NCBI RefSeq assembly: GCF_001194135.2 | Contig: NC_068986.1 | Location: forward strand, 6,426,788-6,490,787 | Reading direction: 5' to 3' | Source of the DNA: Octopus bimaculoides | Taxonomy: Eukaryota | DNA: 64,000 bases | Part shown: positions 1 to 64,000 of the stretch, piece by piece | How the letters are laid out: the number at the start of each line of letters is the position of its first letter | Numbering within the stretch: the first letter of the stretch is position 1 | Translations under genes and position numbers: made by a program | The notes under the pieces: generated by a model | The model's input: the letters and a program-made list of their open reading frames with translations, nothing else | What the model was told of the DNA's origin: nothing | The model's database searches: none

Positions 1-40
<40 letters not shown>

Positions 41-250
41 TAGGTAGATAGAAAGAGAGAGAGAGAGAGAGAAAGAGAGAGAAGTAGATTGATAAATGGA
101 CCTGAATTTACATATATACACAATACAAATATACATACATGCACAAATGGATACATACACACACATACATGTATGCACACACGCACACAAACATGCACAC
201 ACATGTGTGCACACACACACACACGCACACGCACACACATGCGTTCACAC
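1..250. repeat. Compound (TA)n/(GA)n/(CA)n microsatellite
   Basis: Direct inspection. Confidence 0.95.
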
Positions 251-849
251 ATGTGTATTTTTTCTTGTCCAAATTATCGAATGGATTTATCAATGACTTT
301 CATTTAACACCTGCTTTCATTTGATTTAGTGCTGCTGATGGAACTGAATAGTTCCCAGTGATAATTAACAGTTAATTAGCACTTAATTGTAGCACCTCGT
401 AGCACTGCCACCATTGTGTTTTACATACTTAAACAGCCTTCCTGAATCAAAATATTTCATTACAGCATTCCGACATATTTTCTCTTATGGAAGTCAATGA
501 AGGAGTCTCTTTACACTCACATGACTGACTAGAAACAGCAGCCATATCACTCCCTTGTTACAACAAATCATCTTAAATAAATAAAGAAGTATATTAGATA
601 ACGTATTCTTGCATACATCAAAAAAGATTGGATGGTTAAAGTTTGAATGCCTTTAACCCTTAGCCTGTCCAAAGCATTTTCATATGTTTGTTCTAAACAT
701 CCATACTTGTTCACAAACTTTTAGTTGGCCCTTATTACATTCTGACTAGAAACAGCAGCCAAGAGAGGGATTTGGCTGCTGTTTCTAGTCAGTCATCTAA
801 TAAGGGCCAACTACCACACACATATAAAGGAAATATTGTGGCCAATATA

Positions 850-1172
850 GGTGTCATTGGGCCTCATGGAGGCAATGATAGATAACCAAGACCTTAGGCA
901 ATATGCTGTGCTTGAGAAGAAAGCCCATCAAGCCAAGTAAAATTATAGTCATGGCAGATACTGGTGTCGTGCAAGTGGCACATAAAAGCACCCATTACGC
1001 TCTCAGAGTGGTTGGCGTTGGGAAGGGCATCCAGCCATAGAAACCATACCAAATTAGGCTGGGGTTTGGTGCAGCCCCTCAGCTTATCAGCCCTGGTCAA
1101 ACAGTCCAACCCATGCCAGTATGGATAATGGACGTTAAATGATGATGATGAGGATGAGGATGATGATGATAA
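850..1172 (+). mobile_element. SINE family D (RTE-like 3' tail ending in (GAT)n)
   Basis: gagtggttggcgttgggaagggcatccagcc...gtccaacccatgccagtatgg...ggacgttaaatgatgatg. The same family recurs at 4893-5013, 7921-8085, 27625-27760, 49625-50003 and 43606-43660 (-). Confidence 0.8.
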
Positions 1173-1294
1173 AGCTTTCCTTTTGTAAGTCCGAAGTTAC
1201 TCTGGTGATTGAGAAAAACTGGGGCTGTGTATCATATATGATGTATGGACACCAGGGAAACAAATGTCTTCTGTGTATCACTGATGCACAGGAT

Positions 1295-1297
1295 AGC

Positions 1298-1363
<66 letters not shown>

Positions 1364-1378
1364 GGTGGTGGTGGTAGC
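1295..1378. repeat. (TAG)n(TGG)n trinucleotide repeat
   Basis: Direct inspection. Confidence 0.95.
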
Positions 1379-1779
1379 GGAAAATAAAGTGATTTGCTCA
1401 AGTTTAAAACGTGTAGCTTGGTCTGGGAGTCTAACCCACAATCTAGTGATCACGAGTGCAACACCTTAACCACTAGGTCGTGTGCCTACATAGGATAGAC
1501 TAATTGTTAATTGTGGTTGAACAATAACAACGTTAATAAAACAAGTATAACAAACAACAAACATCAACAACAGCAGCCGCACCAACATCAACAATATCAA
1601 CATACCATGACACCATTTTTTAATCTAATATTATATTAGAACATTCTAAGACACACCTTTGAAGTATCATGACTCAAATGTCAGAACAAATCTCTCTCTC
1701 CATAGTGTGAGCGTTTTTTTTTTTTTTTTTTAATTATACAGATGTATTTTCTTGTTTTATGCCAATTAACTCCATAGAC

Positions 1780-2571
1780 CAGTGTTTCCCAACCTTTTTT
1801 CCCGGCGCCCCACTTTTTCATAGCAAAAGTTTTTACGCCCCACCTTTTCCCATGTCCACTCACATTTACAAGTACATGTGGGCCTACTTACAGTTGAAAA
1901 AAATCAAAAATTAAAAAATTGTATTCAAAATACAAAAAAATAGCTTGAGAATTGAAACAACAGGCACTGAAAGTGCATAACACCCAATAAATCGATAAAA
2001 TTATTACGATTTCTCATGTTTTTAAAAAATGTCAATTTATAAAGAATAAAGAAACACGTTTTTTCAGTTCAATTATTTGACGGTCAGCTTGACTAATTTA
2101 GTGAGAACCCTGTGCCTGATGCATACAGCACAAGTTTTTAATTTGAGGAGACAACTTTGTTAATTTCAGTCGTAAATCGCCACGTTTTGTAATCTCAAGC
2201 CGGTTTCTCTTGGCTTCGAGCAAATTATCAACTGCACTAAAACCACATTCGACCAAATAAGACGAGGCAATTGATTGGCTTATCTGAATAGTAATGCCAG
2301 CAGTTCCTGTCGATGAAAATTTCATGCATCATTTACTGCCAGTAGTGATTCATGCTACATGTATAGGGATGCGCGTAAGTTTATTGCTCAGTGCGGGATC
2401 TTCTTTGTCTCGCTGGGGTGCGAGAGTTTCCGATGTGGAGGCTTCAAAGGAAAGACGGAATCTAAGATTGTGCCTGTGATGACCGCTCGTCATGTACAAA
2501 TATTTTCACAGCCCACGTCTATGCCCCGCGCCCCACCTGAATTTTCTCAGGCCCCACCTTGGGAATCACTG
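1780..2571 (-). mobile_element. Internally deleted hAT (Buster/Charlie-type) DNA transposon retaining the transposase C-terminus
   Basis: TIRs CAGTGTTTCCCAA / TTGGGAATCACTG. Perfect 8-bp TSD CCATAGAC (1772-1779, 2572-2579; NNNTANNN). Minus ORF 2098-2325 (SSYLVECGFSAVDNLLEAKRNRLEITKRGDLRLKLTKLSP...HQAQGSH) resembles the Buster-family dimerisation domain. Confidence 0.9.
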
Positions 2572-2704
2572 CCATAGACTCTAAGGAGGTTAACTGGCAG
2601 ATTTATTAACATGCTGGACAAATTACCTTGCAGTAATTTTAATGAACTTTTGTCTTCTGAGTTCAAATCAAAGATTAAAAAGATAAAACACCAAACAAAT
2701 AATA

Positions 2705-3138
2705 TATTGGGTCATCCTATAAATAATGCTGGTTTTTCAATTGCATGAACTAAAAGTCGAGGGGGGATGGGATAAACTACCTGCATCAACTTCCTATAAA
2801 AGCAGGTGGTAGTTTTACCTTGGCCTTATTTTTAGTGCAAGTTTTGAAGAGTGCGGTTCAATTTTAACAGTTATTTTTTCAAAGTTATAATGGAAGTGAC
2901 AAAGGAGCATATTCAGCGTATTTTACTGAATGAGTTCAATAAAGGCAACAATGCAACAAAAAGTGCAAGGAATATCAATGCAGTATATGGGGATTGGATA
3001 GTAAGTGTAAGTCAATGTCAACGGTGGTTCCAGAAATTCCGAGCCGGACACTACAGCCTAGAAGAAGAGCCTCATCCTGGAAAATCTGTAGAGCTCGATG
3101 AGGACGTCCTGCAAACCCTGGTGGAACAAAAACCCATA
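2705..3138 (+). mobile_element. 5'-truncated-to-HTH mariner remnant (left TIR plus N-terminal transposase HTH)
   Basis: TA-TTGGGTCATCCTATAAATAATG left end. ATG at 2890 reads MEVTKEHIQRILLNEFNKGNNATKSARNINAVYG...CQRWFQKFRAGHYSLEEEPHPGKSVELDEDVLQTLVEQKP, a Mos1-type HTH; the similarity ends at about 3138. Confidence 0.88.
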
Positions 3139-3189
3139 CAAATTAAAATACTATGTAAGGTAGTGAAATTAAAGTCAAATACCATACAT

Positions 3190-3600
3190 GTCAGTATGTG
3201 GCAGAGAATTGCTTCCCAATTACAGGGTTTTGGGGTCCAATTCCACAGCATTGCATCTTAGCCAAATCTCTTCTACTATAGCCTCAGCCTGATCAAAGCC
3301 TTATGAATGAATTTGAATGATGGAAACTCTAAGAAGCCCATTGCATATGTGTGTGTGTGTGTGTGTGTGTGTTTGTGTGTGTATGTTTGTTTGTTCCCAG
3401 CACTCTTGATAATAGGTGTTGGTGTGTTTACATCCCTGTTACTTAGCAGTTCGGTAAAAGAGACTGATACAATAAATACCTGGTTTTTAAAAAAAGCAAA
3501 CAATTAGTATTGGTGTTGATCCATTTAACTAAACATTCTTCAAGCCCGTGCCTCAGCATTGTCACAGACTTAGGACTGAAACCAAAAAATAATGATAAAG
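3190..3600 (+). mobile_element. tRNA-derived SINE family A (degenerate)
   Basis: Shares the body ...cttctactatagcctc...gatggaaact..agaagccc (GT)n ...gtgtttacatccc..aacttagcagttcg... with other copies. Confidence 0.7.
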
Positions 3601-4057
3601 GATCTGTTTGTGAATAGCAGAGAATAAACTGACACTGATTTGTCAGTTTAAGGCAGCATATAAAATACTTTGTGCATTGGTAAATGGCACAGAATGAAAT
3701 AATATAGCACGTTTGTCAGTGAATGGCAGTGTATAAAATGCTGTGTATGTTAGTGTATATCACTGACTTGGCAGAATTGTTTGAGCTTTGAGTTCATGTC
3801 CGACTTTGTCTTTCATCAATACAATATTAAGAAATATAAAGCATTGGTGAAGTTCTGGAGCTGATTCTCCTCTCTCCTTTTGCGTGTCTGTTTGTCTGTC
3901 ACTTTCTGAATTGGCTACATTGTATTGTGTAGAAGAGTTGCGAGAAATCACTTACGGTGTCTCTTTCTCAAGAAATGCAGAAGGATTGAATGAGGAACTA
4001 GCAGCCTTTTCTCATGGAAAACAGATATGTTACAGGAACTATTAAAGAATGTCCCTA

Positions 4058-4280
4058 TATGAGGAGATGCTGAAAAGGTCTTAGCTTTGTGTAAAAGAAA
4101 AGAACAGGAGGATCAGTTAATTATGATTTTATCCAACATATTCGCCTTTTAGATTCACACACTTATTGCAGCAGTCCTTTAGTTTTTCTAAACCCTGTGA
4201 AAGAACTTGGAAGATTGGGGCTCCTAACCAGGCGTTTCACAATACCCTTAAAGCCAGGAACTTTCCAGCACTCCTTCTTA
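4058..4280 (-). mobile_element. Mariner-derived MITE (~220 bp)
   Basis: Imperfect ~31-bp TIRs tatgaggagatgctgaaaaggtcttagcttt / aaagccaggaactttccagcactccttctta with TA ends. The interior resembles the 3' end of a mariner transposase. Confidence 0.75.
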
Positions 4281-4892
4281 CTTTGCACAGCATAGAATGG
4301 AAATTAAGAACATGAATATGTTAGCACAGGTGACCTTTTTAACATTAAACGATATTCCCTGAAATAATTAAGATTTGTCTTATATTCCACATATAAAATT
4401 GGATTCTTAAATCCTGTGGTACACACAGTGGACATGGTTGATGAATGGCTAACCTCTAACTTGTTAACTCCGACGTGTTTTGTAGAGCCAGGCATCTTAT
4501 TAGCCAGCATGTGCAGGATATAAGTAAGATTAAATCTGTTCCTATTGCATTCTGAATAAGGTCATGTTGGCACTCCTCTTCTTCTTGGTATTCCATCATG
4601 AAAAAATAATTGGAATTGTCAAATTCTTTATCTTATTCATCGCCCAATTTGTGAATGAATCAAATTACAGTGTTGTTTGTTCTTCTTTAATGTGTCCATC
4701 TACCTACACATTAATCCTCTGAGAAAATTCAGTTGAAAGCACAAGGCTGGGAATTTGTTCTCATATCATAGTCTAGAATTTGTTAGTGTTTTATAGTATC
4801 CTGTTACTATACACAACATATCTGGAATTAATTACTTATGTGTAAACATAGTGAGATAGTCCATAACTAACAGTTAATTTATATATATATTA

Positions 4893-5013
4893 TATGCCAA
4901 ATTGGATTGGAGCCTGGTGTTGCCATCCGGTTTCACCAGTCCTCAGTCAAATTGTCCAACCCATGCTAGCATGGAAAGCGGACGTTAAACGACGATGATG
5001 ATGATGATGATGA
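4893..5013 (+). mobile_element. SINE family D, 3' fragment
   Basis: Near-identical to 7965-8085 and 49905-50003, with a (GAT)n tail. Confidence 0.8.
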
Positions 5014-5139
5014 TTATATATTTAGATTTATAAGTGGCTAAATAAATAGTTCCTAAGACTATTATACTTAAAAGGCTTAATTTTTTTTTTTTACTAAAAT
5101 CCTTCTGGATTTCACCTAGATGTTTTTTTATATATATAA

Positions 5140-5182
<43 letters not shown>

Positions 5183-5185
5183 TAT

Positions 5186-5748
5186 GACGGGTTTCTTTCA
5201 GTTTCCGTCTACCAAATCCACTCACAAGGCTTTGGTCGGCCCGAGGCTATAGTAGAAGACACTTGCCCAAGATGCCACACAGTGGCACTGAACCCGGAAC
5301 CATGTGGTTATTTAATCAACTATAACAACTCTCTCAAAAAAGTGTCTATGCTAGAAATATTCTTTCTTGGATTTCTTTCACTTGTTTCAGTCACTAGATT
5401 GTGGCTACGTTGGAGTCTACTTTGAAGAATTTTAGTTGAATGAATCAACCCTAATACATATTTTTTTAAAGCCTGATACTTATTCTATTGGACCCTTTTG
5501 CTGAACTGCTAAGTTACAGAGACATAAACACATCAACCATGGTTGTCAAGTGGTGGTGGGAACAAACCCAGATGCAAAGACACACACACACACACAACAG
5601 GTTTCTTTCAGTTTCTCTCTACCAAATGCACTCACAAGGCTTTGGTCAGCCCAAAGCTATAATAGAAGGCACTTGCCCAAAGTTTCATGCTATGGGATTG
5701 AACCCAGAACCATGTGGTTGGAAAGCAAATTTCTTACCACACAGCCAT
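5186..5748 (-). mobile_element. Two adjacent SINE family A copies (5186-5310, 5371-5748)
   Basis: Reverse complement of tggctgtgtggtaag...ggttc.gggttcagt.ccactg.gtggcaccttgggcaagtgtcttctac (A/B-box-like head). Confidence 0.85.
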
Positions 5749-6021
5749 AAACAAATATTCCTTGCCCTCATATTTTCTAGAGGTAGGTTTGCAGAGGCAT
5801 GACAAAGTCAACATAAAGCTAGACTTTGTAACAGTGGTATGCCTATCCAAGGTTATACATATAGCCTTATTATACCCAATATCATCTTGTCCTGTCTGAT
5901 TAATCAATTAAAAGCACAAGAAACTTTGGATTTGAAGCAGAAACCTTATTATAATTAACAACTAAACATTCGGCTGTTAAATTCCACTAGTGTGATGTTC
6001 AGGATCATGTGTATGGTATAG

Positions 6022-6061
6022 CACATGATGATGATGATGACGGTGATGGCGATTATGAATG

Positions 6062-6097
<36 letters not shown>

Positions 6098-6310
6098 CGA
6101 TGACAGTAACAATGATAACAATGACATTGAAGATGAGAATGACGATGATGATGATTATGATTATGGTGATGGTAGTGGTAGTGGTGGTGATGATGATGGT
6201 GGTGATGGTTATGATGATGCTGTCAACAATGATAATGATAATAACAATAACGACAATGACAACAATGATGGGGACAATAGTGATGACAATGATGATGATG
6301 ATGATGAAGA
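6022..6310. repeat. Degenerate (GAT/GAC/AAT/GGT)n trinucleotide array
   Basis: Source of the spurious poly-D and poly-M ORFs. Confidence 0.95.
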
Positions 6311-7920
6311 GGAAAAGGAAAAGGAGAAGAGGGTAAGAGTAACAATGGTGAAAATGATGGACAGTGATGGTTTAGGAAAGTGGGTTATACATCATTAGAT
6401 GTACACCTGACTTTCCTATATTAAATTAGAAGTGAACGGAACGCAGAACTCCAAACTGATCAACAACAACAATATTTATTTAAAGAGGTAAAATGGACAG
6501 CCTCCAATTGTCCGGTTTCTGAGTAGCCTCCTGTGAGAAAGTCTGGTTGTAGATGTACTGTCCCTTGAGTTGAATCGTTGGAGAGACAACTTGGTTCAAC
6601 CACACTCAATGAGAGAGCTTGTTTTAGACGTCTTGCTTGTTCGCTGTCTGGCGTGGTAAGAGACAGAATTAAGCGGGAACACTTGGACGTTGAAATCCAC
6701 GCATGCGTGGTTAAAGATGCAGTAATGGCGACTATGCTTTTTTTGGCACCATATGCCGTCACTACAATGGCAACAACGCTAACGATGTGATACAACAATG
6801 GTGATGATAATGATGATGATGATAACAACAAAAGTGATATCAATAAAAACAATGTCTGTGAGGATCTTGCAAACATATCCGTGTTCATTGATCTGTCGTA
6901 GATTCTTTTTAATCACACCTTTTATATGTTCCCGATGAGATATTATGGGCGTAACTAAACTTTCACATCACTTTTTAGGTATTTCCTGTTGTATTATTGT
7001 AGAAAGATGGCAGATTAGTAAAAGTGATAATATTTTAGTTATCTCCCTTTATATTCTGAGTTCAAGATTTGTTAAGATCCACTTTATTTTTCATCCGTCC
7101 GGTGGTGTAGTGGAACTGATTTAATTGACAATACACATCGTTACCAAAATATATATATATATATGTAAACAATATATGAGTATATGCATATATATGTACA
7201 TGTATGTATATACGTTCATCTACATGTATGTATATACGTTCATCTACATGTACATATAGATACATAACTAGGTACATGACGTGACAAAAGAACAAGGACA
7301 AAATGGTAAACAAGGTGCAACAAACAAGCAGGCCACATAGAAACATCCCCTTCATCAGCTGCCACCATTAAAACTCTGGCGTTTCGAAGAATTAAGGCAG
7401 TACGCATCGTTAAAATGGTTCTTCCCACGAACACAAATTAAATTGTTTTCGTGGAGGGTAGTGGCGGACGGAATATATACACACACACACACANNNNNNN
7501 NNNNNNNNNNNNNNNNNNNNNNNNNNNNNNNNNNNNNNNNNNNNNNNNNNNNNNNNNNNNNNNNNNNNNNNNNNNNNNNNNNNNNNNNNNNNNNNNNNNN
7601 NNNNNNNNNNNNNNNNNNNNNNNNNNNNNNNNNNNNNNNNNNNNNNNNNNNNNNNNNNNNNNNNNNNNNNNNNNNNNNNNNNNNNNNNNNNNNNNNNNNN
7701 NNNNNNNNNNNNNNNNNNNNNNNNNNNNNNNNNNNNNNNNNNNNNNNNNNNNNNNNNNNNNNNNNNNNNNNNNNNNNNNNNNNNNNNNNNNNNNNNNNNN
7801 NNNNNNNNNNNNNNNNNNNNNNNNNNNNNNNNNNNNNNNNNNNNNNNNNNNNNNNNNNNNNNNNNNNNNNNNNNNNNNNNNNNNNNNNNNNNNNNNNNNN
7901 NNNNNNNNNNNNNNNNNNNN

Positions 7921-8085
7921 TCTCTGAGTGGTTGGCGTTAGGAAGGGCATCCAGCTGTAGAAACTCTGCCAAATTTAGATTGGAGCCTGGTGTTGCCATC
8001 CGGTTTCACCAGTCCTCAGTCAAGTCGTCCAACCCATGCTAGCATGGAAAGCGGACGTTAAACGATGATGATGATGATGATGATA
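7921..8085 (+). mobile_element. SINE family D, 3' part after gap
   Basis: ctgagtggttggcgttaggaagggcatccagctgtagaaac...gcggacgttaaacgatgatg. Confidence 0.8.
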
Positions 8086-8479
8086 TATATGCATATATGG
8101 GTACAGGACGTCACCAACAGTAAAGAACATGAAATACAAAAACAAATGAGTTCAATATGCAAACAAGAGAAACAAATGGAAAACAGGACAAGTAACATAA
8201 AGAACGACCCTTCATCAGTTGGCAGTCCTGTTTTCCACATGATTTCCTTTTCTAAAATTATAAGATATTGGTCAGTCCAAGGCTAAAATGGAAGACACTT
8301 GTCTAAGATAGGTACTGCCTTGGGCAAGTCAAATCCTTCTGTATGTTGATGACTTGGTTCTTGTATAAACCATATTGTAACTGAATAATGTTTGAAATTT
8401 GAAAAAGAAATATTGTGAGTTACATGTAAAACATTGAGCTGTTTTCCCTTAGAATTGCTTTATTCTGGAACTGTATTCT

Positions 8480-8880
8480 TTAATATTACTTTGAATTAGG
8501 TTCCTCTGCATTGTCAGTTGTGGCCCAGTTTGGTTGATTTGGTGTTATTCTTCCTATCCCTATTCAGCTAGGCTTTTTCACATTTGAGATCTTTCAGGGG
8601 TTTTTGGCCAGTCCTTTTCTCATTTTTGTTCTAGTGTTCAAATCATTGTCGTCTTTGCATGCCAAGTGACTGGCAGGTACAAAATGTGATCTGCCAGGCG
8701 AAATAGATGCAACACCAACATGTTTTACAATGGTTGAGATTTACTGTATGGAGAGATTTCTCTGTTTGTAATTCCATCACATTGGGTGACTTTGAGAATC
8801 TTCCATAGGCATCATTTGTGGAAAGTCTTCAGCTTCTTAGCCACTTTTGTTGACATTTTCAATGTTTCACTGCTTGAAGG
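8480..8880 (-). mobile_element. Degenerate RTE-clade LINE 3' fragment
   Basis: Minus-strand translation SSETLKMSTKVAKKLKTFHK*CLWKILKVT...ITNREI...FRLADHILYLP..HAKTTM resembles the RTE post-RT region; it contains multiple stops. Confidence 0.65.
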
Positions 8881-8910
8881 AGAAGCCCAAGAGGTGGGGC
8901 TACACAAGAT

Positions 8911-9518
8911 CAAGATGATGGAACTCTCAAATCACTCACTGAAGATGACATAAGACAAGTCGAAGACTTTGAATATCTCAGTGCATGTTTAACCTCATCA
9001 GAGAGAGAACTCAAGACAAGAAAGTTCCAAGCTTGGAATGCCATCAGCAAACTAGACAGGACTTGGCAGTCATCACTCCCAAGAAGACAAAAAGCCATGT
9101 TCTTCAAAGCAATGGTTGAAAGTGTGCTACTTTACTGGTCTGAAACTTGGACCCTGTCAAAAACGTTGCAGGAGCGACTAGATGGAGTAAGCTAAATCCG
9201 CTCACTCCAACGTGCACTGCATATCGAATGGCAACAGAGGGTGACCAATAAAAACCTCTACAGGAACCTTCTCCTGATATCAGAGGTGGTCTGTTTTGCT
9301 GGGCACTGCTACTGAGCCAGGAATGAATGCACCAAGGATGTGTTACACTGGGAACCAGTGTATGGTTACAAGAGCAGAGCTTGACTGGCTACAACATATT
9401 TTGACAGACTAGTGATTGACAACAGCCTATCAGCTCTTGAGCTGAAGTCGGCAATGGAGGACAGAGACTATTGGAGGAACATCTGTTCAGATCAAGGAAA
9501 CTTGATCCAATCAATCAA
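8911..9518 (+). mobile_element. 5'-truncated RTE(-X-like) LINE 3' end with (TCAA)n tail
   Basis: Translation ...QVEDFEYLSACLTSSERELKTRKFQAWNAISKLDRTWQSSLPRRQKAMFFKAMVESVLLYWSETWTLSKTLQERLDG*...RALHIEWQQRVTN matches the RTE RT C-terminus. Ends in ccaatcaatcaa. Confidence 0.85.
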
Positions 9519-10229
9519 AAAGTTCTACTAATTGGTAAACTCAAATACTTAGCATCAACCACAAGATCCTTTTCCACTTCCAACGTCATGCATTTCTTGC
9601 CAGCCTGTTTTTTTCTCGTGTCTAGTGACTGTATAGAATTGTGAAAACAGATTTGTCAAACAATTGTAAAAACGAAATGCATATATGTAGATCTATAGAC
9701 ATTTTCAAATGTTTTTTGTCATGTGTTATTTCAGAGAAAATATTTTTATTTTGGTTCAAAATTTAAACAAAAATTTAGTGGTGAAACAGTGATCGCATTC
9801 CATCACACTTCCCTTGTATATATTTTGAGTTTGTTAACCTAATAATATATAGACACGTAAATAAATATACTTTACAAGTGTGTCAAGTGAAAGTATTTTT
9901 CAGTAAACAAAGAGGATTTACTGTAATAAGGAAACATTTCAGCTGACAGTATTGAATACCAAATTAATTCTCTCTCTCTCTACACACACACACATAAATA
10001 TATATACGACAGTATCGACCAAAGACCATCAGGTGTTATTGTACATTGCTGGTCACAATGCGCTTCCGATAAATGTATATATATAAGGTACAGAGAAAGC
10101 GAGAGAACAGGGGAGTTAACAGGCATCAAATTATCATGTTAATAATTAGGGTTAATCTTAGCAGATAAAAATAAAGTCTAGAAATGTTGAAGAATGACAT
10201 AAACTGTGAAATTAGATGAAAGGTAGACT

Positions 10230-10620
10230 TGAACAAACGAGACGGATGTGACAGTAGAATGAGAGTAAAAGAGAAAGGGGGGTGAGCGGTAGAAAGAGAG
10301 TGGGAGAAAGCAAGAGAGTGAGCGAGAGAGTGTAAACAGAAACAATAATTGAAAAAGCATTGATTGAGGATGGAGACAGAGTAAAAAGGCAACAAGAAAG
10401 AGAGAGCGAATGAAAGAGCGAAGGTGAAAGAAGGAGAGAGAAAAGGATTAAAAGAAAAAGAGAGAGAAGAGAAAAAGAGAGAGGAGAGAAAGCGAGAAAG
10501 GAGAGTGAGAGGAAATGAGAAGTAGTGAAACCGCTAATCTTCCGCCTACGCATGCGCAAATACTTTAGAAGTTGCAGGCGGTTTTTACCTCCTTGTACTG
10601 GCAGAAGTTGAATGAGGGAG
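10230..10620 (+). promoter_or_regulatory. Putative UGCG promoter: GA-rich tract followed by an NRF1-like motif TACGCATGCGCA (10547-10558)
   Basis: About 300 bp of GA-rich sequence, then a CpG cluster containing an 11/12 match to the NRF1 consensus TGCGCATGCGCA, about 430 bp upstream of the ATG. It marks the start of the CpG-rich domain. Confidence 0.5.
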
Positions 10621-10981
10621 TGTATTTTATTTGATAAAATAGAGAGAACCGTTGCTGCTGCTCCCTTTAGTGGCTGCTTACACGGGAGGTAGGTAGCTGC
10701 GGCTACTAACAACAGTAACACATATCCATCGTCAAAACTGCTGGTAGAAACCCCCAACAGTTTTACAGAAGCGGAGAGAGAGAGACAGACATTACCGGTT
10801 TTGTTTTACCCTCTCAAGAACCTCCAAGTTTCTTCTCTACATCAGACGGGAAATATAGTAAAACTAAAAAAAAACAAACAAGCAACCAAATATATATATA
10901 TACATAAATGTATATATAATTATTTTTATAGAAGATTATAAAATATATATATTCAATAACACATCTTAAGACATAGCCAAC

Positions 10982-10993
10982 ATGTCGAGATGA
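10982..10993 (+). promoter_or_regulatory. Micro-uORF (Met-Ser-Arg-stop) whose TGA overlaps the UGCG ATG (ATGA)
   Basis: gccaacATGTCGAGATGAcc: ATG at 10982 has A at -3; the stop at 10991-10993 overlaps the main ATG at 10990-10992. Confidence 0.55.
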
Positions 10994-11087
10994 CCATAGT
11001 CCATTTAGTTTTGACAGGTATATCTATCATCACCCTATGTGGATGGTGTTTTGTATGGTTCATCCATTTGTGCGCTCTTATATACGG
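10990..11087 (+). CDS. UGCG: First coding exon of ceramide glucosyltransferase (UDP-glucose:ceramide glucosyltransferase, GT21); N-terminal signal-anchor; phase-2 intron follows
   Basis: ATG at 10990 reads MTIVHLVLTGISIITLCGWCFVWFIHLCALIY-G(G) and ends at the donor CGG|GTGAGT (11088-11093). It aligns ungapped to human UGCG [33 protein letters not shown] (recalled), with M1, L6, L8, G10, W23, H26, A29, I31 and Y32 identical. The 98-nt length and phase 2 match human exon 1 as I recall it. Only 33 codons are visible. Confidence 0.85.
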
Positions 11088-12075
11088 GTGAGTAATTTTT
11101 GTGTCGTATCTTGAAACGTTTCATGTCATTATTCCATATGTCTTTAACCATTTTGACACTCTTCTTCGCTATCACCCACTCGGTAACAAGACATAACGCA
11201 CAACACAAGTGGAGATCTTATATGTATATATGTATATATATATGTATGCATATATGTATGTACGTATATATATGTATGTATATATATATGTGTGTGTGTG
11301 TATATATAAATGTGTGTATTAAGTATTCCCTTAGTTTTTACATATGGTATAATTTGCAGATTGGTTTCCTCCCCACCGACTTTGTAAGAAATGCATATTT
11401 TTTTTAATGACATTTTACAGAAATTTGCGAAAAAGTACTCAATACATGTTTTCACTGTCTCTCTGTCTGTCTGTCTCTCTCTCACCATTTCATTTGAGGC
11501 TGGTGATTCATTCTGTTACAATTCATTTTTATCTCGCTCGATGATGTCTGCTGTCATTTTACGTGATATTCTATTGTTATCTGAATGCTCGCATCAAGAG
11601 ATATAGAAAAGAAAAAACCTCTGAGTTGCGACAGTGAACTGACAACTTGTACATACTTAGGCATATATATATATGTGTGTGTGTGTGACTGCGTGTTCAT
11701 TTCATTGAGTATCGTCGATATATTCAATACCAGTGATCAGGAAATCGGGTATCACTTCGATTACAGTCTTTGTCGTTATAAACCTTTTATCACACCAACA
11801 GCCAACGCGTATCTTCTTCATTTATTCTAGAATATTTTTTTATGGAACTTTTTGTTACTTTCATATTTTTCCCTGATTGTTTTTTCTACTTTAAACCGGC
11901 TTTCCAAATCACTGAGTAACTTGGTGAACCCCCAACGTTATCGTACGATCTGGTTGAAATAGCTGACAAATTTCCCTCAAATCNNNNNNNNNNTATATAT
12001 ATATATAATAATGTTAGGGACAAAATCCAAAATTACAGGTAAAAACTCAATTAAAATCAATTTTCCCTAAAACTA

Positions 12076-12117
<42 letters not shown>

Positions 12118-14612
12118 TTAGGGAAAAGAACCAATGTTTATGAACTCATCGATGAAAATCCACTGTCACATATAGAAAAAATTTATAATTAAAAGTACAA
12201 TAAGTATAATATAATACAAAGTAAATATCATAAGATCAAGAACACCATCCACACACACACATATATATAGTATTTGATATAAAAAAATACATGATCGTTA
12301 GGGTTGGAATGTCGATCATGACGTTTACTCAGTCAGAGCTGACCTGGGGCTAAACGACTGCTCCTTACATCAAGGAACACAGATCACGAGGATCGTTCCA
12401 GCAAACCCTTTTCCGTCGCCTTCCCCCGCACTATTATCGTTGTTGTAGGCCGTTTCTATCTGTTAACGTTATATTTTGCTAGATTTTAGAAATGTCTGTA
12501 TTTTATGTCATATATACGTGTCACTGATGTTAGTAAAACAACAACAAAAACAAAACACCATAATGTTGATTAAGATGACGTATTTCGTAGGAATTCCTGT
12601 GGCTGAAAGTGAGATATGGCGGGGATTCAGTCACACCTTGTTGAAATTCCTTCGAACAAATTCTACATTTTACCGGTGTATGTCTTATTTTAAATAGTCT
12701 CGGAGGATAATTTTCATATTTATTTTAATGTTATTCATCATAAAAAAGCTGCAGTAACTTAGTTTTATTATAATTCGGAAATATATTTCCGTGCGTTTTG
12801 TTAATAAAGTCTTCAACAAATGTATTCGGCAATTAAGAATCTGTCCAGTTTGACAATTGAAATAAGCATGGAATTATGGATTAATTCAACTAATCTTTCT
12901 CGATGGTGCATTTGAAGGATTTTTTTTTTTAGATATGTAAGTTTGGTTGTTGTTTACAAACTTACCACCTTTTACTTTTTGGATTGCTCTGACCGAAGGA
13001 GCTCTCTGTAGCCCTATGTACTTCGCAGATGTCATATATATGTGTGTGTGTGTGCACTACAACCTTTTAGTAATATTTTTTTCTTATATATTTATATAGA
13101 GTTAATGAGTGTATATGCGTGTGTAATCTGTGTAGACAGATACATAGCTGGCAGTTATTTTTAGTTGATTACTTATTCAAATGAGAGCAGTGTTAAATAA
13201 CTTACGTTGTCCCGTTTCCTAACATAGGACAAGTATCTTTACTCTGTATAAATGCAGTAACTATTTCTCTCTCTCTCTCTCTCCACACCTTAAACTATTA
13301 ACAAGCTCACTTCCCTCCGATATGATACAGCTGTTTGTTCCACTTTCTTCACTTTCATTAATTTACGGCTGATCATTTGTCCACATTGATTCCAACCCCC
13401 CCCCCCTTTTTTTTGTTATTTATTCACTGTAAGAGGTATTTTGGCCCCAGTGATCAACCGATGAAGTTTAGTGACGGTTTTTTTTTTCTTTTTTTTTCAG
13501 ATTTTAAGATTCTTTGTTTATTTTAGTCGTACATTCTGTTTAGTTGATAAGCAGAAATAATTTCTCACCGGTATAATTTAGGTTGATGTCTAAAGATAAG
13601 AGGGAATTTCTAAGACCCATAAAGGAATAAATCAAATTGCTCTCCAGAATATTACTTAGCGTGTACATTAATGTTACTACAGTTCATAACCGTCATTTTT
13701 TAAATAGCTATATCAAGATATATTTCGATTTATATATTTATCTTTCATGTAGATTAAAAAAAATATTGCGATAAATTACATCGTTCCTTGCAAAGCGATT
13801 CTCATCACTTAATGAATGTATTTGTGTTAAGGAGAACGTGAGGTATAGGGAGCTTCTTGTATTAATAGGGCAGGATGCTATTATGCGCCGGCTTACTGGG
13901 ACCATGGATGGCCTTGTTGCTGTTAACCACCACCACTACCACCACCAGTTCCTTTCTTTTAACATCCCTCCCCTCTTGAAGTTGGCGGAATTCTCGTTAG
14001 TCCCCTCAGTTTAAAATTTGCCCCCGTCTTAAATTGTGTGCACAGGCAAACATTCCTTTTGACTTTGGTAAAAATTGATAATAACGCCAATGAAAAGGAA
14101 CAGTTGTGTATGTGAAAGGGGAAGAATTCTTTCATCCGCTATATTTTTCTTAAATGGAGTAACAACCCGGATTTGACATATCTTATTTCATGTGAAAATT
14201 TGGTTTTAAAAACAAAACGGCTTAGAAATTAAGGAAAAGAATTGCGATGTTTCAATTTAAATAAATGCTTATGAATAGTAAAGTATATAGTTTTATTGGT
14301 GTGTGGGTATATATATATATATATATATATACATACATACACACACACACACGCACTGTGTTAAAACATCCTCGGTGTAATAGGACTTACTGTGGTTAAG
14401 GGCATATATATATATATATATATATTCAGCCGGCGGAATTTATAGTTTGCATTATATTTTCTGTAATTTTTTTTTGTTCACTTCACATGTCATACCTTTT
14501 GTTAGCATCTTTTAAATAACAGAATAAGTCGATTTTTATTTTTTTAAGCTTGAACATCTAATTTTGAACCAGTTGCAAAATTCGAGTTTTTTATTCGCTG
14601 TTTTGTGCGATT

Positions 14613-14652
<40 letters not shown>

Positions 14653-15277
14653 GTTTCTTTTTTAAATTGCTATTTNNNNNNNNNNNNNNNNNNNNNNNNN
14701 NNNNNNNNNNNNNNNNNNNNNNNNNNNNNNNNNNNNNNNNNNNNNNNNNNNNNNNNNNNNNNNNNNNNNNNNNNNNNNNNNNNNNNNNNNNNNNNNNNNN
14801 NNNNNNNNNNNNNNNNNNNNNNNNNNNNNNNNNNNNNNNNNNNNNNNNNNNNNNNNNNNNNNNNNNNNNNNNNNNNNNNNNNNNNNNNNNNNNNNNNNNN
14901 NNNNNNNNNNNNNNNNNNNNNNNNNNNNNNNNNNNNNNNNNNNNNNNNNNNNNNNNNNNNNNNNNNNNNNNNNNNNNNNNNNNNNNNNNNNNNNNNNNNN
15001 NNNNNNNNNNNNNNNNNNNNNNNNNNNNNNNNNNNNNNNNNNNNNNNNNNNNNNNNNNNNNNNNNNNNNNNNNNNNNNNNNNNNNNNNNNNNNNNNNNNN
15101 NNNNNNNNNNNNNNNNNNNNNNNNNNNNNNNNNNNNNNNNNNNNNNNNNNNNNNNNNNNNNNNNNNNNNNNNNATAATTATTACAAATTAAAAGGGTATC
15201 TGTGGGATTCTCAGCTTTTTTAGCTGCTATTTCTGAACTTCGGTATATGGTGAAGCAAATATTTGCTGATCCCTTAA

Positions 15278-15319
<42 letters not shown>

Positions 15320-16689
15320 TCAAACTAATTTGTTCCACAGATTTTTAATTTAAATCATTTGTCTTCGCATCGTGCTTCAATTAATCTAATTAATAGAAAC
15401 TGATTTCCGTAAATTCTGTTATTATTAATCCGTCGATCAAAAACTTTTGGGGTTTCTAAATAAAGGCATATATAGTAACACCCTACATAAAAGTTCTTAG
15501 ATATCCTCTTGTTGCTTTTAGTTATTTTGTCTTATCTGTCGTTCTGCATCTTCGATGGAATTTCGGCTGCCGTCTTTTCGAACAAACGATGCTATCTTAG
15601 AGAAAATGTAAAGAATGTACTCGTATAACCAATGCAGTCTGTCCTATACATACGTATGGCGGGCGTCGCTGGTATTAAACTCACTCGTTTGGCTATCTGT
15701 TGAAACTGTTCCACTTATTTTGATAACTTTATTATAATTTCACCTTCCCTTCAAATATGACGCTTTGCATGTATAAAGACAAGTATCTCATACATACATA
15801 CATACACTTGTATGTTTTGATCTAATTTGGTGATCATCACAAATTTCTCTTAATATATGTATTTCTCTCTACAATATTTGATTGCTATGTTTTTTTTTTA
15901 AATATGGAATTAATAATTTGCGTACATCACCGAATAATTCCTTACTAGTTTAGCTTTTAATTATACATCAAGTATGGTCTCATTCAATTATATTTTAATT
16001 ACTGAAGAAGAGAGAGAGGGAAAGACTATAAAACAAAAGCCGGTGTTTTATCTTTAATTGGAAATAAAATATAAATATTAGTCTATACATCTACTTGTAC
16101 TTTCAAGCTAATAAAATAGGAATCTACTTTCGTAAATATCTTCATAGAGCAAGTTGTATGCGTGAAATGAAACAAAACCACTTAGTTTTAGTTAACCAGT
16201 GATATAGTGTGGTATTGACGTCATTCTATTGACTTCGAATTTCACTGTCATATGATTTAACTCGCACGCATGCACATACAGGATTTCACAACTCAGGCGT
16301 ATATTTAATATATATATACACACAGACACAGTTTTGCAATACACGAACTGCCACACACATTTATACACACACGTAGTAGCATTTTACTCTACATGACTGT
16401 CACATCATACACATACTTACACACAAAAACACACAGCAGGCTTTTACAGCACACGAACTGTTAAATCAGGTACACATACAAACATCAGGATTTTACGTTA
16501 CACAGACTGACACATAAATATGTGTATATGTGTCATACACGCGCATATATATATATATATACACACACACACGCACTTGATTATAATAACATATTATGCC
16601 AGTTGGTTCTTTCATTAAATATCTATGGACTTAATGAACTTTAATATCTACCGTTTGTGAATTCCACAATACAAATGCCTTCGATATTT

Positions 16690-17085
16690 CAATTGTTACT
16701 AAAGCGAGCAGAATCATTTTCCGCTTCGGACAAAATGCATAGCGACATTCTGAGTTCAAGTGGCGCCGAGGTCGACTGCCTTTTACCCTTTCGAGCATTG
16801 GGGCCGATGTAATCGACTTACCTCTTTTCCCCACATTTCAGGCCTTTTTGCCTATTTTAGGGTTGTTGATATACTTGTAGAATAAAGCGTCGGGCAAAAT
16901 ACCTTGCAATATTTGTTCCAGCTCTACGTTTCCGAGTTCAAATTCTGCCGCGGCCAACTTTGCCTTTCATCCCACCGGGATCGATAAGATAAAGTAGAAG
17001 TGAAGCACCGGGATCGAAGGTATCGGTGTAACCCATTACCTTAAAATTTGCCGGCCCTGTTCCTTAATTAGGCATTAGTATTACA
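16690..17085 (+). mobile_element. Two tandem SINE family B copies
   Basis: ctgagttcaa(g/a)t..cgccg(a/c)gg(t/c)c(g/a)act...cctt(t/tc)a.cc; CpG-retaining counterparts of 47617-47830. Confidence 0.7.
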
Positions 17086-17430
17086 ACTTTGGTTACAATA
17101 CTACAACTGTCACCATTACAGTTATAATACCACTACCACTACTATCGCAGCTACAATATAACTATCACTGTGACAGTTACACTATCACTATACTAACTAC
17201 TACTAGTTACGATATTACTAATCTTAACACCTACTAACCTATTCTATACCACAGTTACAATATACTTCATGCTATTACCATTATTACTACTACGTTACAA
17301 TACCACTCGACTACCTCAATTCCAATACTTTGCTACGACCATTACCACAGTTACTATTATTGCTATTACCACCACCACTACCACAGTTTCAATACCATTG
17401 TACCACAGTTACATTAACAAATACCATAGT
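17085..17430. repeat. Low-complexity (ACT/ACC/ATT)n array
   Basis: Direct inspection. Confidence 0.85.
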
Positions 17431-17866
17431 GGCTGGTTGGCTGCTACTGGTTNNNNNNNNNNGGCTGGTTGGCTGCTACTGGTTTTATCTGTCACTTTCT
17501 TTCAAGTTGCGAGAAGCATACTTCAACATTTTGGCAATAGCTTTCTTATTTGAATAAAAGAACAATTACCTTATTGAAAATCCAGTCTGTTAAGTGGAGT
17601 ACTTTTAAGAACAGTTGACATTAACAGAAACTTAATAATTTAGTAGGAGTTTTTTTATAATCGTTTGTAATATTTTGTCAATCTTCTCCCCTCCTCCCTC
17701 CCAATTTTTTCTTTCAATTTACTAGGTATTCTAGTTAAATTTGATTTTAAAACATATTTTGTTTAGAAGACTATTTGTATTATACAATATTCACGTTTTA
17801 ATATCGGCTGTATTTGGTTTCAAAAATTCTAATTGCAAACAATTGATTTGTGTTTTGTCATTCTTC

Positions 17867-17909
<43 letters not shown>

Positions 17910-19037
17910 TTTGTAAGAATTTGAATGAAACCCTATAATCGAGAATAATGTAAAAATATTCGTTAGTTTATTAAGAACACCCATTTCATAGACTGATGAC
18001 TACTATTTAGAAACCCTTTAGTTTCTTTCACACGATACACCTCCAGCCCTATCTTCTAACCTACTTTAACATTGGGAACAGGCTCCCTACCAATCAGTAT
18101 TTGCCAGCTCTCTTAAGGTCAGCAAAAAAGGAAGGAAGGGAGTAAGTGTCAACTATACAAACTGGGACATTTTTTTAGGGTGTCGATAAAGGATAAAATA
18201 TGCGCTGATACAAAAACTTAAAGGTTGGGAATGTTAAGTACTCCTCCTTTAAAACAGGGTATATATTTTTACTTGAGATATTTCCAAACTCATGAATTAG
18301 CAGATTGTGTACATCTTGAAATTAGTTATTTCTGCTGTAAGACTGCAATTAAAATCTGTAATACAATACTTCTGTGGATAATTAAGATATATTTAAAATT
18401 TTGGGTAAGGTGTAGCCTTTACTCAAGTGAACGACACACCAACATGTCTTAAATTCAGTTTCAACTATAAATTAGATATGTATTTGAAAAAAAAAATTAA
18501 ATTAAATTCGAGTCAACAAAATAAACTTATTCTGTAACGAAATGTTTGTCAACTATAAACTGATTTTGTAGCCATTTAAATTATTTCTGAATGTCTTATT
18601 GAATTCTAATAAACTGTTGTTTTAAATTTCCTTCTCGTTTGATATTGTCGTCTTATTAAAAACGTTCTTGTTTGAGTTTCCTTGTCATATTTCCAAACAC
18701 TAAAATCAGTTAGATTACCATTTTGTATGAGATTTCTTTCTTTTTTCTTTTTTTAATATTTGGGACGTTATGTAATTGTCTATAAATAGCAATTTCAATT
18801 TTTAAGAATATATTTTCTTGGTAGACAGTGAATATGGTTCTGTCAGAATTAGGATTTCTCAAAACTGGAATTCAGTGTAATGTTCGTAATTTAACCCTTA
18901 GAAATGTCAAACTTCACCTTAAACGTGAACACGTGGGTGTTTATTTATTTAAAAGAAGGATTTACTTCATATAACATGTCGCAAGTGAAAGTACGGAAAG
19001 AGCCGGCATTGTTTTTCAAGTTGTCATAAAACCGGAA

Positions 19038-19079
<42 letters not shown>

Positions 19080-22000
19080 GATCGAAGATGGAAATGTGGA
19101 AATTACCATCCATGCTCCGATCATTTTCTTTTCTTTTCTTCTTGTATTCCCAATTATAATTAATTAGATGTTGTGAGCATTCTCACTGGCATCGATATTA
19201 TGGTTACAATTAAAAGTTTACATGATGTCTTGCCAATTTTTTTATATCGCGCCTCGTTAACAAATTATCTTACATATTTTAACAATCGTTTTTAAAAACG
19301 TGTCTATGAGAGTAACCAACTCGTGTCTCTTGAATCTAATTGCATTAATTCGGTCGTCGGTTATTTCTGAAATTGTTTAAATCGAAATTATTAATTTAAC
19401 CCCAAACAATTCTGAGAGGTTTTGTTGTTGTTGAAAAAATTTTCTTTTTGCTTGTTCACTGGAAGACATTAATTAATTCCAGGAAAGAAACAATGACCAG
19501 TATTTCTGTTTTATCATTTGAGTGGGGTAGTATGGATACTACCACAAATATTCAGTAAATCTTCCAATTTGATGATAACAATGAAATGAGACTAGCCTGA
19601 GGTGGTAAACAATTTACTATATTGTGACTTCACTTTTAATTGACATATCTTATGATCGAAGGTTAAGCCTTCCTTATGGAGATAAATGACAAATTTAATA
19701 CATTTGTGAAATGGGGGGAAATCTCATTAATTAGAAATGGGGGAAAATCTTATTAATTATACCTATGTTCAACAACGTTATTGTAACCGTCCAACTAGCG
19801 ATGTCGCCATGTCGTTCCTAAGCTTATGGAACCCTAGGGGAGGGTCTTAATGCGTGCAGATGAAAGTTAAGATATGAGAGAAAAGGATGGGGCTGAGTTA
19901 TTTTATTATTGTAGGAGAGCTACATGGCTACTTAACATTTAAGAAAGTATTTTTGTTAAAATTGAATCAGGGAAGATACGTATGTACAGTTTTGCATTTT
20001 TATGTTAAATTGTATTTTCATAATATTTAGAACCTTATTTACATACACATCAAATATTTCAAAATGTAATTTTTGATGATGTGTATTATTCTTATTCATA
20101 GTTTTTACTAACAAAGATTCATTATCATAGAGATAATTACTCTCATACACAATACATCCATTCTATTGGATACGTGTTGCAGTCAGTTTCAGAGAAATAT
20201 TTTTCTGCTTTTTCTCACACAGAATCATACAGTAAAAATGCTATGATAAGATCCTATTAATCTCAAAACTAGTATAATAGGTAAAAATTAGGTCAGCAAA
20301 GCTTTGACTATATTGTTAGTGAACACTGGTCCAGAAGACCTATGCTTTGCAGGAGTTTTGGCTTGTATTATATGTTAGTCAAGTGTTAATATAAAGGTTC
20401 TTTTGTTAGCTTCTTTTGACAGTCAGCAATCACTTACAAACATGAAAAATTGATGTGAAATTGTGCTTTTTAGTTGATAGAATAAGTGTTTCTGCATCAT
20501 ATTTTAAAGGTCTTGACATAAACCTGAAAAATATTTGATATCCTTAACTATATCATGATATGAGGAGTTGTATTGGTTCTATTCAGATATTTTCTGGTCA
20601 GATGTCTTCTGTCTTATTAGCTAGCTACCAACATAATATAAATGATTGGCACCTAGTGACGTTCATCATTATTTCACTCTAATTCTCATATCTGACTATG
20701 CAAAATGGCACATTGTTACAACTCCTTATGTTCCTAGTCCAAATACTACCCAGGTCAACTTTGCTCTTCCAAGGTTGGTAAAATAAATTATCAGTGAAGT
20801 GTTGGAGTTGGTTTACTCAACTATATATCCTCAACCTCCCTAAATCTGGCAGAAGCCAAGATTTGCATATCTTTGGAGCTCACAGTTTTACAGTTGGATT
20901 CTCTTATTACTTCAAATTGCTTTACTTTGAAGTGGGAATGTTATCACACCAATACATTGGAACAAAACAGCTTAACGAAATTGTGACACATGACCATGTT
21001 AAGTCAGTCAGCAAAATTAACATCTAAGTCATGTAGTGAGGAGTGAGACTTACAAATGTATTTTGTGTGTGTGTGTGTGTGTGTATTAGTATACCTGCGT
21101 ATAAACCACAGTATATGAAACCTGATAGTGTATTTAAATATTTTATTTCAATAAAGCAAGATTTGATATGCACAACCAATATCTTTGTAATTTAAATTGA
21201 AAGAAAAAGAACTTGTTGAAATGTGAGAATGATATTTGACATTGAGATGAAAAAGAAAAAAAGGCTTGAAATAGTGAGTGGTTAACATCCACCTGGGTAA
21301 TATGATTGAGGTCAAAGTTTTTAACCTAAATATATTTTGTTTCTTCAGACATTAATGTTTATCTTTTCAAGGAAAAAAAGAAGTCTTTCTATTTTTGTTA
21401 ATTGCATTTCTAAGTATACATATCTATTGTAATGAAAACTTTTAAACAAATTGCTGTAATAGTAGTAATGTTAAACAATAACATTCCATTTTGTCACTTC
21501 ATAAACTCATGAAAATTTGTGTAATTGAAACCTGTTAAATATATGCAATTGATTATAGACTACTTCACAGTAATAAATTAAGTCTGACAGTTTTAATGTC
21601 ACAAAACAAGCACAAATTCTTATGTTTTCTGCTAGTGCCACAAAGTGCAATCATGACTTTGTAGTTAAAAAGTTTGCAGCCAAATCATCTCATGTTCAGC
21701 CCTACTGGGCAGCTGTTTGCATAAGTTTGCATATGCTCACAGGCGAATAAAAAATTGAATTGTGTTTGATCGATAATAACTGTCTATGTGCATGCACATG
21801 CAAGCACACACACACACACACAGGTTTGTGTCTCTTGGTCTTGACAGTGTGTACAGGTTGTAAATGACTGCCACCACCATACAATTATTGTCGTTTGTTT
21901 GAAATCTTCTATGGAAACATGTCCAGTCATTATGCTGCTCATGTTCAAAGGATCAAGGAAAACATTACCTTGCTTGAAAAACAGGTGACCTGAAGAACAT

Positions 22001-24095
22001 CTGGTTGTAGAAAGTGTACCTCACTGAATTTCACCTGGCCCATGCAAGCTTGGAGAAATGGATATTGAAATTATATTGACAGCCACTGTTGTTGTGACTC
22101 TTAACTAGCACCTGTAATGTGAGATGGAGAGATTGGTGCCACTTTAGCATGCAGTCTACCTGGCCATTATACTTTAGAGTGCTGTCTAACCTTAACTCTA
22201 ACCCTAATCCCAAACCTTAATCCTAACCCAGATCCAGTCATTTCACAGCATAGATAATGGATACTGCAGATTGCACATGAAAGTAGCACCTAGAGATTGC
22301 TATATCATTATTCCTTAATTGTGAGTTGCTAAACAACTGTGGACTTGTGTTTTGTTTAGAAATATAGATGTCTAACTCACACTCATTTTGTGAGAGTGCA
22401 CAATTGATTGACACTTATACACAACTGGTACTTAACCTGATTCTAAAAGAATGAAAGGTAAAGTTATTCCCTGCGGGGTATCAGCTCAGACTTTAATGGA
22501 ATATATATTTTATACATTACATAGGATTTTTCTATTTGGAGCTTTTTTTATTATTCTTTAATTAGTTCCAATCTTTGGTCTGGCCATTTTGGAACGCTGT
22601 CCTAAAGGGTTAAGTTGATCACATCAACCCAATTATGTTAGCCTCTTTTTTTCCTTTTTTGTCAAACCACTCTGATACAGCCAACCCTGATTGTCAAATG
22701 CTGAAACAAATACTCTCATATACATGCACACATATGTATCACATTCATTCTCAAGGCATAGATCAACCTAGGACTATATCAGATGCTTGCCCAATGTGCC
22801 ACATACTGGGACGAAACCTAAAACTACGTGTTTACTATGGTGAACTTCTTAATCAGCCAGTCATGCCTTCTTGTAGATTCTCTCAGTTCATTGCCTTTGA
22901 TAGATAATATTTAAAAGATAATATTCCAATCAAATATGTTTTAATAAGTGCTATTCTGATGTACCATTTTGTTCCAGTGTATAACAGCCACCAATGTGCT
23001 TCATCATTTTAAACTCTTTCCCCTATATTTTTATGACAATGCAGTTTCACTAAGCAAGCTTTGGTCACTATTTCATTTATATTAACAACTGTATTACTCT
23101 TTATTGATTTGTTTTGAAGTCTGTTGGGAAATTGTCTTTTGATATTGTGTGTGTAATTTATTGTTTATTATGATCTATTTAAATGTGTACTCACACATAG
23201 ATAAGATCAGTTGCCATACATGTGCTGGACTTTAGGAACTAATGATACTTTAGACACTGAAAACCAGAAATAACAGCTAAGGATCATGTGATAATTTCGG
23301 TTTTATTAGCAGCACATTATTTACAAGTACTACCTATACAATCTTAGTAATTGACTGAAAGTTGCAATAATTAATCCTTAAAGTTAATTGCTTTAACATA
23401 ATAGGCCATTTTAGTTTTCCTCTCTATTGAGGCTTGAAGTGTGTAACTTCAATATTACCATAAAAGGAATGATAGTAGGTATTTTGTCATGAAATATATT
23501 GTATACATAGTCTAATTTTGATTTTTGTTGTTTTAGCTTTTGAAAACAACTCAGTCGATTTTGCTTTAGTTCTCACAGAATTGATTGCAATTTTAGGAAC
23601 TCACAGGCGAAGTATGATACTGCTGGAAAGCAAGTGTTGTTTGTAAAACTGATTGTTTATATGTAGTAGTAGCTTCAGCATTGCTTTATATTGTACTTAA
23701 GTTGAAGTTGAGTAACCTTGTTCGGTCTATGTACGTATACTATTGCATATTTTTATTTGGGTCATAATTACTTATTGCATTAATATCTTTTAATGCTAAA
23801 GTGACGGAGTGATCCCATCGAGGTGGAATGTAGAAGGCTTGCAGGCCAGTTCCTCTGCAGAGCTAACAACATGTAGGGCTCCACAGAAGCCAGTAGAAAG
23901 AATGCCATCTAGTTGGCCATGGAGGCACTGGTGGTTGCCTCAAGATTGCTGTAGATCAGGAGGTGTGGACGCTGGAAAAAGCAGTGCTGTTGAGTCTTGT
24001 GCTAATTCTGATGTAAATCTTGAAACATCTAATGACCTCGGGAAACATCACAGATAATGTGTCCTGGTGCAGCACAGGATCATGTATAGAAAAGC

Positions 24096-24412
24096 TGGCT
24101 GTGTAGTAAGAAGCTTGCTTCCCAACCACATGGTTCCAGGTTCAGTCCCATTGTGTGGCACCTTGGGCAAGTGTCTTCTACTATAGCCTCGGGCTATAGT
24201 AGATTTGGTTGATGGAAACTGAAAGAAGCCCCTCATATGTATATATGTGTGTATGTATGTATTTGTGTGTCTGTGTTTGTCCTCCTACCATCGCTTGATA
24301 ATCGATGTTGGTGTCTTTACGTTGCCGCAACTTAGCAGTTCAGCATTAGATACTGATAGAATAAGTACTAGGCTTACAAAGAATACGTCCAGAGGTTGAT
24401 TTATTTTGACTA
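24096..24412 (+). mobile_element. SINE family A abutting the 3' end of the Tigger remnant
   Basis: tggctgtgtagtaagaagcttgcttcccaaccacatggttccaggttcagtcccattgtgtggcaccttgggcaagtg... Confidence 0.85.
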
Positions 24413-24419
24413 GATGCTA

Positions 24420-37851: not shown

Positions 37852-39993
37852 TTCTAGATTATATTGCTTTGCAGCTCTAAAAAGCTGAAGTAGTAATCTT
37901 TTTACAATAAATATTAATTGAAAATTTTCTTGCTACATACTCTTACTCTTTTTATATCAGTACTGCTAGAATAAGATCAATATACCTACCAAACATAATG
38001 TTTGACTAGGTGGAGTGTATTATTAAATTACTTTCTCAATAGAAAAACTGTATTTCTTTAACATTAGGTTTTTCGCTAATAAAGTGCTGTGCATGTTTCA
38101 AGATATGGAGACCATTATTGAAGTATTATTTTCTTACAGTATAGTTTGTTCACTTTTTTTTTACCTTAATTTTCTACCCTCTTGTCTCATATTAATTAGT
38201 TTTTACTTGTACAGCTTCAACAAAAGTTATTATGCAGATCCCTTTTATTAATTCCCTCATTTTAGGCATTTTTCCATAAAAGTGTGAAGGATGCAAGTTT
38301 GTACATTTGCTGTTGTTTAGCCACATATCAGCTTTGGCTGAGTAGACTCACGATAAAAGGTGTTTCAGTCATGAGCATTCTGTCCTTCTCTTGGACATTG
38401 TGTATCAAAGACATTGATGTCAAATATAGACCTTGCTATTCAAAATGATTAGGTGTAATTTGAAAGACATTTGGTTGCTATTTCTGGTAGGCCAAATCAA
38501 CTGTGTAGAGAGATTCCCTCACCAGCTTGTTTTTTCATTATATTTAATTAGTTTTGGTTTTCCTAGTTCCTGTTCTAACAGTTTTAAGTGTGTATGTAAT
38601 ATATTTCAAAATAAACTTCATTACCAATAGCTTTTTTTGGTGGTGGGGAGTTTCTAGAAAATGATCTTTCAATTGCTGTGAGTTAACTTTAGTTGAAGTA
38701 TAACTCTTATCAGAAAATACATTATCTCTATACTTAAAAGCATTTAAGAAATAATTTTCATTGTGACTTAGCAATTATTTTCCTTTATCAATGTCACAAT
38801 AATGTAAATCTGTATAATTTTTTTTTAATTCGAAATTGGTTGTTTTGTCTTTTATATCCACCTGATGATGTGAAATAATCTGTTCTAATCATCTTTCACC
38901 AATGGAGATTTAATTCATTTTAAACCAGATTATGTTAAGTCTGTTATCAATTTATTAGGCTCAAATATTCTTTTTCTGTTAATAACCTGAAACTTTTTTC
39001 AAAAGTAAGTCTTTTCAGCTTAATATTCAAAGGTGTAGTTCTTTTTTTTTCTATTTTAATATTTGAGCATATATAGCAAAGTTTCTCAAATAGATGATGG
39101 ATGATTCACTATTTTTTTTTTTTATTTTGAAATATAATTTGCTTGAAAGTAACTAGATGTGAAATAAAATAGCTGCTGTGGTGCTGGTTTTTAATAATTG
39201 ATGTTCTAACTGAAAGGGAAGTTTATAAAACACCTGTGTATATAATTCATGAATATTATATAACATACAGAAAATATTAATATAAATAGTTATTGCTTGA
39301 TATTTCCATGTTGATATGGTCTGTGACCTCACTGACAGCCCACCATTGGCATCAATAATAGGAAAGAAGCCTTCTGTTGCCACGCTTATCTCTTAAAGTT
39401 GTGGAAGCTTGCATAAACAAGGAGTTAAACATTTAAAAGTTTGGGAACAGATGGTTCATTAGTTGAATACCATTTGAAATGCAAGAGTTGATTGGTTTGT
39501 TAGGAAGGCCTTATTAATTTTACAAGTTCAGATTAGAGAATTCAATGCTATGTAAGCAATGAAATTGCTATATGCAGAAAATGTTTCAATGCAGCTGGCA
39601 AGTTGACAACTCTTGCTGAATTTGCACTGGCAGATCTGGTTTTTCTGTTCTGAATACTGATTCCTCCTTAGTTTTGAAAGCAACGAAGTATAATTTTTTG
39701 TTTTTGTTTTTAAACATTATAACAGGAAAGAGTCAAAAGAATATATTACATTCACTTGTAATTAAACAGAAGTGCACTCCTTGTTAACACACTAATAAAA
39801 TAAAAGTAGTGCATTGTATCTCTGTTGTTAAAGCCCACCCCCGCCCTCCGCTTCTAAATTCTAGGTATCCACATCATTGTTCTTTGTAGAAGAATGTTAG
39901 TCCGTTTACTTACACATGTCAAACTGGCTATGTTCATCTCTTCAGTTCTCGTTTCCTGTCTTAGTATTGCTGAAAAATATACCCATTCTGGTA

Positions 39994-40027
<34 letters not shown>

Positions 40028-40034
40028 CATATAT

Positions 40035-40095
<61 letters not shown>

Positions 40096-40518
40096 CCTTA
40101 ATATTATAGAAAAGCATTTATTTGCACTTTCCTCTGTTGGTATAGCACATGTGCAGAATCAAAACTGAGGCACAGTCATTTCAGTACAATGGTGTTTGAC
40201 CAAAATCACATTTGTCTCAATTTTTTTTAACCAATCAAATCACTTGCCATCATTCACTCTTAAAACAGCTTGGCTCATTGCACATAAAACCCATGCAGAT
40301 GGAATGTTATTTTACTTTTGTAATGTTTGGTTTGAAGTCTAAAAAGTACAGTTACAAATAATTTTTTGATTAACAATATAAGACAAAGAGACAGAGAAGG
40401 AGACACATGCATATATAGATAAGTACATAAGCAAATATTTGTTACATTCTTTCTTTCGTGCTCATAGATGTACATACACAAACAGATAAAGAGAGCTCAA
40501 AAAATGTCAACTGCCAGA

Positions 40519-40554
<36 letters not shown>

Positions 40555-41626
40555 CTAGCAGAAATACCCGGCATTGCCCGGGTTAAAGAGAATAACGAAA
40601 TCTAAAAACGCCATCTAGACTACGCATCATTATATATAGAGATGTATATACACACACGCACCCAAACACATGTATATGTATGTATATCAATATAAATATA
40701 TGAAAGTCAATGAAGTTTCGTAAAAGAAGGTGATCATGTACATACTTTCTTGCTGTTGTGATTATAACACCTCATTGTAAACTATGTTCCTTGTTTTCCC
40801 TTGTGGAGCATATACANNNNNNNNNNNNNNNNNNNNNNNNNNNNNNNNNNNNNNNNNNNNNNNNNNNNNNNNNNNNNNNNNNNNNNNNNNNNNNNNNNNN
40901 NNNNNNNNNNNNNNNNNNNNNNNNNNNNNNNNNNNNNNNNNNNNNNNNNNNNNNNNNNNNNNNNNNNNNNNNNNNNNNNNNNNNNNNNNNNNNNNNNNNN
41001 NNNNNNNNNNNNNNNNNNNNNNNNNNNNNNNNNNNNNNNNNNNNNNNNNNNNNNNNNNNNNNNNNNNNNNNNNNNNNNNNNNNNNNNNNNNNNNNNNNNN
41101 NNNNNNNNNNNNNNNNNNNNNNNNNNNNNNNNNNNNNNNNNNNNNNNNNNNNNNNNNNNNNNNNNNNNNNNNNNNNNNNNNNNNNNNNNNNNNNNNNNNN
41201 NNNNNNNNNNNNNNNNNNNNNNNNNNNNNNNNNNNNNNNNNNNNNNNNNNNNNNNNNNNNNNNNNNNNNNNNNNNNNNNNNNNNNNNNNNNNNNNNNNNN
41301 NNNNNNNNNNNNNNNNNNNNNNNNNNNNNNNNNNNNNNNNNNNNNNNNNNNNNNNNNNNNNNNNNNNNNNNNNNNNNNNNNNNNNNNNNNNNNNNNNNNN
41401 NNNNNNNNNNNNNNNNNNNNNNNNNNNNNNNNNNNNNNNNNNNNNNNNNNNNNNNNNNNNNNNNNNNNNNNNNNNNNNNNNNNNNNNNNNNNNNNNNNNN
41501 NNNNNNNNNNNNNNNNNNNNNNNNNNNNNNNNNNNNNNNNNNNNNNNNNNNNNNNNNNNNNNNNNNNNNNNNNNNNNNNNNNNNNNNNNNNNNNNNNNNN
41601 NNNNNNNNNNNNNNNNNNNNNATACA

Positions 41627-41657
<31 letters not shown>

Positions 41658-41976
41658 GTGAAAGTATCTGTCACTACAGTATCGAAATGTGATTGTTTCA
41701 GTTAGTGGAATAGTTTCATTTTTAAAGTGAAAGTATTTGACATGAGTGTTTTTGTTTCACTTTTGACACGTAATACTTAAATAGTGAAGGAGATATTATG
41801 TTGCCGTGTGCTCGAACTCTGCAAGAAGTTAATAATTTTTGTTGACTTAAAACACAACTGGAACCCTAAGTAAGGCATGTGTAAAATTTGAATGAAATTG
41901 GTTGCGTAGTTCTCGAGTTTTAGGGATTCACACAGACAGACAGACAGACACACATTCTCATTTTTATATATATAGA
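40555..41976 (-). mobile_element. Non-autonomous Helitron spanning an N-gap
   Basis: Minus strand 3' end: hairpin ACCCGG-GCAATG-CCGGGT, 7 nt, then CTAG|T (40555). Minus strand 5' end: A|TCTATATATATAAAAATGAGAATGTGTGTCTGTCTGTC at 41976. An alternative 5' TC lies at 40642. Confidence 0.7.
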
Positions 41977-42790
41977 TATATATATATCTCAGAAACGCAC
42001 AGGTGCTCAAAATATGTATGTAGTATGCATGAAAGACTGGTACATACGGTTTCATAGCACAAAATGCATTCATACATACACTGAGCATATGGTTATTTAT
42101 ATGTTTAGATAGGAACAAAGGTATTGTGATGAGACAAGATTTGGTTTGTTAGGTCTCATTTGATGTATTTCAAGAAATTTTAATTGCAAAGATTGCTAGC
42201 AAAATTATGGTCACCAACAGTAATTTATCTATTTATCTCTGAAAAATTGACAAATATGCATATTCATTCAATGACCCAGACATGTATAGCATGATGTCAG
42301 TAACAATGATATTTATTTTATTTTTAGTTTAACTGCGGAGATTGATAACAAACATTTTGCCAGACTGAAAATAGTCTACTTCTAATAATAAATATTATAT
42401 ATGAATTCAGTAACACGTGTGTGTGTGCGTGTGTGTGTGTGCGTGCGTGTGTGTGTGCGCGTGTGTGTGTCATCATTATAATGTCATGCTAACTAGAGCA
42501 ATCATTTTCTCTTGAGTACCATCAATCTTTGGCCTCTTGACTCCAATCTGAAATTGTTTTGCTGCTTTTGTTTCTGAAGTCTAGGATGCTTGTAGTCTTT
42601 TAGGCACTACTCACCTAATTGATCTTCCCACCCACCTGTGCTTCTGCCATTTGATATGGTGGATTAAGGTAATGACTACTCTTTGGTCCAGCTGACTCTC
42701 TTCTTTTTATATCCTGTAATGTCAGAATATCAGTCGTTTTTGCTATCTGTTATTGATGGGCTGAGTATCAGTATTTGGAAAGCTCCTGCT

Positions 42791-42798
42791 CGCGCGCG

Positions 42799-42850
<52 letters not shown>
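42791..42850. repeat. (CG)8(CA)n alternating purine-pyrimidine tract
   Basis: Direct inspection. Confidence 0.95.
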
Positions 42851-42852
<2 letters not shown>

Positions 42853-43687
42853 ATCGTAGAAATGCTGTCATTTGTTTACAATCCTCTGGTCATTGAGCTC
42901 TTTGTTGTTTGAAGGCCTGGAAAAAGATGAGGTCTAGTGACATGAAAAGTATCTGGATATAGAAAAAAATCTGCCTCAGCAAGTTTCCATCTGACACATG
43001 CAAGCACCAAAAAGTGGATGTTAAACAGATACATGCTTGTGCATGTGTGTGTTTGTATGTGTGTATGTTTGTATTGCATTTATGTATTTCAGTGTCTCGC
43101 TATGCGCATCAGCCTAATAATAGCTACTCCTTCCTCTCTTTAGCACCACCCATCAATACCACTTTACCTTAAAAAGTCACATCTTAGTTCAAACTAGACT
43201 CTTATTGGAGTTACCTCTATATTTCTATTCTCATTCCTTTATTTTATTTTTAGTTGACTCTAATTTTTAAAGTTGTGTGAAAAAACAATAAAAAAGATTG
43301 CTAGCCAACCATAGAGTAGCAGTGGAACTGTGTCAGTGATCAGGTCACAATTGGTGCAATGGAAATTTTGACACAAACCCTTTAGCATTTTAACCAACCA
43401 GATCTGGTGTCTCACACCTACCCTACAATGTCATTCTAAAAAATAACAATTACATTATTGAAATGTCAAACCTATGAGATAAAACGTGATTAATTCAAAA
43501 CAAAATAAATAAGCATCACATTTGGGAGAATAATTTGAATGCTAAAAGGTGAAGTGAAGTGAAGTTTTGTGCATTTTTGAACAGCTAATTTGTGTCTTCC
43601 AGACTCATCATCATTTAATGTCCGCTCTCCATACTGGCATAGGTTGGACAGTTTGACAGGGAATTGGCTAGCAGAAAAGCATGGAGA

Positions 43688-44502
43688 GTGAAGCTGCTTG
43701 ACACAGATTGATCATGAACTCTGCTGTGCATGCACACTAAGTTTTAATGTTCTAGCTCACTTCCACTGTTTACAGCAGTGCTTGGAAGGAAGCTGTGTAG
43801 TGCGTGATTGTCACATTGACCATGACAGAGGAAGTTGAGCAGAGAATCTGCATCAAATTTTGCCAAAAGCTTGGCAATACCTGCTCAGAAGCCGCGGCAG
43901 AGTTTTCAAAAAGTTTTCATCATTCTCAACACAATCGAGGAGATCTTGTGTGACTGAAACCCCAAGTGTCCTTTTGGTCAGCTGAAAGCTGTTTTGGCAC
44001 AAACTTGGCAGAGACGTGTCTCATACCCAAATCTTCTGTGATAATGGACTGGACTGAACCACAACTAATCTGCACATCCTCTGATTACTCAGGGATATTG
44101 ATTTGACGATTTTCCCCTCACAACTGCACGCACATCTGTGATGTTTTTCACAGTTCTGTTGGTTGTGGGTCTCTCAGAACGTTCATCAATATCAACATTT
44201 TTTCAGCCATCTTGGAAACCTCTGAATCGCTCATACTCTTGTGCGCGACTCATACACTCCTCTCCATACACTTTCTGCAACTTTGCATAGGCCTCTGAGC
44301 AGGTATTGCCATAACAACTTTCTCTGTCATGATCAATGCAATGATCACATGCTACACATCTTCCTTCCAAGCACTGCTGTAAACAGCAGAAGTGAACTAG
44401 AATGTTAAAACTTAGTGCACATGCACAGCAGAGTTCAAGGTCAATCTACGCCAAGCGGTTTCACTGTGTGTGCTTTAGCTTCATTATTGATCAGACCTCG
44501 TA
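43688..44502. mobile_element. Fold-back mariner derivative with ~200-bp inverted arms
   Basis: Right end TA-CGAGGTCTGATCAATAA and minus-strand transposase N-terminus (ATG 44330: ...GNTCSEAYAKLQKVYGEECMS...LGMRHVSAKFVPK). These are fused at 43891-43898 to an inverted copy of the same 5' end (ATG 43822: MTEEVEQRICIKFCQKLGNTCSEA). Confidence 0.85.
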
Positions 44503-44519
44503 TATGTATCTATATATTT

Positions 44520-44645
44520 CTAGCTTCTTTTAGTTTCCATCAATCAAATCCACCCAAAAGGCTTTGGTTAGCTTGAACCGATACTAGAAGATGCTTGCCT
44601 AAGGTGTCATGCAGTGAAACTGAATCTGAAACTGCACCACAATCT

Positions 44646-44691
<46 letters not shown>

Positions 44692-45480
44692 ATATATGAG
44701 AGAAAGCTTTTCTACATTTCCCATATACCAAATTTCTCTCAGATGGTATTGGTAAGCCCAATGGATCATTCAGTAGGAGTGAACCCACAGCCACATGATT
44801 ATGAAGTGAACTTCTTAACTGCATACAAATCAGTTAATTCACTATTAATTTCATGATCCAAAGTCTGCTTTCATAAAAACTGTATGTGTCGGATCTCTAG
44901 CTTCTTGGAAGACAACATTAGCTACTGTTACATTTGGCAGGTTGTTGTTCAATCCCAGATCAGGCCTGATCGACTGCACTTGTGATAAATGCTGTTTCAT
45001 CTGTTTTTCTCCCATCCCACTTTTTTAAGACAGTAAATGTCATTCAGAGATTTGCCTAATATTTTTAGCTTTTAAAACCAAGCCAAGTAGCCAACGATGT
45101 GCTAAAGAGATGTTTGTGGTGGATGATGGGTTTTGTGTGAGTGGTTTAATTTGGGACTATGTAGTGTTTATAATAGATGTGATTCATGCACGCGTGTGTG
45201 CTCACACATTGATGCACACAGTGGCATGGCTATGTAGTTTAAGAAGTTCGTTTTGCAGCCACGTGGATTTAGGCTCAATTTTATTGCATGTCATTGTGGG
45301 TAGGTGTCTTCTATTGTAACATTTTAGTCCTGTAAGTTTGGTACACAGGAATTGCTGAAATCCTGTTATGTATATTTGTTGAGTGTGTGTGCATGCAAAT
45401 GTATGTGAGTGTGGATATCCTATGCTTGCCATTGCCTGAGTGAGACAGTGATGTTGACCTTGTGACCAGTGACTGCTTTC
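44520..45480. mobile_element. Cluster of degenerate SINE A (44520-44820 -, 45218-45480 +) and SINE C (44940-45095 -) copies
   Basis: Diagnostic motifs of each family are present in both orientations. Confidence 0.6.
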
Positions 45481-46719
45481 AAACAATTCTGGAATAAACC
45501 ATCCCTCATTTAAAAAACAAGTTAGCTTTTGGTGACAGGAAGACCTTCAGGCTGTAATATTCTGCCTCATATAACTTCTTATATAACTTATATTAGCATG
45601 GGAAAACAGTTGTTAATTAAATGAATGAACAGTATAATGAGTTTAGATATTTCTGCAAGTGTTACGATAGTATATATCGGCTAATCATTAGCATGTCAAT
45701 GACATTTGTAGCAGTGTCATTGTACATTGAATTAAAATGGTAAATTCTACTAAATGACATGCTACTTGAGTTCTGTTTCATGTGATTATTGGACCAGAAT
45801 GGAAGTTGAGCATGTGGCTTCTTTTTTTAATTCTTTTCTACACTAAACATAGTATTTGGGTGGAAGATGTGCACCACTGCTGGTCACGAGGACCAGTGAT
45901 GGTGAATCACTAGATGTTAAGTTCTTTTTATTTGATACATTATTACAGATATAAATAACACAAAGCAATTTAAATAGACACATTAAGAATTCTTCTCTTT
46001 GTTATATGAGAGGGAAACTTAACTTCCTCATGAAACAGCAAAATGGTTGCATTCCACTTTGTAAAGGATGGGTTGCACGATGCTGAAATGAAATGAGTAG
46101 GAAGTAATAAAAAATATCTAGGTTGAAACTCCCCAATTCCAACTGAATCACGTAGCATTGACTTTTAATATACTAAAGTTTAATATTAACATATATTTTT
46201 GTACAAGAATTTTTATTTCTAATGAAAACTTTTTATTTTAATCTTAAGTTTATACCCCACTTCTTTCTTTAGTAAATTGGTTTTCATATCCATTTTCTTT
46301 TCCATGCTGGTATGGTTCAGGTGAATACATATTGTTGGAACATGGTTTCACTGTTGGATGCTTGGCGTAGCCCATGCCTGTTTTTCAAACAAGGGTGTTT
46401 TTCATTTCACATGTTTTCAAATGTGCGAGTACAAAGCTACCAGACATTTAGTTGATAGGGAAATGGAAACAAAGAATACTTACTGTAACTCATGAGACCA
46501 CACAATGTAAACATTGTTACAAAGACATTTGTGTGCAAACGGATTTTATGTCTTATACATATAATAAAAGAGTGTGTGTCCTGTTGGTCACACTGGCAGA
46601 GGGAAACTAAAACAATAGTGTGAGTGAGTGACAGACAGGAACATTAAATACAGGCAAACTGTATTGAGAAGTTGCAGTGTAAATTTTTATCATAAAAAAT
46701 AGTTATTTCAGCAGTTACA

Positions 46720-46749
46720 CGCACACACACACACACACACACTCTCTCT

Positions 46750-46785
<36 letters not shown>

Positions 46786-46802
46786 TTCTCTCCCTCTTTC
46801 TC

Positions 46803-46833
<31 letters not shown>

Positions 46834-46858
46834 CTCTCTCTTTCTCTCTCTTTCTCTC
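46720..46858. repeat. (CA)n(CT)n compound microsatellite
   Basis: Direct inspection. Confidence 0.95.
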
Positions 46859-47030
46859 ATATGAAATTAAATGAACTTTTTCATATTGTTCATGTAACCT
46901 TTAGAAACTTACATATATGTGTGTGTGGCTGTGTGATAGAAGTTTGCTGTTCAACCACAGTATAGCCACAGGTCAACCAAAGCCTTATGAGCGGATTTGA
47001 TCGACGGAAACTGGGAGAAGTCTGTCATAT

Positions 47031-47380
47031 AGGTGCAGAAGTGGTTGTGTGGTAAATAGCTTGCTTACCAACCACATGGTTCAGTCCCACTGCGTGGCAT
47101 CTTGGGCAAGTGTCTTCTACTATAGAGAAGCCTTGTGAGTAGATTTGGTACACAGAAACTGAAGGAAGCCCGTTGTGTGTGTGTGTGTCTGTTTGTCCCC
47201 CCAACATCGCTTGACAGCCGAAGCTAGTGCATTTACATCCCCATAACTTAGCGGTTTGGCAAAAGAGACCGATAGAATAAGTACTACGCTTACAAAGAAT
47301 AAATCCAGTGGTCAGTTTGCTCGGCTAAAGGCAGAGCTCAAGCATGGCCACAGTCAAATGACAAGAAAAGAATAAAAGAA
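47031..47380 (+). mobile_element. Full-length SINE family A
   Basis: aggtgcagaagtggttgtgtggtaaatagcttgcttaccaaccacatggttcagtcccactgcgtggc...aagaaaagaataaaagaa. Confidence 0.85.
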
Positions 47381-47616
47381 CGCTTATACATGTATGTGTG
47401 TACCTTTGTTCCTGTGTTTGTCCCCTACTACCGCTTGGTTTGTTTACATCCCCATAATTTTGTGGTTCAGGAACAGACTGATAGAATAAGTAGTACCAGT
47501 GGGTTTCTTCCAGTTTGTTTACCATTCTACTGACAAGGCTTTAGTTGGCTCAGGGCTGTGCTAGAAGACACTATCTGATCTATGTGGGCTTAGAAACATA
47601 GATGTTATATATATAT

Positions 47617-47830
47617 ATTCTTTTCTACTCTAGGCACAAGGCCCAAAATGTTGGGGAAGGGGTCAGTCGATTAGATCGACCCCAGTACGCAACTGGTATT
47701 TAATTTATTGACCCAGAAAGGATGAAAGGCAAAGTCAACCATGGCAGAATTTGAACTCAGAATGTAAAGACAGACAAAATACTGCTAAGCATTTCGCCTG
47801 GCGTGCTAATGTTTCTTTCAGCTTGCCACC
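47617..47830 (-). mobile_element. Full-length SINE family B
   Basis: Minus strand: ggtggcaagctgaaagaaacattagcacgccaggcgaaatgcttagc...ttctgagttcaaattctgcc...ctggggtcgatctaatcgactgacccc...gagtagaaaagaat. Other copies at 28220-28410 and 63699-63905. Confidence 0.85.
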
Positions 47831-49359
47831 TTAATATATACATATTATATTAGAAGATATTTTCAACTGCGATCTTATAACAGTATCTAATTGTTCAAGT
47901 GCTTCAATTATGTGTATGTACACATACTTACTTGATTGCTGTCAGTTATCAATGGCTTCTGCCATTGTTTTGATGCACTATTTGCTATCATTAGTAACTG
48001 TTGGCTTTCTTGACAATATGAGTATGCTAGTATAATTGTATACTTGTATGTGTAACTCTATATATAAGCTTTATGCTGTTTATAAGAAATTTGCTCACAA
48101 GGCATTGGTCACCCTGGGTCAGTTGTAGATGATGCATGTCCTAGGTACCATGCAGTGGAACTGAACCTAAAATCACATGCTTGCAAAGTGAATTTAACCT
48201 CTCAACCATGGTTAAGCCTGAAAATTATTGATCGGAAAAATCAAAATCACTCTAAAAGAAATGTAAACATGTTTGAATGTTTTTCCCAAACCATTAAGTA
48301 TTCCAAAGTGTTTTTCTGCACCTTGATACTTATGTCTTTGGTGAAGACTCTTTGAATACTTTATCTAAACAAGGTAACTATTTGTGGATCTAGTTTTTGT
48401 AAGCCAACTGAGCCAGATTAATTTACTGTAGGCTAGATTTAATGTCATTCCTCAGAATTAGTGATCTTTGCTATATTTTCAATATTAGATGACAACTAAT
48501 GAAGCTTCTAAATATGTTCTTTGGCAGGATTTACTCCTTTTAACTTGTATTATAAAGAAAAATCTTAATTTTATTCTTTAAATGCAGACGATTTTAATAT
48601 GAGCATATGTGTGAATGTATATGTGTGTGTGTGTGTGTGTGTATAACATAGTTGAGTTCCATTATAGGTAGTACTCTATCCAGTGTAAACTGTTTATATT
48701 AAACGATATATATCTATTAAAAGTTAGGTTGAATCTTGCTTGCTTGCAATGTTACTCAGCCAAACTGGTGCATAATGGGAAAATACTATGGATTAAGTTT
48801 ACCCTGAAATGTTAATATGAATGTAATGAAACAATTTTTGCATAAATTGGTAAAGTGGTTTTCGAGATATTAGAGGTTTGTGGGATATAAATACCCAAAA
48901 TGGTGCATAATGAGAAATTGTTCCAAAAATAATCTTCATCCAGAAAGGGATGAAACTCTTATCTTTCTATTAGACACAGTGAGTTGACAATGAAAAAGCA
49001 ATGTTTTTTTTTTCTTTTTTACAGTAAATGTCTCTTTTCGCTTTTGTTAAACCCAATATTTTAATCATTTAGAAATATTTTTAAGTGAATGTGATTTCAA
49101 GTGTAAGTTGTTTGTGCAGTAAATATTTATATTTTAGCTTTCTTTAAACAGATAATATTTGAATGTTTTTTTTTAATTATTTTCAAGTGAATACCATTAC
49201 AAAATTTTTTCTGGCATATTTTAAAAAAATGTTCTAAAGTGAAAGTGGCTTATAAAATACAGTAAATATTTTGTAAAAGACCTGTTCATATCTTCAGTGT
49301 GATTAAGATTTTTTTTTCCATGGGTTTTTCTTGAGTACATTCAGTGGGTGCTATTTCTA

Positions 49360-49434
49360 GCACGCCCTGCTACCACATAACTGCTGTTTGCGATAAAGGA
49401 CCCGAAATACCTGTTATATGGTAGCAGGGCATGC
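49360..49434. other. 75-nt inverted repeat (22-bp arms, 20/22 match)
   Basis: gcacgccctgctaccacataac (49360-49381) versus gttatatggtagcagggcatgc (49413-49434). Confidence 0.85.
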
Positions 49435-49624
49435 AAAAAATATCAGCCAAATCTTTCCTTCATGCTTTATGAATGATTTCAATATCACATTCATTGAACG
49501 CATGTGAAATAACCTGGGGGGGGGGGACCCCCACGAAACAAAACTCTGTTGGTGGGAAACTCAGTTTCTTGGTGACCCAATAGGTCACAGGTAGTTTACT
49601 GTATATATATGTATAATATATCCC

Positions 49625-50000
49625 CCGCTGGACTGGCTCTTGTGCGGGTGACACATGAAATGCACCATTTTGAGCGTGACCGTTGCCAGTGCGGCCTGGC
49701 TGACCTTCGTGGGATTTTCGAGCGAGATCGTTGCCAGTGCATCTGAACTGGCTCTTGTGCGGGTGGCACATAAAATGCACCAATTTGAGCGTGGCCGTTG
49801 CCAGTACCGCCTGACTGGCCTTCGTGCGGGTGACACGTCAAAGCACCCACTACACTCTCTGAGTGGTTGGCGTTAGGAAGGGCATCCAGCTGTAGAAACT
49901 CTGCCAAATCAGATTGGAGCCTGGTGTAGCCATCTGGTTTCACCAGTCCTCAGTCAAATCGTCCAACCCATGCTAGCATGGAAAGCGGACATTAAACGAT

Positions 50001-50003
<3 letters not shown>
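49625..50003 (+). mobile_element. SINE family D, long copy with internal ~45-65-bp tandem units ending gttgccagt
   Basis: Repeated ctggctcttgtgcgggtg(a/g)cacat.aaatgcacca.tttgagcgtg.ccgttgccagt units precede the common 3' tail. CpGs are largely retained. Confidence 0.8.
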
Positions 50004-50040
<37 letters not shown>

Positions 50041-50928
50041 TGTACATACACATACATATAAGTATGTATATGTATCTGTGTGTGTATNNNNNNNNNNNNN
50101 NNNNNNNNNNNNNNNNNNNNNNNNNNNNNNNNNNNNNNNNNNNNNNNNNNNNNNNNNNNNNNNNNNNNNNNNNNNNNNNNNNNNNNNNNNNNNNNNNNNN
50201 NNNNNNNNNNNNNNNNNNNNNNNNNNNNNNNNNNNNNNNNNNNNNNNNNNNNNNNNNNTATATATATATATATATATGGTTGTGTAATACGTATGTTAAA
50301 AATTGCTGGAATGAGTCCAGCAAAGAATATAATGTACTGATGGTTGCTTGTAGCAGCAGCGAATGTATAATGGAAATAGAATTAGATGAATGGACATGTG
50401 CTAAGTAGAAAACTTATGTAAATTTAAAAGAACAATAATAAAGCTGAGAGACTTGGAATGAAGTAATTAGAGCAGACCTTTGGGTTCCACAGTTATGCCA
50501 ATTCAAAATTATAATGAAATTGTTATTTGCAGACACGGTCAGCTCATGTCTTCATGAAGTAGAAAATGCAAAGATGTTGCCGGGATTCTTATTTAATTTT
50601 TACTTTTACCAATAAATCAATATATGTTCATCAGTTTCAACAGGGGAAAAAAATTGTTTGCTTTTATTGAAACATCATTAAAAATTATTTAATTTTGCCA
50701 CTAATAGTAAATGAAAAATACCAATTTGTACTGTTTTGTAAATGAAATTTATAAACCTTTGTTAATGATTTATTTATAAATTGTCTTATGAGTAATTACC
50801 TTTGTAATAAAAATAAATCATTAGACTGTGTACAAATCTTTAAAAATGAAATTTATGTATACATTCACATATAATGTATGTATGTATGTATGTATGTATG
50901 TATATATGTGTGTATATATATATATATG

Positions 50929-50974
<46 letters not shown>

Positions 50975-51690
50975 NNNNNNNNNNNNNNNNNNNNNNNNNN
51001 NNNNNNNNNNNNNNNNNNNNNNNNNNNNNNNNNNNNNNNNNNNNNNNNNNNNNNNNNNNNNNNNNNNNNNNNNNNNNNNNNNNNNNNNNNNNNNNNNNNN
51101 NNNNNNNNNNNNNNNNNNNNNNNNNNNNNNNNNNNNNNNNNNNNNNNNNNNNNNNNNNNNNNNNNNNNNNNNNNNNNNNNNNNNNNNNNNNNNNNNNNNN
51201 NNNNNNNNNNNNNNNNNNNNNNNNNNNNNNNNNNNNNNNNNNNNNNNNNNNNNNNNNNNNNNNNNNNNNNNNNNNNNNNNNNNNNNNNNNNNNNNNNNNN
51301 NNNNNNNNNNNNNNNNNNNNNNNNNNNNNNNNNNNNNNNNNNNNNNNNNNNNNNNNNNNNNNNNNNNNNNNNNNNNNNNNNNNNNNNNNNNNNNNNNNNN
51401 NNNNNNNNNNNNNNNNNNNNNNNNNNNNNNNNNNNNNNNNNNNNNNNNNNNNNNNNNNNNNNNNNNNNNNNNNNNNNNNNNNNNNNNNNNNNNNNNNNNN
51501 NNNNNNNNNNNNNNNNNNNNNNNNNNNNNNNNNNNNNNNNNNNNNNNNNNNNNNNNNNNNNNNNNNNNNNNNNNNNNNNNNNNNNNNNNNNNNNNNNNNN
51601 NNNNNNNNNNNNNNNNNNGATGGTGATACACCTAAAAGTAGCGGGGAATACAAAAAAAAAAAATTTTAAATGCTGATCTTCATCACCATT

Positions 51691-52010
51691 ATTTTGTTCC
51701 TTGTTCCAGTCATTTGACTTCGGCAATGCTGGAGCACTGCCTTTATGTGAACAAATCAACCCCATGACTTATTCTTTGTAAGCCTAGTATTTATTCTATT
51801 GTTCACTTTTACCGAACTGCTAAGTTATGGGGATGTGAACACACCAACATCGGTTGTCAAGCGATGGTGGGTGGGTACACACATATATATATTAGGATAG
51901 GCTTCTTTCAGTTTCTGTCTACCAAATCTACTCACAAGGCTTTGGTTGGCCTGAGGCTGTAGTAGAAAACACTTGCCCAAAGTACCACACAGTGGGACTG
52001 AACCTGTGGT
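51691..52010 (-). mobile_element. SINE family A
   Basis: Reverse complement of the family A body and tail. Confidence 0.8.
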
Positions 52011-55000
52011 TGGGTTTAATGCATTCACAGTGTAGTATCATTCTATATTGATTCAGCAACCTTTTCCCTCAAGTCTTGATCTTCCAGATCTGATCTAACT
52101 CCTTTGTCCCAAACCTTAGTACACTAGTATTGCATACCACAGTCCAATTTCATGTTTTCACTCTATATGCGTCATTCATATTTACTTTTCCATACCAGCA
52201 CATCTATTATGCACACAGTGTCTAATAACTTTTGTCAGTCACTTTCTCAACACTTCACTCTTTCTCACAACTCAGGGTTGTCTATCTAAATGACAATATA
52301 CAATGTGTTCTTGTTCAATATTTAGAAGTCTGTATTTATAGAATGTTTCACATGCTTTCAATTACTACGATGCATGAAGAATTCTGGTTGAATTCTATCA
52401 TAAATCTCACTTTGCCTATTTTTGCACTCGTTATTTTCTGTACTGCTTTCATATCTACTCTTTCAGTACAGGCTTTTGTTATTAATGTTTAACCTGTTGA
52501 AGATTTTCTAACACAAAGCTCTGTCCTGTAATGACTGAGTAGAAAATGGTTAAAAATGAGTTTGTTTATTCAAATGTTTATAGTGTGGCCAGATTGTGAA
52601 AGTTGGCATTAGTCAAGAAAAGACCTAGTTTTATTGATGTCATTTGCGCTAAAAATAATGCATGTGTGTGACTGTTAATTAGCTACATGATACTGGATAA
52701 TTTAAAAAACACATTAAAAAAAACCCTTTTTTTTTGTATCTTATTTAATATGAAATCTACAGGTGTTACTTCCATCCCTTGGAATGCATGAGTTTCATTG
52801 ACATATGTAAAAACTTTTCTTTTGTTCCACGTACAAATTAGTCTGTTGGGTGGAAAATATTTAAGAACAAATGTTCAACATCAGCATGCATCAGCAAATA
52901 TTTGTTTCCTGAATCTTACAAATAAAAGCCCTAAACTCTTGGTCTGTGGTACTTTTAGTTGTGGAGACACAGTGTCCCAAAGTCTCCATGCACCACTGAA
53001 TCAAGTGTATTAGGAATGTGTTCATCTGAAAGAAGTCATTTCTCAATGACAAAATACAATAGTGATTAGCTTATTCACATTTGAACCTGCTGGAATATAT
53101 TAAGAATGAATATGTATGTCTCTTGAAGTAATCTAGGATATCTTAAACTGTATTGCAACTAGGCTCATCTTGTACCATTTCTTTTTATAACTCTGTACGC
53201 TTTTTGAGAATAGTTGTTTGTAATGTGTAATCTTACTTCATTAACAGGGACATGTAATTATAAACTAATTACACCAACTAAATTACCTTATTTGGATACT
53301 CCAAATATGTGATTACTACTATAATGTCTGGTAGCAGTCAATTTAAGTAATTTCGACATAGATTGCATTTGGATTACAGCTATGAAAGAATTTTATTTTA
53401 AACCTTCATAACTATTATTAAAATTTTAGTAATTTCATAATTTTTGATAATGAATTGGGTTTTAACCTGTCCTATGTTATTATTTTGTTAAACTTGGACT
53501 TTTTATATATTTGCATATTATTCGAATTTACTTAATTTCTGTACTGAATATCAAACTTTTGTTTACTGGAAATTATGACTCCAGGTCATTTGTGATTGAG
53601 CAGACTTACAATTTAAAGGCATTTCAACCATAACTATCCTGTTTTGTATGGTCTCTGCTTCTGTTTTTGAGATGATGGTAGAGTGTGGGAGCAATTGTTT
53701 AGAGGCTCCTGACATTGTTTTGTAAAAAGTTTTTACATGTTTTGCTTGAAAATATAAAGACAAATTGTCATCATTCAAATACTACCATTTGCAAGGTTCT
53801 CGGAATGCTTCTTTACCAATCATATCATTTTGTATTCATGGCAAGTCTTCAGATGTTCAATATGTACTTTTCCATGCTAGAATGGAGTTTTGATGGGGAG
53901 TTATTTAAGGTAGAATTTTATGGCCAGATACTCTTCTAGTTGCAAGACATTTACAAGTTTTCAGGCAAGGGATATTTTATTTATGCAAGAAGTCTTCAAA
54001 ACTGCTGGTCATAATGTCAACATCATCAACCTTTCATTTAACCAGTGATGAGCATGCAATATCAATATTCATACATATGTGTACGCACGCACACACACAC
54101 ACACACACACACAATGGGCTTCCTTTAGTTTCCAGCTACCAGATACCTTCAGTAGGCATTGTTTGACCTAAGGCTATTGTAGAAAACACTTGCCCAAGTG
54201 CTGTATATAAGTAATTGAGGACAAATTCTTTTGTCATTAGAAAAAGCAGAACATTCTGAACAAAGATACTTCCTCATCGTTGTTTTTAAAGCTAGAATTT
54301 CACAAGTTGTTTCAAATTGTACATACTCATCTTTCTATGTATCCTAAGGTCGATAAATGTTTTGTCTCATTTCCATGTCTTCACTCTGTCTTGTAAAGTT
54401 TACTTGTTTGTTACTTGTATTGATTGAATTTTCAATATTTTTGCATACTGGATTTGTTCATGTATAATGCAGACTTTTTTTGTTTTCCAAAGTTTTTAAA
54501 GGGCTGTACATAATACATGAGAATTGTTACTCATTTTCCCTATTCAACTGCATCACCATCTTTAACATAATATCTAATTTACTTACACATATTAATCCAA
54601 GCTAATTGATATTTAATAATGTCAAGTTTTTTTATGATAGTCATAATATATTTAATGTTTAGCATAAGTATCATACATGTCCTATGGAATTACTGCTGTA
54701 AACTGTCAGTATGGAGGGTTTTATAATGAACCTCTCACTATATACATTTCTTTTGAAAGAATTAAACATGCAAGTGTTTAAAAAGACATTTAATAAGTGT
54801 TTACATTCTGCATTGTTAATGCCTTTTATGCCTTTCTATACTGGTTGATTTTTCCACATGTTGACTTGATAACAGGCACACTTTTACAGCCTGCACTAAT
54901 AAGGTTTAAAGGTCACTTTCAAATTGATAAACGGTTTTGAAGATGCATGCATTTTTCAATATATTTTAGACAGTAGTTATAAATCAGACTGAAGACTCCT

Positions 55001-57124
55001 TTTTCTATACATAATAATAATAATAGTAATAATAAATAGTCTGTATTATAAATGATATATTGGCATTTTCATAGCTCGTAATTAGTGGTGCATATTATAC
55101 AGAAGTACGACTTGTATACAAATAAATATGGTAGCTAGAATCAACAATTTAAATTGTCTTTCTGTATATAAAAAAAAAAACAAAACAAAAAAAAGCACTT
55201 TCAAATTTGCCGATTGTTTTGAAGGTGCATGGATTCTTTTAATGTATTTTGGACTGCAATTATAAATCTGGCTGAACACTTCTTTTTCTGTACATCATAA
55301 TAACATTAACAGTTGAGCAAGATCATTATAGACCGTGGTTATAATTTTGTTTGATTCTTTTTCATTTTTATAATACTTTGTTATTGAAAATAGTAAAGTG
55401 ACTCTAATTCTCATTTCGTTTATTGATGTGAGTGTAATTCTTTCTAATAAATGTCTTGTATACCTAATTTTACTGTATTCCAAATGTTACTAGCTAGTTC
55501 TCAATTAGTTTTGAATGCTGCAAGTATTTCTAACACACAAATTTAATGAAGTTGATTAATATGGTATGTATTTAAAAAAAAAGTTATTACTATATCTTAA
55601 GTAATTGTTCTGCTGGCATTAGGGTACTTAAAGCTGACAGGGCAAAACTTGCACTGATGTTCCAACAAGCTTGGTACCTATACATTTTTGTTTAGCAGTA
55701 TACCATTGAAATATTATCCTTCCGGTTCTGCAAATCTAAACATAACTTGCATTTTAGTACAATTTGCCTGTATTATTATGAAGTAGCTGGTAGTTTAGGT
55801 TATAAGGTACCAGTTAAGGAATGTTGGTTGTTTTGCTGCCCATTCTGTTCACATAGGATTGAAAAACTAGTCACGCCTGGAGTGGACATGATTAAGGCAA
55901 TCAAGGTTCAACATACATCAGCCTCATTCTATAGGATTTATTAGAGATAGTTGGCTGCTCAGTACAGTGTGGATCTAATGAGACAACCATTTTGGTATAT
56001 GTGTATTTTTTGTCCATTTCAGATTGGGAATATCAGTGAATTTAGGAATTAGTGTTCAGGAACATTTACTGTTGACGGTTTGACATATACTTGCAATAGT
56101 CAGCAGTCTTAGTGTATAATTGTTTCTAGTTTTAGTTTTGTTTTGTTGTTTATGTGCTCTAATGTATTTTGTGTCTGTATACAACATTTAACATGGAGAT
56201 CATGCTTTCTGGATTTTAGTGATGCAGGAAAAATGGAATCTTAGATGAGACTGGGATACTGTGATAGCTGTTGCAATTTATTGGCCAAATGTTTCGTTAG
56301 TCAGTGCTCAGTATGATTGTCTTTATTTTGTTTTTAGGTGTGACTGCATAGTTTTATTTTAATTAGTTCTGGTCGTTTTTACAATGGTATAGTAGTTTTT
56401 ATCTGAGAACTTGCTTTATCTGTGTTCTGCTCATGGCCATCCCATCCATGTGATTTTTGCTGTGGAGATTGTTGACCTCTTCTATTGGCAGTAAGGAAGT
56501 TGTCAAAGGAGATTTGGCTATTGCTTTGAACAGACAAGTAATTTCTCTTTTGTGTAAAAATTATTGATTGATATCTACGATTTTCTTAATATAAACTGTT
56601 TCAGTTTTTGTTCGGTCTATTTTTGCTAGTCATGTAACATATGAAGTCAAATGTAAAATTTTTGTCTGTAAATATTCCTAAAAGGTTTATCGTTGAAAAA
56701 TTGAGTGAATCAGTGATATTTTTATTTTAACTTTTTTGGTGGGATGAGATGCAATTTTAAGGCATAGTGAATTGCAATTTTAAGGCATAGCTGCCAGTTA
56801 TGATTACATATCGCAGTCCAATGCAAAAGTATCTAATACTGAAAACTTGAAGAAAACAGACTTGATAAATTTTAAATATTTTGTTTTAGCATTTCTCTTG
56901 ATTTTATTCTGAGAATAGAGATTTTATGCCTGTTCTATCTTAATATGCATTGAGGGAAAGTTATTAAACACTTGTTGCATTTGTATTTCATTCACAATAG
57001 TTATAAGCGTCTTGCTTAGCTGTTACTCACAAGCAAGTATAACTTGATAGTTTGTACCATACTTTCATGAATTGTTTTCAGTGCCTATGTAGTTCACAAG
57101 TAGATATAAACGTCCTCCACTCTT

Positions 57125-57320
57125 AATCCATCTGGACATTGAGGATGTGGTAGCTGAAGGGTGAGAGAGCTACACCAGCAGTTGGCTGGTCCCCCTTTTC
57201 AGGAAGCTGGAGCATCATGAAGTCATGTGCCTTGTTCAAGAACATGACTTCATTCCTTTCCTGATCCAGGAATGAAACCCACAGCTTTATAGTTGTGATT
57301 TCAGAACTTAAGTACTAGGT
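57125..57320 (-). mobile_element. Old tRNA-derived SINE (family E); also 1385-1485 and 34250-34545
   Basis: On the + strand: ctggagca...tg(c/t)ctt(g/t)(c/t)tcaag.ac...cc(a/t)ggaa..aaacc.ac...cactagg, the reverse complement of a tRNA-like head. Confidence 0.55.
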
Positions 57321-57389
57321 CACATGAAATTGATTGTATTAAAAAAAAGACAAAAAAAAAAAATACAAGAAAAAACACAGATTTCAAAG

Positions 57390-57509
57390 TGTATTAAAAC
57401 TTAATTTGTTTTTTTTTTGTTTGTTTTTTTTTTCAATTTTCTCATTTGTATTATATAATCTTTATTTTTGTCTTTTCTAGGTAAGTGTTTGAAGCCGATA
57501 TGGGTGAGG
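57390..57509 (+). other. Candidate recursive splice site (AG|GTAAGT) with 23-nt cryptic/poison exon 57481-57503
   Basis: T-rich AG-free zone of about 89 nt ending ...tttatttttgtcttttctAG, followed immediately by GTAAGT. A second donor TGG|GTGAGG lies at 57504. Confidence 0.5.
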
Positions 57510-59331
57510 TTCTTTTATATTATTAAAAAAAAAATTATATATCAGTTGAAAAAAAAAGTAGTTTAATTTATAAATTGGTCCTTTATAAATCCATGTTACC
57601 TATATAGCTGGATTTTTCCAAAGATCCTTTTTCAATCTCTCACTATTTGTAATATTAAATCTAGTGCATTTAGTATACCTTACAACTCAAATATCTTTCT
57701 TTATACATTTCTATTCTGCTAAAAGAAAGAAGAAAAAAAAATCTGTTTTCTCTTGATTTGGCTTTGATTTCATAATCTGTTATATTTTCCACCATTATCA
57801 TGCTGTATTTCATAAAAGATTGTTTCCTGTTATCTTTGCTTTTCAGTTTTTATAAACTTTTAATTTAACATGCTGTTACAATGCTCCTCTGTTTAAAATA
57901 GTTTCTGTAATTGGTATCCTGGTTAAAAACTAGATTGATCTTTCAAACATCATTTCTAATTTTGCATCATTCTTTCACGAATATGTGTGTGTTTGTGTAT
58001 GTGGATATTCATGTGTGTATATTTATCTCAATAGTAGCTCTTATTTTTATATATATTTTAACATGACTGTCCTGTTTTCATACATTCATTTCTATTTGTT
58101 TCTGTATCAGATTTTTCTGGTATTGGGAGCTTGGATATCATTTTGTTGATATACTGAGTTTCATTGAGTTACATCAGTATTCAGTCTTATGTTGCACTTA
58201 TTTTGTTTACTTAAATTACTTATTTTTAAATATTTGTTACTGTTTGCGGTTGTAAAGACTGTTGTGATTAAAGCAAAAGGTGGACTGTAGTTTGAAAATT
58301 TCCTAGCATTCCCTCTGATTATATGTCAGTTTTATGCGTGAAATTATACAAGTATGGTTTGAAGAAGTTTCCTATTAATAGAGGAGTCCAGTGTAATCCA
58401 TGGGCAGGAGAGATGCAGCTGAAGTGTACGATAGTAGAAAGTCCAGGTAGAGAATCCGTAAAAGTTCATTGGGTGAATAGATGTCAACTGTTTTTTTTTT
58501 TTTATTAGGTAAGGTATTGCAATGCTTACTTGTTGCCGGTGCAAAATAAGGTTGTGGAAAACTGGTGTTAGTGGCTTATTTCACATGAAGTTTACAATAT
58601 TTTTTTTAGTTTATATTGAAAATGATGTAATATGCATTGGTTGTTTTTGCATTTATATTTTTTCATTTTTACTGATTATAGTATTTTAATTTTCTATTAG
58701 TCTTTTTACAATATGTACTTACAAACACACATGTAATATTTTAGTATTGTATTATGTATTGACTTTTTTTTTTTTTTTTAAATAAAAACCTGCACTTAAG
58801 AAATTTGAGAAAAACTATGATTGCTTATTGCGGTGTTAAAACTTTTAGTGGTGTGAAACTTATTCATATTTGCAGCTCTAGTTTTGTGCAGCCTGTTGTT
58901 CTTCCCATTATATTTTCAATTTTTACTTCTTTAAATCATTTATTAACACAAATATTCAGTCTTTGATTGTAAGTGATTCTCTTGGGTGCTTTTGAAGTTT
59001 GTAAAAGTGTTCTTTTGTTTTATTCATTGATGTGTGTGAGGTTGATGAAGGGGAGATGGTTATAGGAGAGTGATAGTTTGTGCTACAGTTATAGATGCTG
59101 TTTTGTGTGCATGTGCGTGCATGCATGCGTGAGAAAGAGTTGTGAGCTTGCTGATGCATTTTTGAGTTTGTTATGGTGCTAAAGCTTATTAAAATAGTGC
59201 AGAAAGAATTGCATTTATATTTACTTGCATTGATGTTTATATAAATTATGATTGTTTAGTTCTAATACTTTTGTTTTCTCTGTTGCTTGGGCTGTTTTTT
59301 TTATTAGGTTGAGTTTAGAAGTATGTTACAG

Positions 59332-59510
59332 TATTGTTCTTCAGCACCAGGCCAACTTTAATCTGATTAAGACTTATGATCAGTGACATTACAGCTGTAA
59401 CCATCCTGTCTTTTTGGTGATGTGTCTAGGATTACATTATCCAATGTATCTTTCACTTGTGTAAGATGATAATGTTTTGAGGAAGACTTGGTTGTGCTCT
59501 CTAGCAAGTT
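59332..59510 (-). mobile_element. SINE-like family C; also 500-690 (+), 32775-33190 (+), 38303-38525 (-), 62490-62650 (-)
   Basis: Shared body gaaacagcagcc...ggataatgtagtcctagatac...aaagacaggatgg...tttgatca..ggctgacctggggctaaac. Confidence 0.65.
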
Positions 59511-60391
59511 GCTCTCTTGTTGGCTCATTAACATGTGATTGGGGTGTGTAACCTAGTAAATAGGTCATGGAAGTGTGGGTGTTTTGAATTATTGATTGTT
59601 TTGTTATATTATGTTTCTGGTTGTCATTTATGGTATCTGTCCTGCATGTACATGTTTATGGAATGTTGCAAATCCTCTGTCCTAGTTAGACTATTCTACC
59701 TATTGGGATTTGAGGAATCTTCTATCAGGGTTGTAGTTTTGTTTCTATTAACATTGCAGTGTGAATGTTTTAGTTGAATCGATGTCTTTTAGGCCATTTG
59801 TGTGTTACATTTCTGTTATATAATACATGAATTACTTTGAGCTTTCTCGTGCATTGTGTGACTCATACTTGGATTTTAGTTGGTTGATTGCTTTTGTCAC
59901 CAACATTGGGCAGATTAAGCTTCACACTGGTGACTTTAATAGGAAGGCTGTAACATTATTTTTGGTGTTCAGTTTAGGTGTGTGGTTTTGGTGCTTTAAG
60001 CTCTCTGTTTTGTGTGATATTTTCTCCTGGGGCACTGCTACCTTTTTTTTAAAGTCTGGTTTTGTTTTGGACTTTTTCTTTCATGCTTAATCTTAATTTG
60101 TGTATTCCAGAAATTCCAGTTGTGACTGTTTTGTTTTAATATCTTTTTTTCTATGCTAGCATGGCTTAGATTGAAGGTAATCAAGACAGGATTTTTACTG
60201 CTGGATGTTCTTTGTGTCCTCAACCCATACCTGTTTCTGAATATGCAGAGTTAGTGGACAACTGCTTTAGAGAAAATGTCAGCAAACATCACCAGTTGCA
60301 CTCAGCCACAACCAGTGATGTCACCTTTTGTAGTTGAATTGCAGACAGTGATATCAGCATTTGTAGCTATAATTCACCATAGTTTGTAAGC

Positions 60392-60437
<46 letters not shown>

Positions 60438-61360
60438 TCACTCACATTGGTTCATTATGTAAATTAACCTCAACTAAAGTGTGTATTTTATCAAAATGAA
60501 TTAGAGGGAAAAAAAAAAATCAATCACTATTCATATTTCACTCATTTCTCTCTGGTAAATTATTAACCAAAATTACAAATGTCTTATTTTGTAGGTCATG
60601 ATTTATATTAGTTATGGATGAGATATTTAATTGATGTCATCATTGCAATTAATTCCTTTTTCATTTTGATTAATTAATTTTCGGGTATATTCACAAACCA
60701 GTTTTTTTTTTAATTATCATTGCACTGGTGTAGATAAATAAAAGTTAATATTGATTGTCAGTTTCACATACTCATTCCACACATTGTGATATATAAATAT
60801 ACATATCCATATTTTGTTGGGCTAAAAACTATATATCCAATTTTGTTTTTTCTCTGTGGTTATTTTTCCTATTTTTCTTAATGAATCAGCAGTTGCTATT
60901 AAATGGAAATTTAAAAAGAAGCAAAAAGACAATTGAACATCTTCATATTTCTGTAGCAACTGAAATGAAAATTATTTTAAAACAGTTTCATTAAATTCTT
61001 TGTAAGAAGAGTGTTCTGTAGCTGCTGTAGTTACTATATATATCTAACCATGAAAAATCATTATACAGCTATTAGAGATCTTGGAACATGGAGAAAAGTT
61101 GAACACCTGAAATAATTGAAAGACTAGAATCAACTCAGATTTATTTTTATCCCTTGAGTATTCTCAATTTTTTTTTTATGAATCTGCAGGATTTAAAATT
61201 TTTATTAGATATTTATAAAGCATCGTTCAATAATCTATTTTAAAATGGATTATATTTTCGTTCTTCAATTTTTAATTTTAACAAGTGCATTAGTTATTTG
61301 CTTTTTGAAAATACTTTAAAAAATTTTAAATCTTAGCTTTTGAGAGATATGTAAATATAT

Positions 61361-61590
61361 AGGTGCAAATGTGGCAAGAAGTTTGTTTCCCAACCACACA
61401 GTTCTGAGTTCAGTCATGCTGTGTGGCACTTTGAGCAAGTGTCTACCATAGGCTTGGGCCAACAAAAACCTTGAGTGGATTTGGTTGATGGAAGCTGATA
61501 GAAACTTGTTGAATGTGTGTGTTTCCTCCATCACTGCTTGACAGTCAATGTTCTTGTGTTTATGTTCCCATAACTTAGCAGTTCAGCAAG
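61361..61590 (+). mobile_element. SINE family A (degenerate)
   Basis: aggtgcaaatgtggcaagaagtttg...ggcactttgagcaagtgtc...aacttagcagttcagc. Confidence 0.75.
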
Positions 61591-63698
61591 TGGGTACATC
61601 TATAAATAATGGCATGTAATATATAGTGGGGGGGGGGTGCTGACAACTACTTGAGACTTGAATTACATGTCATTTGTATCTATGGCAGAACTGCTGACCA
61701 ACTACATTTAAGTAACTCTTGGTCTTTCTTCCTTCAAATTAGACACTTTGGTCTAACAAGTGAGAAAGTAGGGCTGTTTTACATACGGATTAATTTCGTA
61801 TAATTGATTAACATGTCATGAATATTGAAGCTGCATGGCTCAAGTCCAGTAGGTATCCATCATTTTTTTTTTCCAGCCAAGGGTTTTCATCTGTTAAAAT
61901 TTATCTTTAAAAAATATTTTATCAAATCAATTTAGAGAGCTAATTTTAAAGCTTCAATGTCACAAAGATATCAAGTAATTTTAATTTTATACATACTCAC
62001 ACACACATTATTAGATATTGACTCAGGAAACATTACTTTTAAAAAAAGCCATAAGCAAAAACAAAGCAAGTAGAAACAGACTTAACTCTGCTCTAACCCA
62101 ATGAACATCATTCAGTTGCTTTACTCGTAAATGTTTATTCATTGTGTTGGTGATGGTAATCAATAGTTTAAATGGTTTTATTTAGAAATGAATATTATAT
62201 TGCTTGTTGCAAGTTTATACCTGAAGCTGTTATTGTAATCTTAAGCAAACTTGTAGACTACTGCAAATGAATAACTGACTTCTATTTTAGAATCTACATA
62301 TTACTTTCAACTTCCCCTATCTTTGAATATTTCTTTGTAATTAACCATAACTGTTTGTAATAAGTTACATTTATTAAAAGAAAGTTAAATAGATATCTTT
62401 TTTTTTCTTTCTGTGATGACATTTCTTGACATTTTATAACTGCTGAAATTGTTGCTATTTAGTGAAATAAAGCTATAGATATGATATAGCAGTTGTTTAA
62501 CCCTAGGGCAATTCTGATTTAGCAAACCTATGATCAGTTATTCAAGCTATGATAGTGTATTGTCTTAGGGGATATACAAAAATACATTATTGAATGTGTC
62601 CTTTCTCAGTACAATATTTTGATTTGAAGGTGGTTTGGTTGCTATATCTAGGCTGCATGATCATGTAGAACAAGAGTAGAGAGCATATTTAGTATCAGGA
62701 GTGAATTGTAAGTGCAAAACAACTTGTGGTTGTACATTTGGTCAGACATTATCTCAAGCATGAAGGATAACTTTATGCATTGACTGCCTGCAAACTTCCC
62801 TGCCTCACAAACTAGAGCCAATCCTTTTGATCCCATGCCAAAAGCATTCTTAAGTCACTTCTAGTAAAAGCACATCTTCAACATAGTTGCATCTGCATGT
62901 CAGTGACTGACCCTTCTCTTCAGGGCCAGAAGATGCTTCAGCTGTCAATAATTATTGGTACTTTCTAAAGTTATGGCGATTACTGAAATGAAACATTGCT
63001 CTAACATCTGGGATGATGGTGTTATTGTTGCATACACACACATAACAGACTGCATCATGAAAAGGCCTGTCTATTGGATTGGCATAAACTCACTCAGACA
63101 TGCACCACTTTTGACCCTCTGAACTGTGCTGTCTCCTCCCTCTGTCTTTTCTACTGCACCTTGGAGCTAGCTGAGCTTATGTGACTTCTACTCAAGCGTT
63201 CTTGTCTGACTTGTCTCTCTAATTTTCCTTGTTGTATCTGTCTCCCCTCCAGACCCCATACTTGGTCATTCCTTACTATAATTTCCTTCCTGTTCATATC
63301 TCTCCTGTGGGCATTACTTACAAAGTTTCACAAGGAACAAGAGTTGCAAAGGCCATGTTGCTGTTCTCCTTCCTCCAGACCTGATAAGTAAAATTTAAAA
63401 AATGCAGAATTGTCCCCACACACTGCTTCTCATTCATGTTGAGTGTATTAGCAGTATTCCCATGGAGTAAAATTTACTGTCTGCTTTACGGACAGCTTCA
63501 CTATTGTACTGGTTGAACTTCCAACTTATCGTTAATAATTACTGGCACTTCAAATACTATGCACTTTGGGGGATAAAGTAATAAAATTAAAAGCTTGAAC
63601 GAGTCCTCAGGATTCTTTTATGTTTAAACATTATTGCATACAAGCGGTAACAATATCAGATAATTATTGCAGAATTATTATCATTAACAATATTAAAC

Positions 63699-63905
63699 CT
63701 TTCTACTATAGATACAAGGCCTGAAATTTGTGGGGAGATTACTTGATTACATTGATTTCAGTGCTTAGTTGGTACCTATTTCATTGACCCTGAAAAGATG
63801 AATGGTAGTCAGCCTCAGCAGAATTTGAATTCAGAATGTAAATAGCTGGAAGAAATGTCATTAAGTATTTTGTCTCGTGTGCTATAATGGTTCTGCCAGC
63901 TCACC
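63699..63905 (-). mobile_element. SINE family B (degenerate, CpG-decayed)
   Basis: Collinear with 47617-47830. Confidence 0.75.
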
Positions 63906-64000
63906 TGAGTATTGTCTGCATGTGTAAGAATTTTCTTAATCATATAAAACATAAACTTTATCCTTGAATAGGATGAAAAAGATGGGGAAATATTTTGTGG

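What the first reader, a model, noticed from the sequence alone, without database searches (positions are those of the whole stretch)
57390..57509. Candidate recursive-splicing site with a 23-nt poison RS-exon deep in a giant cephalopod intron
Seen: an AG-free U-rich zone of about 89 nt with branch-point-like CTCAT/TAAT, then CTAG|GTAAGT (a strong acceptor fused to a perfect donor), 46 kb into the intron. A second donor TGG|GTGAGG lies 23 nt later. Joined to exon 1 (ending GG), the mini-exon reads GGG TAA, an immediate stop. Established: this is the ratchet-point/RS-exon layout described for long Drosophila and vertebrate introns, where the regenerated donor outcompetes the downstream one and inclusion triggers NMD. 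I am not aware of it being described in molluscs. Inference: UGCG intron 1 is removed stepwise, with a built-in NMD switch on glycosphingolipid synthesis.
Basis: partly seen in the sequence, partly recalled or inferred. Interest (0 to 1): 0.75.

Follow-up and report, generated by a model that had tools for sequence, protein, structure and literature searches.

The report
Conserved recursive-splice site in octopus UGCG
Deep inside the 73.6-kb first intron of the octopus ceramide glucosyltransferase gene sits a back-to-back splice acceptor and donor with a tiny 23-nt cryptic exon; it has been kept almost letter for letter in the distantly related argonaut while about 98% of the intron changed beyond recognition, so it is probably a recursive-splicing site, and no paper found in the library searched links recursive splicing to octopus or molluscs.

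Summary
Window 57479-57486 reads AG|GTAAGT behind a 17/20 pyrimidine tract and an 89-nt AG-free zone. A second donor, GG|GTGAGG, lies 23 nt downstream.

The window is Octopus bimaculoides CM046606.1. Exon 1 (10990-11087) matches the N-terminus of XP_052824548.1 (ceramide glucosyltransferase) exactly. Intron 1 is 73,573 nt and the site lies 46,393 nt into it.

The bare octamer is at chance level (once per strand). The composite with the pyrimidine tract is expected only 0.005-0.009 times per intron.

Conservation in O. vulgaris says nothing, because the intron background is 91% identical. Argonauta hians is the decisive comparison. Its 4-fold sites differ by 43% and only about 2% of its intron aligns. 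It still has, at the collinear position, CTAATC-(Y)n-AG|GTAAGTGTT...ATATGG|GTGAGA. The splice letters are intact, but the mini-exon interior has changed and is 27 nt rather than 23.

This is the pattern described for Drosophila ratchet points with cryptic RS-exons. No RNA evidence could be obtained.

The proposed "NMD switch" is not supported. The stop codon (GGG TAA) follows automatically from GTAAGT after a phase-2 exon.

Verdict: a likely genuine recursive splice site, and a new member of a known kind in a new phylum.

The parts
10990..11087 (+). UGCG exon 1 coding part (MTIVHLVLTGISIITLCGWCFVWFIHLCALIY + GG, ends in phase 2)
   Evidence: Matches the N-terminus of XP_052824548.1 exactly. 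It is 82% identical to the decapodiform transcript P0120.
11088..11093 (+). 5' splice site of intron 1 (CGG|GTGAGT)
   Evidence: The orthologous donors are CGG|GTAAGT in O. vulgaris and CGG|GTGAGT in A. hians.
57390..57478 (+). AG-free zone (89 nt). Its upstream half is a poly-T low-complexity run that is not conserved.
   Evidence: The T-run at 57405-57433 varies in O. vulgaris and is absent in A. hians.
57455..57460 (+). Candidate branch point ATAATC (branch A at 57458, 22 nt from the AG)
   Evidence: TAATCTTT is identical in O. vulgaris and A. hians. In A. hians it reads CTAATC, 18 nt from the AG.
57460..57478 (+). Core polypyrimidine tract (17/20 Y)
   Evidence: It is 17/20 Y in all three species. 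The gene's own acceptors score 13-18/20.
57479..57480 (+). Recursive 3' splice-site AG
   Evidence: Invariant in the three species.
57481..57486 (+). Regenerated (ratchet-point) 5' splice site GTAAGT. After ligation to exon 1 it reads CGG|GTAAGT.
   Evidence: GTAAGTGTT is 9/9 identical in O. vulgaris and A. hians.
57481..57503 (+). 23-nt cryptic RS-exon (27 nt in A. hians). Inclusion gives GGG TAA.
   Evidence: The interior has one substitution in O. vulgaris, and a 4-nt indel plus substitutions in A. hians.
57504..57509 (+). Downstream RS-exon donor TGG|GTGAGG (GTGAGA in the other two species)
   Evidence: ATATGGGTGAG is 11/11 identical in the three species. Conservation fades just after it.

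Best explanation
The element is a recursive splice site (ratchet point) with a very short cryptic RS-exon in the 73.6-kb first intron of octopus UGCG.

Proposed mechanism:
- Once about 46.4 kb of the intron has been transcribed, the branch point (TAAT), pyrimidine tract and AG at 57479-80 are recognised. U1 binding at the donor 23 nt downstream (GG|GTGAGG) helps recognition by exon definition.
- Exon 1 is ligated to 57481 and a 46.4-kb lariat is released.
- The ligation creates CGG|GTAAGT, which matches the U1 consensus better than the downstream TGG|GTGAGG.
- That stronger donor is then paired with the exon 2 acceptor. This removes the remaining 27.2 kb together with the 23 nt, so the mRNA carries no trace.
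- Occasional use of the weaker downstream donor would include the 23 nt and give an immediate TAA stop, yielding a transcript expected to be an NMD substrate.

What is shown: the sequence anatomy, its rarity by chance, its selective conservation across octopods, and its absence from the deposited UGCG products. What is inferred by analogy with flies and vertebrates: that the site is used in RNA, the order of events, and the donor competition.
For: 1. All sequence parts are present at the stated coordinates.
2. The composite is rare by chance: 0.005-0.009 expected per intron, and about 1e-4 with the nearby GGTRAG donor. In the full O. bimaculoides, O. vulgaris and A. hians introns it is the only sense-strand AG|GTRAGT with a strong pyrimidine tract.
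3. Independent test in Argonauta hians. UGCG 4-fold sites differ by 42.8% (62/145). Only about 1.3 kb (~2%) of the intron aligns collinearly. Yet at the collinear position (between anchors L004 32874->L002 46109 and L004 62471->L002 63875) the site reads CTAATCTTTTTCTTTTTTTTAG|GTAAGTGTTCATTGAAAGCTCATATGG|GTGAGA. Neutral retention of the 15 core letters (AGGTAAGT + GGGTGAG) has probability about 2e-4.
4. The pattern of conservation is a splice-signal footprint. Branch point, tract, AG|GTAAGT and GG|GTGAG are kept. The mini-exon interior is variable, with a 4-nt (non-3n) indel, and conservation ends just after the second donor. PMC8605326 describes fly RPs in the same terms: ultraconserved SA|SD, poorly conserved out-of-frame cryptic exon, stronger RP donor.
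5. Context fits. The intron is 71-74 kb in all three species, and the site lies at 61-77% of its length. Fly recursive sites occur in most introns >40 kb (PMC6110457).
6. The signals equal the gene's real splice sites.
7. The deposited proteins of three octopods, and the Logan-assembled protein P0120 and those clustered with it, run ...LIYG|K(W/Y)RL..., so the mini-exon is absent from these products.
8. No rival RNA-gene or structure signal was found, and the pattern is single-copy in each locus.
Against: There is no RNA evidence of any kind: no junction reads, lariats or saw-tooth coverage.

Only one informative outgroup (Argonauta) could be examined. Decapodiforms could not be tested, because the Sepia pharaonis locus covers only 13 kb upstream of exon 2 and has no such site there.

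The 23-27-nt RS-exon is shorter than the ~50 nt quoted for fly cryptic RS-exons (PMC8605326), which could hinder exon definition.

Donor strengths were compared only by consensus matching, not with a calibrated, species-specific model.

This is one site in one gene, so no genome-wide strand bias or enrichment could be measured.
Confidence: 0.62

Rival explanations
1. It is a conserved poison (AS-NMD) microexon. The 23/27-nt exon would be a regulated cassette whose inclusion switches UGCG output off. The GTAAGT at its start would be exonic sequence, not a donor used for recursion.
For: Inclusion gives GGG TAA directly after codon 33, with eight exon junctions downstream. Both the acceptor and the downstream donor are conserved. 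[quoted passage not shown]
Against: The stop is intrinsic to GTAAGT after a phase-2 exon, so it is not independent evidence. A perfect U1-consensus hexamer kept 9/9 directly at the acceptor is unexplained if it is never used as a donor. The exon body is not conserved (4-nt indel plus substitutions). No deposited product contains the mini-exon.
Confidence: 0.13
2. It is a conserved non-coding DNA or RNA element with a non-splicing role that merely resembles splice signals. Examples are a transcription-factor site cluster, or an intronic U1-binding site that suppresses premature cleavage and polyadenylation.
For: Intron 1 holds other Octopus-Argonauta conserved islands with no splice-like features, for example window 34795-35060 at about 83%. 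A strong U1 site in a 73-kb intron could serve telescripting (general knowledge, not tested).
Against: The conserved letters coincide one for one with branch point, tract, AG, GTAAGT and a second GG|GTGAG. They stop at those borders, and the spacer between them varies. A single U1 site would not need a conserved acceptor and a second donor. There is no structure or Rfam signal.
Confidence: 0.1
3. It is the donor of an unannotated alternative first or upstream exon that ends at ...CTAG|GTAAGT, or part of another overlapping transcript.
For: Only the longest product per gene is on record in the collection used. Alternative non-coding exons would therefore not have been seen.
Against: The sequence upstream of the AG is an AG-free pyrimidine tract with a branch-point motif, which is typical of an intron end and not of an exon. 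The conserved second donor would be unexplained. Conservation does not extend upstream of about 57449.
Confidence: 0.05
4. It is a chance juxtaposition of splice-like motifs in an AT-rich intron with no function.
For: AGGTAAGT alone is at chance frequency, once per strand. Conservation in O. vulgaris is uninformative: 57% of all intronic 8-mers are intact at 91% background identity.
Against: Retention of all core letters in A. hians at about 0.43 differences per neutral site has p of about 2e-4. About 98% of the intron has turned over. Independent re-creation in Argonauta, with the same flanking 9-mer and 11-mer, is even less likely.
Confidence: 0.05

Closest known systems
Drosophila intronic ratchet points with cryptic RS-exons (Ubx, kuz, Bx; Hatton 1998, Burnette 2005, Duff 2015, Joseph 2018/2021: PMC8605326; Pai 2018: PMC6110457)
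   Same: Juxtaposed (Y)n-AG|GTAAGT deep in a >40-kb intron. A short out-of-frame cryptic exon is bounded by a weaker downstream donor. The SA|SD letters are strongly conserved while the exon body drifts. The exon is absent from mRNA.
   Different: The phylum is Mollusca. The cryptic exon is only 23-27 nt, against about 50 nt. Use in RNA has not been demonstrated. Only one site has been examined.
Vertebrate recursive splice sites with RS-exons in long genes (Sibley et al. 2015; Blazquez et al. 2018, PMC6224609)
   Same: The RS-exon is defined first. The regenerated 5' splice site competes with the RS-exon donor. Inclusion introduces a premature stop (as summarised in PMC5126111).
   Different: Vertebrate cases are concentrated in long, brain-expressed genes with introns often >100 kb. 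Here the host is a housekeeping-type lipid glycosyltransferase. EJC dependence is unknown.
[quoted passage not shown]
   Same: One element can be resolved either as an included exon that carries a premature stop or as a zero-length recursive intermediate.
   Different: That case lies in a short intron context and was shown experimentally. Here it is an inference only.
Neuronal microexons (SRRM4/eMIC-dependent; PMC8797185)
   Same: Exon length is <=27 nt with a strong pyrimidine tract.
   Different: The length is not frame-preserving: it is 23 nt in Octopus and differs by 4 nt in Argonauta. There is an immediate stop on inclusion. No UGC motif lies next to the acceptor. The exon starts with a donor consensus.

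Membership tests
Recursive splice site / ratchet point with cryptic RS-exon | [quoted passage not shown] | tested here: met
   TTTTCTAG|GTAAGT at 57472-57486. It is the only sense-strand AG|GTRAGT in the full intron.
Recursive splice site / ratchet point with cryptic RS-exon | Functional-looking acceptor: branch point, polypyrimidine tract, AG-exclusion zone | tested here: met
   TAAT branch motif 22 nt upstream, 17/20 Y, 89-nt AG-free zone. Only 0.75% of intronic AGs reach this tract strength. It is as good as the gene's real acceptors.
Recursive splice site / ratchet point with cryptic RS-exon | Host intron is very long (fly: mostly >40 kb; vertebrates: long genes) | tested here: met
   73,573 nt in O. 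bimaculoides, 72,710 in O. vulgaris, 71,480 in A. hians.
Recursive splice site / ratchet point with cryptic RS-exon | Short cryptic exon closed by a downstream donor (exon definition) | tested here: met
   TGG|GTGAGG lies 23 nt downstream (27 nt in A. hians), and the donor is conserved. This is shorter than the ~50 nt typical of flies (PMC8605326).
Recursive splice site / ratchet point with cryptic RS-exon | Regenerated donor stronger than the RS-exon donor | tested here: inconclusive
   By consensus matching, CGG|GTAAGT is a better match than TGG|GTGAGG/A (direct reading). No calibrated cephalopod splice-site model was available.
Recursive splice site / ratchet point with cryptic RS-exon | SA|SD motif conserved across species while the exon body is poorly conserved and out of frame | tested here: met
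   Octopus versus Argonauta: AG|GTAAGTGTT and ATATGG|GTGAG are identical, and the interior has a 4-nt indel. The background is 43% different at 4-fold sites, and about 98% of the intron is unalignable.
Recursive splice site / ratchet point with cryptic RS-exon | Cryptic exon absent from mature mRNA | tested here: met
   Deposited proteins of O. bimaculoides, O. vulgaris/sinensis and A. hians, and the Logan-assembled protein P0120, read ...LIYG|K(W/Y)RL... across the exon 1-exon 2 junction. Minor isoforms cannot be excluded.
Recursive splice site / ratchet point with cryptic RS-exon | Splicing intermediates: exon-to-RS junction reads, RS lariats, saw-tooth nascent-RNA profile | not testable with these tools
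   No RNA-seq read data are accessible here.
Poison (AS-NMD) cassette exon | Inclusion introduces a premature termination codon upstream of exon junctions | tested here: met
   GG + GTAAGT gives GGG TAA, and eight further coding exons follow. The stop is intrinsic to the donor consensus.
Poison (AS-NMD) cassette exon | Inclusion isoform detectable and stabilised when NMD is blocked; the exon body is usually highly conserved | tested here: not met
   The exon body is not conserved, and no deposited product contains it. The isoform and NMD part is not testable here.
Frame-preserving neuronal microexon | Length a multiple of 3, coding, conserved peptide | tested here: not met
   The length is 23 nt against 27 nt, there is an in-frame TAA at the second codon, and the interior is variable.

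The most novel reading that the evidence does not exclude
This would be the first lophotrochozoan ratchet point. On that reading, recursive splicing through a cryptic RS-exon operates in cephalopods and has been maintained in UGCG intron 1 since the Octopus-Argonauta split. It would imply that the fly and vertebrate mechanism is either ancestral to Bilateria or recruited repeatedly wherever introns become giant. Cephalopod genomes, which are rich in very long introns, would then hold a whole unannotated class of such sites. They could be found by the same PPT-AG|GTAAGT-plus-conservation signature.
Probability: 0.55. Interest if true: 0.65.

Novelty: new member of a known kind. Interest (0 to 1): 0.55.

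Why it matters
Recursive splicing has been documented experimentally in Drosophila and in vertebrates (human, zebrafish), as far as the papers read here show. Full-text searches found no paper linking it to octopus. They found only incidental co-mentions with cephalopods or molluscs.

Coleoid cephalopods have very large genomes with many giant introns, so how they splice those introns accurately is an open practical question.

A site with the full ratchet-point anatomy, under evident purifying selection across octopods, gives a concrete locus that is cheap to test. It can be checked by RT-PCR for the exon 1-RS intermediate or by re-analysis of existing total RNA-seq. It also gives a search recipe for a genome-wide catalogue.

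It says little about glycosphingolipid regulation as such.

Tried and rejected
1. Searching the big protein collection with the exon 1 peptide failed. The 33-aa query was too short, and a padded 43-aa query found no candidate. That negative is a limit of the word index, not absence: the octopus protein was later found through human UGCG -> P0120 -> P0121 -> cluster members.

2. tblastn of human UGCG against the window did not detect exon 1 or any other exon. tblastn with the cephalopod protein P0120 found exon 1 only. Exon 2 therefore lies beyond the window, at L004 78672.

3. Conservation in O. vulgaris was examined first. It was rejected as evidence because the whole intron is 91% identical and the RS-centred windows sit at the median.

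4. The second composite at 58507 (T-run-AG|GTAAGG) is weakened in O. vulgaris (GTAAAG) and not found in A. hians. It was treated as chance.

5. Repeat or TE origin: no second copy was found in the window or in 370 kb of octopod loci.

6. Structured RNA or a known RNA family: none. There was no Rfam hit, and fold z-scores were -0.14 and -0.36.

7. Decapodiform test: the Sepia pharaonis gene model lacks the true exon 1. The locus could only be extended to 13 kb upstream of exon 2, and no site lies there. This is inconclusive, not negative.

8. A profile-free search of 1.84 billion representatives with the exon 1 peptide, aimed at reaching a Sepia exon 1 fragment, gave only low-complexity hits.

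9. An exact-pattern scan of JGI metagenome contigs found nothing.

10. O. sinensis DNA was not returned because the gene range exceeds 100 kb.

Full report
**1. What is in the sequence**

Window 57440-57509 reads tctcatttgtattatataatctttatttttgtcttttctag|gtaagtgtttgaagccgatatgg|gtgagg.
- The AG is at 57479-80 and GTAAGT at 57481-86.
- The 20 bases before the acceptor hold 17 pyrimidines, and the nearest upstream AG is 89 nt away.
- A TAAT branch motif puts a candidate branch A 22 nt from the AG.
- A second donor, TGG|GTGAGG, starts at 57504, which delimits a 23-nt mini-exon.

**2. Gene context**

The ORF piece 10990-11087 (ATG...TACGG|GTGAGT) encodes MTIVHLVLTGISIITLCGWCFVWFIHLCALIY(G).

A direct search with this short peptide failed for technical reasons. 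A human UGCG query returned a Logan-assembled protein, P0120, whose first 33 residues are 82% identical to it. P0120 as a query then returned the Octopus vulgaris ceramide glucosyltransferase P0121. The members of that cluster include:
- XP_052824548.1, 'ceramide glucosyltransferase [Octopus bimaculoides]' (P0233), whose N-terminus matches the window peptide exactly;
- an Argonauta hians protein (P0232);
- in the neighbouring cluster, a Sepia pharaonis protein (P0235).

The genomic locus of P0233 (L004, GCA_001194135.2 CM046606.1) is 100% identical to the window, with window position = L004 position + 5989. The window is therefore O. bimaculoides, the exon is UGCG exon 1, and it ends in phase 2.

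Exon 2 (cag|C AAA TGG...) lies outside the window at L004 78672. Intron 1 is thus 73,573 nt, and the candidate junction lies 46,393 nt (63%) into it.

The gap-free O. vulgaris locus (L001) shows only the nine known coding exons. All deposited products read ...LIYG|KWRL... across the junction. There is therefore no sign of a coding exon hidden in the window's assembly gaps, and the mini-exon is not in the deposited products.

**3. Is it more than chance?**

The octamer AGGTAAGT is not. It occurs once on each strand of the window, against about 0.9-1.0 expected per strand. It also occurs once per strand in the O. vulgaris intron.

The composite is. Only 0.75% of the 2,561 AG dinucleotides in the intronic part of the window have >=17/20 pyrimidines upstream. 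The full intron holds 26 such AGs. Multiplying by the hexamer frequency gives 0.007-0.009 expected composites per intron (0.005-0.006 in Argonauta). A GGTRAG donor within 15-60 nt multiplies this by a further 0.014-0.02.

The candidate's signals are as good as those of UGCG's own introns, whose donors are mostly GTAAGT and whose acceptors score 13-18/20 Y.

Across a multi-gigabase genome, hundreds of such composites would still arise by chance. Rarity within one intron is therefore suggestive, not decisive.

**4. The conservation test**

O. vulgaris keeps the site: TTTTTCTAG|GTAAGTGTTTGAAGCTGATATGG|GTGAGA. This carries no weight, for three reasons:
- the two Octopus introns are collinear at 90.8% identity;
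- 57% of all intronic 8-mers are intact;
- windows centred on the site sit at the median of the intron.

Argonauta hians is informative. Its UGCG differs from O. bimaculoides at 42.8% of 4-fold degenerate sites (62/145), compared with 4.4% for O. vulgaris. A sensitive blastn aligns only about 1.3 kb of collinear blocks, roughly 2% of the intron.

Scanning the 71,480-nt Argonauta intron for the motif gave exactly one strong sense-strand composite. It lies at L002 60332: ACCTTATTCACTAATCTTTTTCTTTTTTTTAG|GTAAGTGTTCATTGAAAGCTCATATGG|GTGAGAGTTTT. It sits between the neighbouring collinear anchors, so it is positionally orthologous.

Anchored on the junction, the comparison shows:
- Identical letters: TAATCTTT (branch motif; CTAATC in Argonauta, 18 nt from the AG), the tract (17/20 Y in both), AG|GTAAGTGTT (11/11), and ATATGG|GTGAG (11/11).
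- Changed: the mini-exon interior differs and carries a 4-nt indel, so it is 23 nt against 27 nt.
- Similarity fades upstream of the branch motif and a few bases after the second donor.

Under neutrality at 0.572 identity per site, keeping the 15 core letters has probability about 2e-4. The combined pattern AGGTAAGTGTT-N(0-12)-ATATGGGTGAG is single-copy in each of the three octopod loci.

This is purifying selection on two splice-site pairs and a branch/tract region, not on a coding or structured sequence. There is no Rfam match and no folding signal (z = -0.14 and -0.36).

**5. What it most likely is**

The footprint matches what Joseph et al. describe for Drosophila intronic ratchet points. 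Those have juxtaposed SA|SD motifs that are ultraconserved. They have a short cryptic RS-exon that must be recognised, is poorly conserved and out of frame, and is normally skipped because the regenerated donor outcompetes the RS-exon donor (PMC8605326).

The context also fits. Recursive sites occur in most fly introns >40 kb, often near the middle (PMC6110457). Here the intron is 71-74 kb and the site lies at 61-77% of its length.

I therefore take the best explanation to be stepwise removal of intron 1: a 46.4-kb segment first, then 27.2 kb from the regenerated CGG|GTAAGT. The sequence anatomy, the rarity, the selective constraint and the absence from the deposited products are shown. The actual use of the site, the order of events and the donor competition are inferred.

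**6.

The immediate stop (GGG TAA) is not an extra design feature. GTAAGT placed after any phase-2 exon reads N-NG TAA. An 'NMD switch on glycosphingolipid synthesis' is therefore unsupported. A by-product isoform that NMD would clear is the more economical reading, as proposed for vertebrate RS-exons (PMC5126111).

The long T-run in the upstream half of the '89-nt zone' is a length-variable low-complexity tract. It is absent in Argonauta. The functional acceptor region is roughly the last 35 nt.

**7. Rivals**

- A regulated poison microexon cannot be excluded and may coexist with recursion, but it does not explain the perfectly conserved donor at the acceptor.
- A non-splicing conserved element, or a lone U1 site, does not explain the acceptor and the second donor.
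- An alternative upstream exon does not fit an AG-free pyrimidine tract.
- Pure chance is disfavoured by the Argonauta result.

**8. Limits**

- There are no RNA data.
- Only one informative outgroup was available.
- Decapodiforms are untested. The Sepia pharaonis model lacks the true exon 1, and only 13 kb upstream of exon 2 could be read, with no site there.
- The 23-27-nt exon is short compared with the ~50 nt of fly RS-exons.
- Donor strength was judged by consensus only.

**9. Novelty**

Full-text searches found no paper combining recursive splicing with octopus. They found one or two incidental co-mentions with cephalopod or mollusc.

I rate this a new member of a known kind in a phylum where it has not been described. 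It rests on comparative sequence evidence and is directly testable with existing RNA-seq or one RT-PCR.

Noticed in passing
window 34795-35060 and 38813-38973 (L002 43217-43516 and 46046-46216): These are two conserved non-coding islands in UGCG intron 1. They are about 83% and 77-84% identical between O. bimaculoides and Argonauta hians, although neutral sites differ by 43%. They have no obvious ORF or splice-like borders, and one Argonauta copy has a 34-nt insertion. They are candidate regulatory elements.
   Followed up: partly
L004 5099-78671, L001 10099-82808, L002 5099-76578: The length of UGCG intron 1 is almost the same in the three octopods (73.6, 72.7 and 71.5 kb), although about 98% of its sequence is unalignable between Octopus and Argonauta.
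   Followed up: no
window 10958-10993: The 32 bases before the UGCG start codon are identical in O. bimaculoides, O. vulgaris and A. hians. They contain a 3-codon upstream ORF (ATG TCG AGA TGA, 10982-10993) whose stop overlaps the main ATG (ATGA).
   Followed up: partly
window 24346-25744 (- strand): Two adjacent ORFs match the Pfam DDE_1 endonuclease domain, so this is a broken pogo/Tigger-like transposase. The region is collinear with O. vulgaris, so the insertion predates the split of the two Octopus species.
   Followed up: partly
window 2851-3261 (+): An ORF carries the HTH_48 domain of Mos1/mariner transposases (E = 7.5e-19). It lies upstream of UGCG and is a transposon remnant.
   Followed up: partly
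window 58507-58514: A second, weaker acceptor-donor composite (13-nt T-run, TTAG|GTAAGG, 16/20 Y) lies 1 kb downstream of the main site. It is degraded in O. vulgaris (GTAAAG) and not found in A. hians.
   Followed up: yes
L003/L005 (Sepia pharaonis CAHIKZ030001802.1), gene model CAE1274798.1: The deposited Sepia pharaonis UGCG model starts MAIVAKKTWLIAW from a spurious first exon about 3 kb upstream of exon 2. Logan-assembled proteins of the same 90% cluster begin MTIVDLVGTGLSVITLCGWCFVW..., so the true exon 1 is missing from the model and lies more than 13 kb upstream.
   Followed up: partly
window 7494-51618 (11 N-runs, 3,838 nt in all); 30392-31717: The window carries assembly gaps of 10-972 nt. 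The largest (30550-31521) is flanked by a tandem repeat with a 42-nt unit, which translates as ...ISHLPYPTCHIPLA... in long spurious ORFs.
   Followed up: no
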